Shown: piece by piece, positions 1-43,686 of the stretch | Numbering within the stretch: position 1 is the first letter of the stretch | Layout: each line of letters opens with the position of its first letter | Assembly (NCBI GenBank): GCA_031265365.1 | Contig: JAISCS010000206.1 | Coordinates: 1-43,686 of the forward strand | Reading direction: 5' to 3' | DNA from: Verrucomicrobiales bacterium | GTDB taxonomy: Bacteria > Verrucomicrobiota > Verrucomicrobiia > Methylacidiphilales > JAAUTS01 | Length of the DNA: 43,686 bases | Position numbers and translations under genes: made by a program | The notes under the pieces: model-generated | Databases searched by the model: none | The model's input: the letters and a program-made list of their open reading frames with translations, nothing else | Told to the model about the DNA's origin: nothing

Positions 1-9
1 TTGGTGGGA

Positions 10-97
10 CACAGAGTAGGCACAGAGAAACACAGGGTTCATTTTTTAGTTTAATAAATCTCTGTGGTTCTCTGTGTCTGCTCTGTGCTCTCTGTGG
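10..97. repeat. Imperfect hairpin of CACAGAG / CTCTGTG short units
   Basis: About three CACAGAG-like units (10-37), an AT-rich loop, then four CTCTGTG units (60-96) in inverted orientation. Confidence 0.8.
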
Positions 98-196
98 GCG
101 AAGGTGACGTTAGGACGAACGGCGGCGGATGAGGGCCTATGCGCCGAGACCCGCGCCGATGAGGTACCAGGTGGACGGTTCCGGGACGGCGGTGGC

Positions 197-332
197 GTGG
201 TAGGTCAGCGTCTCAGGGGACTAGCACCGAACGCAGACCTACCCCGGCGCTACGCGCCACCCCTTCACGGAAGGGGAATTATGCTCCGCTTACCTCACAC
301 CACTGCCATTCCTCTGTTCACGGGATAGAACC
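197..332 (+). mobile_element. Partial MITE copy 1 (right half of palindromic core plus right end)
   Basis: Contains ...CCACCCCTTCACGGAAGGGGAATT and the terminus TTCCTCTGTTCACGGGATAGAACC shared with the copies at 17977 and 30365; left end not recognisable. Confidence 0.8.
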
Positions 333-422
333 AGAGATGTACAGGCGGCGGAGCGCGAGCGAGTTTTGGGGGGAAAATATTTGGGACTTCCCCCGCGTTT
401 GGAATTTGGTATTCTCAGCAGC

Positions 423-1097
423 GTGAATACCAAGATTTGGAAATTAATCGCGCCGGTGGTGTTGTTTGCCACCGCGCTGCTGGTCTGCTGGCTCTCGCCC
501 AACCCCAACACCACACCCGTCGCCGGCGTGAAAATGGTGTTGCCCGACCAGGTCGGCGACATGACCGGCGGCGAGTTGCAGGGCATGTCCGACGCCGAAA
601 AACGCTTATTGCCCGGTGACACTGAAATGACGCGCCGCGTTTACGGCAACGCGCGCGGCGAGATGCTGGCGTGCACCATCGTCCTCGCCGGCGGCGCGAA
701 GAACAGCATCCACCGCCCCGAGGCTTGCCTGCCCGCGCAAGGCTGGAACATTGACAGCGAGGAGGTCATCCCCGTCACCCTCGCCAACGGTCACTCGCTG
801 GACGTCATGAAGGTGACGATTCATCTCGACGACATCAGCACCGGCCAAAAGGTGCGGCGGCAGGCGTATTATTTGTATTGGTTCGTCGGGCGCGAGGTCA
901 ACACGCCGAGCCACTGGACGCGCGTGTTTCTGAGCAGTTGGGACCGCGTGTTTCACAACACCAACCACCGCTGGGCCTATGTCAGCGTGTTCATGCCCGT
1001 CGCCAACAACCAGGCCGCCGCCGCGACGCTGGAGGTCATGAAGGACTTCATCGCCAAGTCCGCGCCCGAATATATGTTCTCCGAAATGCCGCGCTGA
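423..1097 (+). CDS. Exosortase-associated EpsI family protein
   Basis: N-terminal TM, SIHRPEACLPAQGW motif, YLYWFVG and RWAYV segments typical of EpsI; start placed at in-frame GTG 423 (ORF track 366). Confidence 0.8.
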   Translation: MNTKIWKLIAPVVLFATALLVCWLSPNPNTTPVAGVKMVLPDQVGDMTGGELQGMSDAEKRLLPGDTEMTRRVYGNARGEMLACTIVLAGGAKNSIHRPEACLPAQGWNIDSEEVIPVTLANGHSLDVMKVTIHLDDISTGQKVRRQAYYLYWFVGREVNTPSHWTRVFLSSWDRVFHNTNHRWAYVSVFMPVANNQAAAATLEVMKDFIAKSAPEYMFSEMPR

Positions 1098-1152
1098 CCG
1101 TCAGCGGATTACCATTGCCATCGGCGGCGCGCTTCGCTTTAATACCCGGCTT

Positions 1153-2487
1153 ATGAGTGAGGTTCGAGTTCGTTTCGCCCCGTCGCCGACGGGGTTGTTG
1201 CACATCGGCGGGGCGCGCACGGCGTTGTTTAACTGGTTGTTCGCGCGGCATTTTGGCGGGCGGATGATTCTGCGCATCGAGGACACCGACACGGCGCGCA
1301 ACACGCCGGAGGCGGTGGCGATTATTTTCAAAGGCTTGCGCTGGCTCGGCCTCGACTGGGACGAGGGCGCGCAAGAGGGCGGCGGCAACCTCGGCGATTA
1401 CGGCCCGTATTACCAAAGCCAGCGGTCGGAGCTTTATCAAAAATACGCGGCGCGACTGCTCGCGGCGGACCAGGCGTACCGCGAGGCTGACGGAGCCATT
1501 CGCTTTCGGATGCCGCGGACGCCGGGCGTGGTGCGAGATTTGATTTGCGGCGAGATTACGTTCGACCGGACCACGGAGCCGGACCCGACCATCGTGCGGA
1601 AGGACGGCACGCCGGTGTTTCATTTCGTCAACGTGGTGGATGACATGGAAATGCGCGTCACGCACGTCATTCGCGGCGAGGACCATTTGTCGAACACGCA
1701 CAAGCATATCGCCATGTTCGAGGCGCTCGGCGCGCTGCCGCCGCGGTACGCGCACATCCCGCTGATACTCAACCCGGGCGGCTCGAAAATGTCGAAGCGC
1801 GACGTGGGCGCGTCCATCGGCGAGTATATTGAACAAGGCTATTTGCCGGCGGCGGTGCGGAATTATTTGTGCCTGCTCGGTTGGTCGCCAAAGGACAACC
1901 GCGAGGTCATCGGCATCAGCGAGGTGATTGAGAAATTCGACCTGCCGCAAATCAACCGCGGCAACGCGCGCTTCGACCTCAACAAGCTCTACTGGCTCAA
2001 CGGCGAGTATTGGAAAGCGCTGACGGCGGACGAGTATCACGCCTACGCGAAAAATTATTTGCAACAACGCGGGGTCAGCGTCGGCGGGATTGATGCACAA
2101 TATCTGGCCGGCGTGTTCGACATCGTGCGCGAAAAAATCAAGCTCGGCCGCGATTTGCCCGACTGGGTGGAACCGTTCTTCAACGAGGAATTTGCCTACG
2201 ACGAAAAATCGCTGATGGTCACGCTGCGGGAACCGGAGGCGCGGGCGCGGATTGAGAAACTCAGCGCCGCGTTCGGGACGGTCGGCGAGTGGACGGCGGC
2301 GAGGTTGGAGGAGACGTTGAAAGCGCTCGCCGCCGCCGACGGGGTGAAAGCCGGCGCGTATGTGCACCCGTGCCGGGCGGGCGTGGCGGGGCGCGCGGTG
2401 GGGCCGTCGCTGTATCATATGCTGGAGGTCATGGGCCAAGAGCGCGTGCTGGCGCGGTTGCGGCGGACGCTGACGATGAATTTTTAA
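1153..2487 (+). CDS. gltX: Glutamate--tRNA ligase
   Basis: RVRFAPSPTG, HIGG, LRIEDTD, HVIRGEDH and KMSKR class I synthetase motifs. Confidence 0.95.
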   Translation: MSEVRVRFAPSPTGLLHIGGARTALFNWLFARHFGGRMILRIEDTDTARNTPEAVAIIFKGLRWLGLDWDEGAQEGGGNLGDYGPYYQSQRSELYQKYAARLLAADQAYREADGAIRFRMPRTPGVVRDLICGEITFDRTTEPDPTIVRKDGTPVFHFVNVVDDMEMRVTHVIRGEDHLSNTHKHIAMFEALGALPPRYAHIPLILNPGGSKMSKRDVGASIGEYIEQGYLPAAVRNYLCLLGWSPKDNREVIGISEVIEKFDLPQINRGNARFDLNKLYWLNGEYWKALTADEYHAYAKNYLQQRGVSVGGIDAQYLAGVFDIVREKIKLGRDLPDWVEPFFNEEFAYDEKSLMVTLREPEARARIEKLSAAFGTVGEWTAARLEETLKALAAADGVKAGAYVHPCRAGVAGRAVGPSLYHMLEVMGQERVLARLRRTLTMNF

Positions 2488-2488
2488 T

Positions 2489-3556
2489 ATGGACGCCAAA
2501 TTAAATTTCGCCCTCGTCGGCTGCGGCCGGGTTTCGGAAAACCATCTCAAGACGCTGACTTCACCGGCGATGCCGACGCGCTTGGTCGCCGTCGCCGACT
2601 GTGACGCCGCGCGGGCGCGGGCGAAGGGCGAGAAATACGGCGTGCCGCATTACGCCGACTATCACGAAATGCTCGCGCGCCACCCCGAGACGCAAGTCAT
2701 CAACATCGCCGCGCCGACCGGCTACCACGCCGGCCTCGTGTGCGACCTCGCGCGGCACGGGAAGCATCTCGTCACCGAAAAGCCGATGGCGCTGACGGTC
2801 GGCGATTGCGACCGGATGCTCGCCGTCTGCCGCGCGCGCGGGTGCCGCCTGTTCGTCGTCAAGCAAAACCGTTTCAACCCCGCCGTCATCGCCGCGCGCC
2901 GCGCCTACGACGAGGGGCGCTTCGGCAAAATCGTCATGGTCACCGCCCGCGTCCGCTGGCGGCGCGACGACGCCTATTACACCGACGGCTGGCACGGCAC
3001 CTGGTCACTCGACGGCGGCGTGATGTCGCAGCAAGCGAGCCATCATCTCGACCTGCTGCAATGGTTCCTCGGCGACATCACCGGCGTGCAATGCCAGACC
3101 GCGACGCGCCTGCTCAACATGGAGGCCGAGGACACCGCCGCCGCGCTGCTCAAAGGCGCGAACGGCGCGCTGGGCGTGTTCGAGGCGACCGTCGCCGCGC
3201 GCCCGGAAAACATCGAGGGTTCGCTGAGCATCATGGGGGAGCGCGGCACGGTCATCATCGGCGGCATCGCGGTCAACCACATTCAGTATTGGAAATTCGA
3301 GGACCATCGCGCGGAGGACGACCATTGGCCGGCGCGCGCGTCCGAGAACGTCAGCCACGTGTACGGCAGCGGGCACGGCCCCTACCTGCGCAACGTGGTC
3401 GAGGCCATCGTCAGCGGCAAGCCCGCGCTGGTCGAGGGCGATGAAGGGCGCAAAGACATCGCCATCCTGACCGCCCTGTACGAATCCGCCGCCACTGACG
3501 GCGCGCTATTGGCCCCCGGCTGTGCCATCAACCATTCGCGCCTGGGGCGACGTTAA
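2489..3556 (+). CDS. Gfo/Idh/MocA family oxidoreductase (WlbA-like sugar-nucleotide dehydrogenase)
   Basis: GCGRV Rossmann motif, EKPMA, QNRFN, WHGTWSLDGG, HHLDLLQW. Confidence 0.9.
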   Translation: MDAKLNFALVGCGRVSENHLKTLTSPAMPTRLVAVADCDAARARAKGEKYGVPHYADYHEMLARHPETQVINIAAPTGYHAGLVCDLARHGKHLVTEKPMALTVGDCDRMLAVCRARGCRLFVVKQNRFNPAVIAARRAYDEGRFGKIVMVTARVRWRRDDAYYTDGWHGTWSLDGGVMSQQASHHLDLLQWFLGDITGVQCQTATRLLNMEAEDTAAALLKGANGALGVFEATVAARPENIEGSLSIMGERGTVIIGGIAVNHIQYWKFEDHRAEDDHWPARASENVSHVYGSGHGPYLRNVVEAIVSGKPALVEGDEGRKDIAILTALYESAATDGALLAPGCAINHSRLGRR

Positions 3557-3568
3557 ATATTTGTGGAT

Positions 3569-3602
3569 GTTCGCGCGGAGACGCTGAGACGCGGAGTTTT
3601 TT
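3569..3602 (+). repeat. GAGACGCGG-family (9-nt period) left arm
   Basis: GTTCGCGCGGAGACGCTGAGACGCGGAG followed by T-run; near-identical to 17927-17955. Confidence 0.85.
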
Positions 3603-3728
3603 GGTTCTATCCCATGAAAATTCCCCTGCCGTGAAGGGGTGGCGCGGAGCGACGGGGTAGTTCAGCGTTTTATGTGGCAGCATGCGGAACGCTGAACTAC
3701 CCCGTCCGCTGGCGCGGCCACCCCTTCA
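3603..3728 (-). mobile_element. Partial MITE copy 2, inverted orientation
   Basis: Starts GGTTCTATCCC (reverse complement of the right end) and then the palindromic core GGGGTAGTTCAGCGT...ACGCTGAACTACCCC; truncated at CCCCTTCA. Confidence 0.8.
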
Positions 3729-3739
3729 ATATATTTGTG

Positions 3740-3844
3740 GGGTGATAAAATCATTTTGTTGGGTAAGAAGAAGATTTTTTGGGGTGTAAAAATCATCAGA
3801 TGGGGTGTGGGAAAGAACAGATGGAGTGAGAAAACCGTCACCAC
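3740..3844. repeat. Degenerate 21-bp tandem repeat, 5 units
   Basis: Units start GGGTGA/GGGTAA/GGGTGT/GGGTGT/GAGTGA at 3740, 3761, 3782, 3803 and 3824. Confidence 0.7.
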
Positions 3845-3979
3845 GGGCGCGCTAAAAGTCTGATATGCCTAGGTCATGGCTTGAGGAGTACCTCCGCGCG
3901 TTTGGTATAGACTGCGACATGACTGCATATCATGAAGCATTGGTTAGTTGTTGTCAAAAGAGGTTTGGAGTGGCGGGAA

Positions 3980-4057
3980 AACCTCGCGCAGAGACGCAGA
4001 GCCGCGGAGTTTTTTTGGGTTAAAAATATCCGCGGCTCCGCGGCTCCGCGCGAGGTT
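3980..4057. repeat. Complete gene-less GAGACGCGG-family hairpin
   Basis: AACCTCGCGCAGAGACGCAGAGCCGCGGA, loop, TCCGCGGCTCCGCGGCTCCGCGCGAGGTT. Confidence 0.85.
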
Positions 4058-4138
4058 CCTTTTATTTCCGCTAAGTGCTCATCCCGCTGGGCGCTTGGTA
4101 TTTTACGCGGGGGGCGATGCTCGCGTTACGGGTAGGGG

Positions 4139-4681
4139 TCACGGCGCGGTGCTTTTGGCGGGGGTGAATAGGCGGGTCATGTTTACTCCCTCGTGGGTGA
4201 GTAGTTGAATTTTGGCGGGGAGGCCGGCGGCGTAACCGGTCAGGTTGCCGTTCGCGCCGATGACCCGGTGGCAGGGGATGATGATGGAGATGGGGTTGTG
4301 ACCCACGGCGCCGCCGATGGCTTGGGCGGACATGGCGGGGCGGTGTTGGCGCACGGCGATTTGTTTGGCGAGGTCGCCGTAGGTGACGACTTGGCCGTAT
4401 GGAATTTGGCACAGGAGCCGCCACACGGCTTGCCGGAATTCGCCGCCGGCGGGGGACAGGGGCAGGTCCGCGATGGCTGGTGGTCGTCCGGCGAAATAGC
4501 GGTCCAACCACTTCCTGGCGGCAATCAGCACAGGCAGACGGTCGCGCGCCATCGGCGGTTCCGTCAGCGTGGCGGCGAAATATTTTTGTCCCGCGCGCCA
4601 CAGGCCGGTCAGTTTTTTTCCGTCGCTCGCCAAGATTAGTTTGCCGACGGGGGAGGTGTATTGGGTGGTGTAGGTCATCAT
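4139..4681 (-). CDS. ogt: Methylated-DNA--[protein]-cysteine S-methyltransferase
   Basis: SPVGKL, IPYGQVVTYG, NPISIIIPCHRVIG active-site motif, LTGYAAG. Confidence 0.93.
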   Translation of the reverse strand: MMTYTTQYTSPVGKLILASDGKKLTGLWRAGQKYFAATLTEPPMARDRLPVLIAARKWLDRYFAGRPPAIADLPLSPAGGEFRQAVWRLLCQIPYGQVVTYGDLAKQIAVRQHRPAMSAQAIGGAVGHNPISIIIPCHRVIGANGNLTGYAAGLPAKIQLLTHEGVNMTRLFTPAKSTAP

Positions 4682-4684
4682 TTT

Positions 4685-6391
4685 TTAGGGCGAGAGTTTG
4701 ACTTGCAGTTGTTCTCTGGCGGATTCGATTTTCACTTTCAGCGGGGCCGGGTCTTTGAGTTGGGCCGAGGCTTTGGACCACGCGGCGATAGCTTTTTCGG
4801 TGTCGCCGAGTTTGTAGTAGATGTCGGCGAGGTGTTCCAAGATTTCCGGGTCGTCCGGCTCGCCGGCGATGGCTTTTTGCTGATATTCCAGCGCCTTGGG
4901 GTATTCTTTTTTCTGGTAACACACCCAGGCCATGCTGTCAAGATACGCGGGGCTGGCAGGGTCGAGCGCCAGCGCCCGGAGAATGAGTTGCTCCGCCTCG
5001 TCGAGGTTCTCGCCCCGGCTGGCCCAGTGATAACCAAGATAGTTCAGGGCTGGGTGATGGTTGGGATTCAGGTCGAGGCATTTTTTGAACAATCCGACGG
5101 CCTTGGTGAGGTTGCCGCTTCGGTCGCAGGTGACGGCGTAATCAAAATAAAAATTGATGTCAATCAGCTTGTCGTTTTGTTGTTCCAAGTCGGTGAAGAT
5201 GGCCAGCGCCTCGTCCCAGCGCTCCAGGTTTCGCAGGATGTGGGCTTGGGATAGCTTGAGGATGGTGACGGCGGGGAATTTTTTTTCGGCTTGTTGCAAG
5301 GTGGCCAGGGCCAAGGCGGGCTGGTGGTCGCGCGCCTGGGCGTCGGCGAGGCGGAAATAATCCCGCGCATCGGGATTGCCGAGTCGCACATAAAGCTGAT
5401 AGTAGGCGGCGGCTTGGGCCCATTGGTTTTGGTTGCCGTGTAGCTCGGCAATCATCGGGTAGAGGTTTTTGCGGTCGGGATAATCTTCCAGCAGGCTTTC
5501 GAGCACGGCGATGTTTTTGTCCGGTTGTTTCAGGACGTAGTAACAGATGGACATGCGTTCGCGGAGGCCGGGGAGGTCGGCGGTTTTGTGGTGCGCTTGC
5601 TCGTAGTAACTGATGGCGGCTTGGTAGTTTTCCAAGTCGAATTGCAGTTGGCCGAGGCGGAGGGCGAGTTGCGGGTGGGCGGGGTTCAGCACGCGGGCTT
5701 TTTCGTAGAAGGGCAGGACTTGCGCGGCGATTTCCTTGACCGTGAGCGGTTCGGTCCGGGCGAGCACCTGCGCCCACAGGTCGCCGAGCCGGGCGTAGTA
5801 GACGGCTTGGTCGGTGGTGACGGCCAGCGAGCGCGCCATGAGCGGGGGGATTTCCGCGCGCTGGCGTTGGTCCAGGTAATGACGGGCCAGCAGGTGATAG
5901 ACCGCGACCTGTCGTGGGTTTAATTTTTCGGCGGCGAGGGCGCTGGCCAATGCTTTATCGGGCTGGCCTTGGCGCTGATAAAGCCAGGCGAGCAGCGTTT
6001 TGATTTCGGCGGCGGCGGGGAAACTGGTTTCCTTTTCCCGTAGGAACGCGGTGGCGCGGGGCAGTTGGTCAAGTTTGCAGTGGATGATGGCGATGCGGAT
6101 ATGGGTGGGAAGGTAGCTTGGGTCAGCCGCGGCGGCGAGCCGGTACTTGGCCAGCGCGCTGGTGAATTGTCCCCGGCCCTCAAGCTGGACGGCCAGCGCG
6201 AAGTTGGTGGCGGCATTGGCGCGCCGGCCGAAGTCACTGTCAGCGGAATTGGCGGAGTTTGACGGGACGCGCCCCAAGTCCTGCTCGATGACCGTCAGCG
6301 GGTCGGGGACAAGCTCCTGCGCCACAGCGGCCGGCCAAGCGCCGACCACCATCCACAGGCACACCAAAAGCGGTGACAACCTTCGCTTCAC
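4685..6391 (-). CDS. Secreted/periplasmic tetratricopeptide repeat protein
   Basis: Signal peptide; many TPR-like helices; C-terminal ALNYLGY...YLDSMAW...EILEHLAD pattern. Confidence 0.88.
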   Translation of the reverse strand: MKRRLSPLLVCLWMVVGAWPAAVAQELVPDPLTVIEQDLGRVPSNSANSADSDFGRRANAATNFALAVQLEGRGQFTSALAKYRLAAAADPSYLPTHIRIAIIHCKLDQLPRATAFLREKETSFPAAAEIKTLLAWLYQRQGQPDKALASALAAEKLNPRQVAVYHLLARHYLDQRQRAEIPPLMARSLAVTTDQAVYYARLGDLWAQVLARTEPLTVKEIAAQVLPFYEKARVLNPAHPQLALRLGQLQFDLENYQAAISYYEQAHHKTADLPGLRERMSICYYVLKQPDKNIAVLESLLEDYPDRKNLYPMIAELHGNQNQWAQAAAYYQLYVRLGNPDARDYFRLADAQARDHQPALALATLQQAEKKFPAVTILKLSQAHILRNLERWDEALAIFTDLEQQNDKLIDINFYFDYAVTCDRSGNLTKAVGLFKKCLDLNPNHHPALNYLGYHWASRGENLDEAEQLILRALALDPASPAYLDSMAWVCYQKKEYPKALEYQQKAIAGEPDDPEILEHLADIYYKLGDTEKAIAAWSKASAQLKDPAPLKVKIESAREQLQVKLSP

Positions 6392-6442
6392 AATGAAGGG
6401 AATATAGCAGGAGTTTTGAACCTGCCCAGCCCAAAGCCACGT

Positions 6443-6547
6443 TTACGACTTGTAACGCAGACGCTTTTTGTGCCGGTTCTCGCGGCGGCGTTTGCGGCGC
6501 TTGTGGTTGGCAATCTTCTTCTTTCTCTGTTTCTTAATTGAACCCAT
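6443..6547 (-). CDS. Small basic protein, AURKAIP1/COX24 (DUF1713; bS22/mS38-like ribosomal protein) family
   Basis: Hand-translated MGSIKKQRKKKIANHKRRKRRRENRHKKRLRYKS (34 aa), below the ORF-track cutoff; matches the MGSxxKKR...HK family pattern. Confidence 0.85.
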   Translation of the reverse strand: MGSIKKQRKKKIANHKRRKRRRENRHKKRLRYKS

Positions 6548-6580
6548 AATTTGAAAAGTGTTGATTAAAGGGATTTTTTT

Positions 6581-7462
6581 TCAAAAGACAACCTTATTTA
6601 GCGAATATTCGATAATTCCTTCCGCGCCCAGTTCTTTAAGGCGCGGGATGATTTCACGGACGACGACCTCGTCGATGATGGTTTCGATGGCGACCCAGCC
6701 GGGTTGCGCGAGGGGGGCGACGGTCGGGTTGCGGAGCGCGGGGAGTTGTCGCAGAAGTTGGGGCAACTTCGCGGCGGGGACGTTCATCTTGATGCCGACC
6801 TTGCCGCGGGCGTTGAGCGCGCCCTCGAGCAACAGAGCCAGCGTGTGAATTTTCTTGCGGCTCCAGGCGTCGCGCCAGACCGCGCGATTGGCAATGAGTT
6901 GCGGGTAGGACTCCATCAGCGTGTCCACGACGCGGAGTTTGTTCGCGCGCAGCGAGGAGCCGGTCTCGGTGATGTCCACGATGGCGTCTACCAACTCCGG
7001 CACTTTCACCTCGGTCGCGCCCCATGAAAATTCGACGCGCGCCTTGATGTTGTGTTTGCGGAGATAGTCCTTGGTGATGCCGACGGCCTCGGTGGCGATG
7101 CGTTTGCCGGCGAGGTGCGCGGGTTTGGTGATTTTGGAATCCTCCGGCACGACGAGCACCCAGCGCGCCGGCGCCGAGGTGGCCTTGCTGAACGACAGGT
7201 TTTGAACGACCTCGACCCGCGCCTTGGTCTCGGCAATCCAGTCCTTGCCGGTGATGCCGAAGTCGAGGAAACCTTCGTCCACATACCGGGCAATCTCCTG
7301 CGCGCGCAACAGGCGCACCTCCAGCTCCGGGTCATCCACGGCGGGCTTGTACGAGCGGCTGGAGACGCTGATGTTGAAGCCGGCGCTTTTGAACAACGCC
7401 AGCGTCGCTTCTTGCAAGCTGCCCTTGGGCAAGCCGAGACGGAGAGGTTTGCGATTTTTCAT
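6581..7462 (-). CDS. hisG: ATP phosphoribosyltransferase (long form)
   Basis: [36 protein letters not shown]; C-terminal regulatory domain (LKELGAEGI). Confidence 0.96.
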
Positions 7463-7506
7463 GAAGAGAGAGAATAGATTGTTGGCGGGGAAAGTCCAGT
7501 CGGGAT

Positions 7507-7602
7507 TTTTTTGACAGGATAAACAGGATTGGCGGGATGGTTTTTAGAAACTGTTGTCCCAATCCTTGTTTGGGCCATCCCATGAATCCTGTTCACCCTG
7601 TC
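7507..7602. repeat. GACAGGAT-family hairpin overlapping the 3' end of the GxxExxY gene
   Basis: 7513-7540 pairs with 7575-7602 (23/28 complementary by hand count). Confidence 0.85.
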
Positions 7603-7984
7603 TGATTTTCCTGGGCTGGTAAGTTCGCGTTTTGCGTTTGAATTCCAATTTGACTGCACCGAAGTTCAGCAACAAACCGATTTCAATCTTGGTGGCGGTG
7701 AGATAGTTGACCAATTGCGCCTCATTGGCCGGTGACAAGGTCTGGTTGGCTTTTAATTCTAGCAGCACACAGTCTTCGACCAGCAAATCCGCCGAGAAAT
7801 CGCCAGCCTTCACACCTTCATACCAAACGGCGACGGGATATTCACTCGCAACGCGCAAACCGGACCTCTGCAATTCATGCGCCAGCGCCTTTTGATAAAC
7901 CGATTCCAAAAAACCGGGACCGAGCGCGGAATGCACTTTCATTGCACAGCCAATTATTACTCCTGTCAGTTGTTCGTACTCCAT
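7544..7984 (-). CDS. GxxExxY protein (PD-(D/E)XK nuclease-like)
   Basis: VHSALGPGFLESVY signature, ADLLVE...ELKA, QLVNYL, GLLLNFG; start placed at MEYEQL (7984). Confidence 0.93.
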   Translation of the reverse strand: MEYEQLTGVIIGCAMKVHSALGPGFLESVYQKALAHELQRSGLRVASEYPVAVWYEGVKAGDFSADLLVEDCVLLELKANQTLSPANEAQLVNYLTATKIEIGLLLNFGAVKLEFKRKTRTYQPRKIRQGEQDSWDGPNKDWDNSF

Positions 7985-7986
7985 AG

Positions 7987-8079
7987 TTTTTTGACAGGAT
8001 GAACAAGATTTGCAGGATAACAAACGTTTCCAAAATCCTTTTCAAAATATCCTGTCCATCTTGTTCATCCTGTCAAAAA
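7987..8079. repeat. GACAGGAT-family hairpin upstream of the GxxExxY gene
   Basis: 7988-8019 pairs with 8048-8079 (29/32 complementary by hand count). Confidence 0.9.
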
Positions 8080-8085
8080 TCTCAT

Positions 8086-8745
8086 TTACCAAAACCCCCA
8101 CTGGCCGCTGTGCATCACGTAAATGCCGAGCAACAAATTCGTCACCGCGTGGGCGAGGACGCAGGAACCCTGGCTTTTCGTGCGGCAGGCCACCCAATTA
8201 TACAACGCGCCGGTGATGAGCGCCGCCGCGTAATCCGCCGGCTGGTGCTCCAACATAAACCCGACGCTGACGATGCTGAACGACAGCCACGAAAATCGGC
8301 CAAACGGAATTTTGTCCACCGGCGCGGCGATTAAATAACGCAATAGAAATCCGCGCCAAAACAATTCTTCCACCAAGGGCACTATCACCACCAACCGCAA
8401 AAAACGAAACGTCAAGTTGGTCCAATACAGCGGCGGGGTGTCGGCAAACACATTCGGGTCAAAACCATCCAGCCTCGGCGCACGGCCCAGCCAGACTTGC
8501 GGGGCGACCCACAACGCGAATACCACTATGCCGACGCTGACGGTGAAGCTCAGGTTTTTTATTCCGTTGAACGCGTACCGCCGCCAGTAACGCCACAGCA
8601 GCGCGGCGCAAATCACCGTTTGCAGCGGATAAATCACGTAGCGCGCGTGAACGCCGGCGGGCACGGGCAATAGTTCCAACGCAAACAGGCCGATGAACAC
8701 GGCGAATGGCACCACCAACGCTTGCTCCAATTTTGTCATGCTCAA
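8086..8745 (-). CDS. CAAX prenyl protease-related membrane protein (CPBP/Abi; PEP-CTERM-associated type)
   Basis: Multi-TM; VPLVEELFWRGFLLRY and CVLAHAVTNLLLG motifs. Confidence 0.88.
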   Translation of the reverse strand: MSMTKLEQALVVPFAVFIGLFALELLPVPAGVHARYVIYPLQTVICAALLWRYWRRYAFNGIKNLSFTVSVGIVVFALWVAPQVWLGRAPRLDGFDPNVFADTPPLYWTNLTFRFLRLVVIVPLVEELFWRGFLLRYLIAAPVDKIPFGRFSWLSFSIVSVGFMLEHQPADYAAALITGALYNWVACRTKSQGSCVLAHAVTNLLLGIYVMHSGQWGFW

Positions 8746-8820
8746 ACCATTAGCCGCTGCCGCTCACCATGCAAGCATAATCATCGATGAAAACAGCCCG
8801 GCGCTTTTCATAATGACGCG

Positions 8821-10365
8821 TCATGTGCCCGGAAGGTTGTAACCGGCGGTGACTTTGCCGTCCTCGATTTTTTGGACGCGGTAGTTATTGGCAATGTTGT
8901 AGGCTTTGAGAACTTCCTTGATGGTGCCGTAGAATTGGAGCCAGAGGCGGTTGCCGATGGCGCTGGGGATGGCGGTGTTGCCGATGGTGACATCGCACTT
9001 GTAGAAGGTGATGGCTTCGTTGTTGGCCTGAAAGTGGAGGTCGTACTGGAAGAGGAAGTTTTTGCCGAGGCAGGAGGTTTGTTGTTGGAAGCGGAGTTTG
9101 CTGGCAAAGGCTTGGAAGTGGACTTTTTCCAAGGCGACTCCGAGGCTGCCGCTGACGGTGTCTTGGCGGAATTGAACGAGGCGATTGATGGCGGTGTTAA
9201 TCTCGGCGTCGCTCAGTTCGACGAGCAGGTCGCTGTTGTTCACGTCGCGCATGGTGTCACCTTGGGAGATGTAGAGCATCTTCAGCAGCTTGCCGAGAGG
9301 ATGGTCGGCGACGGGGATGGACCTCGGCGCGTCAGCCGCGGCGGGGTCGGTGGCTTCCTCGGTTTTCGCCGGCGCGTCCACTGACGCTAACGCCTTCCCT
9401 GTCTCTTCCGTGATGACGCCCGGCGCGTTGAAAATGCGGACGGCGTAGAACGTGTAAAAGCCCATGAACAGCACGGAGACGATGAGCATGATAAATTCGA
9501 GGAATCCGCCGATGCGGCTTTGGAACACCGCGTAGTAGAAACTGAACAACGCCACCAGCGCGGTCAGCGCGAGGAACACGGCGACGATGACCATAGTGGT
9601 TTGCGAGGCAACCGTGTTGGAGACGATGACGGGCTTGAGCTGGTCCGCGAAGGTTTGCATCCGCTCGGCGCGGCGGGTCTCCTGCGCCTGGTGGATTTCC
9701 GCGCGCGTGCGCCATTCGCCATCCCAGCGCACCTTGCCGGCCTTGAGCAACGCTTGGCGCTCCATCCACGGCTTGAGATAATCGTCAATCGCCGAGGCAA
9801 GGTCAGCGTACCGGCCCTTGAGCTGCTCGCCCGCGCCGAGCTTCCCGTCCAATTCATCCGGCGTGTAATCCTTCGCCTCGTCGAACTCAGTGACGGTAAA
9901 TTCCTTCAACATCTTCTCCTTCTCTTTCTCCTTCTCCGCCTGCTGGGTTTTGCGCGCCTCCAAAATCGTGTGGTACTTGGTGCGGTCAACGACGAGGCTC
10001 TTCTTCAACTCAGGGTAGTTCTTTATCAAATTGTCGTACTGCGCGACGATGTTGGAGATGTTATCGTCGGGCAAGTCTTGGTCCTCCTCGACGTAGAACG
10101 GCAGCACGTCTATCAGCATGTTCAACTGGCGCGCGTTACGCTGGCCCTCCTCGTTGGTTATCCACAGCGCCGGGTCTTTCTTCTCCACTTCCTTCGCGCG
10201 GATGACTTGCAGCCGCCCGTCGCCCGTCTTGACAATCGCGTACACATTGGACTGCGGCTGCTCGGCGCCCTCGTCCTCATCCTGCGCGGGCAACCACGCC
10301 GCCACCAACGTCATCATCAAACCAACCAATAACCACCTGTTCATGAATATCACTCTGTTAAACAT
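8821..10365 (-). CDS. Hypothetical membrane protein
   Basis: 514-aa ORF with coding-like codon use; signal peptide, charged helical region, two TM segments; no family recognised; start uncertain. Confidence 0.75.
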   Translation of the reverse strand: MFNRVIFMNRWLLVGLMMTLVAAWLPAQDEDEGAEQPQSNVYAIVKTGDGRLQVIRAKEVEKKDPALWITNEEGQRNARQLNMLIDVLPFYVEEDQDLPDDNISNIVAQYDNLIKNYPELKKSLVVDRTKYHTILEARKTQQAEKEKEKEKMLKEFTVTEFDEAKDYTPDELDGKLGAGEQLKGRYADLASAIDDYLKPWMERQALLKAGKVRWDGEWRTRAEIHQAQETRRAERMQTFADQLKPVIVSNTVASQTTMVIVAVFLALTALVALFSFYYAVFQSRIGGFLEFIMLIVSVLFMGFYTFYAVRIFNAPGVITEETGKALASVDAPAKTEEATDPAAADAPRSIPVADHPLGKLLKMLYISQGDTMRDVNNSDLLVELSDAEINTAINRLVQFRQDTVSGSLGVALEKVHFQAFASKLRFQQQTSCLGKNFLFQYDLHFQANNEAITFYKCDVTIGNTAIPSAIGNRLWLQFYGTIKEVLKAYNIANNYRVQKIEDGKVTAGYNLPGT

Positions 10366-10471
10366 ACTAGTCGCCTAATCTACCGATTACACGTCATCGG
10401 TCAACATTAAGACGCGACTGGCGGCATTTTCTTTGAATATTTTTTCCGAATGTTGCTATATTTTCCCCTTC

Positions 10472-13400
10472 ATGGCCACCCACGATTTCATCAAACTCCG
10501 CGGCCTCCGCGAAAACAATCTCAAAGGTTTCGACCTCGACCTCCCGCTTAACCAATTCATCGTCGTCACCGGCCTCAGCGGCAGCGGCAAATCCTCGCTG
10601 GCGTTCGACACCATCTTCGCCGAGGGCCAGCGCCGTTACACCGAGACCTTCTCCCCCTACACGCGCCAGTTCCTCGAACGCATGAACAAACCCAAGGCCG
10701 ACAGCATCGAGGGCATCCCGCCCGCCATCGCCCTAAGCCAGGTCAACTCCGTCCGCACCTCCCGCAGCACCGTCGGCTCCATGACCGAAATCGCCGATTA
10801 CTTGAAACTGCTGTTCCCCACCCACGCCGAGCTTCGCAGCCCCGTCACCGGCCAAAAAATCCAGCCGTGGACCCCCGCGCAAATCGTCGCCGAACTCCTC
10901 GCCCGTCACGCTGACACTCAAGTCCTTGTCACCTTCGACCTCGCGTTCTCCGCCAGCATCTCCTGGCCCGCCATCGTCCAAACCCTCCAAGCCCAAGGCT
11001 TCACTCGCGTCCTTTGGAATGACCAACCCGCGCGCCTCGACGACCTGGCAAACGTTACCGCCAGCGCCCCGCTCACCATCAGCGTCATCGCCGACCGCCT
11101 CACCGTCAGCGCCGAAACCCAATCCCGCCTCGCCGAAGCCATCCAAACCGCCCTCCAACACGGCAAAGGTCTAGTCACCATACGACCTATAAGTCCTATA
11201 CGACCCATAAGACCTATAACCTACGCCGACCATTACCTAGACCCCGCCACCCACCACCTCTACACCGCCCCCACCCCCGCTCTCTTCTCCTTCAACAGCC
11301 CCATCGGCGCCTGCCCCGTCTGCAAAGGCTTTGGCCGCACCGTCACCATCGACTACGACCTCGCCCTCCCCGACCGCACCCTCACCATCAGCGGCGGCGT
11401 GGTCAAATGCTTCTCCGGCCAGACCATGCAAGAATGCCAGCGCGACCTCCTCAAAGCCTGCCGCAAACACCGCATCCCCGCCAACATCCCCTTCAACCAA
11501 CTCACCAAAGCCCAGCAAAAATTCGTCATCCACGGCGAAATCACCCCCGGCAAAACCCTCGAACAATCCTATGACGACGGCGAATGGTACGGCGTCAGCG
11601 GCTTCTTCAAATGGCTCGAGATGCGCACCTACAAAATGAATGTCCGCATCCTCATCGCCCGCTACCGCGCCTACCACCCCTGCCCCGCCTGCCACGGTGA
11701 CCGCTTCAAACCCGAAACCACCCTCTGGCAACTCCACGGTAAAACCATCACCACCATCAACGCCACTCCCCTCCGCGACCTCGCCCCGTGGTTCGCCAAC
11801 CTCACCGTCAGCGACGCCTCTGCCAAAATCCTCCTTCACCAAATCACCGCCCGCCTCGCCTACCTCAACCAAGTCGGCCTCGGCTACCTCACCCTTGGCC
11901 GCGCCAGCCGCACCCTCAGCGGCGGCGAACTCCAGCGCGTCAACCTCACCACCTGCCTCGGCACCAGCCTCGTCGGCACCCTCTTCGTCCTCGACGAACC
12001 CAGCATCGGCCTCCACCCCCGCGACACCGCCCAACTCACCAACATCCTAAAAACCCTCGCCCGCCAGGGCAACACCGTCCTCGTCGTCGAGCACGACGCC
12101 GCCATCATCCGCGCCGCCGACCACCTCATCGAACTAGGCCCCCGCGGCGGCGCCGACGGCGGCCACCTCATCCACAGCGGCCACCCGGACAAATTCCAAA
12201 CCTCAAATCTCAAACCCCAAATAAATTCCAACCACAAAATATCAAATTCCAAAACCATCTCGCTCACCGCTGACTATCTCTCAGGCCGCCGCGTCATTCC
12301 TCTCCCCGACAAACGCCGCTCCGTTGACGAACACACGCCGCGGCTTGCTTTCAGCGGCGCGTCCAAACACAACATTCACCACCTCGCCGGCCAAATCCCC
12401 CTCGGCAAATTCACCGCCATCACCGGCGTCAGCGGCAGCGGCAAAAGCACCCTCGTCCGCGATATAATCGCCCCCGCGGTGAAAACAATGCTCTCCACCA
12501 AACCACACCGCCGCCGCGACGCCGGGGCGGTTTGGAATTTGAAATCTGGAATCTGGAGCTTGGTTGGAATTTGCGATCTGGAATTTGGCATTTGCGAGGT
12601 TTTAGTCGTCGACCAAAGCCCCCTCACCCGCAGCGCCCGCAGCACCCCCGCCCTCTACCTCGGCGCCTACGACCACATCCGCCAACTCCTCGCCGGCACC
12701 GACAGCGCCCGCCGCCTCGGTCTCACCCCCGCCGACTTCTCCTTCAACACCGGTGCCGGCCGCTGCCCCCGCTGCGCCGGCGCCGGCCACGAAAAAATCG
12801 AAATGCAATTCCTCTCCGATGTTTTCATCACCTGCCCCGTCTGCGACGGCAAACGTTTCCAAGACCACGTCCTCACCGCCGACTACCGTGGCAAAAACAT
12901 CGCCGACCTCCTCTCCCTCACCGTCAGCGAAGCCATCGCCTTTTTTAACTCCAGCCACGCGAAGGCGCAAACACCAGGTGAACAACGCGCGTGCTTAAAA
13001 ACCGCCGCCGCGCTGCACCTGTTGGAACAAGTCGGCCTCGGCTACCTCACCCTCGGCCAACCCACCAGCCACCTCAGTGGCGGCGAAGCCCAGCGCTTAA
13101 AACTCGTCGCCGAACTAACCGCCGCCCCCCTCAAAAAACTCCGCGGCTCCGCCTCTCCGCGCGAACCAAAAGGAAAACTAATCATCCTCGACGAACCCAC
13201 CACCGGCCTTCACTACGAAGACCTCCGCGTCCTGCTCGGCGTCCTGCAAACCCTCGTTGACCGCGGCCACACCCTGCTAGTCATCGAACACAACATGGAA
13301 CTCGTCAAATGCGCCGACTGGGTCATCGACCTTGGCCCCGAAGCCGGCGACCAAGGCGGCCAAATCATCGCCGAAGGCACCCCCGAACAAATCGCCGTCC

Positions 13401-16291
13401 ACCCCGCCAGCCGCACTGCCCCCTACCTAGCACAAGCCCTTCGGGGAACCGATGCGGACTTCCGAGGAGCCTATGCGGACTTCCGAGGAACCGATGCAGA
13501 CTTCCGAGGAGCCTATGCGGACTTCCGAGAAGCCTATGCGGACTTCCGAGGAACCTACGCGGACTTCCGAGAAGCCTATGCAGACTTCCGAGGAACCTAC
13601 GCGGACCTCCGAGGAGCCTATGCAGACTTCCGAGAAACCTACGCGGACTTCCGAGGAACCTCCCCCGTCCCCTCCCCCCCCGCCATCCAAATCACCGGTG
13701 CCACCCACCACAACCTAAAAAACCTCACCGTCAGCATCCCCCGCCAACAAATGACCGTCATCACCGGCCTCAGCGGCAGCGGCAAAAGCACCCTCGCCTT
13801 CGACCTCCTCTTCGCCGAGGGCCAGCGCCGCTACCTCGACTGCCTCAACAGTTACGCCCGTCAATTCATCGAACAACTCGAAAAACCCCGCGTGGACGCC
13901 ATCACCGGCATCCCCCCCACCGTCGCCATCGAACAACGCGCCACCCGTGGCGGACACAAAAGCACCGTCGCCACCGTCACCGAAATCTACCACTTCCTCC
14001 GCCTCCTCTACGCCAAACTCGGCGCCCAGCACGACCCCGCCACCGGCACCCCCTGCATCCAACAAACCCCCGCGCAAATCACCACCCAAATCAAAAAACA
14101 ACTAACCACCGCCCGCGAACACCTCCTCCTCGCCCCCCTAATCCGCGCCCGCAAAGGCAACTACACCGAACTCGCCGCCTGGGCCGCCAAAAAAGGCTAC
14201 CCCTACCTCCGCGTCAACGGCACCATCACCCCCACCGCCGACTTCAAACCCCTCAACCGCTACCGCGAACACACCATCGACCTAATCATCGCCACCCTCA
14301 CCCCCCGCACCCCCAACCTCCCCGCCCTCATCACCCAAGCCTTAGACCACGGCAAAGGCACCCTTATCATCAGACCCATAGGAACTATCCACCCCACAGA
14401 AACCACTCACAGCACCCACCTCTATAGCCCCGCCACCGGTAAATCCTTCCCCCCGTTAGACCCCCGACTCTTCTCCTCCAACTCCCCCCACGGCTGGTGC
14501 CCTCGCTGCCAAGGCTACGGCACCCTCGCCAACCTCTCCGCCGACGCCACCCTCACCCCCCTCGAACAAGAACAACAACAAGAACTAGCCCGCGAACACC
14601 TCGACGACCTCGCCGCCACCCCCTGCCCGGCCTGCCACGGCACCCGCCTCAACGAAACCGCCCGTGCCGTCCGCTTCGCCGGCCGCCCCGTCACCGACCT
14701 CAACGCCATGACCGTCAGCGCCCTCGACCGCTTCCTCACCACCCTCAAACTCAAAGGCCGTGCCGCCGCCATCGCCCGCGACATCCTGCCCGAACTCCGC
14801 CAACGCCTCCAATTCCTCCGCCACGTCGGCCTCGACTACCTCAACCTCGACCGCCCCGCCCCCACCCTCAGCGGCGGCGAAGCCCAGCGCATCCGCCTCG
14901 CCGCCCAACTCGGCTCCAACCTCCAGGGCGTCCTCTACATCCTCGACGAACCCACCATCGGCCTCCACCCCCGCGACAACGCCGAACTCATCAAAACCCT
15001 CCGCCACCTCCAACAACGCGGCAACACCCTCGTCATCGTCGAGCACGACGAAGCCACCATGCGCGCCGCCGACCACATTATCGACCTCGGCCCCGGCGCC
15101 GGCGTCAACGGCGGCCAACTCATCGCCCAAGGCACCTGGCGCGCCATCACCCGCAACCGCCGGTCCCTCACCGGCAAACTCCTCGGCGCCCCGTTACCAC
15201 ACCCCATGCGCGGCACCCGCCGCAAAACCGACCGGCACACCCAATGGCTCACCATCCCCAACGCCACCGCCAACAACATAAAAAACCTCACCATCAAACT
15301 CCCCCTGGGTAAACTCATCGGCATCAGCGGCGTCAGCGGCAGCGGCAAAAGCACCCTAATGCACAAAATCATCATCCCCGCCGTGCGGAAAAAAATTGAA
15401 ACCAGAAAACAGAAAGCAAAAATTTCAGCTTCCAACTTTCAGCTTTCCAATTTAGTTCAAGTCACCCAAACCCCCATCGGCAAAACCAGCCGCAGCACCG
15501 TCAGCACCTACCTTGGACTCATGGACCGCCTCCGGCAACTCATGGCCCAGCTCCCCCTCGCCAAAACCCGCGGCTACACCCCCGCCCACTTCTCCTACAA
15601 CGCCGGCCCCGGCCGCTGCCCCGCCTGCCAGGGCCAGGGCTTTCTAAAAATTGACATGAACTTCCTCCCCACCGCCTACATCCCCTGCGACCAATGCAAC
15701 GGCCAGCGCTGGACCGCCCCCATCCTCGAAATCACCTACCACGACAAAAACATCTACCAAATCCTCACCCTCAGCGTCGACGAAGCCGTCGAATTTTTTG
15801 CCGGCCAGCCCACCGTCCAAGTCCCGCTGAAACTCCTGCAAGAAACCGGCCTCGGCTACCTCACCCTCGGCCAAACCAGCCCCACCCTCAGCGGCGGCGA
15901 AGCCCAGCGCCTTAAACTCGTCACCGAACTCGCCAGCCTCCGCCTCCAAGAACACCGCCAGCGCCCCGCCACCCGCGCCGCCGGCGCCGGGCGAACCCTC
16001 TATCTGCTGGAAGAACCCACCGTCGGCCTCCACCTCGCCGACGTCCAAAGATTGCTTGAAGTCCTGCACCAACTCGTTGACGCCGGCCACACCGTCATCG
16101 TCATCGAACACCACCTGGACCTGCTCGCCGAATGCGACCACCTCATCGACCTCGGCCCCGAAAGCGGCGCCAAAGGGGGCCGCGTCATCGCCGCCGGCCC
16201 CCCCGAACAAATCGCCGGCAACCAACGCAGCCACACCGGCCGCTACCTCCGCCCCCTGCTATATCTCCCAAAAATCGACGCGGCCAAATAG
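10472..16291 (+). CDS. uvrA: Excinuclease ABC subunit A, double-length (two fused UvrA units) with several in-frame repeat insertions
   Basis: Four Walker A motifs (GLSGSGKS x2, GVSGSGKS x2), four LSGGE signatures, CxxC zinc fingers; start placed at MATHDF (10472). Confidence 0.95.
13439..13661 (+). repeat. 21-bp tandem repeat (10 full units plus a partial) in the uvrA inter-unit linker
   Basis: Consensus TTCCGAG(G/A)A(A/G)CC(T/G)A(T/C)GC(G/A)GAC, encoding FR(G/E)(T/A)(Y/D)AD heptads. Confidence 0.97.
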
Positions 16292-16300
16292 CCGGATTGC

Positions 16301-17878
16301 TCAACTCGCCGCCGCCTTGATTTCGATAATGTCATGCGGGGCGGCCTCGCGCTGACCGGCGGTCGTCACCCGCACAAAACGCGCCTTGCGCCTGAGCTCG
16401 CCAAGGTCGGCGGCGCCGAGATAACCCATGCCGCTCTGAATGCCGCCGGTGAGTTGCGCCAGCACCTCGGCCAGCGAGCCGGAAACTTCCTTCAACGCCT
16501 CGACCCCCTCGGCGGTGACTTTGCGGTTGAGGTCCTTGCCCTCGTGACCATAACGCGCCGCGCTGCCCGCCTTCATCGCCTCCATACTGCCCATGCCGCG
16601 ATATTGTTTGTAAAACTTGCCGTTGATTTCGATGATTTTGCCAGGCGCTTCCTTGCATCCCGCCAGCATACCGCCGCAGATGACCGCGTCGGCAATGGTC
16701 AGCGCCTTCACAATATCGCCGGACTTGGTGACGCCGCCGTCAGCGATAAGGCGGACGCGGTGTTTCTTCGCCAAGCGGCTGCCCACATACAACGCGGTGA
16801 GTTGCGGAATACCGACGCCGGCGACGACGCGCGTGGTGCAAATGGAACCCGGCCCCTGCCCCACTTTCACCGCGTCAGCGCCCGCCTTGGCGAGAAACGC
16901 CACGCCCTCGGCGCTGGTAACATTGCCGGCGATGATGGTCAGCGCGGGGAAATTTTCCCGCGTCAATTTGACCGCCTCGCCAACGCCGGCGGTGTGCCCG
17001 TGCGCGGTGGAGACAGCCACGGCGTCCACGCCCTCGCGCGCGAGGTTGGCGACGTGCGCGAGGAAACGGTCAGCGTCCAGCCGCCCGTCCGCCGCGCGCG
17101 GCGCGCTGACGGCGGCGCCGCAGACGAGGCGGAATTTGCTATCCCGCGCGGCCCGGTGGTGCGAACCGGCCTCCCCGGTGATGCGCTCAATGTCGCTGAG
17201 GGTGAACATCCCGCGAATTTTGTCCGCCTGGTCCACGACGAGCAATTTGTGAATGCCCATGTGCTCGTTGAAAAACTTATCCGCCGCCGCGATGGGATTG
17301 CCGCCGAGCTTGGTGTCGCTGATGGTGAACACCTCCGCGCGCGGCGCCATCGCCTCGCTGACGCTCTTGCCCGCGTACCGCTCACGCACAACGTGGCCGA
17401 ACAACAACCCCGCCAGCGTGCCATCGTCAGCGACCACGGGGAACGTGCTGAACTTGTACCCGCGCTCGGCGATAAGCGCCAGCACATCGCCGATGCGCTG
17501 CGCCGGCTTGACGGTGATGGGTTCTTGAATCAGGCCGTGGACGTGGTTCTTGACGCGGGCGACTTGCTTGACCTGCTGCCGCTCGGTCATGTTGTAATGG
17601 ATAAGGCCGAGGCCGCCGTTGAGCGCCATGCCGATGGCCATCTCGGACTCGGTGACCGTGTCCATGTCGGAGGAAATGACGGGCAGTTGCAGCGTCAGCG
17701 AGTCGGAAAGCGTGGTCTCCAACTTGGTCTGACGCGGGAGGACGGCGGAGTAATTCGTGGCGAGGGAGACATCGTCATACGTCAACGCCTCGCCGGAGAA
17801 CTTGGCGAAAAAGGACTCGACGCCGAGGTAGTGGTTGTTTTCGTTAAACTTGAGAACGGAGGAAGATTTGGTTGCCAT
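16301..17878 (-). CDS. guaB: IMP dehydrogenase
   Basis: ALTYDDV, MDTVTE, CBS pair, [13 protein letters not shown] catalytic motif, IADGG, YRGMGS. Confidence 0.95.
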
Positions 17879-17925
17879 GAAATAGAAAACCACAAGCGCG
17901 CCGCGTTTGGCAAGAATATTTTCAA

Positions 17926-18253
17926 TGTTCGTGCGGAGACGCTGAGACGCGGAGAATTTATCAGGTTAAAAAACTCGGTTCCTCGCTGTTAGCAGTGGCA
18001 GCACTGACGTCGGCCTCCCTCCACCGCCCATGCCCTTGCGTGAGCTAATTCCCCTTCCGTGAAGGGGTGGCCGCGGAGCGGACGGGGTAGTTCAGCGTTA
18101 ACAGGAACCTCGCCCCAAACGCTGAACTACCCCGTCGCTCCACGCCACCCCTTCACGGAAGGGGAATTATGCTCCGCTTACCACCCGCCGCTGCCATTCC
18201 ACTGTTCACGGGATAGAACCAAAAATTCATATCTCCGCGTCTCCGCGCGAACC
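17926..18253. repeat. GAGACGCGG-family hairpin whose loop is occupied by a MITE
   Basis: Left arm 17927-17955, right arm TCTCCGCGTCTCCGCGCGAACC at 18232-18253. Confidence 0.8.
17977..18220 (+). mobile_element. Complete MITE copy 3 (244 bp)
   Basis: GGTTC...GAACC ends; flanks AAAAACTC / AAAAATTC (8-bp duplication, 1 mismatch); central ~120-bp palindrome. Confidence 0.88.
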
Positions 18254-18829
18254 TCAAATATTATCCACCACCGGATACACCGTCTCGATATGCTCAAGGA
18301 TGACGTGCATAATCCACGTGTGCAACTCCTGCGCGCGCGCCGTGTTGTCAGTGGGGATGACGATGGCGTGGTCGGACAACTCCCGCGCCTTGCCGCCGCC
18401 CTTGCCCAGCAGACTGACGGTGATAATGCCCAGCTTCTTCGCCGCGCCGAGCGCCTTGATGAGATTCGCCGAGTTGCCGCTGCCGCTGAAGATGACCAGA
18501 ATGTCCCCCGCGTGGCCGAGGCCCTCGATTTGGCGCGAGAAGACGGCGTCGTAACCCCAGTCATTGCCGATGCACGTCAGCGCCGTGACATCCGCTGACA
18601 GTGAGATGGCCGGCAGCGAGCGCCGGTTGCCGCGATAGCGTCCGACCAATTCCTCCGCCATGTGCAGCGCGTCCGCCGCGCTGCCGCCGTTGCCACAGGT
18701 CAGCACCTTGTGGCCGTTCTTGAAACATTGCTCGAACAACGGGAACAATTTTTCGACTTGCGGCAGAAAACGCTCGAAACTCACCACGACTTGTTTAAGC
18801 TCGGCATACTGTTGTTGGACTAATGACAT
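18254..18829 (-). CDS. gmhA: SIS-domain phosphoheptose (sedoheptulose-7-phosphate) isomerase
   Basis: CGNGGSAADA, TCIGNDWGY, FSRQIEG, SGNSAN, QELH. Confidence 0.9.
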   Translation of the reverse strand: MSLVQQQYAELKQVVVSFERFLPQVEKLFPLFEQCFKNGHKVLTCGNGGSAADALHMAEELVGRYRGNRRSLPAISLSADVTALTCIGNDWGYDAVFSRQIEGLGHAGDILVIFSGSGNSANLIKALGAAKKLGIITVSLLGKGGGKARELSDHAIVIPTDNTARAQELHTWIMHVILEHIETVYPVVDNI

Positions 18830-18861
18830 GAGAAAACACTAACGCGCCCCGGAAATTTGTC

Positions 18862-20004
18862 ATGAAGATTATTGACCGCTATCTGCTCACACATCTGCTG
18901 CTGCCGTTCTTGTTCTGCCTGGCGAGTTTGTTTTGTATTTTCGTTATCATTGACTTGTTCGGTTCGATGGACGATTTCCTCAAAGCGCACACCCCCCTGC
19001 TCGCGGTGGCGCACATTTACGCCGTGATGTTCGGGCAAGTCGCGCCGCTGCTCATCCCGTTCGCGTTCTTCCTCGCGTGCGTGTACTTGCTGGGCAATCT
19101 ATCCGCGCACAAGGAACTCGTCGCCCTCATGTCCGCCGGCGTCAGCCTCTCGCGGTTGGTGGTGCCGTTCTTCCTCATCGCGCTGTGCCTCGCGGGCGTG
19201 GAATATTATCTGTACCTCGACCTCGCGCCCACCGCCGCCACCCGCCGCGCGGCGCTGACGCAGGAATGGTCGAAAAAAAACAAGCCGACGCGGGTGTTCA
19301 CCGGTGTCGTGTACAAAAACCCCAGGACCGGCGTGATGTGGTATATCCAGCACCTTGACACCGCCAGCGGTGCCATCACGCAGGCGGAAATCAACCTGCC
19401 CGACGACCGTGGTGGCGACCGTGAAAAATTCTTCGTCGCGCGCGGCAACTACCGCAACGGCTATTGGGACCTCGTCGGCATCCGGCAGATGACCTTCAGC
19501 AGCGGCGCGGCCGAGCCGCCGCACAACCTCGGCCAGCTCGACGCCACCTTCCTCACCGAATCACCGTGTGACCTCGCCGCCACGCTGTTGCGACCCGACG
19601 GCTACCCGTGGCGCGACCTGCACCGCTTCATCACCGCGCCCTATCAACCGTCGCCGCCGCGCATGGCGCCATACAAAACCGAGTACTTCCGCCGTCTGGC
19701 CGACCCGCTGCTGGCGCCGCTGCTGTGCCTATTCGCCTTCGCTGCCGGCATCGTGCACGACCGCAAGAACCGCGCCAGCGCGATGGTCAACTGTATGCTC
19801 ATCCTCGTCTCGCTGTTCATCGTCACGGAGATTTGCAACAAACTGGGCAACCGCAGCCGCATCACGCCGGAACTGGCGGGCTGGTTCCCCGTGCTGACCT
19901 ACGGCGGCATAGCGCTCGCGCTGTTCATCTACCGCGTCGGGATTTGGTGGGAATTTGTCTATCTGCTCAAGAGCAATTTGTGGCCACGAAAAGCCGTGAA
20001 ATAA
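18862..20004 (+). CDS. LptF/LptG family LPS export permease
   Basis: KIIDRYL start, ELVALMSAGVS motif, 3 TM + periplasmic domain + 3 TM. Confidence 0.9.
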   Translation: MKIIDRYLLTHLLLPFLFCLASLFCIFVIIDLFGSMDDFLKAHTPLLAVAHIYAVMFGQVAPLLIPFAFFLACVYLLGNLSAHKELVALMSAGVSLSRLVVPFFLIALCLAGVEYYLYLDLAPTAATRRAALTQEWSKKNKPTRVFTGVVYKNPRTGVMWYIQHLDTASGAITQAEINLPDDRGGDREKFFVARGNYRNGYWDLVGIRQMTFSSGAAEPPHNLGQLDATFLTESPCDLAATLLRPDGYPWRDLHRFITAPYQPSPPRMAPYKTEYFRRLADPLLAPLLCLFAFAAGIVHDRKNRASAMVNCMLILVSLFIVTEICNKLGNRSRITPELAGWFPVLTYGGIALALFIYRVGIWWEFVYLLKSNLWPRKAVK

Positions 20005-20113
20005 ATCTCGCGCCAAAACGCATATTTTTATTCTAATTAACTTTGCGTCCTGGCGTCTTTACGCGAGTTCTTGACCTTGATGGTGAAACTGGCAACATCA
20101 TACGCACAATTTC

Positions 20114-20194
20114 GGGCACGTGGCGAAATGGCAGACGCGCTGGATTTAGGTTCCAGTGGAGCAATCCATGTAGGTTCGAGTCCTATCGTGCCCA
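20114..20194 (+). tRNA. tRNA-Leu (anticodon TAG)
   Basis: Acceptor GGGCACG/CGTGCCC plus discriminator A; D-arm TGGCGAAATGGCAGACGC; anticodon stem CTGGA-TTTAGGT-TCCAG; long variable arm; GGTTCGAGTCC; CCA not encoded. Confidence 0.96.
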
Positions 20195-20222
20195 AGGTAC
20201 CCTTTCACGTGTGACGTTTTTT

Positions 20223-20455
20223 CCAATGCCCCGCAGGGGCTAAACCTTGAATAACCGTGGGTGGAAGGCCAGTCTGCTGGCATGGAACCCACGGACTGAC
20301 CTAGTGAGCAACAGCGTCCCCGCAGGGGGCGAATATCGATGCTTGGTTCGCCCCTTGCAGGGACGCTGTTACTCTCTATATCTACCCGTGGGTTCCGCTC
20401 GGCAGACCTCGCTCTACCCACGGTTATTCATGGTTTAGCCCCTACGGGGCATTGG
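20223..20455. repeat. 233-bp REPIN-like nested palindrome (GCCCCGCAGGGGC type)
   Basis: 20223-20262 pairs with 20416-20455; inner pairs GGAACCCACGG/CCGTGGGTTCC and AACAGCGTCCCCGCAGGGGGCGAA/TTCGCCCCTTGCAGGGACGCTGTT. Confidence 0.9.
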
Positions 20456-20489
20456 CCTGCTTCCACTGCCCACGGGATAGAATCTTTGG

Positions 20490-20693
20490 GGTTCCCCATC
20501 GTTAGCCGTGGAAGCGCTGACGCCGTCAAACCCCGCCAACCATGCCCTGCGTCAGCAAATTCCCCTTCCGAGAAGGGGTGGCCGCGTAGCGGACGGGGTA
20601 GTTCAGCGTTACCGGGCACTTGGCACCGAACGCCGAACTACCCCATCGCTACGCGTCACCCCTTCACAATTCCTCTGATAATGGGATAGAACC
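20490..20693 (+). mobile_element. Complete MITE copy 4 (204 bp)
   Basis: GGTTC...GAACC ends; flanks ATCTTTGG / ATCTTTGA; adjoins a solo right end at 20461-20484. Confidence 0.85.
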
Positions 20694-20810
20694 ATCTTTG
20701 ATAATCATTAATGGGAATGCAAACCACTGTTACGCCTGGCATGTGTTCGGGCAACACCAGATAACACCGCCGCGCGGTTGACGCTGATGGTGACCGCCAA
20801 CGTCATGATA

Positions 20811-21473
20811 TTATTCTTCCGCACCCATCATCACGCGGCGGATTTTTTTCAGGCCGTCCTGCATTTTATCAGGCAACCGCAACGGCGGGTCGGGCGGTGG
20901 CGCGTAGGAATACACAACCTGCATCACGGCGGAATCAAGGCATAATGGAAAGAGCTTCTCAACATCCACCCACGCGGTCCATTCGTTGTTTTGATAAACG
21001 TGACACTTGCGACCCTGCCACGGCTTGACGCCTCGGTAAGTACTCGCCGTAATCCATTTCAAGTTTGGCAGCACGTCCTCAGGCGGCGATTGCGAAAAAT
21101 CCCAAGTTTTCATGTCCTGGGACACGCGGTGAAAGCGGAGGTCACCGTAGCGCCAAAATTCATACCGCAGATTATTGGTGTATTCGCGCGTCTCCAAACC
21201 GACAGTGCCACTCATGGCAATTTCCAATTTTAGCACCTGCGGCGAGGCGTTGAAAAAATCCCGCACCTTTTGTTGTGCCGGGGTTAGTTTGGGGTCAAGC
21301 GGTTTCTGTTTGTAAGTGAAGACGGCACTGATGGTGACGTCAGTGGCCGACGAGTTACGGTAAAGTGGCGTTGGCGGTGTTAATTTGGACTTGGTTTCCG
21401 CTGCCGTCACCGTCAACGCCAAGGCTAGAAACACAACGCTGACACTGAGGAAAATACTGGTTTTGTTATTCAT
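20811..21473 (-). CDS. Hypothetical secreted protein
   Basis: Signal peptide from MNNKTS (21473); starts 4 bp after the giant pilin-leader gene, so likely the same operon. Confidence 0.75.
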   Translation of the reverse strand: MNNKTSIFLSVSVVFLALALTVTAAETKSKLTPPTPLYRNSSATDVTISAVFTYKQKPLDPKLTPAQQKVRDFFNASPQVLKLEIAMSGTVGLETREYTNNLRYEFWRYGDLRFHRVSQDMKTWDFSQSPPEDVLPNLKWITASTYRGVKPWQGRKCHVYQNNEWTAWVDVEKLFPLCLDSAVMQVVYSYAPPPDPPLRLPDKMQDGLKKIRRVMMGAEE

Positions 21474-21477
21474 AATT

Positions 21478-24400
21478 TTACTCCACCACCGGTTCGAGTT
21501 GCTGGTCCACAATCTCCCCGGTGAACCGGTCAATGGCGATGTGTAGCCAGTAATGTTTTTCACCCTCGACGATGAAATTTCGCAAGTCGTTCACGCCGGA
21601 GCCGTAACGCCCGACTTGCGCGACAAGGTCAATCAACAAATTCCAAGTCCGCACTTGCACACTGCCGGTGAGCGCGCGCAACACCGCCTCATGCCGCCCC
21701 TTGCTGTCAACGGAGAAATTGGCCCTGTCAATTACGCCATTATTGCCCGACATCACGACTGGCAGGTCGCCAAGGCTGGACAGCGGCAGTGCCCCGGCGC
21801 GCTCGTTGATAATTCGGGCGATTTTTGACATGTCACTGGCGGTAAGCGTGTCGTTGTCGCTGACGGTGGCGGTGCCGGATGAAAATTTTGCGTAGTCATT
21901 GGCAGCGCCACTGATGATGGATTCCAGCACCAGCGCGCCGCCGTTGTTGTAATCACGTGCGGCACTGTTGAGATTAATTTTGCCCGCGACCGCGGCAACC
22001 GCGGGCGTGCCACCGTCAGCGCGCGGCACACCGCTGCCGATGTAAAAAACATCGAGCAAGCCGGTGTCGGCGCTGTTGGCGGAAAACAAATTCAACGTTT
22101 TCCACGGGTCGTCGCGAAACACATAACCCAGCTCGGCCATGCTGCGAAAGCGGCGGTTGAGCATGATGGGCCGGCGGCTCGCCGCTGACGATGCTTGCGG
22201 CGCATAACCTTGGCCACCGACAGCATCAGCGTGGCGGAGTACAAAATCACGGTCGGTGTAGTAGGTGCCGTTCGCCTGTTCATTGCTTGCCCAGTTTGCC
22301 ATGCTTTTGGTAACGCGCATGAATGTGGCATTGCCGTTGGAATCAATCGGACCGTTCGGCGACTCCGTCGGCCTTTCGCCGTCTCTGTAAAAATGCGGTC
22401 CCCAAGTGAATTGTCTGTCAAGATTGACCTGCTCCGATGGATTAAAATTGAACGCCAGCACGGACTGGTTGTTTTGGAAACCGTTGGGAATGCCGCTTGG
22501 CGAGTCCGACAGTTGCAGATTGGTCCGCTGCGAGCGCGGGTCGCTGAAATATAAGGCCACGGCCTCCTTGTTATTCGCGCGCCGGAAGATGTTGGGCACC
22601 AAATTACTGGCATTATTGGTAATAAGCCGTCTTGCCGGCATATTTTGCCCCGGACCAATTTGCTGCCATGCATTATTGACAATATACTCATAGTATTCCG
22701 GCACAATAGCGTCATAATTGGTGTTATTCCAAGTGGGGTCATTTTCCTCCATGAACGGGTTGCCGCGTCCCTCAATGTCATTGGTTATGGAATTCAACGT
22801 TTGGTAGGTGTGCCAAGTGCCGGGACTGGCCGGGTCCTCGTATTGCAGATGAATGCGTATCGGCCCGCCGCTGGCCTCAAATTCACCTGTCGCGGTTTCC
22901 CTCAGCAACGGCCAAAAACGGCTGTAAACCACGGCACCCCCGCCAAGTGGCGGATACCGATAGTTGCTGGGTGGGATATGCGTCCATTGCCGGGCGTCCC
23001 TATTAGTTTCCCGCCACCAATAAAACCTTTTTCCGTCACTGTCAACTTCTTCCGGCTGGCCACCACCGCCGGTGACGGTGATTGTCGGCGGGTCATTATA
23101 CATCGGAAAAAGCGGCTCGGTCTGTGGAATCTTGAATGGATTTTCCGGCGCATACGACCAGCCGGTATAAATGGCGGCGCGCTTCCAGCCATATTGCGAG
23201 CGCACGATGCCAAAGCGGTCATTCAGGTTTGCGCTGCCCGGATTTTTGGAGTCCGAGGTGTAGGCTTTGTCTATGCCTGAATTAATCAAGTCCGTCGGCT
23301 CGGCACAATTATTATAGTCAGCCAGCTTGAACGCCACCCACGCCGGACCGGACGGAGTAGTGTTCGAGGTCGGCGACGGGGCGGTGGACGGCACAAGCGC
23401 GCGGTTGAGGCCGAGAAAAGTCCGCCTTTGATAATAGTGCCCCTCCTCGGACGCCACATCCTGATATTTTGAAAAATCATGAATCTGCGGGCAAATACTG
23501 CCATTGGTGGCGAGAATCCTCACACTCGGCGGGCGCAACGCGATACCGGAGTTCAACAAATCAGCGGCGTTTTGGTGCGGATTCCACAGGCCGAAATTCA
23601 GCCAGCTATGCAAATAAGCATGCCAGTCGTTGGGCCATATCGTATTGTCAACTGCACCCTCCGCGAAGCTGACGACGCTCTGGCCGATTGACAAAATATA
23701 AGGCAAATTTTCCACGCCGTAAAATGACTTGCCGCCCATGCGGATTTCCGTCGGAAAATTGTCCTCGTCCCACTGGTCAATGATGTTCGCGCCAATCTGT
23801 AAAATTTGATGTTTTTCCTGCGCGTAAATCAGCGCATATATATCATCGCTTATGGCCTCAAAACGTCCGATTGGGGCGCTGATGATGGAGCCGCGGTTGC
23901 CGCGATTGTCGGTAAAAACCTGCATGTCTTGCATGCGCCGGAACTCGCCGCGATTTAAGGCCAAGTTGGACTCCGGATATCCGGTGGTGAGACCAAGGCT
24001 GCCCCGCAAAATGACGGCTTGGAGCAACTCGAAAAAATCCGGCTCACGCCCGGCGGCAGCCACTTCCGCCAGGGTGCAAATCCGCACACGCTCGTCGCTA
24101 GTGCGCCCGCCATGGTCGTATTCCCATGCGCCGCCGATGCACACACCGTTACTGGGATTAACCGTGCCATCGGGTATGCGGCGCAATCCGAAATTATCAT
24201 ATATATTTTTCTCAAAGTCAGCGTCAGCGGGAAAATAACTTGGCCGCACGCCGTTGAACCTCAGCCAGTCAATTTTTGCAAGGTCGAAGCGATACTTGAC
24301 CAGCGACTCGCCAACTTCCATCCTTTCGCCGCTCAATCTCGTGCCGCTGACGCTGACAGTGACGTTGGGAATAAAGCGATTGTTCGAGGCGGGGTCATCG

Positions 24401-25552
24401 CGCTTGGCATAATAATCGTAAGTGGGGCGGGTGCCTGTGTCCGGGTCAATTGGCGTGAGCATTCCCGGATTATTGATACCGCTCCAAAACTCGGCGTCAT
24501 GGGCCGGTCCCCAAGAGGGCGCGTTTTTCTCGCGCGAAAATGTTGTGAAATACGGGTAAAAGTCCTCGAAGCCAAGCCGTTGCGCGGCGTCGAGAAAATC
24601 CTGCCGGCTGACAAACACACTGTCACCGTCAGCGACGCGCCGGAACCCGCTGGCCGACGCCGCGCCGGTGCCGCTGAGGTATTCGACGTAGGTCGTGCCA
24701 CTGGCCGCGCTCTGACGGTTGCGATACTCCTTGACCAGCTCGTCAACATCAGCGGCGCCCAAGCCGAGCCGGGTCAGGTCGGCGTAACCGACATTACCCT
24801 TGCGCGCGACCTCGTCGTCAGCGACATCGCTCGCGTGCCCGATGGCGTTGATGTCCGGCAAGCCGCCCGTGTCATACACGATGTAGGCGTAACGACCGAT
24901 GACAAAATCCGCGTTGCCCGCGACACTGTCAGCGAGCGTGCCGGAGCTGAGCAACGCCTCCGCCCGTTCCGCCGCCAGCGGCCCGCGCCGTGTGAACAAC
25001 ACCCAGTGCGGGTCAATGCTCGTCGCCAGCGTGTCGCTGTTGCCGATGAACGCCCGCTCCCAACGCGCATGGTCAATATAGCGGCCATTCGCCGCCGGTG
25101 TCGCGGCGCTGACGTTGACCGCCGGCGCGCCGCCGCTGGCGGTGAATTCGTCACCCTCCCACAGCGGGCGGTCATTCGCGCTCCATTTGATAAGATTAAA
25201 CGGCACCGTGCCGCTACCGCTAAGGTCCGCGTCGCGCACCATGCGGAACGGCAGCATATTTTCGGGCACCGCCGGTTCGAACGCCCCCGCCGAACCGTTG
25301 ACCGTGGAGCCGGCCTTGATTTCCTCTAACAAATCCGCCTTGACGAAATCCAGCGCGCTGGCGGCGAGCACCTGCGCCCGCGCCTGCGCCGCGCTGGAAA
25401 AGGAAATTTTTCGATTCAACCGCGCCTGGCCGAAGAAGGCGAGCACGCTGACGGTTATCAACAGCAGCGCGAACAGCGCGATAATGAGCGCCGCGCCACG
25501 GGAAGCCCAGCCTTGACTAGCAACTAAATAGTGTCTACCCCCCCCCCCTCAT
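21478..25552 (-). CDS. Large prepilin-leader surface protein (Verru_Chthon cassette protein A / PilX-like), frameshifted at a G11 tract near the start
   Basis: Frame stays open upstream of 25461 and reads ...SRG/AALIIALFALLLITVSVLAFF (class III-like leader); C-terminal RTWNLLIDLVAQVGRY...YWLHIAIDRFTGEIVD; nearest ATGs (25552, 25567, 25630) are out of frame by one base. Confidence 0.78.
25538..25548 (-). promoter_or_regulatory. Poly-G11 tract, candidate slipped-strand ON/OFF switch
   Basis: ATG-A-G11-TAG stops at once; G10 or G13 would give MRGGG(G)RHYLVASQGWASRGAAL... in frame with the large ORF. Confidence 0.7.
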
Positions 25553-25695
25553 TAAATATTTATACATTGTATAATGTGTGGAAATATCCGATTGTTGAAG
25601 GAGCGTGTTTCGTTTGTGCGACTTTTTCATTTTTGCAATATTCCATTCCCTCACTGGAAAATGCAAGCATTTTTTATTTGATTTTTCACCGCCGT

Positions 25696-25734
25696 AACAA
25701 AACAGCCCCGGTGTTGTGCCGGGGCCGTTTTGTT
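25696..25734 (-). terminator. Rho-independent terminator downstream of gdhA
   Basis: Stem GCCCCGG-7 nt loop-CCGGGGC with T-rich tails on both strands. Confidence 0.8.
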
Positions 25735-25752
25735 TTGCGAATAACACGCGGA

Positions 25753-27252
<1,500 letters not shown>

Positions 27253-27317
27253 TTAAATGAGTTCAAAGTGCTCTAGCGCCAGTACCGTGCTGGGTAGTGC
27301 GTCAGTTTGATTTTTTA

Positions 27318-27350
27318 ACACGAAGGCGCGAAGAACGCAAAGGCGCAAAG
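27318..27350 (+). repeat. Solo 9-nt-period arm (CGCGAAG/CGCAAAG type)
   Basis: ACACGAAGG CGCGAAGAA CGCAAAGG CGCAAAG immediately beyond the maf stop codon. Confidence 0.6.
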
Positions 27351-27351
27351 T

Positions 27352-27939
27352 TCAGCGGTCGGGGTGGGCTTCTCTCCACCAGCGGGTGATGATTTCCATC
27401 GGCAGACCGATGATGTTGGTGGGGGAGCCTTCGATGTGGGCGACGATTAGCTCGCCGTGCTCTTGGTAGCCGTAGGCGCCGGCTTTGTCCATGACGTTGA
27501 CTTTGGTTAGATAATCGTTGATGAGCGCGTCGGTCAGCGGGCGGAAGGTGACGCGGGTGCGCTCGACGTGGGTTTTGAGTCCACCGTCAGCGGCGGTGCC
27601 GTCTCGCCAGGCGATGCCGGTGAGGACTTCGTGGGTTTTGGCGCTGAGGAATTTGAGCATGGCGATGGCCTCTTGACGGTCGGCGGGTTTGCCCATGAAA
27701 CGGCCCGCGCACCAGACCGTTGTGTCGGCGGCGAGGATGATGGCGCGCGGGTGACGGTCAGCGACGCGGCGAACTTTGCGTTGGGCGTTGGCGAGGACAA
27801 TTTCGGCGGGCGTCAGCGCGGGGTGGGTGCGGTGGTCCCATTCGTCAAGGTCGGGAACGACGACGGTGAAGGGAATGCCGGCCGCCGCCAGCAAATCACG
27901 ACGGCGCGGTGAGGCGGAGGCTAAAATCAAGGGGGACAT
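27352..27939 (-). CDS. maf: Maf family nucleoside triphosphate pyrophosphatase
   Basis: LILASASPRRRDLL, ADTTV, GKP, DKAGAYG, IIGLP. Confidence 0.93.
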   Translation of the reverse strand: MSPLILASASPRRRDLLAAAGIPFTVVVPDLDEWDHRTHPALTPAEIVLANAQRKVRRVADRHPRAIILAADTTVWCAGRFMGKPADRQEAIAMLKFLSAKTHEVLTGIAWRDGTAADGGLKTHVERTRVTFRPLTDALINDYLTKVNVMDKAGAYGYQEHGELIVAHIEGSPTNIIGLPMEIITRWWREAHPDR

Positions 27940-27954
27940 GACGCTGACGGTGGC

Positions 27955-30195
27955 TTATTTTTTCGCGGCGACTTGGTCGCTGACGCTCAGGTTTATCCAG
28001 TCGGCCAAAATTCGCGCGGTCTCGCGCAGGGTGAGGTCGGCGGCGAAGTTGTCCATGACGGTGAGTTTTTTGTTGTTGCCGGCGCTGTCATCCTCGGCGT
28101 CGGTGTCGCCGTCACTGTCAGCGACGAGGTCTTTTTTATCGTCAGCCTCGTTGCCGATTTTCTCGACGATGTTGTTTTTGTCGTCGAAGCTGAGGGTGAC
28201 GATGAGCGGCAGCTTGGCGGCGATGGCCTTGATGGTTTGCGTGCGCTCGTCGTTGCGTTTTTTCTCGTCAGCGGCCTCGGCGACGCGCTTGACCTCGTTC
28301 AGCGAGGAGCGTTTGTCCTCCTGATGTTTTTTCACGAACGCGATGTCGTCCTCCAGCAGCTTATAGTCAGGGTCGGCGGCGACGCGCGCGGCGGAGTCCT
28401 TGGCCAGCGCTGGCAGGGACGGGCCATAGGGTTTGGACCACTTGGCGAACTTGGTGGTTTCAATTTCGTCCCATGGCAGGGCGTGCGGCAGACTGGCCTC
28501 GCCGAGGTCGAGATAATCCAGCGTGGAGGGCAGTTGAATATCAGGGATGACGCCGCGCATTTGCGTGGAGTGGCCGTTGGGGAGATAGAATTTCTGGATG
28601 GTGATTTTCAGCGAGCCGGAGTCGGGCGCGAGGCCGAACAAGCTGGGGATGAAGCGGTTTAACTCGGCGACGGTTTGCACGGTGCCCTTGCCGTGGGTGC
28701 TGTGGTCGCCGACGATGATGGCGCGTTGGTAATTTTGCAGCGCGCCGGCGGCGATTTCCGAGGCGGAGGCGCTGTATTTGTTGGTGAGGACGACGAGCGG
28801 GCCGCCGTAGACGAGGGCGGGGGTGTCGTCGGCGAGGACTTGCTTGCGGCCGCCCGCGTCCTTGACCTGGACGACGGGGCCTTGGTTGATGAACAGGCCG
28901 GCGAGTTTGACGGCCTCGTTGAGCAGACCGCCGCCGTTGGAGCGCAGGTCGAGCACCAAGCCGTCAATGTTTTTCTCCTTCAGTTTTTCGAGAAGTTGCC
29001 GGACGTCGTCGGAGCAACCAGTGTCGACGCCATTTTCCCCGTCGCCGGTGATGTTGTAAAAACCGCCGAGCTTGATGACGCCGATTTGGAACGTTTTGCC
29101 ATCGCCGCCGGTCAACGGGAACAACACCGCCTTGGCGCGCTGCTGGTTGACCTTGACCTCGTTGCGAACGATTTTGATTTCCTCGCGCGCGCTCTCGGAA
29201 CCGGCGGGGATGATTTTCAGCCGCACCGTGGTGCCCTTGTCGCCGCGGATGAGGCGCACGGCGTTGCGGAGCGGCATTTCGATGATGTCCGTGTAATCGG
29301 CGTTGCCTTGGGCGACGGCGATGATTTTGTCGCCGGGCTTGAGCCGCTTGTCAAGGTCAGCGGGGCCGCCGGCGATGATTTCGTTGATGACGCAATAGCC
29401 ATCCTTGGTCATCAGCACCGCGCCGATGCCGACGAGTTTCAGCTGCATGGCGATGCGGAAATCTTCCTCGCTCTTGCGGCTCATGAAACTGGTGTGCGGG
29501 TCGTACAACGCTGACAGTGAGGTCAGGTAAGTCTCGATGACGTCCTCGTGGTCGAGTTGGTCGAGGTTTTTCTTGAGCAACGCGTAGCGTTTTTTGATGG
29601 TCTTGACCGGCTCCGTGTTTTTTTTCTTCTCGCTTTTCTCGCCGAGGCGGTCGAACAGCACCTCGTATTTCAGGCGTTCCTCCCAGAGCTGGTCAGCGGC
29701 AGCGGCGTCGGCGGGCCAGTCGGCTTTCGAGCGGTCGGCGGTGTAATAATCATCGGCGGTGAAATCGAACGGCTTGGTCAGGCGTTGCTGCACCCATTTC
29801 ATGCGGTCGTCAACGCGCTGCTGGAAGACTTTGAAAATCTCGAACGCGGGAGTGAAATCGCCGCGCCGGATTTTGTCGGCGACGGTGGGCGTGTCGCTGC
29901 CGGTGAACTGTTCCACGTCGCTTTTCAGGAAGAACAAATGGGTGCCGTCGAGGTTCTTCATGAAGTTTTCCAGCCACTCCTTGCTGGTGGCGCGGTCAAT
30001 GGGATGGCGGGCGAAGTGGTCGTTTTCGAGGCAGCGGGCGACGAGGGCGGCGGACTGGCGGTAGAGTTGGTCAATTTGCTCGCTGCTGGCGGCGGGCTTG
30101 GGCGCGGCGTCGGTGGCGTGGTCGGGCTTGCCGCAGCAGGTCAGCGTCAGCGTGCCCGACCAAGCCAGAGCGAGAAGATAATGGTTGAGTCGCAT
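27955..30195 (-). CDS. prc: Carboxy-terminal processing peptidase (Prc/Tsp, S41), probable lipoprotein
   Basis: DPHTS, PDZ (GIGAVL), DLRSNGGG, SASASEI, HGKGTVQ, STQMRGVIPDI, ALPWD; Cys after the signal peptide. Confidence 0.92.
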   Translation of the reverse strand: MRLNHYLLALAWSGTLTLTCCGKPDHATDAAPKPAASSEQIDQLYRQSAALVARCLENDHFARHPIDRATSKEWLENFMKNLDGTHLFFLKSDVEQFTGSDTPTVADKIRRGDFTPAFEIFKVFQQRVDDRMKWVQQRLTKPFDFTADDYYTADRSKADWPADAAAADQLWEERLKYEVLFDRLGEKSEKKKNTEPVKTIKKRYALLKKNLDQLDHEDVIETYLTSLSALYDPHTSFMSRKSEEDFRIAMQLKLVGIGAVLMTKDGYCVINEIIAGGPADLDKRLKPGDKIIAVAQGNADYTDIIEMPLRNAVRLIRGDKGTTVRLKIIPAGSESAREEIKIVRNEVKVNQQRAKAVLFPLTGGDGKTFQIGVIKLGGFYNITGDGENGVDTGCSDDVRQLLEKLKEKNIDGLVLDLRSNGGGLLNEAVKLAGLFINQGPVVQVKDAGGRKQVLADDTPALVYGGPLVVLTNKYSASASEIAAGALQNYQRAIIVGDHSTHGKGTVQTVAELNRFIPSLFGLAPDSGSLKITIQKFYLPNGHSTQMRGVIPDIQLPSTLDYLDLGEASLPHALPWDEIETTKFAKWSKPYGPSLPALAKDSAARVAADPDYKLLEDDIAFVKKHQEDKRSSLNEVKRVAEAADEKKRNDERTQTIKAIAAKLPLIVTLSFDDKNNIVEKIGNEADDKKDLVADSDGDTDAEDDSAGNNKKLTVMDNFAADLTLRETARILADWINLSVSDQVAAKK

Positions 30196-30290
30196 AAAAC
30201 GGGTTTGACCTTAGGCCAAAGCAGTGGTCCTGTCATTTGCTTTATGATTACAAATCAGTAATTGGTAGGCTAAATGAGACCAATAAAAAA

Positions 30291-30348
30291 CGCCGCGTCT
30301 CCGCGCAAACATTTTAATTTTTTCAAGGTTCGTGCAGAGACGCGGAGA
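30291..30348. repeat. GAGACGCGG-family arms (inverted pair)
   Basis: CCGCGTCTCCGCGCAAAC, AT-rich loop, GTTCGTGCAGAGACGCGG. Confidence 0.75.
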
Positions 30349-30364
30349 TTGGAACCAAAAAACT

Positions 30365-30582
30365 GGTTCCTCGCTGTTAGCAGTGGCAGCGTTGACGCCG
30401 CCCCCCTCACCGCCCCAGCCTTCTGCGCCAGCGCATTCCCCTTCCGTGAAGGGGTGGCCGCAGAGCGGACGGGGTAGTTCAGCGTTAACAGGGACCTCGC
30501 CCCAAACGCTGAACTACCCCGGCGCTCCGCGCCACCCCTTCACGGAAGGGGAATTAAATTCCTCTGTTCACGGGATAGAACC
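30365..30582 (+). mobile_element. Complete MITE copy 5 (218 bp)
   Basis: GGTTC...GAACC ends with a perfect 8-bp duplication AAAAAACT (30357-30364 and 30583-30590). Confidence 0.9.
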
Positions 30583-30632
30583 AAAAAACTAGAATCTGGT
30601 GTTTTTTGAAAATGCCGGTAGCTTGTTATTCC

Positions 30633-31601
30633 ATGTCTCACGCCAAAACACTCAATTTCGAGAACGCGCGGGCGTTGTCCGGTCTTTATGCCGGACAAAC
30701 CGCGTTGCTGGAGACGGTGGAGAAAAAACTCGGCGTCAAAATCACCTCGCGCGACGGGTGGTTGAAGGCGGAGGGCGCGGCGCAGGGCGTGGCGCGGACC
30801 GTCGAGTTGTTCGCCCACCTCCAGCACGCCGCCGGTCACGGGGTGAAAATCCGCGCGCATGAGTTTCTCTTCACGCTGGACGCCGTGGCTGGGGGACGGG
30901 GCGCTGACCTTGACGAGTTGTGGCAGTCGCGCGTCAGTTTGCCGGGCCACCGGGCGGCGCTGACGCCGCGGACGTTCGCGCAGAAGGCTTATCTGGACGC
31001 GCTGCGCGGTCACGACTTGTGCTTCGGCATCGGGCCGGCGGGGACGGGGAAGACGTTCCTCGCGGTGGCGATGGCGGTGGCGGCGTTGAAACACGCTGAC
31101 GTTCACCGCATCGTCCTCACGCGCCCGGCGGTGGAGGCGGGCGAGGCGCTGGGCTTTTTGCCGGGTGACTTGAACGAGAAGATTTTTCCCTACCTGCGCC
31201 CGCTGTACGACGCCTTGCAGGAATTGCTCGGCGCTGACGAGGTCGCGCGATGCATGGAGAAGGGCGTTATCGAAATCGCGCCGCTGGCGTACATGCGCGG
31301 GCGGACGCTGGCCAATTCGTTCGTGATTCTCGATGAGGCGCAGAACACGACGACCGAGCAGATGCTGATGTTCCTCACCCGCCTCGGCCCCGAATCGCGC
31401 TGCGTGGTCACCGGCGACCCGACACAAATTGACCTGCCCCGGCATCGCAAGTCGGGCTTGGTCGAGGCGGCGGCGGCGTTGCGGGGGGTGGAAGGCATTG
31501 CTTTTTATCATTTTGGCGGGCAAGATGTCATCCGGCACGAATTGGTCGGCAAGATTGTCGCGGCGTACAAGAAACATCGCGGCGCGAAACAGGAAGACTG
31601 A
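30633..31601 (+). CDS. phoH: PhoH family protein (YbeZ-like ATPase)
   Basis: GPAGTGKT, RIVLTRPAVEAGE, LGFLPGD, APLAYMRGRTL, DEAQN, GDPTQIDL. Confidence 0.95.
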   Translation: MSHAKTLNFENARALSGLYAGQTALLETVEKKLGVKITSRDGWLKAEGAAQGVARTVELFAHLQHAAGHGVKIRAHEFLFTLDAVAGGRGADLDELWQSRVSLPGHRAALTPRTFAQKAYLDALRGHDLCFGIGPAGTGKTFLAVAMAVAALKHADVHRIVLTRPAVEAGEALGFLPGDLNEKIFPYLRPLYDALQELLGADEVARCMEKGVIEIAPLAYMRGRTLANSFVILDEAQNTTTEQMLMFLTRLGPESRCVVTGDPTQIDLPRHRKSGLVEAAAALRGVEGIAFYHFGGQDVIRHELVGKIVAAYKKHRGAKQED

Positions 31602-31603
31602 CG

Positions 31604-33256
31604 ATGATACTGCAATGGCTCAAACGCAAGTCCCTTGAACGCCGTGGTCTGTCCAGCGGCAAAACCCGGCGGTTGGACCAGGAAACCGACTGGCGCGATG
31701 TCTTTGACCAAAACCGCCCCGCCCACTGGTCCATGCTCGTCCTGCTGTTCCTCGCCTTCGTCCGCATCGGCGCGTGGGCCAGCACGGCGGCGGCTTACGA
31801 GACCTTCGCGCTGTCGGTGCTGCTCATCACGCTGTTCCTGTTTCTGGTGCCGCTGGTGGCGAAGGACGTGTGGAAAAGCAACCAGCTTTTGCTCCTGACC
31901 ATCCTGTGCCTGATAATCAACCTGTTCGTCAACAAATCCATTTTCCTGTACACCAACGACATCAAAATCAGCGGCGAGCAAATCCCCGTGCTGTTGCTGC
32001 CCTCGGCCTTCGCGCCGATGTTGCTCACGATTCTAATCTCACCGTCAGCAGGCTTCATCACGGCCTTCATCTTGTCTGTGTCCGGCATCCTGTTTATTGA
32101 CGCCACGCCGGGCATGTTCCTCAGCAGCCTGCTGACCGGCCTCATCGCGGCGCAACTCAGCCAGCACGTCCGCCGCCGCTCGGACATCCTCATGGCGGGC
32201 GTCAAAATCAGCTTCGTCGGCCTCGCCTGCGCGCTGTTGCTGGGCGGCGTGCTCGACCTCGCCGACGCCAGCACCATCCGTGACAAAACCCATTTCCTGT
32301 TCGTGCAAGCCATCCTCGCCATCGCGCTGGGCGTCATCACCTCCTTCATCGTGCTCGCCATTCTGCCGGTGTTTGAATGGCTGTTCGACCGCATCACCGA
32401 CATCTCGTGGGTCGAGCTGGCCGACCTCAAGCATCCGCTGCTCAAGCAACTCGCTGATGAAGCCCCCGGCACGTTTCACCACAGCTTGAACGTCGCCAAC
32501 CTCGCCGAGTCCGCCGCCGAGGCCATCGGCGCCAACCCCACGCAATGCCGCGTCTGCGCGTACTTCCACGACATCGGCAAGCTCGACAAGCCGCAGTATT
32601 TCACCGAGAACATCCCGCCTGGCCAGGACCCGCACGCGTCGCTGACCCCCTCCATGAGCGCGCTGATTATCATCAACCACGTCAAGGACGGCATTGACCG
32701 CGCGCTCAAACACGGCCTGCGCCAGCCGCTGATTGACGTCATCAAGGAGCACCACGGCACCTCGCTGGTCTATTACTTTTTCAAGCGCGCCCAGCAACAA
32801 CAGCAGGACGCCCGTGTCGGCATCAAAATCATGAAACTGCGCGAGGAGGACATCCCCGCGGTCGACCCCGGTTCCTTCCGCTACCCCGGCCCCATCCCGC
32901 AAAGCAAGGAATCCGCCATCATCTCGCTCGCCGACGTCGTGGAAGGCGCCTCGCGCTCGCTGAAAAATCCCACCGCCCAGCGCGTCGAGAGCTTCGTCCG
33001 CGAAATCATCAAGGGGCGCATCCAAGAAGGCCAACTTGACGAGTCCTGCCTCACGTTTAACGAAATCTCCGTCATCACCAGCCGCTTCATTTTCACCCTG
33101 AAGAACATGCTCCATGCACGCCCCGAATACCCCAGCAAAAACAAAAAGGAAAAGGAAAAGCCCGCCAACGGTCAAAACGGCCAGCACGGTCAAGGTCAGC
33201 ATCCTCAACCGCCAGCGCCGCAGACTCCCGCTCCGCCAACTGCGCCGGCAAACTGA
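31604..33256 (+). CDS. 7TM-HD family phosphohydrolase (HDIG; PgpH/YqfF-like)
   Basis: Multi-TM domain, then APGTFHHS, YFHDIGK, EHHGT, FRYPGP, LADVVE; phoH-HD-ybeY synteny. Confidence 0.92.
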   Translation: MILQWLKRKSLERRGLSSGKTRRLDQETDWRDVFDQNRPAHWSMLVLLFLAFVRIGAWASTAAAYETFALSVLLITLFLFLVPLVAKDVWKSNQLLLLTILCLIINLFVNKSIFLYTNDIKISGEQIPVLLLPSAFAPMLLTILISPSAGFITAFILSVSGILFIDATPGMFLSSLLTGLIAAQLSQHVRRRSDILMAGVKISFVGLACALLLGGVLDLADASTIRDKTHFLFVQAILAIALGVITSFIVLAILPVFEWLFDRITDISWVELADLKHPLLKQLADEAPGTFHHSLNVANLAESAAEAIGANPTQCRVCAYFHDIGKLDKPQYFTENIPPGQDPHASLTPSMSALIIINHVKDGIDRALKHGLRQPLIDVIKEHHGTSLVYYFFKRAQQQQQDARVGIKIMKLREEDIPAVDPGSFRYPGPIPQSKESAIISLADVVEGASRSLKNPTAQRVESFVREIIKGRIQEGQLDESCLTFNEISVITSRFIFTLKNMLHARPEYPSKNKKEKEKPANGQNGQHGQGQHPQPPAPQTPAPPTAPAN

Positions 33257-33614
33257 GCTGACCCTCGGCGCGCTGGCCCGCCGCTGGCCGGCGCGCCTGC
33301 GGGAACTCACCGTCGTCATGGTCAGCGAGGCCGAGAGCGGGCGCGTCCACGCCGAGTTTCTCAACGACCCAACGCCGACCGACGTCATCACCTTCGCCGA
33401 CGGTGAACTCATCATCTGCCCCGCCGTGGCTGACCGTCAGCGGCACATCGAGGGATTGACACTGCCAGCGGAAGTATTGACCTACATCATCCACGGTTGC
33501 CTGCACCTCTGCGGCTACGACGACCGTGCCGACGCCGATTTTCAAACCATGCGCCGCGCACAAACGCGCCTTCGCCGGCAAATACAGGCCACAAAGGTGA
33601 TTCCTCGTCATTAG
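33114..33614 (+). CDS. ybeY: rRNA maturation RNase YbeY
   Basis: PTDVITF and HGCLHLCGYDD metal-binding motif (the last canonical His is Asp here); overlaps the HD gene by 143 bp. Confidence 0.88.
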   Translation: MHAPNTPAKTKRKRKSPPTVKTASTVKVSILNRQRRRLPLRQLRRQTELTLGALARRWPARLRELTVVMVSEAESGRVHAEFLNDPTPTDVITFADGELIICPAVADRQRHIEGLTLPAEVLTYIIHGCLHLCGYDDRADADFQTMRRAQTRLRRQIQATKVIPRH

Positions 33615-33800
33615 CAGTGGCAGCACTGACGCCGGCACACTCCCCACCGCCCCTGCCTCCCGCGCCAGCAAATTCCCCTTCCGTGAAGGGGTGGCGGCGC
33701 GAGCCGACGGGGTAGTTCAGCGTTACTGGGGAAGTACTAACCCCGAACGCTGAACTACCCCGTCCGCTGGCGCGTCCATTCCTTCACGGAAGGGAAATTT
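33599..33800 (+). mobile_element. Partial MITE copy 6 (left end plus palindromic core)
   Basis: GATTCCTCGTCATTAGCAGTGGCAGCACTGACG resembles the left end at 17977; core at 33671-33799; right end absent. Confidence 0.82.
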
Positions 33801-34869
33801 ACCCAATTCCCAGCCACCCGAACAGCCGGTACATGCAGTAGCTGAACACCCCGCACACCGGCAGCGTGAAAATCCACGCCCAGACCATTTGCTCCACCAC
33901 GCCCCATTTCACCGAGCGAAACCGCTTGGCGCAGCCCATGCCCATGATGGACGAGGAGATGACGTGCGTGGTCGACACCGGAATGCCCCAGTGCGAGGCG
34001 ATTTGAATGATGGTCGCCGACGCCGTTTCCGCCGCGAACCCGTGCACCGGCTGCATCTTCACCATCTTGTGACCGAGGGTGCGGATGATGCGCCAGCCGC
34101 CCGCCGCCGTGCCCGCCGCCATCGTCAACGCGCAGGTGATTTTCACCCACAGCGCGACGTCGAAGGCCGGCGTGCGGAGGAAGTGCAACCAGCGCGGCAA
34201 TTGCTCGAACACGCCGCCGCTGGTGGCGGTGAACAGCGCCAGCGCGATGATGCCCATGGTTTTTTGCGCGTCGTTCATGCCGTGGCTCAGCGCCATGTAC
34301 GCGGCGCTGACCCACTGGCCTTTGCCGAAGATGCGGTTGGCCAGGCTGGGCCGCATTTTTTGACACAGGACGAGGATGGCCATCATCATGATGAAGCCGA
34401 GGATGAAGCCCGCCGCCGGCGAGAGCAGCATCGGCAGGATGACCTTCGGCCACAGGCCCTCGGCGTGGCCGGTGACGGGGTTGAGAATGTCCCACTTGAG
34501 CACGCCCCAGTCCCCGCGCGCGGTGGCCAGCGCCGCGCCGCACAGGCCGCCGATGAGCGCGTGGCTGGAGCTGGACGGCAGGCCGACGTACCAGGTGAGC
34601 AGGTTCCAGAAAATCGCGCCGAGCAGCGCGGCGGCGATGGTGCCGAGGGTGACGGAGTGCGCGTCCACGATGCCGCTGCCGATGGTCTTGGCGACGGCGA
34701 CGCCGATGAGCGCGCCGAACAGGTTGCACGCGGCGGCGAGGCAGATGGCGGCGCGCGGCGAGAGGGCGCGGGTGGACACCACCGTGGCGATGGAGTTGGC
34801 GGTGTCGTGGAAGCCGTTGATGTATTCAAACACCAGCGCGGCCAGGATGACAAATAGGACGACGGTCAT
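33799..34869 (-). CDS. pit: Inorganic phosphate transporter (PiT family)
   Basis: NGFHDTAN, GLPSSSSH, HGMNDAQK, PVSTTH signatures. Confidence 0.95.
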   Translation of the reverse strand: MTVVLFVILAALVFEYINGFHDTANSIATVVSTRALSPRAAICLAAACNLFGALIGVAVAKTIGSGIVDAHSVTLGTIAAALLGAIFWNLLTWYVGLPSSSSHALIGGLCGAALATARGDWGVLKWDILNPVTGHAEGLWPKVILPMLLSPAAGFILGFIMMMAILVLCQKMRPSLANRIFGKGQWVSAAYMALSHGMNDAQKTMGIIALALFTATSGGVFEQLPRWLHFLRTPAFDVALWVKITCALTMAAGTAAGGWRIIRTLGHKMVKMQPVHGFAAETASATIIQIASHWGIPVSTTHVISSSIMGMGCAKRFRSVKWGVVEQMVWAWIFTLPVCGVFSYCMYRLFGWLGIG

Positions 34870-34878
34870 GGTAGGGTT

Positions 34879-35043
34879 AACTCAAATCGCAAAACTCAAA
34901 TCGCAAAACCATAGGGCAAATCGCAAAACTCGCTGGCGCTAACAAGGCGGACAGCCAAATAGCGCCAGCGACTTTTGGGTTTTGCCTTGTGGTTTTGCGC
35001 TTTGAGCTTTGAGTTTTGAGTTTTGAACTTTGCATTTTGAGTT
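34879..35043. repeat. Gene-less long hairpin of 7-nt-period arms (CAAAACT/CAAATCG vs TTTTGAG)
   Basis: Inner stem TCGCTGGCGCTA/TAGCGCCAGCGA with heptamer-repeat outer arms; separates the DUF47 and pit genes. Confidence 0.85.
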
Positions 35044-35046
35044 CCT

Positions 35047-35676
35047 TCAGGAGTACTTCAACACGATGTAATTAATGATGTTCCCCGTCGTGCGGCAGCG
35101 GTCGATGATTTTTTCCAGCGTCTCGTAAAGGTGCCGGCGGATGATGACCGTCAGCGGGTCGTAGCGGCCGCTGTACAAGTCCTTGAGCAACTCCAGCATC
35201 AACCGGTCGCCCTCGCCCTCGATGGTTTGCAGATGGTTGTTCAAGTCGCGCACGTTCTCGATGTTGGCGTGGCGGCGCAGTTTTTTCACCATCTCGCGGA
35301 TGGTCTGCGTGGCGTCGTCCAGCAACAGCGCCTGCTTGAGAAAATCCGCCGTCTGGATGTGGTCGGGCGACACCAGCAGCCGCTCGCAAAAACGCTCGAC
35401 GGTCTTTGGGATTTTGTACAAGGCCAGCGTCAGCGACTCGATGTCCTCGCGCTCAATCGGCGTGCTGAAGCTGGTGGCGAGCAGCGTGGAAATGTCGTCG
35501 CGGATGCGTTTTTGCTTGCGGCGGTGGTCGGTGAATTTGTCGAGCCGGCGCTCGGCGGCGGGCGTCTTGAGCAGGGCGACCAGCTCGATGGCGCTGTCGT
35601 GGCACTCCTCCGAGGCCGCGCCAAGCAAGTCGTAAAACTTGTCGCTGTTACTGAACCAACGCTGAATGGAAAACAT
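35047..35676 (-). CDS. DUF47 / PhoU-like phosphate transport regulator
   Basis: SFSTPIEREDI and IEGEGD motifs; adjacent to pit. Confidence 0.9.
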   Translation of the reverse strand: MFSIQRWFSNSDKFYDLLGAASEECHDSAIELVALLKTPAAERRLDKFTDHRRKQKRIRDDISTLLATSFSTPIEREDIESLTLALYKIPKTVERFCERLLVSPDHIQTADFLKQALLLDDATQTIREMVKKLRRHANIENVRDLNNHLQTIEGEGDRLMLELLKDLYSGRYDPLTVIIRRHLYETLEKIIDRCRTTGNIINYIVLKYS

Positions 35677-35733
35677 AGGGCGGGGATTGTGACAGAAAAA
35701 CGGCGGGGTTCAAAGCGCAAAACCGTGGCGGGT

Positions 35734-37224
35734 TCACTGCTCCATGCTGGAAAGCTGCGCCAGCTTCACGCGCAGGCGGAACCACCAATCGGCCTCGTCA
35801 AAGAGGTTCATGTTCTCCGCGCGCGCGCTGGCGAAATCGCGTTCCAGCATTTGATGAACGTCAGCGGCGAAGGCCCGGTCGTTCACGGCGGCGGTCAACT
35901 CGAAGTTGAGCATCAGCGAGCGGTAGTCCGCGTTGACCGAGCCAACCAGCGCGAGGTCATCGTCAGCGAGCAACACCTTCTGGTGCATGAAGCCGGGCAG
36001 ATAACGGTAAATCTTCACCCCCGCGTCGCGCATCGCGGGGTAGTAGGAGAACGCCGACCACCACGGCAGCAGATGGTCGGGCCGCGACGGCAGCAGCACC
36101 CGCGTGTCCACGCCGCGCAAGGCCGCCTGCGTCAGCGCCTGCCGCAACACCGAGTCCGGCACGAAGTACGGGCTGGCCAGCCACAACCGCCGCTTCGCCG
36201 CCTGAATGACCGTGGCGAACACGGACAGGCAGCCGTTGCAGCGGTCGGCGGGGCCGGAGGCGAACACGACGGCGGGGAGGGATTGATGATGGAATATTGA
36301 GGATTGATTATTTGGGCGGGGCCGGTCTGCAACGCCGGCGGCTGGCCAATTATCAATCGGCAAACCATCGTCGATTAGCTCCTCCGTGGCGTAAAACCAG
36401 TCCTCGGCAAAGTTCACCCGCAGCGCGCTGACGGCGGGGCCGCGCAACTCCATGTGCGTGTCGCGCCACGAGTCGAATTTTGCGCCGCCGGTGAGGTACT
36501 CGTCCGCGGCGTTCAAGCCGCCGAGAAACGCCGCCTCATGGTCGGCGAGCACCAGCTTGCGGTGGTTGCGGAAGTTGATTTGAAAGTTCATACCGAGCTG
36601 CCGGTTGGTGACAAAGCCTTGAATCCGCACCCCCGCACGGCGCAGCGCCTCAAGGTAAGGCAGGGTGATTTGTTTGGAGCCGACGCTGTCATACAGCACG
36701 TAAATTTTCACCCCGCGCCCGGCGGCGGCGATGAGGCGGTCTTTCAACCGGTTGCCGAGTTGGTCGTCGCTGATGATGAAGAACTGCACCAGCACCGAGT
36801 GCCGCGCCGCGTCAATGGCGGCGAAGATGGCGTCGAACGTTGCCGTGCCGTTGACCAGCAGCCGCGCCGAGTTGCCGCCGGTGACGGGCAGCCCGCGCAA
36901 TTTCTCCACCAGCAGCGCCGCGTCCGCGTATTTTTCGGAGAACCCGCCGCGCGCCGCCGACATTGACGACCAGGCGCGGACGAGCATGGCATCCAACCCG
37001 GCGTTGCCGCCGTCGCCGGCCTTGGTGTAGCCGGAGAAGCGCGACTCCCCGAACACCAAGAACAGCGGGATGGCGAACACCGGCAGGAACAGCAACGCCA
37101 GGCTCCACCCCACCGCCGCCTGCGGTGTGCGGGCGATGAACAGCGCCTTGGGAATCAACACCCAGCCGGTGAGTTGAATCACCGCCAGCAAGAAACTCGC
37201 AATCCAGTGCCAGTGAATTTCCAT
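35734..37224 (-). CDS. cls: Cardiolipin synthase
   Basis: Two N-terminal TMs, two HKD motifs (NHRKLVLAD, MHQKVLLAD), WRDTH, SPYFVPD. Confidence 0.93.
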   Translation of the reverse strand: MEIHWHWIASFLLAVIQLTGWVLIPKALFIARTPQAAVGWSLALLFLPVFAIPLFLVFGESRFSGYTKAGDGGNAGLDAMLVRAWSSMSAARGGFSEKYADAALLVEKLRGLPVTGGNSARLLVNGTATFDAIFAAIDAARHSVLVQFFIISDDQLGNRLKDRLIAAAGRGVKIYVLYDSVGSKQITLPYLEALRRAGVRIQGFVTNRQLGMNFQINFRNHRKLVLADHEAAFLGGLNAADEYLTGGAKFDSWRDTHMELRGPAVSALRVNFAEDWFYATEELIDDGLPIDNWPAAGVADRPRPNNQSSIFHHQSLPAVVFASGPADRCNGCLSVFATVIQAAKRRLWLASPYFVPDSVLRQALTQAALRGVDTRVLLPSRPDHLLPWWSAFSYYPAMRDAGVKIYRYLPGFMHQKVLLADDDLALVGSVNADYRSLMLNFELTAAVNDRAFAADVHQMLERDFASARAENMNLFDEADWWFRLRVKLAQLSSMEQ

Positions 37225-37417
37225 CCCGCCGAGAATGCGGCAAGTGGCGGGAAAACGAAAGCCTTTTTAGGTTCCATCCCATTATCCGTGAAATTGTTGG
37301 TACCGAAACAGGAACCATATTTCCAGATAAAACACAAAAGAAACCGTGATACGTCCATTCCGCTCGGCTCTGCATTTGTTACCCTTGTTTTACCGTGAAA
37401 TCAACCAAGGGAAAAAC

Positions 37418-37525
37418 ATGAAAACAATCGAGGCATTCATCTTGGGATTCTTGTTGGCGGGAAGTGTCCAGACCACCCTCGTCCTGCTGGGCGTCGGCGC
37501 GTCCGTGGTATGGGGCCTGCGGTGA
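37418..37525 (+). CDS. Putative 35-aa hydrophobic small protein
   Basis: MKTIEAFILGFLLAGSVQTTLVLLGVGASVVWGLR; AAGGGA RBS-like site upstream; terminator downstream. Confidence 0.6.
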   Translation: MKTIEAFILGFLLAGSVQTTLVLLGVGASVVWGLR

Positions 37526-37559
37526 CGGGGAAAATTTCATGGGTGATTGGGTTCCTTGG

Positions 37560-37609
37560 CCGGCGGCGGTTGCATTCAGGAGAGTGAACCGCCGCCGGTT
37601 TGATTTTTT
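37560..37609 (+). terminator. Rho-independent terminator
   Basis: 12-bp perfect stem CCGGCGGCGGTT/AACCGCCGCCGG followed by TTTGATTTTTT. Confidence 0.78.
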
Positions 37610-37627
37610 AGAAAGACGCTGACAGTC

Positions 37628-38767
37628 ATGAAACTCGACTATGTGAAAAAATACCTGCCCGTGGGTTCCTTCGGAATCTCACTGCTGCTCCACCTCGCCA
37701 TCTTCATCGGCATCAGCGGCATCGTCCTCATCCAATCAGTCCCCTCCAAGCAATTCTTCTCCACCGAACCCGGCGGCCCCACCTCCGACCTGCCGCCGCC
37801 CCCCGAAATACCCGACGAGAATATTGACCCCGACCCGTCCGGCGACCCCGCTGACGCTGCCGAGGAAGTCCAGCCCGCCCGCTCCGCCGTCCCCGTCGAG
37901 CAAATCACCAGCAGCGTCGCCACCAACGTCACCTTCACTCTGCCCCCGCAAATCGGCACCGTTACCGGCGCCGCCGACGGCATTGGCAAGGGTGGCGTCC
38001 CCGGCGGCAAGGGCAGCGGCGGCAGGGGCGGCCCGCCCCGCGCGCTGGCCAACCCCTTCGGCGACCGCAATATCAGCGGCGATGACGCCCTCGTCGGCAC
38101 CATGTACGACCTCAAGCAAACCGCCAACCGCAAACCCTCCAAATTCGCCCCCGACACCGCGCGGGAAGAATACCTCGCCTTCGTCAAACGCCTCGCCTCT
38201 TCTTGGAACCGCGCCCTGCTCGAACCCTATTACAAAGTGGAGCAACCCATCGGCACCTATCAAATCTTCATCCCCAAAATATTCGCCACCGCCGCGCCCG
38301 CCGCGTTCAAGGCGGAAAAATACGTCGCCCCCAAGCGCTGGGTCATCCTCTACACCGGCAACTTCACCTCCCCCGCCAGCGGCACCTACCGCTTCGTCGC
38401 CCTCGCCGACGATGTGTTGGTCGTCCGCCTCAACGGTCGCGTCGTCGCCGACGGCTCCCTCTTCCCCGCCACCAGTTGCCGCCGCGAAATCCTCGGCAAA
38501 CCGTATATCATCGACCACCCGCAATTCCAAATGTACGCCGGTGAATGGTTCCAGTTGGAGAAAGGCAAGCAATATCCCCTCGAAATACTCCTCGGCGAAA
38601 ACCCTGGCGGGGATTTCGCCGCCTACCTGCAAATCCAGGAAAAAGGCGTCGAATATCCGCAAAGGAAAGGCTTCGGTCCCGCGCTCCCCGTCTTCCAAAC
38701 CCGCCCCTGCGCCATCCCGCGCGGCATCATCCCCCCCATCGCCCCCAAGCCCTTCGTCAACGAATGA
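37628..38767 (+). CDS. Membrane-anchored protein with Pro/Gly-rich linker and PA14-like C-terminal domain
   Basis: SLLLHLAI anchor; LVGTMYDLKQ; YTGNFTSP.SGTYRFVALADD; LEKGKQYPLEI (PA14-like pattern). Confidence 0.75.
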   Translation: MKLDYVKKYLPVGSFGISLLLHLAIFIGISGIVLIQSVPSKQFFSTEPGGPTSDLPPPPEIPDENIDPDPSGDPADAAEEVQPARSAVPVEQITSSVATNVTFTLPPQIGTVTGAADGIGKGGVPGGKGSGGRGGPPRALANPFGDRNISGDDALVGTMYDLKQTANRKPSKFAPDTAREEYLAFVKRLASSWNRALLEPYYKVEQPIGTYQIFIPKIFATAAPAAFKAEKYVAPKRWVILYTGNFTSPASGTYRFVALADDVLVVRLNGRVVADGSLFPATSCRREILGKPYIIDHPQFQMYAGEWFQLEKGKQYPLEILLGENPGGDFAAYLQIQEKGVEYPQRKGFGPALPVFQTRPCAIPRGIIPPIAPKPFVNE

Positions 38768-38790
38768 CCGCGCGCGCCGGCGACAAGGGT

Positions 38791-38913
38791 AAATTCCCCT
38801 TCCGTGAAGGGGTGGCCGCGCCAGCGGACGGGGTAGTTCAGCGTTACAGGGACTTGGCCCCGAACGCTGAACTACCCCGTCGCTCCGCGCCACTCCTTCA
38901 CGGAAGGGGAATT
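38791..38913. repeat. Free-standing palindromic core of the MITE (copy 7, no ends)
   Basis: AATTCCCCTTCCGTGAAGGGGTGG...CCACTCCTTCACGGAAGGGGAATT. Confidence 0.88.
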
Positions 38914-39017
38914 GGGGAATTGCCGGGTGTGTGGCCATGCCCGGTGGCGGCGCTGACTGACGCCGCCGCCCGTTTTGCTTGCGCGCGGTGGACGGGTGAT
39001 TAGAATGGCCGCCGTTC

Positions 39018-39557
39018 ATGGAAGACCAAGGCATTATCCTCCGCCGGTTGCCGTACTCGGAGACCAGTCTCATCCTGAGCTGGCTCACGGAACGGCACGG
39101 GTTGGTTCGCACGCTGGCCAAGGGGGCGGCGAAACCCAGACAGCCGTTGCATGGCAGGACGGATGTTTTTTCGCAGGGGCGCGTGTGCTGGATTCCGTCG
39201 GCGTGGTCGCAGTTGCACATTTTGAAGGAGGTCACGGTCGAGCACGCCAATCGCGGCCTCGCCAAGTCTTACGCCAGTCTGCTGACGGCGACGTATTTTT
39301 GCGAGGTCATCGAGTTGCTGGTCGAGCCGCAGCATCCGGTTCCCGAAATTTACGGTCTTTATCATCAGGCACTGCGTTATCTGCAAGAAAAGCCGGCCAG
39401 TCCGCTGTTGGTGGAGCGGTTCGAGCGCAAGTTGCTTGACCTTCTCGGTCTTAACCACGGTGACAAACCCATCGAGCAACTCCGCCGCCACGCTTATCCG
39501 CGCCAGCCGAGGACTTACCAACGCTTGAAGGATGAGCTGGCCGGGGGCCGGCCATGA
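39018..39557 (+). CDS. recO: DNA repair protein RecO (short form)
   Basis: GIILRRLPYSETSLI...GLVRTLAKGA N-terminal OB-fold pattern; FERKLL. Confidence 0.88.
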   Translation: MEDQGIILRRLPYSETSLILSWLTERHGLVRTLAKGAAKPRQPLHGRTDVFSQGRVCWIPSAWSQLHILKEVTVEHANRGLAKSYASLLTATYFCEVIELLVEPQHPVPEIYGLYHQALRYLQEKPASPLLVERFERKLLDLLGLNHGDKPIEQLRRHAYPRQPRTYQRLKDELAGGRP

Positions 39558-40225
39558 GCGCCGGCCGTTATCCTGAATTTCTCGAATTTGCCCCGCTGAC
39601 GGTGGCGGCGCTGTCGCATTGTTTCACTTTGCGAACCGCGCCGCCCGCGCGCGCGCCGGTGTTCCCGTTCGCCGGCGCCCGCCATGTTCAGGCGGAGCAA
39701 GTTCATGGTCACCTCACCGTCAGCGTCGGCGCCGCCGACCATGACCGCGTCATCCCCGGCGCCGACGCGCTCATCACCGACACGCCGCGGCTGACACTGG
39801 CCGTCCGCGTCGCCGACTGCGGGCCGGTGTATTTTTTCGACCCCGCGCGAAACGCCATCGGCCTCGCCCATGCGGGGAAAAAAGGCACGGCGCTGAACAT
39901 CACCGGTGTCACCGTCAGCGCCATGACCCAACACTTCGGCACCCGCCCGCGCGACCTCGTCGTGGTGCTCGGCCCGTGCATCCGCCCGCCGCATTACGAG
40001 ATTGATTTCGCCGCTGACATTCACCGGCAGGCGCGCGCCGCCGGCGTGGTGAATTTTTACGATTGCGGGCTGGACACCGCCGCCGACCGTGACCGCTTTT
40101 ATTCCTACCGCATGGAACAAGGCCGGACCGGGCGGCACTACGCCTTCCTCATGCTGAACGGCCCGCCGTCCCCTGCCCCCGCCACAACCATTTCACCAGC
40201 AGGTAAGTCGTCACGCCGCAAATAA
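39554..40225 (+). CDS. pgeF: Polyphenol oxidase / laccase-domain family protein (YfiH/PgeF)
   Basis: EQVHG, ADALIT, VADCGPV, AHAG, GPCI, FYSYR. Confidence 0.88.
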   Translation: MSAGRYPEFLEFAPLTVAALSHCFTLRTAPPARAPVFPFAGARHVQAEQVHGHLTVSVGAADHDRVIPGADALITDTPRLTLAVRVADCGPVYFFDPARNAIGLAHAGKKGTALNITGVTVSAMTQHFGTRPRDLVVVLGPCIRPPHYEIDFAADIHRQARAAGVVNFYDCGLDTAADRDRFYSYRMEQGRTGRHYAFLMLNGPPSPAPATTISPAGKSSRRK

Positions 40226-40712
40226 TCCCCAGCAACGTGCAGCCCAGGAACAGCGGCCACACCGCCTCGGCGAAAATATGTTCCACGGAACCGCCGTCGT
40301 GGTGGAAATGTTTTCGCAGCAGGAAATAATCCCAAAAGTTTTCGCAAATGTTCTTGATAATGCCGAGGTGCCGGCTCGGAATCCGCAGCACCCAGCAGCC
40401 GAACAAATACGCGCCGGCATAGTAAAACGGCGCGGTGAACACGTTGGTCACCCACTGAATCGCGAACGTCAGCGGGATGTTGGCGCGGAACACGATGGCG
40501 AGAAAAGTGGAGATAATCGTGTGCAGGCCGAAGAACGGCGACAACGCCACCAGCAACCCGATGCAACCGGCCCGCGCCACCGCGTTCCGGCGCGGCAGCC
40601 ACAATTTCTTCTCCAACAGACAATCCCCCAGCCAGCCGTGCATCCACCCGCCGCGCAATTTCGCGCGGGAGAGACCGGCCCGATGCAAGCGGCGGTAAAA
40701 TTTCAGTTTCAT
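40149..40712 (-). CDS. DUF2062 domain membrane protein
   Basis: LW.P.R.AVAR, PFFG.H, RANIP, WVTNVFT..PFY pattern. Confidence 0.85.
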   Translation of the reverse strand: MKLKFYRRLHRAGLSRAKLRGGWMHGWLGDCLLEKKLWLPRRNAVARAGCIGLLVALSPFFGLHTIISTFLAIVFRANIPLTFAIQWVTNVFTAPFYYAGAYLFGCWVLRIPSRHLGIIKNICENFWDYFLLRKHFHHDGGSVEHIFAEAVWPLFLGCTLLGIICGVTTYLLVKWLWRGQGTAGRSA

Positions 40713-41590
40713 TGGTCGTCCAGCGTTTCCGGCGCCGCCACGAATTGTTTGGCCAAGTCCCGCGCCGTGGCGACGTTGGCGGGGGACATGATGTCGGCGA
40801 GACGGCCGGCGTCCTCCCGCGCCTGTTCGTCACCGGCGGCGGCGGCGATGAGGTACCACTTCAGCGCGCTGACATAGTCCGGCGTTTGGCCCGATTCGTG
40901 CAGCACGGCGAGATTGTATTGCGCGGTGACAGAGCCTTGGCCGGCGGCGCGGGCCAGCCATTTGAGGCCCAGCGGCAAATTTTGCTCCACACCGTTGCCC
41001 TGCGCGTACATCAAACCCAAATCGTTCTGCGCCTTCGCCACGCCACGGCCGGCGGCTTTTTCAAACCATGCCGCCGCTTGCTTGCCATCGGCCAGCACGC
41101 CCCAGCCCTTCATGTAGCAAATGCCCAACGCGCTTTGCGCGTCGAGGTCGCCGGCCTCCGCCGCGCGGCGGAGCCACTCCGCGCCAGCCTTGCTGTCCTG
41201 CGCGGTGCCGATGCCTTGCAAGTGCATTTTGCCGAGATTGAACATCGCCGGCGCGCAGCCCGCCGCCGCTGACTTTTGATACCACGCCATCGCCGCCGCG
41301 AGGTCAGGCTCGACGCCGTGGCCGTTGGCCAGGCAAACGCCGGTCATGTTCATCGCGCGCGGATTCCCGGCGTCAGCGGCCTTCCGCAACCACTCGTAGC
41401 CCTTGCGTTGGTCGCCCGGCGCTTTGCCGCCCTGCAAGTACATCACGCCCAGCTTCATCATGGATTCCGCGTCGCCGGCTGACGCTGACTTGGCAATTTG
41501 CTCCGGCGTTGGCAATTCCGCGCCGCTGACCCTGACCATCACCATCAGCGCCGCCGCCACAATTATCAATCGCGAATTATCCATCGCCAA
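40709..41590 (-). CDS. Sel1 repeat protein, secreted
   Basis: About six A..NLG.MY..G.GV..D...A..W..KAA repeats; start at TTG 41590 or ATG 41584. Confidence 0.9.
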   Translation of the reverse strand: MAMDNSRLIIVAAALMVMVRVSGAELPTPEQIAKSASAGDAESMMKLGVMYLQGGKAPGDQRKGYEWLRKAADAGNPRAMNMTGVCLANGHGVEPDLAAAMAWYQKSAAAGCAPAMFNLGKMHLQGIGTAQDSKAGAEWLRRAAEAGDLDAQSALGICYMKGWGVLADGKQAAAWFEKAAGRGVAKAQNDLGLMYAQGNGVEQNLPLGLKWLARAAGQGSVTAQYNLAVLHESGQTPDYVSALKWYLIAAAAGDEQAREDAGRLADIMSPANVATARDLAKQFVAAPETLDDQ

Positions 41591-41593
41591 TCC

Positions 41594-42328
41594 CTACGCC
41601 CCCATGCCAATCCGCACCGCCAGCGGCTCCGGCAAACCGGCCTGCCGGATTTTTTCCTGCGCCCGCGCCAAGTCATACGCCAGCCGGCGGTATTCAATCC
41701 GGTTTTCCGCCGGCGTGTAAATCACATAACTCGCCCGCCAATCATGGTCGCGCGGCTGGCCCACCGCGCCGACGTTAATCAAATAGCGCGTCCCCCTTTG
41801 CAACTCAAGGCGGGCCGGCCGGGGCAACTCGCGCACACCGTTGTACTTGGCGAAAATCCGGGCGACGTGCGTATGCCCGTAGAAACACAGCGGCGTGTTC
41901 TGGTAAATGAAACTGCTCTCCGCCTCCAGTTCCGTGGAAACGTAATTCCACTTGGCCGGCTCGTCGAGGGAGGAATGCACCACCGTGAACTGGCCGACGC
42001 GCAGGCTCATCGGCAGCGCGGCGAGCCAGCGTTTGTCGTCATCCGACAGCCGCTTGCGGGAGAACGCGATGCCCTCGCCGGCCAGCGCGTTGAAGTTCCG
42101 CGCCTCGCGGGTCTCGGCGACCATCTCGTCGTGATTGCCCTTGATGACGGGGCAGTTCAATTCCCGCACCAGCCGCAGACACGCGCGCGGGTCGGCGTTG
42201 TAACCCACGATATCGCCGAGGCAAATCGGATGGGTCACGCCCTGCGCCACCATGTCGTCCAGCACGACGCGCAACGCCTCCAGATTGCTGTGGATGTCGC
42301 TAAAGATACCGTATTTGATTTTGAGCAT
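41594..42328 (-). CDS. Metallophosphoesterase (calcineurin-like)
   Basis: SDIHSN, LGDIVGY, GNHD, GHTH, NVGAVGQPRD. Confidence 0.93.
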   Translation of the reverse strand: MLKIKYGIFSDIHSNLEALRVVLDDMVAQGVTHPICLGDIVGYNADPRACLRLVRELNCPVIKGNHDEMVAETREARNFNALAGEGIAFSRKRLSDDDKRWLAALPMSLRVGQFTVVHSSLDEPAKWNYVSTELEAESSFIYQNTPLCFYGHTHVARIFAKYNGVRELPRPARLELQRGTRYLINVGAVGQPRDHDWRASYVIYTPAENRIEYRRLAYDLARAQEKIRQAGLPEPLAVRIGMGA

Positions 42329-42416
42329 AAGCCGCTGTCAGTGGGCTTAGATTAGGCGATAAATTGAAATCATCCAGCCTAATTTATGGTTGGCCGGTTA
42401 ACACGGGGCAAGTCAA

Positions 42417-42509
42417 CAACGTAGCACAGGCAATCCTGCCTGTGTATTAAACATGGAGCGGCGCTGCCACTCTGACACAAACACAGGCAGGATTGCCTGT
42501 GCTACGTTG
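42417..42509. repeat. GTAG-type REP doublet (REPIN)
   Basis: Perfect 29-bp inverted arms 42417-42445 / 42481-42509; each arm is GTAG followed by the hairpin CACAGGC-AATCCT-GCCTGTG. Confidence 0.9.
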
Positions 42510-42516
42510 GTTACGG

Positions 42517-43686
42517 TCAGCGGCGGCGGCGCAGGGTCGTCACCAGCAGCGCCGCGCCGATGGTCAGCAGCAGCCACGTTGAAGGCTCTGGTATTTGGGC
42601 GTGCAACAGCAGGTTGTTGCCCTCCAGTATGAAGTGGTAATCGTAGCCGCGTGTGTCGGTCACGTTGAGGTTGTCCAAATTGCCGACCACACTCTCGAAG
42701 CCGGATACGATTTGCCAGCTTGCCGTGTCAAAGTCCGGCGTGTAGTCGGCGGATAGAAAATTCAGCCGGATGGTGGCGTAGTCCTCGAACGTCAGCGTCG
42801 CGTTGTTATTCAGGCTAACAATCATGTCGTTGGTCAGGTCGTCCGCGATGTCAATGTCCAGGAACGCGCCAGCTTTGAACGTCAGCGCCTCCACGTAATC
42901 GCCGAGGAACAGCGTGCCGGCTTGCAGCTTGCCGCTGAGGTCGCCGGGGGCGATGCGGCCGCCGCTGTTGACGGTGACGGTGTCTTTCGTGCCTGTCGTG
43001 CCGCCGATGTTGAGTTGACTGCCCTCCACGTCGGTGAAATTCACGGTGCCGTTGCCGCTGAGCTTGGTGATTTCCACGCGGCTGTTGTTGCCCACCGTCA
43101 GCGCGCCGCCGAGGTCCACGCGCAATTCGCTGTTGGTGATGGCGTGCGAATGATTAGCCAAGGCGAGGCCCTGCACCAAGGTCGAGCCGCCGTAGCTGTT
43201 GGAGCCGGACAGGGTGGTGATGCCCGCTTGCGCCAAAATCAGGCCGGGCGCGGGGTCGTCGGCGTCGAGGTCGTTGGTCAGCGTCAGTTCGGGGCCGAAG
43301 GTCATGGGGTTCAGGGCGCCGTACACGATGAGCGCGCGCGTGCCACTGCTGATGGTGCCGGTGCCGGTGATGGTGATTCCGGCGCTGTTGTGCTGCCCGC
43401 CGAGCAACACGCCGCTGGTGATGGTCAGCTTGGCGTTGATGGTCTGCGTCGTGTTCAGGCCGGCCTTCAGCGCGTTGATGGTTTGGTCGGTATTGAGGGT
43501 GTTGTGACCGCTCAGATACACATTAGTATTGACGCCAGAGGTGAAGTTGGTGGCGTATTCGGCAGCCGTCAGCGGGCGGAAGCCATCCTCGGATGTGTAG
43601 GTCACCAAATCAGTGCCGGCGTATTGGTACAGGTCATAGCTCAACCAGTTACTATTATAGTTGCCACTCATGCCAGAATTGGCCGC
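42517..43686 (-). CDS. PEP-CTERM surface protein with autotransporter-associated beta-strand-like repeat (5' end outside window)
   Basis: C-terminal IPEPSTWLLLTIGAALLVTTLRRRR; G.TTLSGSNSYGGST.V..G motif; frame open to the window edge. Confidence 0.92.
   Translation of the reverse strand, partial: AANSGMSGNYNSNWLSYDLYQYAGTDLVTYTSEDGFRPLTAAEYATNFTSGVNTNVYLSGHNTLNTDQTINALKAGLNTTQTINAKLTITSGVLLGGQHNSAGITITGTGTISSGTRALIVYGALNPMTFGPELTLTNDLDADDPAPGLILAQAGITTLSGSNSYGGSTLVQGLALANHSHAITNSELRVDLGGALTVGNNSRVEITKLSGNGTVNFTDVEGSQLNIGGTTGTKDTVTVNSGGRIAPGDLSGKLQAGTLFLGDYVEALTFKAGAFLDIDIADDLTNDMIVSLNNNATLTFEDYATIRLNFLSADYTPDFDTASWQIVSGFESVVGNLDNLNVTDTRGYDYHFILEGNNLLLHAQIPEPSTWLLLTIGAALLVTTLRRRR

Follow-up and report, generated by a model that had tools for sequence, protein, structure and literature searches.

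A GxxExxY nuclease gene bounded by periodic hairpins in Verrucomicrobiota: a candidate mobile cassette

Background

In a 43,686-nucleotide stretch of DNA from a Verrucomicrobiales bacterium (the window; GenBank assembly GCA_031265365.1, contig JAISCS010000206.1), a putative GxxExxY nuclease gene is enclosed by two hairpins of short-period repeats, and comparison with related genomes shows that such a cassette is a discrete unit of gain, loss and replacement whose edges are the outer ends of the hairpin arms. The block probably represents one copy of a mobile cassette system resembling REPINs with RAYT, or MITEs, in which the enzyme is a PD-(D/E)XK nuclease and not an HUH transposase. The observations as a whole suggest that the hairpin-bounded nuclease cassette belongs to a type of bacterial mobile element not described before.

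The protein family concerned, PF13366/GxxExxY, is widespread, with many copies per genome. Its function is given as 'Unknown' in the table of a 2012 superfamily survey (PMC3424549), and a full-text literature search for GxxExxY, PDDEXK_3 and PF13366 returned no paper on a cassette or hairpin role. The titles and abstract openings found for Verrucomicrobia palindromic repeats, or for elements combining a nuclease with inverted repeats, likewise held nothing relevant. In the RAYT/REPIN systems, as set out in parts of three accounts (PMC3337134, PMC3116915, bioRxiv 10.1101/2021.07.10.451892), a low-copy gene is flanked by short palindromic repeats that are also dispersed without the gene, each lineage has its own cognate repeat, and the gene itself does not multiply.

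A preliminary description of the window, made from its sequence, had proposed that the gene and its hairpins form a filled/empty-site system in which the nuclease recognises or propagates the hairpins, loosely analogous to RAYT/REP. The analysis presented here, which compares this genome (G000) with four congeners (G001-G004) and with more distant relatives, supports that interpretation in part.

Results

Structure of the cassette

The cassette occupies the interval between the stop codon of the CAAX-protease gene and the start codon of hisG (Table 1), and every element that the preliminary description had listed is present, namely a gene between two hairpins, ACAGGAT units repeated at about 9 nt, one arm close to the ATG and another encoding the protein tail. 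Hairpin B has arms of 35 nt that are 89% complementary, each with three ACAGGAT-type units at a 9-nt period between a T-run and an A-run, and one of its arms ends 2 nt from the ATG; as DNA it folds at -28.3 and -28.9 kcal/mol on the two strands (z -9.1 and -8.5). Hairpin A, with arms of 28 nt and 82% complementarity, gives z -3.0 on the plus strand and -4.6 on the minus strand, and on either strand both hairpins beat all 200 dinucleotide shuffles. The two are homologous in both arms and in the loop, and the right arm and loop of hairpin A encode the last ~20 residues and the stop codon of the protein.

Table 1. Features of the window discussed in the text
Feature	Coordinates	Strand	Remarks
Whole cassette (hairpin, GxxExxY gene, hairpin)	7507..8082	minus	insertion relative to congeners
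Hairpin B, upstream of gene (gene orientation)	7985..8082	.	arms 7985-8019 / 8048-8082
GxxExxY/PDDEXK_3 nuclease gene (putative activity)	7544..7984	minus	146 aa; ATG 7982-7984; PF13366 and TIGR04256 matches
Hairpin A, downstream of gene core	7507..7602	.	arms 7513-7540 / 7575-7602
hisG	6581..7462	minus	PF01634 and PF08029; downstream neighbour, co-oriented; one insertion-site edge
Rce1-like CAAX protease gene	8086..8745	minus	PF02517; upstream neighbour, co-oriented; other insertion-site edge
Gene-less periodic hairpin, CGCAGAG/CAGAGCCG class	3980..4057	.	arms 36 nt, 31 matches, 6-nt loop
Gene-less periodic hairpin, CACAGAG class	10..87	.	arms 26 nt, 23 matches, 26-nt loop

A direct repeat joins 7507-7538 to 7987-8018 (88% identity over 32 nt, spacing 480 nt), and its sub-repeat 7507-7530 / 7987-8010 is identical at 22 of 24 positions by manual count. 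Pairing is also seen between the outer arms 7508-7543 and 8044-8079, over 36 nt at 81%, so that the block carries terminal inverted repeats. The two directly repeated hairpins emphasised earlier are real at this locus and recur as a variant elsewhere, but they are not the usual architecture, which is a split hairpin whose inverted arms span the gene in the manner of terminal inverted repeats.

Gene-less periodic hairpins had also been reported from three other places in the window. Those at 10-87 and 3980-4057 are borne out, and the latter shares its arm class with the GxxExxY cassette of contig C123 in G000 (pattern match at C196:3996-4009); the one at 30291-30348 is weaker than both.

The cassette protein

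Profile searches with the window protein returned PF13366 (PDDEXK_3) as its sole Pfam family (E 1.2e-39, 135.7 bits against a cut-off of 22, residues 5-117) and TIGR04256 (GxxExxY) as its sole NCBIfam family (E 6e-41, 139.5 bits against a cut-off of 35), with no match to a transposase of a recognised family. Both the N-terminal G-x-x-E-x-x-Y motif and the D...E-x-K catalytic core are present, and an alignment of 31 homologues shows G24, E27, D66, Q90 and Y94 to be invariant and Y30, E76 and K78 to be kept in at least 90%. In an AF2 model the nuclease core (residues 1-120) has a mean pLDDT above 90 and the tail encoded by hairpin A (residues 121-146) about 59. The best Foldseek matches are lambda-exonuclease-like proteins, Cas4, MGME1 and Hjc (TM 0.4-0.5, best E 5.8e-4), and the predicted fold is of the PD-(D/E)XK, restriction-endonuclease-like type. 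These matches are all generic nucleases of the superfamily, and no PDB entry was matched in a sequence search at E up to 1. Purifying selection acts on the gene, with dN/dS of 0.04-0.12 in six of nine gene pairs (those that could be computed), and its catalytic residues are conserved.

Periodic arms around GxxExxY genes

Hairpins are very abundant in this genome (712 merged local ones in 2.76 Mb, and 12 in the window alone), which means that adjacency by itself proves little, and it is a position-shifted control that settles the point. Periodic inverted repeats with a score of at least 14 span 23 of the 32 PF13366 loci in the order, while none of 118 position-shifted controls reaches 14, their maximum being 12 (Mann-Whitney p 2.6e-14); 23 of the 32 also lie above the 95th percentile of mismatched pairs (n=140). 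The enrichment of GxxExxY genes between such arms that had been predicted thus holds. It extends beyond the order, 41 of 56 loci scoring at least 14 in a cross-phylum sample that includes Chloroflexi and Bacteroidetes and whose homologues were searched with the window protein as single query, and a further set of GxxExxY genes gives 10 of 13 at the same threshold. All four GxxExxY genes of G000 are flanked by arms, and all four cassettes lie in tight operon spacers, co-oriented with both neighbours (gene identities read by eye). The arms of GxxExxY cassettes are built of about three tandem units of 8-10 nt with a 7-nt core, here ACAGGAT. Classes were defined by arm motif with periodicity filters, in place of an unfiltered census of long-range inverted repeats, which was swamped by GC-rich chance pairs, and of single-linkage clustering, which chained 590 of the 712 hairpins into one cluster because the elements are nested or composite.

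Arm class and protein phylogeny

On a tree built from a 121-column core and carrying 77 labelled proteins in 12 arm classes, the labels require 19 changes, whereas none of 500 label shuffles needs fewer than 43. The arms therefore co-vary with the protein phylogeny across phyla, as had been anticipated. The ACAGGAT clade (25 rows, SH-aLRT 92) contains records titled Verrucomicrobia, Bacteroidetes, Flavobacteriales, Lentisphaerales and Syntrophobacteraceae, and the proteins closest to that of the window belong to other lineages and phyla. The nearest sister proteins carry the graded arm variants ACAGAAT, ACGAAAT and ACATGAA. Some co-variation of arm and protein would be expected from linkage alone.

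Gain, loss and replacement at the arm ends

The window cassette is absent from all four congeners. In congeners, hisG (80-83% nucleotide identity to the window copy) directly adjoins the CAAX-protease gene, which is syntenic in G001, G002 and G003; the interval between the two genes is 60 nt in G002 and G003, with neither gene nor hairpin, and 133 nt in G001, where it holds one gene-less hairpin of another family. Other cassettes behave in the same way. The one on contig C123 of G000 (neighbours parB and mutL, read by eye) corresponds to 9 nt in G004 and 22 nt in G006, the one on C41 (neighbours purM and purH, read by eye) to 21 nt in G004, and the one on C37 to 72-77 nt in G004 and G001. There is thus insertion polymorphism at four loci, with arms and gene gained or lost together each time, among related genomes that are not independent of one another (G002 and G003 being near-identical and the G004 assembly small).

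Comparison of G002 with G003, whose flanking sequences are 96.5-97.7% identical, shows that cassettes are also exchanged. Between the arms of a C41-type cassette identity falls to only 59-82%, with sharp boundaries: the left arm is nearly identical, divergence begins just past it and stops at the right arm. A second cassette is only 48-73% identical, arms included, again with sharp boundaries, and a third has 92-100% identity in 60-column windows, most of them at 98-100%. Cassettes are deleted or replaced exactly at arm ends between genomes that are about 97% identical.

Of the filled and empty sites proposed in the preliminary description, then, the discrete insertion of gene plus hairpins and the empty alleles in congeners stand, but the empty alleles lack the single ACAGGAT hairpin that excision had been expected to leave. 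Excised circles or excision joints had been expected as well. In the sole sequencing run containing this stretch, probably its source, examined as contigs, one contig spans 7231-8700 unchanged and no excision joint, circle or empty allele was found. Filled/empty junctions show no clear direct repeat of the kind left by target-site duplication, the spacers being too diverged or not syntenic, and the flanks of the hairpins on C94 are not syntenic in the congeners. No clean hairpin indel was seen in six G002/G003 locus pairs; at one orthologous site in these genomes a hairpin of one family is swapped for one of another and not inserted, with no gene involved. Each genome has one gene copy per arm class, the copies differ, and nothing shows recent self-copying of the GxxExxY gene.

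Gene-less hairpins and their cognate genes

Within the genus a hairpin class is numerous only where its cognate gene is present. Counting both strands, ACAGGAT double units number 41 in G000, which has the gene, and 0, 0, 0 and 0 in G001-G004, which do not; CGCRGAG double units at a 9-nt period number 7, 36, 6 and 28 in G000-G003, with the gene, and 1 in G004, without it; and matches to the pattern GCAGAGCCGCRGAG number 22, 15 and 22 in G000, G002 and G003, with the gene, and 1 and 0 in G001 and G004, without it. Across G000-G004 the eight gene-present cells and the seven gene-absent cells do not overlap in count. The 17 ACAGGAT hairpin loci that G000 has outside the window are homogeneous, their arm being nearly identical to the outer arm of the cassette, and the reverse complement of 8048-8073 agrees with this dispersed arm at 25 of 26 positions (manual count).

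The link between gene and hairpin that had been supposed thus holds among congeners but loosens beyond them, where five of ten genomes with ACAGGAT hairpins (G006, G021, G027, G029 and G040) have no ACAGGAT-armed gene among the flanks read, one G027 gene being unreadable at a contig end and one of nine gene flanks having been read in G018. Such orphan hairpins amount to 21 matches in G006, 12 in G021, 5 in G027 and 28 in G040, and the PF13366 genes of G040 have variant arms only. In G000 itself, a 78%-complete assembly, the periodic families CGCAAAG, CACGAAT, CGCAGAT and CTCAAAA have no cognate gene. In 200-kb samples, two genomes without either of the gene families considered here (GxxExxY and PF05635) had 0 periodic hairpins and two with such genes had 2 and 3, counts too small to weigh.

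Genes of the four-helix-bundle family PF05635 lie in analogous cassettes, with arms of 7-nt (heptad) units, at 24 of 30 loci above the 95th percentile of controls, and the families of the order without GxxExxY genes, four in number, are also those without PF05635 genes. Genes of the HUH Y1 transposase-like family PF01797 are present elsewhere in G000 and could act in trans on the hairpins; none adjoins a periodic hairpin, and the one Y1 gene that is hairpin-flanked has its own non-periodic repeat.

Discussion

Alternative explanations

The nuclease need not be the agent. The hairpins might be moved or made by HUH Y1 transposases, palindrome recombination or gene conversion, with small ORFs of the GxxExxY and PF05635 kinds lodging in their loops and co-varying with them by linkage. 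PF05635 genes are not nucleases yet share the cassette design, so the design needs no nuclease, and the joint absence of both gene families from the same four families of the order, the orphan ACAGGAT hairpins of G006, G021, G027 and G040, the swapping of hairpins alone at fixed sites between near-identical genomes and the presence of Y1_Tnp-like genes in G000 all fit such a passenger role. A generic carrier would, however, mix its arm designs, and those of the two gene families differ (8-10-nt against 7-nt units); nor does it sit well with arm classes that track protein clades across phyla, with hairpin classes that are numerous in the genus only in genomes with their cognate gene, with strong purifying selection and conserved catalytic residues, or with Y1 genes that stand apart from the periodic hairpins. 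On this evidence we judge a passenger role unlikely. With a hairpin every 4 kb in the genome, and 12 in the window, the position of this small gene between two of them could in principle be accidental. That is scarcely credible: chance placement is rejected by the position-shifted controls, all four genes of G000 are arm-flanked, and other phyla show the same.

PD-(D/E)XK homing endonucleases exist, I-Ssp6803I being an example, and a free-standing nuclease might likewise cut empty sites of its own arm class, or hairpins of that class lacking a gene, the break being repaired from a filled copy with the arms as homology and the dispersed repeats serving as homing sites. Replacement of the C41-type gene between ~97% identical genomes with its left arm nearly unchanged agrees with such homing, but efficient homing would have filled the 17 gene-less ACAGGAT loci that accompany a single gene in G000, the second replaced cassette differs in its arms too, and the empty alleles at the window locus offer no hairpin to home into; we regard it as quite improbable. 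Selection might instead act on RNA, the arms forming a local or long-range stem in the operon transcript that is processed by RNase III and insulates or regulates expression of the cassette, with the role of the nuclease unrelated. The co-orientation of all four G000 cassettes in tight operon spacers agrees with this, as does the layout of inverted repeats around a small ORF known for rRNA intervening sequences with PF05635-type ORFs (PMC4990558). Mismatches compatible with G:U pairing on the sense strand are, however, not in excess (21 versus 48, 49 versus 42 and 24 versus 20), which argues for constraint at the DNA level and demotes the RNA stem; some 15% of arm positions are mismatched, and co-variation of arm and protein, class-specific bursts of hairpins and DNA-level gain and loss at arm ends would all be left unexplained. 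Such an RNA-level role of the arms is accordingly very improbable.

Comparison with known systems

The analogy to RAYT/REP without an HUH enzyme, drawn in the preliminary description, fits. As in REPIN/RAYT systems, the cassette gene, a PF13366 member, is flanked by cognate repeats of which many gene-less copies are dispersed, and repeat family and gene lineage co-vary. The differences are that the enzyme here is a 120-aa PD-(D/E)XK GxxExxY nuclease and not an IS200-like HUH Y1 transposase, that the arms consist of about three tandem 8-10-nt units, and that REPIN/RAYT systems are described as vertically inherited, whereas these cassettes are gained, lost and replaced among close relatives and occur across phyla. 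Transposons with terminal inverted repeats and their MITEs offer inverted terminal arms bounding a gene, numerous short gene-less versions and polymorphism at arm ends; in contrast, the cassette has no transposase of a known family, its arms are internally periodic, target-site duplication was not found at its filled/empty junctions, and one divergent gene copy per arm class takes the place of several identical ones.

Intervening sequences of 23S rRNA with an S23p/PF05635 ORF also place a small ORF between inverted repeats capable of forming a stem and behave as selfish insertions, but the cassette lies between protein-coding genes, its ORF is of another family, and there is no sign of structural selection on sense RNA. 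A promoterless small ORF tied to an imperfect hairpin that keeps its architecture but differs in sequence from cassette to cassette recalls integron attC sites, and the hairpin-gene-hairpin form of the window is what recombination of hairpin by hairpin would be expected to give; unlike integron cassettes, those described here are solitary, between housekeeping genes and outside arrays, and most are split hairpins and not a gene with one complete hairpin. The likeness to I-Ssp6803I is that of a small PD-(D/E)XK nuclease encoded in a selfish insertion that it may serve, and the difference is that the cassette has no intron or intein context and that its dispersed gene-less cognate repeats stay unfilled.

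A possible mode of movement

The cassette gene shows no evident promoter of its own, lies in a tight spacer between co-oriented genes of a housekeeping operon, and is probably expressed by read-through. If the cassette is a mobile system served by its own nuclease, this enzyme, probably as an oligomer with one protomer expected per 7-nt core, would recognise the cores repeated in arms of its class and may cut at or in the arms, or in the hairpin that they form. Excision, insertion or replacement would then be finished by repair or replication in the host. We know of no strand-transfer activity for a 120-aa PD-(D/E)XK nuclease. Gene-less hairpins with the same arms would then be non-autonomous derivatives moved in trans, in the way that a RAYT serves REPINs or an autonomous element its MITEs. 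Action of the nuclease on its arms is inferred, as is the biochemistry of movement in general.

A broader reading can be offered tentatively, as one that may well be wrong in part or whole: GxxExxY nucleases may drive the movement of a large and so far unrecognised class of repeat elements that is spread over Verrucomicrobia, Chloroflexi, Bacteroidetes and other bacteria. Each lineage would read its own 7-nt word, present three times per arm, and would move both its cassette and numerous hairpins without a gene. These elements and the sister cassettes of PF05635, with their heptad arms, might also have given rise to rRNA intervening sequences and to the in-frame periodic inserts seen in genes such as uvrA, and the family would then provide a natural collection of small nucleases whose DNA specificities are simple and readable.

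Conclusions

The intergenic spacers of operons in these bacteria are hot spots at which near-identical genomes exchange cassettes, and the enigmatic 23S intervening-sequence protein family is linked to the same element design. The cognate pairs of protein and DNA now defined are suited to binding and cleavage assays. If the proposed reading is true, PF13366/GxxExxY would gain a concrete and testable role, serving a repeat system of the REPIN type with an enzyme of a different catalytic fold, and this would also account for the origin of the many short-period hairpin repeats in these genomes.

Results

The gene and its two hairpins

The window is an entire contig (C196) of the G000 assembly (2.76 Mb in 213 contigs, 78% complete, 60% G+C). 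Between its hisG and a gene for an Rce1-like CAAX protease lies an ORF that a profile search identifies as a full-length PF13366 protein (PDDEXK_3, E 1.2e-39; TIGR04256 GxxExxY, E 6e-41). The two flanking hairpins, A and B, fold better than 200 of 200 shuffles on both strands and are homologous and in the same orientation, with left arms 480 nt apart (88% identity over 32 nt) and outermost arms complementary to one another (36 nt, 81%). An arm consists of roughly three ACAGGAT-type units repeating every 9 nt, bordered by a T-run at one end and an A-run at the other, and hairpin A encodes the last ~20 residues of the ORF and its stop codon. The preliminary description, which placed the gene between two homologous hairpins, was right in every detail (ORF, arms and 480-nt direct repeat).

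Features of the window and of other contigs of G000 (window coordinates unless a contig is named)
Feature	Position	Strand	Description
hisG	6581-7462	minus	
GxxExxY ORF	7544-7984	minus	146 aa; between CAAX-protease gene and hisG
Hairpin A	7513-7540 / 7575-7602		28-nt arms, 82% complementary; starts within ORF
Hairpin B	7985-8019 / 8048-8082		35-nt arms, 89% complementary; stops 2 nt ahead of ATG
Rce1-like CAAX-protease gene	8086-8745	minus	
uvrA-like ORF	10433-16291		1952 aa, double length
Inserts in uvrA-like ORF	12203-12265, 12527-12601, 13130-13174, 13442-13670, 15410-15454		In frame
~120-nt hairpin	18046-18169, 30435-30554, 38792-38913		AATTCCCC...GGGGTGGC type
Heptad-type hairpin	34879-35022		CTCAAAA/CGCAAAA; 63-nt arms
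PF05635 cassette	C79:18073-18508	minus	Gene 18148-18444
Nested hairpins	C1:9664-9964		Three families
Composite arms	C113:6748-6893		Two families joined
Y1_Tnp (HUH) gene	C14:6471-6713		
Hairpins of Y1_Tnp gene	C14:6091-6150, 6780-6949		Non-periodic, GC-rich
ORF between CACGAAT-type arms	C183:354-1026		131 aa
Inverted repeat	C9:1-556		Perfect, 76 nt; contig end

The conserved residues of the protein (G24, E27, D66, Q90 and Y94 invariant, and Y30, E76 and K78 kept in at least 90% of 31 homologues) make up the GxxExxY motif and a predicted D...ExK catalytic core. In an AF2 model, confidence is high over residues 1-120 (block means 93-99) and low in the tail that the arm encodes (~59), and Foldseek returns only generic PD-(D/E)XK nucleases (lambda-exonuclease-like, Cas4, MGME1, Hjc) at TM 0.4-0.5; no solved structure matches the window protein by sequence. 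Among related cassette genes dN/dS is 0.04-0.12 in six of nine pairs, those that were computable, with dS saturated, which indicates a protein maintained by selection. The available text of a 2012 survey of the PD-(D/E)XK superfamily (PMC3424549) gives the function of the family as 'Unknown'. Our literature search found no published link of GxxExxY/PF13366 to repeats or mobility.

Periodic arms bound GxxExxY genes across phyla

G000 is so crowded with hairpins (712 merged local ones with arms of 18 nt or more, paired to 85% or more, and loops of at most 120 nt, 154 of them with periodic arms) that adjacency of a gene and a hairpin by itself means little. Periodic arms nevertheless bound all four of its PF13366 genes, those on contigs C41, C37 and C123 each lying within a split hairpin (inverted arms spanning the gene) with a unit of its own. 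PF13366 genes are present in 27 of the 41 genomes of the order, and 32 loci were fetched and scored by the top-scoring ungapped inverted repeat with one arm in each 160-nt flank of the gene. The score is at least 14 in 23 of them and in none of 118 controls made by moving the 'gene' interval 700 or 1000 nt inside the same loci (control maximum 12; Mann-Whitney p 2.6e-14), and those 23 also lie above the 95th percentile for 140 pairs of mismatched upstream and downstream flanks. The proposed enrichment of these genes between periodic arms thus holds in the order, and also in a cross-phylum sample retrieved with the window protein, where 41 of 56 loci score at least 14 (Verrucomicrobia 21/30, Bacteroidetes 7/9, Chloroflexi 9/12); here 23 of the 56 lie above the mismatched-pair 95th percentile (19.3), a control that is inflated because one arm family is common to many loci. 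Ten of 13 additional PF13366 genes score at least 14 as well.

Arm sequence follows protein phylogeny, as had been suggested. The closest named records with relatives of the window gene are Verrucomicrobia MAGs (Limisphaerales, subdivision 3), and the closest relatives of the protein (62-78% identity), which by their record titles come from Verrucomicrobia (several orders), Bacteroidetes, Flavobacteriales, Lentisphaerales and Syntrophobacteraceae, all have ACAGGAT-unit arms. Relatives from Chloroflexi (43-53% identity) have CACGAAT arms, those from Opitutaceae (~45%) CACAGAG arms, and the three nearest proteins in the order-level alignment (55, 51 and 46% identity) show the graded arms ACAGAAT, ACGAAAT and ACATGAA. 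On a maximum likelihood tree of the catalytic core only (121 columns, with a 127-column version too; 77 labelled proteins in 12 arm classes), 19 arm-label changes are needed (possible minimum 11) versus at least 43 in 500 of 500 label shuffles; this test is inflated by relatedness, but the correspondence of clade and arm nevertheless spans phyla. One of the six retrieval peptides lies within the hairpin-encoded tail; confirmation and ranking were based on the core.

Within the ACAGGAT clade the gene may be found in a split hairpin, with a complete hairpin on each side as in the window, or in mixed arrangements, and the arrangement with two hairpins is seen again in further arm classes (G015, G020 and G007). 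The outermost arms of both forms oppose each other as terminal inverted repeats, and the ORF commonly enters the right arm, from which it takes its tail and often also its stop codon. Beside some cassettes (L020, G036:C111, upstream; L017, G015:C164) stand additional half-arms or entire hairpins belonging to a second class, or else three or more hairpins in tandem, as if a single site had been occupied several times in succession.

Gain, loss and replacement of cassettes

The four cassette loci of G000 were searched in four congeners (G001-G004) and one same-family genome, and the junctions were aligned. The hisG/CAAX spacer is 60 nt in G002 and G003, with neither gene nor hairpin, and 133 nt in G001, with one gene-less hairpin whose unit type is unrelated to that of the window. 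In place of the C123 cassette (neighbours putative parB and mutL) G004 has 9 nt and G006 has 22 nt; in place of the C41 cassette (putative purM and purH; both neighbour pairs read from translated ends) G004 has 21 nt, and in place of the C37 cassette G004 and G001 have 72-77 nt. Arms and gene are absent jointly at all empty alleles compared. The filled and empty sites of the preliminary description are therefore real; the deletion between direct repeats that it expected to leave a single hairpin was not seen, the empty alleles being hairpin-free or, in G001, holding the unrelated one. No target-site duplication was found at the junctions compared, where spacers are too diverged or non-syntenic.

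G002 and G003 have flanks 96.5-97.7% identical across kilobases, versus 59-82% identity between the arms of a C41-type cassette, whose left arm is nearly unaltered, and 48-73% in a second cassette, arms included; where the alignment of the latter reaches the stop and start codons of the neighbouring genes, identity is again 88-100%. The third cassette that they have in common shows 92-100% identity in windows of 60 columns, 98-100% in most. We consider it very probable that gene and arms belong together as one discrete cassette that is mobile or can be exchanged.

The turnover of gene-less hairpins between these two genomes is likewise much faster than that of the flanks. At one orthologous intergenic site with flanks 98% identical, G003 (L216, C31, ~1340-1430) has a CGCGGAG-type hairpin and G002 (L217, C41) a CTCAAAA-type one; at a second site in this alignment the hairpins are of one family and their loops differ.

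Gene-less hairpins and the cognate gene

The double ACAGGAT unit, counted on both strands, occurs 41 times in G000, where the cognate cassette (that with matching arms) is present, and 0 times in each of G001-G004, where it is absent; a reversed pattern, as control, has 0 matches in every genome. CGCRGAG with a 9-nt period (both strands) occurs 7, 36, 6 and 28 times in G000-G003, with the cassette, and once in G004, without it, and GCAGAGCCGCRGAG (both strands) 22, 15 and 22 times in G000, G002 and G003, with the cassette, and 1 and 0 times in G001 and G004, without it. Match counts thus do not overlap between eight gene-present and seven gene-absent cells, a comparison in which G002 and G003 should be taken as a single observation and the assembly of G004 is small. 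Outside the window the ACAGGAT hairpins of G000 form a homogeneous family at 17 loci, with an arm matching the cassette outer arm at 25 of 26 positions.

Beyond the genus, hairpins and cognate gene are less tightly linked. ACAGGAT matches occur in 10 of 41 genomes, and four of these (G000, G008, G033, G038) have an ACAGGAT-armed gene. The gene arms of G040 are variants; G006 (21 matches), G021 (12) and G027 (5) have other arm classes on the genes whose flanks were read, one PF13366 gene of G027 being unreadable at a contig end; G029 has no PF13366 match, and flanks were read for one of nine genes in G018. It follows that some hairpin families are orphans, just as some MITEs are.

PF05635 cassettes and other repeats

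Genes of PF05635, the four-helix-bundle family of 23S rRNA intervening sequence proteins, are found in 25 of the 41 genomes, and the four families of the order without PF13366 are also without PF05635. Among 30 loci from relatives (L147-L175 and L067), periodic inverted repeats flank the gene above the control 95th percentile in 24. These genes lie in split hairpins with 7-nt arm units, versus 8-10 nt in GxxExxY arms; both kinds of cassette having periodic inverted arms, they share an element design in which the arm is family-specific. The heptad-type hairpin of the window has the PF05635-cassette design.

The inserts in the uvrA-like ORF are built from repeats of these periodic families, among them TTGGAAT-type heptads, a run of about eleven tandem units of 21 nt, one half of a CGCGGAG-type arm and a small hairpin of the GAAAGC type, so hairpins and periodic repeats also enter coding sequence with the frame unbroken. 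On C1 three hairpin families are nested, each within the loop of another, and composite arms joining two families are common elsewhere, as on C113, a suggestion that repeats land preferentially in hairpin loops. In G000 the ~120-nt hairpin with non-periodic arms outnumbers every other repeat (233 loci genome-wide), and two more large families have 55 and 49 copies. The Y1_Tnp gene on C14, between hairpins of its own, looks like a REPtron; about half a dozen other ORFs of ~330 aa in G000 match Y1_Tnp weakly, and the 1.5 kb around them is free of hairpins. The C183 ORF, by eye a putative BlaI/MecI-type repressor, may be another cargo or merely a gene between two hairpins. The C9 inverted repeat, with ACAGGAT hairpin sequence inside, probably arose through misassembly at a repeat.

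Discussion

On balance we favour a selfish cassette whose nuclease acts on its own arms and of which the gene-less hairpins are non-autonomous copies. The cassette would be expressed by read-through from host operons, and the nuclease would recognise the repeated 7-nt cores in its arms (putative binding) and cut there (putative cleavage), with excision, insertion or replacement finished by host functions. As judged from sequence, the chances are about even that the nuclease both acts on the arms and moves the gene-less hairpins. Of the earlier interpretation, the filled/empty system and the co-variation of arm and protein stand, and the single-hairpin deletion product was not seen.

The main competing explanation, that the gene is a passenger, would accommodate the existence of PF05635 cassettes, the orphan hairpins and the turnover of hairpins with no gene involved; however, each gene family has a specific arm design and hairpin classes co-occur with the cognate gene within the genus, and we regard it as unlikely. 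Homing into hairpins is less likely still. That the arms form RNA-level processing stems is highly improbable: G:T/T:G mismatches show no sense-strand excess over A:C/C:A in the order sample (21 versus 48, 28 loci), the cross-phylum sample (49 versus 42, 48 loci) or PF05635 (24 versus 20, 23 loci), and ~15% of arm positions are mismatched, a pattern not expected if a sense-RNA helix were under selection. The arms fit DNA-level sites or decaying palindromes. That a small gene just happens to fall between hairpins in a genome so rich in them has, given the shifted controls, next to no probability.

Among known systems, the cassettes work most like REPIN/RAYT (REP-associated tyrosine transposase) and MITE/autonomous-element pairs and seem to be members of neither. 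Against the REPIN/RAYT features in the available portions of PMC3337134, PMC3116915 and bioRxiv 10.1101/2021.07.10.451892, membership was tested and rejected, the enzyme being no HUH transposase and inheritance not strictly vertical as it is there; MITE pairs differ in that the cassette has no recognised transposase and yielded no target-site duplication. The layout is shared with rRNA intervening sequences, as far as the accessible text of PMC4990558 describes them, but the cassettes are not in rRNA; some logic is shared with integron cassettes, but ours are not in arrays. What is new here would be a REPIN-like system built on a PD-(D/E)XK enzyme.

Follow-up and report, generated by a model that had tools for sequence, protein, structure and literature searches.

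Short dispersed repeats of several families translated in frame within a fused double UvrA of a Verrucomicrobiales bacterium

Introduction

Can the short repeats that occupy the intergenic space of a bacterial genome become protein sequence within a single DNA-repair gene, and by what route might they arrive there? The question is raised by a stretch of DNA of 43,686 nt from a Verrucomicrobiales bacterium (GCA_031265365.1, JAISCS010000206.1:1-43686), which was analysed at its full length and is called the window below. It carries a gene for a fused double UvrA that was originally predicted, from the sequence alone, to be colonised in frame by at least six intergenic-type repeat arms, here designated segments A to F.

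In-frame repeats in verrucomicrobial uvrA were already known before this case. The available portion of a paper from 2013 (Di Nocera et al., PMC3733652) describes palindromic repeats (REPs) that lie in frame in uvrA genes, among them the two of Opitutus terrae, as well as REPs inside Thioalkalivibrio uvrA and R. conorii uvrB, and it mentions Rickettsia palindromic elements in its Background. Bacterial MITEs have also been found intragenically, according to the available parts of two further reports (PMC2229807, PMC10969869).

Materials and methods

Counterparts of each segment elsewhere in the genome (designated G000) were sought with blastn-short, and 100 dinucleotide shuffles served as the control. 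Repeat-like segments in other genes were collected by a BLAST search of coding sequences (CDSs) against intergenic regions with reversed-sequence controls, using a CDS set from a crude in-house gene caller and a genome of 213 contigs that is 77.6% complete. A screen for 12-mers seen at least eight times, which marked approximately one third of the genome, was discarded because coding 12-mers recur in biased composition. As a UvrA unit we accepted two ABC ATPase modules, each with Walker A, the signature LSGGE/Q and Walker B.

Results

The host gene is an intact, fused double UvrA (Table 1). In agreement with the original prediction, the open reading frame at 10433-16291 (+) is a single frame with no stops and remains open across every claimed segment; it opens at TTG 10433, and the ATG at 10472 is the likely start. 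Residues 5-993 match UvrA 2R6F (phmmer, E 1e-205), and Walker A, signature and Walker B are readable in the translation in all four sets. Both halves have ABC_tran matches (Pfam) and the UvrB-interaction domain PF17760 (UvrA_inter; 60.2 and 65.0 bits for halves 1 and 2, respectively, with a cut-off of 23.3). The DNA-binding/insertion domain PF17755 matches half 1 at 36.3 bits over profile positions 1-73 of 110 only, and is not among the matches listed at E<=1e-5 for half 2. Open frames of 1839-2134 aa that span both UvrA halves occur in at least 29 cases among the 40 relatives listed, and a separate canonical UvrA is encoded in the same genome at G000:C84. The best matches to the double UvrA reach 49% in metagenomes and 64-69% in genomes, and these scans yielded no closer relatives than three congeners. 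Of the 451 columns without variation in 18 other full-length sequences, 446 are retained in this protein. Its AlphaFold model has a mean pLDDT of 82.3, and Rfam at the gathering threshold gave tRNA as the only match in the whole window.

Table 1. Coordinates of the double uvrA gene, the claimed repeat segments and related features in the window
Feature	Position	Strand	Description
Intergenic D-type arm	3569..3602	-	Adjoins a large palindromic element; counterpart named in the original prediction
Double uvrA CDS	10472..16291	+	1939 aa plus stop; intact, fused double UvrA
Segment A	11180..11219	+	9-nt tandem array, 4.4 copies (TRF); encodes 13 residues
Segment B	12190..12254	+	64-nt AAATTCC-type arm, A/C-rich orientation; encodes 21 residues; net +16 aa
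Segment C	12531..12594	+	64-nt GGAATTT-type arm, inverse copy of B family; encodes 22 residues
Segment D	13133..13167	+	Solo octamer arm: AAAAAA + CTCCGCGN x3 + CGAAC; encodes 11 residues
Inter-half linker minisatellite	13445..13661	+	21-nt in-frame unit, 10.3 copies (YADFRGT), TRF
Segment E	14372..14389	+	Claimed arm (IRPIGTI); net +3 aa; unsupported as repeat
Segment F	15392..15453	+	Both arms of GAAAGCN/TTTCAGC heptamer hairpin element; encodes 20 residues

Segments D, F and B are true members of dispersed, mostly intergenic repeat families. Segment D has 92 matches at >=32 bits where 0.37 are expected, a score reached by none of the 100 shuffles, and 80 of 93 family matches are intergenic. 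The originally predicted match to the reverse complement of the intergenic arm at 3569-3602 was reproduced at 31 of 34 positions (91.2% over 34). TRF assigns D a period of 8, and arms of this family start with GTTCGCGC and finish with GCGCGAAC. The uvrA arm folds at -7.9 kcal/mol (z -1.67), and for intergenic D arms, folding is confined to inverted pairs. For F, the 3' arm gives 25 matches at >=32 bits (0.15 expected) and the 5' arm nine at >=28 bits (0.5 expected), with none in 100 shuffles for either arm; the 3' arm family is intergenic in 26 of 31 matches. The prediction that F is a heptamer hairpin was borne out insofar as the entire 62-nt segment aligns with complete intergenic hairpins at C74 and C13, but the uvrA copy itself has a thermodynamically insignificant fold (-6.4 kcal/mol, z -0.58). 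Segment B has 43 matches at >=28 bits versus 4.4 expected (0/100 shuffles), and 31 of 44 matches of its family are intergenic.

The other three segments are less secure as members of such families, and the predicted count of at least six arms is not supported. The signal for C is weak (nine matches at >=28 bits versus 1.9 expected, reached in one of 100 shuffles), but C is a 64-nt arm with 70% complementarity to B and an insertion specific to G000. TRF describes B and C alike as period 7, 3.6 copies and 83% matches. Segment A, where the codon usage of the gene has its deepest dip (-15.7 versus a window mean of +4.3), has one exact 23/23 counterpart in an intergenic 9-mer array at C14:20518-20540 and belongs to a tiny family of only three loci. 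The third 9-mer locus is in MetH, in another reading frame, and may be due to chance. Segment E has atypical codons and no matches at >=24 bits in the rest of the genome by blastn-short, and therefore is not demonstrably a repeat arm. On direct reading, one 9-mer of E is like an A unit at 8 of 9 positions.

The placement of the segments was examined by alignment with relatives and by mapping on the AlphaFold model. In half 1, segment A is found where the UvrB-interaction domain ends, C follows the NBD-II Walker A, and D is in NBD-II with the signature motif on one side and Walker B on the other. In half 2, F follows the NBD-II Walker A and lies beside an otherwise invariant Asp that is altered (D1665T). 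The paralogous placement originally proposed is evident for C and F and, as positions after HGKG, for A and E, but E is not a real repeat. The expectation of surface loops suits B, C and D, which coincide with three of the six coil segments of pLDDT<50 in the model (for C, aa 694-704), but not A, which is confidently modelled as a beta-hairpin (pLDDT 86-89).

Comparison with 16 sequences from other genera leaves B (+16 aa), C (+11 aa) and E (+3 aa) as the sole net insertions. B and C are missing from all other genera; insertions at the B site are confined to the genus and differ in sequence in each of G000, G001 and G002 (the latter two being congeners), and the insertion at C is found in G000 only. 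A, D and F occupy loops whose length varies in all relatives, and A brings almost no net gain in length. From the alignment, D and F appear to substitute for loop sequence without lengthening the loop. Arms B, C, D and F measure 64, 64, ~33 and ~62 nt, and the net gains are +48, +33, ~0 and <0 nt, respectively; with arm lengths exceeding net gains, several arms would seem to have displaced native codons. Plain transposition does not predict such replacement. No target-site duplication is evident at arm borders in codon alignments, where such a duplication is unreadable because the loops cannot be aligned and the borders cannot be placed exactly within such divergent flanks.

The segments are not conserved ancestral loops, as the original prediction had held, given that B and C are absent from other genera and congeners have different repeats at the same sites. 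In the uvrA gene of G001, the D loop and the F loop are each occupied by D-type arms, and the B and E sites hold stable AGATGG hairpins. A 95-nt hairpin is present twice in the uvrA gene of G002, whose genome has 55 matches to it. The same loops are struck repeatedly across species by different families, which could mean targeting rather than filtering. Outside uvrA, Tgt carries an orthologous AAATTCC-type insert in G000, G002 and G003 that G001, G005 and G006 lack; its sharing among species indicates that such inserts persist through speciation.

In-frame repeats of this kind are genome-wide in G000 and, with other families at the same uvrA loops of congeners, genus-wide. The search yielded 136 CDS segments that match at least three intergenic regions, versus one in the reversed-sequence controls, and 42 of these lie deep inside a gene, with coding sequence on either side, and are spread over 38 of the 1646 CDSs. 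Pfam domains flank the insert on both sides in MutL, ThiC, Tgt, NuoCD, ABC-F and peptidase U32, and likewise in a Type ISP enzyme, terminase, portal and the canonical UvrA; the majority of inserts are between domains. Enrichment in the double uvrA is nominal (three segments versus 0.11 expected, P 2e-4, which becomes 0.35 when multiplied by 1646 genes). High expression was considered for the most C-skewed genes and set aside, since a Pfam scan of eight genes gave no such explanation: five were without a family, and the others were a glycosyltransferase, an amylase-family enzyme and MetH, the last chosen for its 9-mer copy and not for C skew.

Discussion

Several arm families are translated in frame in a UvrA that retains nearly all of its invariant columns, as originally predicted. 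We consider it probable that short dispersed repeats, which fill the intergenic space of the genome, colonised the double uvrA passively, with selection acting as the filter. The arms, in which a unit of 7, 8 or 9 nt is repeated imperfectly in tandem three to eight times, are often paired as inverted repeats that form hairpins. By this mechanism, they would land in, or be copied into, coding DNA. Those copies that keep the frame in structurally tolerant places would persist and be translated as added or replaced loop peptides. In UvrA, these places are the tip of a hairpin, the loop from the signature motif to Walker B, and loops of hypervariable sequence. Such repeats are presumably mobile, and the inserts may be selectively near-neutral passengers. 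With respect to a REP-associated tyrosine transposase, seven loci have weak Y1_Tnp matches; two scanned proteins score 62-72 bits to NF047646 (cut-off 80), and no arms flank Y1_Tnp at the one locus read.

We judge it rather unlikely that an active process is responsible, whereby arms are inserted preferentially at certain DNA or structural contexts of uvrA, or an old insert is overwritten time and again by gene conversion from the subfamily that currently dominates the genome. Such a process predicts that the intragenic copy in each species should resemble the variant of its own genome, and the D loop conforms: the uvrA copy of G000 ends in GCGCGAAC (110 copies in G000, none in G001), and that of G001 ends in GCGGTTAAC (14 copies in G001, one in G000). 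However, these two copies are in different reading frames and start three codons apart, which fits independent events. The occupation of the B site by three unrelated elements in G000, G001 and G002, and hits on the post-GKG hairpin in half 2 of G001, half 2 of G002 and the canonical UvrA of G000, are also in keeping with an active process, but a strong selective filter alone predicts the reuse of a few permissive loops. The replacement rather than augmentation of native codons speaks for overwriting, whereas the Tgt insert, nearly unchanged between species, speaks against rapid overwriting, and neither an enzyme tied to the arms nor a target motif was identified. It is also unlikely, in our estimation, that the arms are previously undescribed, very small elements that overwrite loop-coding DNA by templated, conversion-like copying, return to the same loops in different species, and stay matched to the subfamily of each genome. 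If this were true, the genus would be subject to ongoing, repeat-driven rewriting of protein loops, with targets that include uvrA, MutL and other repair genes.

Local replication slippage, by which the segments would be home-grown microsatellites and not copies of dispersed elements, is surely the source of the linker array, whose 21-nt unit is found in G000 only (+44 aa), has no dispersed copies elsewhere in the genome, and so does not constitute a dispersed family. As an account of the segments, slippage is improbable. The three-locus family of the 9-nt array A and the resemblance of E to a single A unit are compatible with slippage, but an exact 23-mer is common to A and an intergenic site, F matches intergenic hairpins across both of its arms, and for D, F and B the tens of dispersed relatives far above shuffles refute the idea. 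We find it very improbable that the inserts are functional, whether as peptides that modulate UvrA or, for B and C, as an mRNA stem or the repeats of an invertible segment. The two arms, separated by 277 nt, do pair with each other when 12180-12605 is folded to minimum energy (z -4.68), in-silico inversion adds two stops such that inversion would be an off switch, and the available part of a preprint describes intragenic invertons (10.1101/2023.03.11.532203). Nevertheless, B and C are just 70% complementary over 64 nt, and any two copies of one family in opposite orientations are bound to be complementary; moreover, congener inserts differ at the same sites, which argues against conserved function, and the same families decorate unrelated genes. 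Finally, there is hardly any chance that the segments are an assembly artefact, with repeats joined by mistake into a contig assembled from a metagenome. The assembly is indeed fragmented and incomplete, and run X1 contigs break off at the linker array, but the frame is open through every segment and analogous in-frame inserts are present in independently assembled congeners. In addition, the independently assembled contigs of run X1, which may be from the source sample, reproduce A, B+C+D (in one contig of 1413 nt), E and F with no differences. Loose ends of other run contigs stop at 13132/13133 and 13164, that is, at D, and we take the contig joints of low likeness at conserved UvrA motifs to derive from other organisms. 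No run contig lacks an insert or has a B-C strand switch, which is uninformative either way given that contigs drop rare variants.

The locus is of value in several ways. Outside Rickettsia, it is a clear case in which intergenic repeats of several families have turned into protein sequence, in a lineage known solely from metagenome-assembled genomes. Because the same few loops of UvrA (and Tgt) are reused across congeners, the inserts provide a map of positions that tolerate 10-30 foreign residues. For annotation, it would be wrong to interpret low-GC stretches with odd codons in conserved genes of this group as frameshifts or assembly errors. Furthermore, species-specific end variants at one loop offer a handle on whether the repeats spread by insertion or by conversion.

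Among known systems, the originally proposed analogy with Rickettsia is apt, and there is a closer precedent in the REP-interrupted uvrA of O. terrae. Rickettsia palindromic elements (RPEs) are said, from the work of Ogata et al. in 2000, to insert in frame into genes, and they are longer palindromic units than the arms described here. Both comprise several families that lie in frame in functional genes and supply extra peptide at tolerated positions, which is a resemblance in working and not in membership. In this comparison by description, the lineage is unrelated, and the elements of the present case are often single arms that often replace loop codons. Cyanobacterial STRRs consist of tandem heptamer units spread over intergenic space and sometimes form hairpins; by description, B and C share with them head-to-tail 7-nt units (TRF), but the phylum and the unit sequences differ. 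We know of no citable case in which one gene is colonised in frame by several STRR families. Unlike MITEs, the arms are 32-64 nt, which is below the usual MITE size, and a combination of terminal inverted repeats and target duplication is not demonstrable for them.

The REPs of O. terrae, as far as the available portion of PMC3733652 describes them, differ from these arms in several respects. The arms are tandem 7-9-nt units without a GTAG/CGTC end tag, and this tag at the end of a stem-loop is found neither in D arms nor in B/C, F or A units. A different, larger palindrome in the G000 genome does contain GGGGTAGTTCAGCG. Neither the D arm nor the F copy, by the z-scores given above, is a self-folding palindrome of 20-40 bp; solo arms occur that alone are not palindromic, and at least four families are represented in one gene. 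The host gene is also a fused double UvrA, and the uvrA genes of O. terrae are known here by description. Despite these differences, the two systems are alike in that short repeats of high copy number and mostly intergenic location lie in frame in verrucomicrobial uvrA. There are at least two per gene, encoding ~20-30 aa, and in both systems repair genes are prominent among the genes so decorated.

The double UvrA gene

One long open reading frame runs on the forward strand of the window from 10433 to 16291. Its translation contains two whole UvrA units that share a reading frame and are connected by a repetitive linker. The ATG at 10472 is the likely start codon, which gives a protein of 1939 aa. 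The first half aligns to the solved Geobacillus UvrA (2R6F) over aa 5-993 with an E value of 1e-205, and each of the two halves carries a UvrB-interaction domain. Fused uvrA genes also exist beyond this genome: of the 40 related genomes listed, at least 29 have an open frame of 1839-2134 aa that runs across both halves. A canonical UvrA is additionally encoded on contig C84. The whole gene is under normal constraint: it retains 446 of the 451 columns that are invariant in the other sequences, and this number of deviations falls inside the range of 0-7 seen for most relatives.

The same frame is a compositional outlier. Its coding-strand GC skew of -0.385 ranks as the sixth most negative among 1402 genes (genome mean 0.006, sd 0.143), and its third-position G/C skew is -0.82 vs a genome mean of -0.08. 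A milder C-skew (-0.13 to -0.70) is found in 17 of 19 orthologues examined, and most of the other genes of extreme skew encode proteins that belong to no Pfam family. At the gathering threshold, Rfam matches nothing in the window except a tRNA gene.

Locations of the six uvrA segments, the linker array and related features
Feature	Location	Unit or sequence	Setting
Segment A	window 11180-11219 (+)		double uvrA
Segment B	window 12190-12254 (+)		double uvrA
Segment C	window 12531-12594 (+)		double uvrA
Segment D	window 13133-13167 (+)		double uvrA
Segment E	window 14372-14389 (+)		double uvrA
Segment F	window 15392-15453 (+)		double uvrA
Linker minisatellite	window 13445-13661	21-nt unit, 10.3 copies, YADFRG[T/A]	in frame between UvrA halves
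MutL insert	C123:3272-3395		
ThiC insert	C56:9601-9682		
Tgt insert	C81:8983-9023		
NuoCD insert	C22:3943-3988		
Canonical UvrA insert	C84:1016-1050	PNNQLSIINNPS	between UvrB-interaction and DNA-binding domains
C45 arrays	C45:5600-5660, 7940-7998, 10150-10220	GGAATTT, GGAG end	immediately upstream of start codons
Large palindromic element	window 3620-3729 and genome-wide	GGGGTAGTTCAGCGTT plus complement	
tRNA gene	window 20114-20194		

Repeat families represented in uvrA

The original prediction held that at least six intergenic-type arms lie in frame within uvrA at matching loops of both halves. The arms are imperfect tandem arrays of a 7-, 8- or 9-nt unit. Each segment was searched against the 2.76-Mb genome, with 100 dinucleotide-preserving shuffles as the control. 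Segment D has 92 other matches of at least 32 bits where 0.37 are expected, the 3' arm of F has 25 (0.15 expected), the 5' arm of F has 9 of at least 28 bits (0.5 expected), and B has 43 of at least 28 bits (4.4 expected); none of the 100 shuffles reaches the real count in any of these cases. Segment C is weaker, with 9 matches vs 1.9 expected and one shuffle in 100 reaching the real count. Segment A has one strong partner, an exact 23-mer in an array of 9-mers that lies between genes, shortly before a start codon (C14:20518-20540), and a degenerate three-unit scan places its family at only three loci in the genome, vs 0-1 raw matches in ten shuffled-unit controls. Segment E gave no match of at least 24 bits in the rest of the genome. 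Four segments are solid as repeat arms, one is partial and one, E, is unsupported; the observation behind the prediction is largely real. It is also correct that D agrees with 3569-3602, read as its reverse complement, at 31 of 34 nt. By our own rough gene map (2208 genes, 83% coding), most members of these families lie between genes: 80 of 93 matches for D, 26 of 31 for the 3' arm of F and 31 of 44 for B.

The D-type arm opens with AAAAAA, continues with about three CTCCGCGN octamers and closes with CGAAC. Intergenic copies are often inverted pairs around an A/T-rich loop and often single arms, and the uvrA copy is a single arm. The full 62 nt of F, with both arms, aligns to complete heptamer hairpins within a larger palindrome (contigs C74 and C13), and pairing has decayed in the uvrA copy (-6.4 kcal/mol, z -0.58). 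Segments B and C each span 64 nt, about the extent of an AAATTCC run on contig C157. They are 70% complementary across 277 nt of intervening conserved coding sequence and are two opposite-orientation copies of one family. Intergenic members of this family lie directly upstream of start codons, for example at three consecutive genes on contig C45, where the GGAATTT arrays may be leader or ribosome-binding-site-associated repeats.

The genome also contains other repeats. The 16-mers of the large palindromic element occur about 490-570 times, which would correspond to a few hundred copies if both arms contributed per copy. Its loop sometimes encloses F-type heptamer hairpins, and D-type arms lie beside the element. 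Tandem arrays of the AATTGCCG octamer are also found genome-wide, with 16-mers such as ATTGCCGAATTGCCGA counted about 175-180 times.

Inserted sequence and replaced loops

We aligned the double UvrA with 18 full-length relatives and two fragments from the congener G003, and read the codons in congeners. Relative to 16 sequences from other genera, substantial net insertions occur only at B (+16 aa), C (+11 aa) and the linker (+44 aa); E adds 3 aa, and a C-terminal run, PKID, adds 4 aa. The loops at A, D and F vary in length in every relative, and there the arm substitutes for loop sequence without lengthening it. A residue adjacent to F is Asp in all 18 other sequences but differs here (D1665T). 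Arm lengths at B, C, D and F (64, 64, ~33 and ~62 nt) exceed the net gains (48, 33, ~0 and <0 nt), which suggests that native codons were lost with or after each gain.

Residues 5-992 were modelled with AlphaFold from an alignment of 20 sequences (mean pLDDT 82.3, pTM 0.73), and six segments of the model have pLDDT below 50. Three of these, each predicted as coil, overlap B (aa 581-594), C (aa 694-704) and D (aa 885-898). Segment A is modelled as a beta-hairpin of two strands and a turn (pLDDT 86-89), and has by far the most atypical codon usage of the gene. Compared with 2R6F, the protein has 4 additional residues at A, 16 at B, about 14 around C and 8 at D.

The same loops are occupied in congeners. 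In G001, the D and F loops each hold a D-type arm, so that the peptide LRASAVN is encoded twice, and stable AGATGG-heptamer hairpins lie at the B site (-41.4 kcal/mol, z -7.3) and the E site (-26.4 kcal/mol, z -3.9). The B site of G002 holds a 95-nt ATTGATT-type hairpin (z -12.2) that has 55 matches in that genome. This uvrA (L022, contig C147) carries a second copy of the element about 465 nt farther upstream; both copies are in frame, at about aa 464-488 and 622-645, and are 86% identical. G002 also has an insert at the E site, which is absent from the G003 fragment. At the D loop, the copies in the present genome and in G001 each bear the end variant of their own genome: the end ...GCGCGAAC has 110 copies here and none in G001, and the type ...GCGGTTAAC has 14 copies in G001, 90 in G002, 86 in G003 and one here. 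The reading frames of these two D-loop copies differ, which favours independent events while still being compatible with conversion.

In-frame repeats across the genome

BLAST of 1646 CDS interiors against the genome's own intergenic set found 136 segments matching at least three intergenic regions, vs one in reversed-sequence controls. Of these, 42 sit well within a gene, between stretches that show coding signal, and by our criteria they involve 38 CDSs. Three segments fall in the double uvrA and three in a phage portal/Mu-F gene; for uvrA the enrichment is nominal (0.11 expected, P 2e-4; 0.35 after multiplying by gene number). Pfam domains flank the insert on both sides in MutL, ThiC, peptidase U32, NuoCD, Tgt, an ABC-F protein, a Type ISP restriction enzyme, a terminase and the canonical UvrA, where we read the position as the hairpin corresponding to sites A and E. 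In-frame repeats fall mostly between Pfam domains, and recurring peptides include NSKLQ/KFQISNSK, VAQAILPV and NNQLSIINN. In Tgt, an orthologous AAATTCC-type insert is common to this genome, G002 and G003 (L165, L172 and L171) and absent from G001, G005 and G006; it took the place of the loop seen in the latter three. The insert is longer in G002 and G003, in which a second arm of AATAATCAAT type follows.

Origin of the segments

The best-supported explanation is that small dispersed repeats passively colonise the gene, and that selection would retain only frame-preserving copies at tolerant positions; the interpretation given in the original prediction is broadly right. Some room is left for a targeted or conversion-like process by the reuse of the same loops, the end variants matched to species and the replacement of codons. 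Seven loci (on contigs C14, C148, C208, C83, C33, C193 and C3; open frames of 253-344 aa) have weak matches to the Y1 (IS200/RAYT-like) transposase family. The two proteins scanned fall below the NCBIfam cut-off for REP-associated tyrosine transposases, and flanking arms are absent at the one locus read.

Local slippage explains the linker array, which is restricted to this genome and for which a search of the genome found no dispersed counterparts, and possibly explains A and E, but it does not explain D, F or B. Assembly error is unlikely, given that contigs from an independent set (sequencing run X1, which may be the source sample) span every segment with 0 differences; these contigs break inside the linker minisatellite.

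Comparison with known intragenic repeats

Di Nocera et al. 2013 (PMC3733652) describe REPs within coding regions, with repair genes prominent among them. According to that paper, the verrucomicrobium Opitutus terrae has two uvrA genes that each carry two REP inserts, and REP inserts also occur in uvrA of Thioalkalivibrio and in uvrB of R. conorii. Our search of the literature on repeats inside uvrA found no other paper. REPs are defined by a GTAG/CGTC end tag, whereas the elements described here have no such tag, and by themselves their uvrA copies do not fold. We therefore class them as working like REP or Rickettsia palindromic element (RPE) decoration while standing outside those families, and the phenomenon is a variant of something described before.

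Follow-up and report, generated by a model that had tools for sequence, protein, structure and literature searches.

A run of eleven guanines (G11) occupies the first codons of a gene for a giant, putatively pilus- or pseudopilus-associated protein, and we read it with moderate confidence as a candidate slipped-strand (contingency) switch. The gene lies on the minus strand of the window, i.e., the whole 43,686-nucleotide stretch of DNA that was analyzed, and its register is off by a single base, at the tract alone. The switching mechanism itself is textbook; the gene family in which it would operate is essentially unexplored.

Reading frames around the G11 tract

On the minus strand, the nearest start codon (ATG 25552-25550) is followed by AGG GGG GGG GGG and then by TAG 25537-25535 (Table 1); the sequence ahead of the start reads TATAAATATTTA, after which comes ATG AGG GGG GGG GGG TAG ACA CTA. 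The original prediction had described this arrangement of ATG, G11 and TAG, and it proved accurate in its details: the run spans 25548-25538, a TGA at 25551-25549 shuts the large frame just before it, and the only ATG, GTG or TTG codons near the 5' end (TTG 25461 and GTG 25446) both lie within the N-terminal hydrophobic helix of the large protein. Frame reading also agreed with its proposal that a tract of G10 or G13 would join ATG 25552, or the upstream ATG 25567 or 25630, in-frame to the whole gene. From 25548, the frame of the large gene reads GGGGRHYLVASQGWASRGAALIIALFALLLITVSV (its beginning is also given as GGGGRHYLVASQGWASRGAALIIALFALLLITVSVLAFFGQARLNRKISFSS), and a single step of four bases where the tract ends yields an uninterrupted MKKSHKRNTLLQQSDISTHYTMYKYLMRGGGRHYLVASQGWASRGAALIIALF with no stop. 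The ATG frame meets a stop after 5 codons at G11 and after 9 codons at G12 (GTA GAC ACT ATT TAG); by these frame positions, a change of ±1 in tract length would toggle translation of the gene. With eleven bases, the tract exceeds the G/C length of 8-9 or more that is sufficient for slippage. G tracts of at least 10 are intrinsically prone to ±1 slippage during replication, and G/C tracts of at least 9 drive ON/OFF switching.

Table 1. Coordinates of the features discussed, in positions of the window
Feature	Position	Strand	Description
Partner gene	20811..21473	-	220 aa, secreted-looking; ATG 4 nt past the stop of the large gene
Large gene, open frame	21478..25548	-	1,356 codons plus stop at 21480-21478; N-terminal GspK-like helix, body without known family
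TTG 25461 and GTG 25446	25444..25461	-	Sole in-frame start-type codons near the 5' end; chosen by gene callers
TAG	25535..25537	-	Stop of the five-codon ATG frame (M R G G G) at G11
G11 homopolymer tract	25538..25548	-	Codons 2-5 after ATG 25552; candidate slipped-strand switch; C11 on the plus strand
TGA	25549..25551	-	Shuts the large gene's own frame immediately 5' of the tract
ATG, nearest start codon	25550..25552	-	In-frame with the large gene only at G10 or G13
AT-rich intergenic region	25553..25704	-	Presumed promoter; about 150 nt
Upstream alternative ATGs (25630-25628 and 25567-25565)	25565..25630	-	Same frame as ATG 25552
GC-rich hairpin and T run	25705..25725		Terminator of the upstream glutamate dehydrogenase gene
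gdhA, NADP-glutamate dehydrogenase	25753..27198	-	Pfam and NCBIfam matches

All other homopolymers in the window are shorter than the tract, 8 bases at most. G/C runs of 6, 7, 8 and 11 bases occur 14 times, three times, once and once, respectively, in a sequence of 60.5% G+C. When the window was shuffled with its dinucleotide composition preserved, at least two matches to G10, equivalent to one run of 11, were present in 5 of the 100 shuffled sequences. Considered alone, the run is no more than mildly improbable (p about 0.05), which counts against the switch. It is more than chance through its placement, in codons 2-5 of the sole usable start of an otherwise startless gene. Three further results weigh against the switch. 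There is no second tract of at least 9 bases or other contingency locus within the 43.7-kb window; no homologue, including those of 13 related loci inspected at their 5' ends, carries a tract at the equivalent position; and the full sigma-70 consensus is absent from 25553-25700 of the minus strand in a promoter scan. Since no homologue bears the tract, the device is not conserved. Across the 72 related loci (597,875 nt), there are no runs of at least 10 of any base and four G/C runs of 9 in total.

The gdhA gene upstream ends in a terminator, and the large gene therefore has its own transcription start and promoter. The G+C fraction falls to 0.48 across 25400-25799. No Shine-Dalgarno sequence was seen ahead of ATG 25552, which also counts against the switch. 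The intergenic region carries TATAAAT at 25564-25558, ending 5-6 nt short of ATG 25552. With this spacing, transcription would begin at or beside the A of that ATG, and the mRNA could be leaderless.

The large protein, its family and its relatives

A protein database search returned 30 proteins, one of which (P0003) is the window's own product, leaving 29 non-self homologues. In 25 of these 29, the N-terminus consists of Met, a basic leader of about 5-50 residues, Gly (or Ser) and the hydrophobic helix (e.g., MPRSGGRRG-AALIVALF and MLKRQHLHSRG-AALIVALF). The remaining four comprise two proteins called from within the helix (P0011 and P0013), one that begins past it (P0027) and one with a different N-terminus (P0028); the DNA encoding P0011, at locus L005, contains an in-frame ATG farther upstream. 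An in-frame start precedes the helix in all 13 of the related loci inspected at the 5' end. Judged from these alignments, the helix belongs to the real N-terminus of the family. Because the homologues carry a start and a short basic leader before the helix, the window gene is one base out of frame. No in-frame start lies between the tract and TTG 25461. We also considered a downstream start that uses the G run as its ribosome-binding site, and rejected it since no in-frame start precedes TTG 25461. The read-through N-terminus (P0033) was searched against longer proteins in a set of 5.8 billion; three matches were obtained (P0012, P0007 and P0003 over 34% of the query), none of them an in-frame allele, which counts against the switch.

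Beyond the tract, all 1,356 codons are open, and residues invariant in the family are kept to the C-terminal FIVEGEKHYWLHIAIDRFTGEIVDQQLEPV.E. The large gene is not a decayed pseudogene, since its frame past the tract is open and conserved to the last residues. Pfam matched no family in the large protein, and a search of the PDB with a profile of 14 family members gave no match at E ≤ 1. NCBIfam gave weak N-terminal matches only, all far below their cut-offs, i.e., to GspK, Verru_Chthon_A and PilV. In the AlphaFold2 model of residues 1-1200 (62-sequence alignment; mean pLDDT 71.4, pTM 0.76), a single pilin-like N-terminal helix of 61 residues (19-79) is followed by mixed alpha/beta domains; residues 900-1356 were modeled with a mean pLDDT of 69.6. 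Foldseek found no match in the PDB for either model at E ≤ 0.001, and the look-alikes of the protein in the ESM Atlas are unnamed clusters only. The idea of a GspK-like C-terminus with a helix-hairpin-helix was unsupported, there being no Foldseek match. The sole hint of a helix-hairpin-helix came from the ESM Atlas, where HHH_3 occurs in 29% of the members of a cluster ranked 23rd.

Two known families resemble the protein at its N-terminus. GspK (NF037980) shares the order of ..RG and hydrophobic helix and likewise lacks Glu at +5; positions 2-65 of its profile align with residues 17-80 of the window protein (E 6.3e-5), with 22.6 bits against a cut-off of 130. In contrast to GspK, the body of the window protein is about 1,000 aa longer, and the searches gave neither a GspK-like fold (Foldseek) nor a matching PDB sequence. 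The same kind of N-terminus is found in Verru_Chthon cassette protein A (TIGR02600), which comes from Verrucomicrobia and Chthoniobacter and is about 1,300 aa long; positions 1-56 of its 1,296-position profile match residues 18-73 with 15.6 bits against a cut-off of 332.3. The protein is analogous to both and, by those families' criteria, is in neither. The predicted product is instead a member of an unnamed verrucomicrobial family of giant pilin-headed proteins. A literature search on the Verru_Chthon cassette found no papers, and one on pili or GspK in Verrucomicrobia had no Verrucomicrobia paper among the matches listed.

A scan of GTDB species genomes yielded 362 pattern-matching stretches and 217 confirmed relatives, of which 80 were kept, in 72 loci. 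All 80 are from Verrucomicrobiota (Chthoniobacterales, Methylacidiphilales, Verrucomicrobiales, Terrimicrobiaceae and others), and the family is often multi-copy per genome. The closest loci, L001 and L003, share 47% identity with the window gene, and L004-L006 are also close. In four distant relatives (L002, L041, L042 and L049), the gene is preceded by three genes with prepilin-type N-termini that best match Verru_Chthon D, B and C and GspH/I/J-type pseudopilins in NCBIfam; these matches are mostly below cut-off, and only the B-like gene of L002 exceeds its cut-off. Such relatives show a GspK-like order, with the large gene last after H/I/J-like pseudopilin genes, and they also follow the Verru_Chthon cassette, in which A is preceded by D, B and C. 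At L062, prepilin-type N-terminal motifs upstream were seen by eye only. In contrast, the window and its closest relatives (L001 and L003-L006) have no D-B-C genes upstream, the window having gdhA and its terminator in this position, and this lack in the window counts against the switch.

The family of the window gene further differs from the Verru_Chthon cassette in having a conserved downstream partner of 220 aa. A partner of about this length, with a signal-peptide-like N-terminus, is kept directly downstream of the closest relatives. That of the window shares 39% identity with the L001 partner (E 2e-51) and weak similarity with the L042 partner (E 3e-6). On the 3' side of the partner gene, about 600 nt without ORFs lead to a tRNA-Leu gene at 20114-20194. 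The two-gene module has a G+C fraction of 0.50-0.59, compared to 0.60-0.68 in its flanks.

These comparisons bear on how the protein had been described. A verrucomicrobial host had been suggested from the letters alone, and the best protein relatives are indeed from MAGs of Verrucomicrobiales and Chthoniobacteraceae. A link of the family to pilins had also been proposed and agrees with the weak N-terminal matches to GspK and Verru_Chthon_A and with the three prepilin-type genes upstream in distant relatives. Its 'prepilin-like leader' stands as an N-terminus of the GspK kind and is otherwise overstated: the canonical prepilin motif G/[FM]xxxE is absent, SRG/AALIIAL having Ile rather than Glu at +5, and the prepilin cleavage/methylation model TIGR02532 did not match the large protein in the NCBIfam search. 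Similarly, the term 'tip protein' draws on the gene context of distant relatives and overreaches for the window itself, where Pfam and NCBIfam detected no genes for pilins, prepilin peptidase or secretion machinery and a simple motif search detected no further pilin-like N-termini. As a whole, the earlier interpretation is partly supported.

Other explanations for the frameshift

A serious rival, which we nevertheless consider rather unlikely, is that the tract was miscalled in the consensus or assembly, its true length being G10 (less likely G13) and the gene intact. The frameshift is exactly one base and is located at the tract, outside which the gene is entirely open and conserved, as in a working gene. 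On every sequencing platform, errors are most frequent in homopolymers of at least 10 bases. Against such an error, other parts of the window suggest an accurate consensus: of its five 8-base runs, four sit in-frame inside ORFs with family matches and leave them unbroken, and no split gene was seen among the 24 ORFs with family matches, which were checked by inspection rather than by a formal frameshift detector. A short RecO (179 aa), examined as a possible second frameshifted gene, showed no continuation in another frame. Moreover, two database records of the protein begin within the helix, i.e., P0003, of 1,322 aa and called from GTG 25446, and the ESM Atlas record, which begins at TTG 25461 (residue 30; 1,327 aa from that TTG); the two may derive from the same assembly. 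If the tract were a miscall, the deposited starts at GTG 25446 and TTG 25461 would be incorrect and would have to be moved to ATG 25552 or another ATG ahead of it. With G10, codons 2-5 would remain mutable, but the 'OFF state' would be wrong and switching unproven.

It is improbable that the frameshift is a fixed inactivation, with the gene a recent pseudogene whose tract is not used as a switch. Such a history would be in keeping with a gene that is out of frame in the assembly, an 'orphan' copy without D-B-C pilin genes, and a location beside a tRNA-Leu gene, in a stretch with reduced GC, suggestive of accessory DNA. Nonetheless, the 1,356 codons contain no further stops or frameshifts and retain the family-invariant residues, and the closest relatives are orphan copies too, with their starts intact. 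A G11 tract would also be expected to revert easily rather than to stay in a 'fixed' state.

Least probable of all is expression of the G11 allele by recoding, either through a +1 (or -2) shift of the ribosome at GGG-UAG-A, with the Shine-Dalgarno-like G run assisting as at prfB, or through RNA polymerase stutter on the run. A single four-base step at GGGU restores the full frame, and we take AGG GGG GGG GGG UAG A to resemble the prfB site, with its SD-like AGGGGG, slippery codon and in-frame stop; yet such a site is present in none of the 13 relatives inspected, re-pairing of tRNA-Gly on GGU would be imperfect, and bacterial transcriptional slippage is documented mainly for A/T runs. It would follow from recoding that G11 is the normal expressed state, with a prfB-style +1 or stutter site five codons into the gene setting a low, tunable level, an outcome that we regard as very doubtful. 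The recoding signal would then stand at the very start of a gene, and we know of no start-of-gene signal of this kind in the phylum Verrucomicrobiota.

Proposed switch and comparison with known systems

In the switch that we favor, replication slippage would alter the length of the tract by one base. In the ON state (G10 or G13), ATG 25552 would read M-R-G-G-G(-G)-R-H-Y and continue through the basic leader and the ..SRG/AALIIALF.. helix to the end of the protein, about 1,357 aa in all; the tract would encode two to four glycines inside a non-conserved leader. In the OFF state (G11, as assembled, or G12), translation would halt after 5 or 9 codons. Products made from downstream in-frame starts would be without the leader and the Gly junction and would miss half of the membrane/pilin helix; such leaderless products would presumably be neither inserted nor processed. 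Through polarity, the untranslated 4-kb message would probably also lower expression of the coupled 220-aa partner.

The class of gene fits a switch of this kind, given the weak N-terminal matches to GspK, Verru_Chthon_A and PilV and the D-B-C genes before distant homologues. Should the tract vary in length, an uncultured verrucomicrobium that is not a pathogen would provide a concrete example of a contingency locus. The switch would control a member of a large, unstudied family that is multi-copy in Chthoniobacterales and Methylacidiphilales, and it would offer a natural ON/OFF handle on what these giant proteins do.

The closest parallel is pilC1/pilC2 of Neisseria, where, as here, a G tract lies in the 5' coding part of a gene for a large type IV pilus-associated protein. 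The tract in Neisseria toggles its gene by frameshift, whereas that of the window is a candidate only. According to work attributed to Jonsson and colleagues (1991), the pilC tract reportedly lies in the signal-peptide region. The proteins themselves are not homologous: neither PilC/PilY1 nor its C-terminal domain was found in the large protein with Pfam, Foldseek gave no structural match, and the N-terminus of the window protein is a pilin/GspK-like helix rather than a Sec signal peptide. The hosts differ as well, an uncultured verrucomicrobium here and a pathogen in Neisseria. If the switch is real, the logic of Neisseria pilC, in which a big pilus-associated protein is switched rather than the fiber, would extend to environmental or gut Verrucomicrobiota. 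In the survey of Neisseria that describes the genic tract of pilC as G(9-20), 145 of 205 pilC sequences are given as phase-variable (PMC5953494).

Among the matches listed in a literature search on homopolymeric phase variation in Verrucomicrobia, only the genome paper on Akkermansia muciniphila was relevant. Its account of these tracts proposes phase variation for 17 genes whose tracts exceed 8 bp and are overrepresented at the ends of genes (PMC3048395). Akkermansia belongs to the same phylum as the window, but its genes and lineage differ and the proposal, as presented in that account, is computational only. The examples that it gives include capsule genes with (G)8 and (C)10 tracts (PMC3048395).

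Likely partner gene of the giant gene and tracts in related loci

The giant pilin-headed gene is followed directly at its 3' end by a gene for a protein of approximately 220 amino acids, and this arrangement was found throughout the loci compared, whether the giant gene stands as an orphan copy or belongs to a full D-B-C-A cassette (three prepilin-type genes followed by the giant A-like gene). The protein has a signal-peptide-like N-terminus and matched no known family. It is likely a functional partner of the giant protein. Runs of nine C or G residues lie inside intact cassette genes of two relatives; these may be mutable sites within the same gene system as the giant gene of the window, although their positions differ from that of its tract.

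Features in the window and in related Verrucomicrobiota loci (L001, L042, L071)
Feature	Locus	Coordinates	Strand	Remark
Partner gene (~220 aa)	window	20811-21473	-	
Partner gene	L001	6932-7609		
Partner gene	L042	6230-6976		
C9 run	L042	2117-2125		C-like gene
G9 run	L071	3664-3672		A-like gene
tRNA-Leu gene	window	20114-20194		
43-nt inverted repeat	window	20223-20265 / 20413-20455		beside tRNA-Leu
UvrA-like ORF (1,952 aa)	window	10433-16291	+	Pfam/NCBIfam matches
21-nt repeat array	window	13445-13661		family D1
C8 run	window	13674-13681		
63-nt inverted repeat	window	34879-34941 / 34960-35022		
Palindromic repeat copies	window	214-338, 3618-3728, 18013-18226, 20520-20689, 30396-30613, 33633-33804, 38754-38923		families D2, D9, D10, D11, D20, I1-I9
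DUF3485 (EpsI-type) protein	window	366-1097	+	
PEP-CTERM motif protein	window	42517-43671	-	

Possible accessory DNA and intergenic repeats

No credible ORF was found in the approximately 600 nt that follow the tRNA-Leu gene (region 20114-20810), a stretch that holds an inverted repeat and one copy of a palindromic element. Together with the lower G+C content across 20800-24400, these features hint at an accessory origin for the two-gene module, with insertion beside tRNA-Leu. The palindromic family is intergenic, with a unit of about 110-170 nt and at least seven copies in the 43.7 kb of the window. It looks like a REP/MITE-type element and matched no Rfam family at gathering score. ORFs 18059-18598 and 20339-20689 run through copies of this repeat and are spurious.

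Other repeats and candidate sorting genes

Two UvrA-like halves are encoded in a single ORF and joined by a linker of approximately ten in-frame repeats of a 21-nt unit, directly followed by a C8 run; the linker of this DNA-repair gene is variable-looking. Region 34879-35043, between a phosphate transporter gene (33799-34869) and a PhoU-like gene (35047-35676), may be regulatory. Repeats of 7, 14, and 21 nt are densely packed there. Finally, the DUF3485 and PEP-CTERM proteins, encoded at opposite ends of the window, suggest an exosortase sorting system in this organism.
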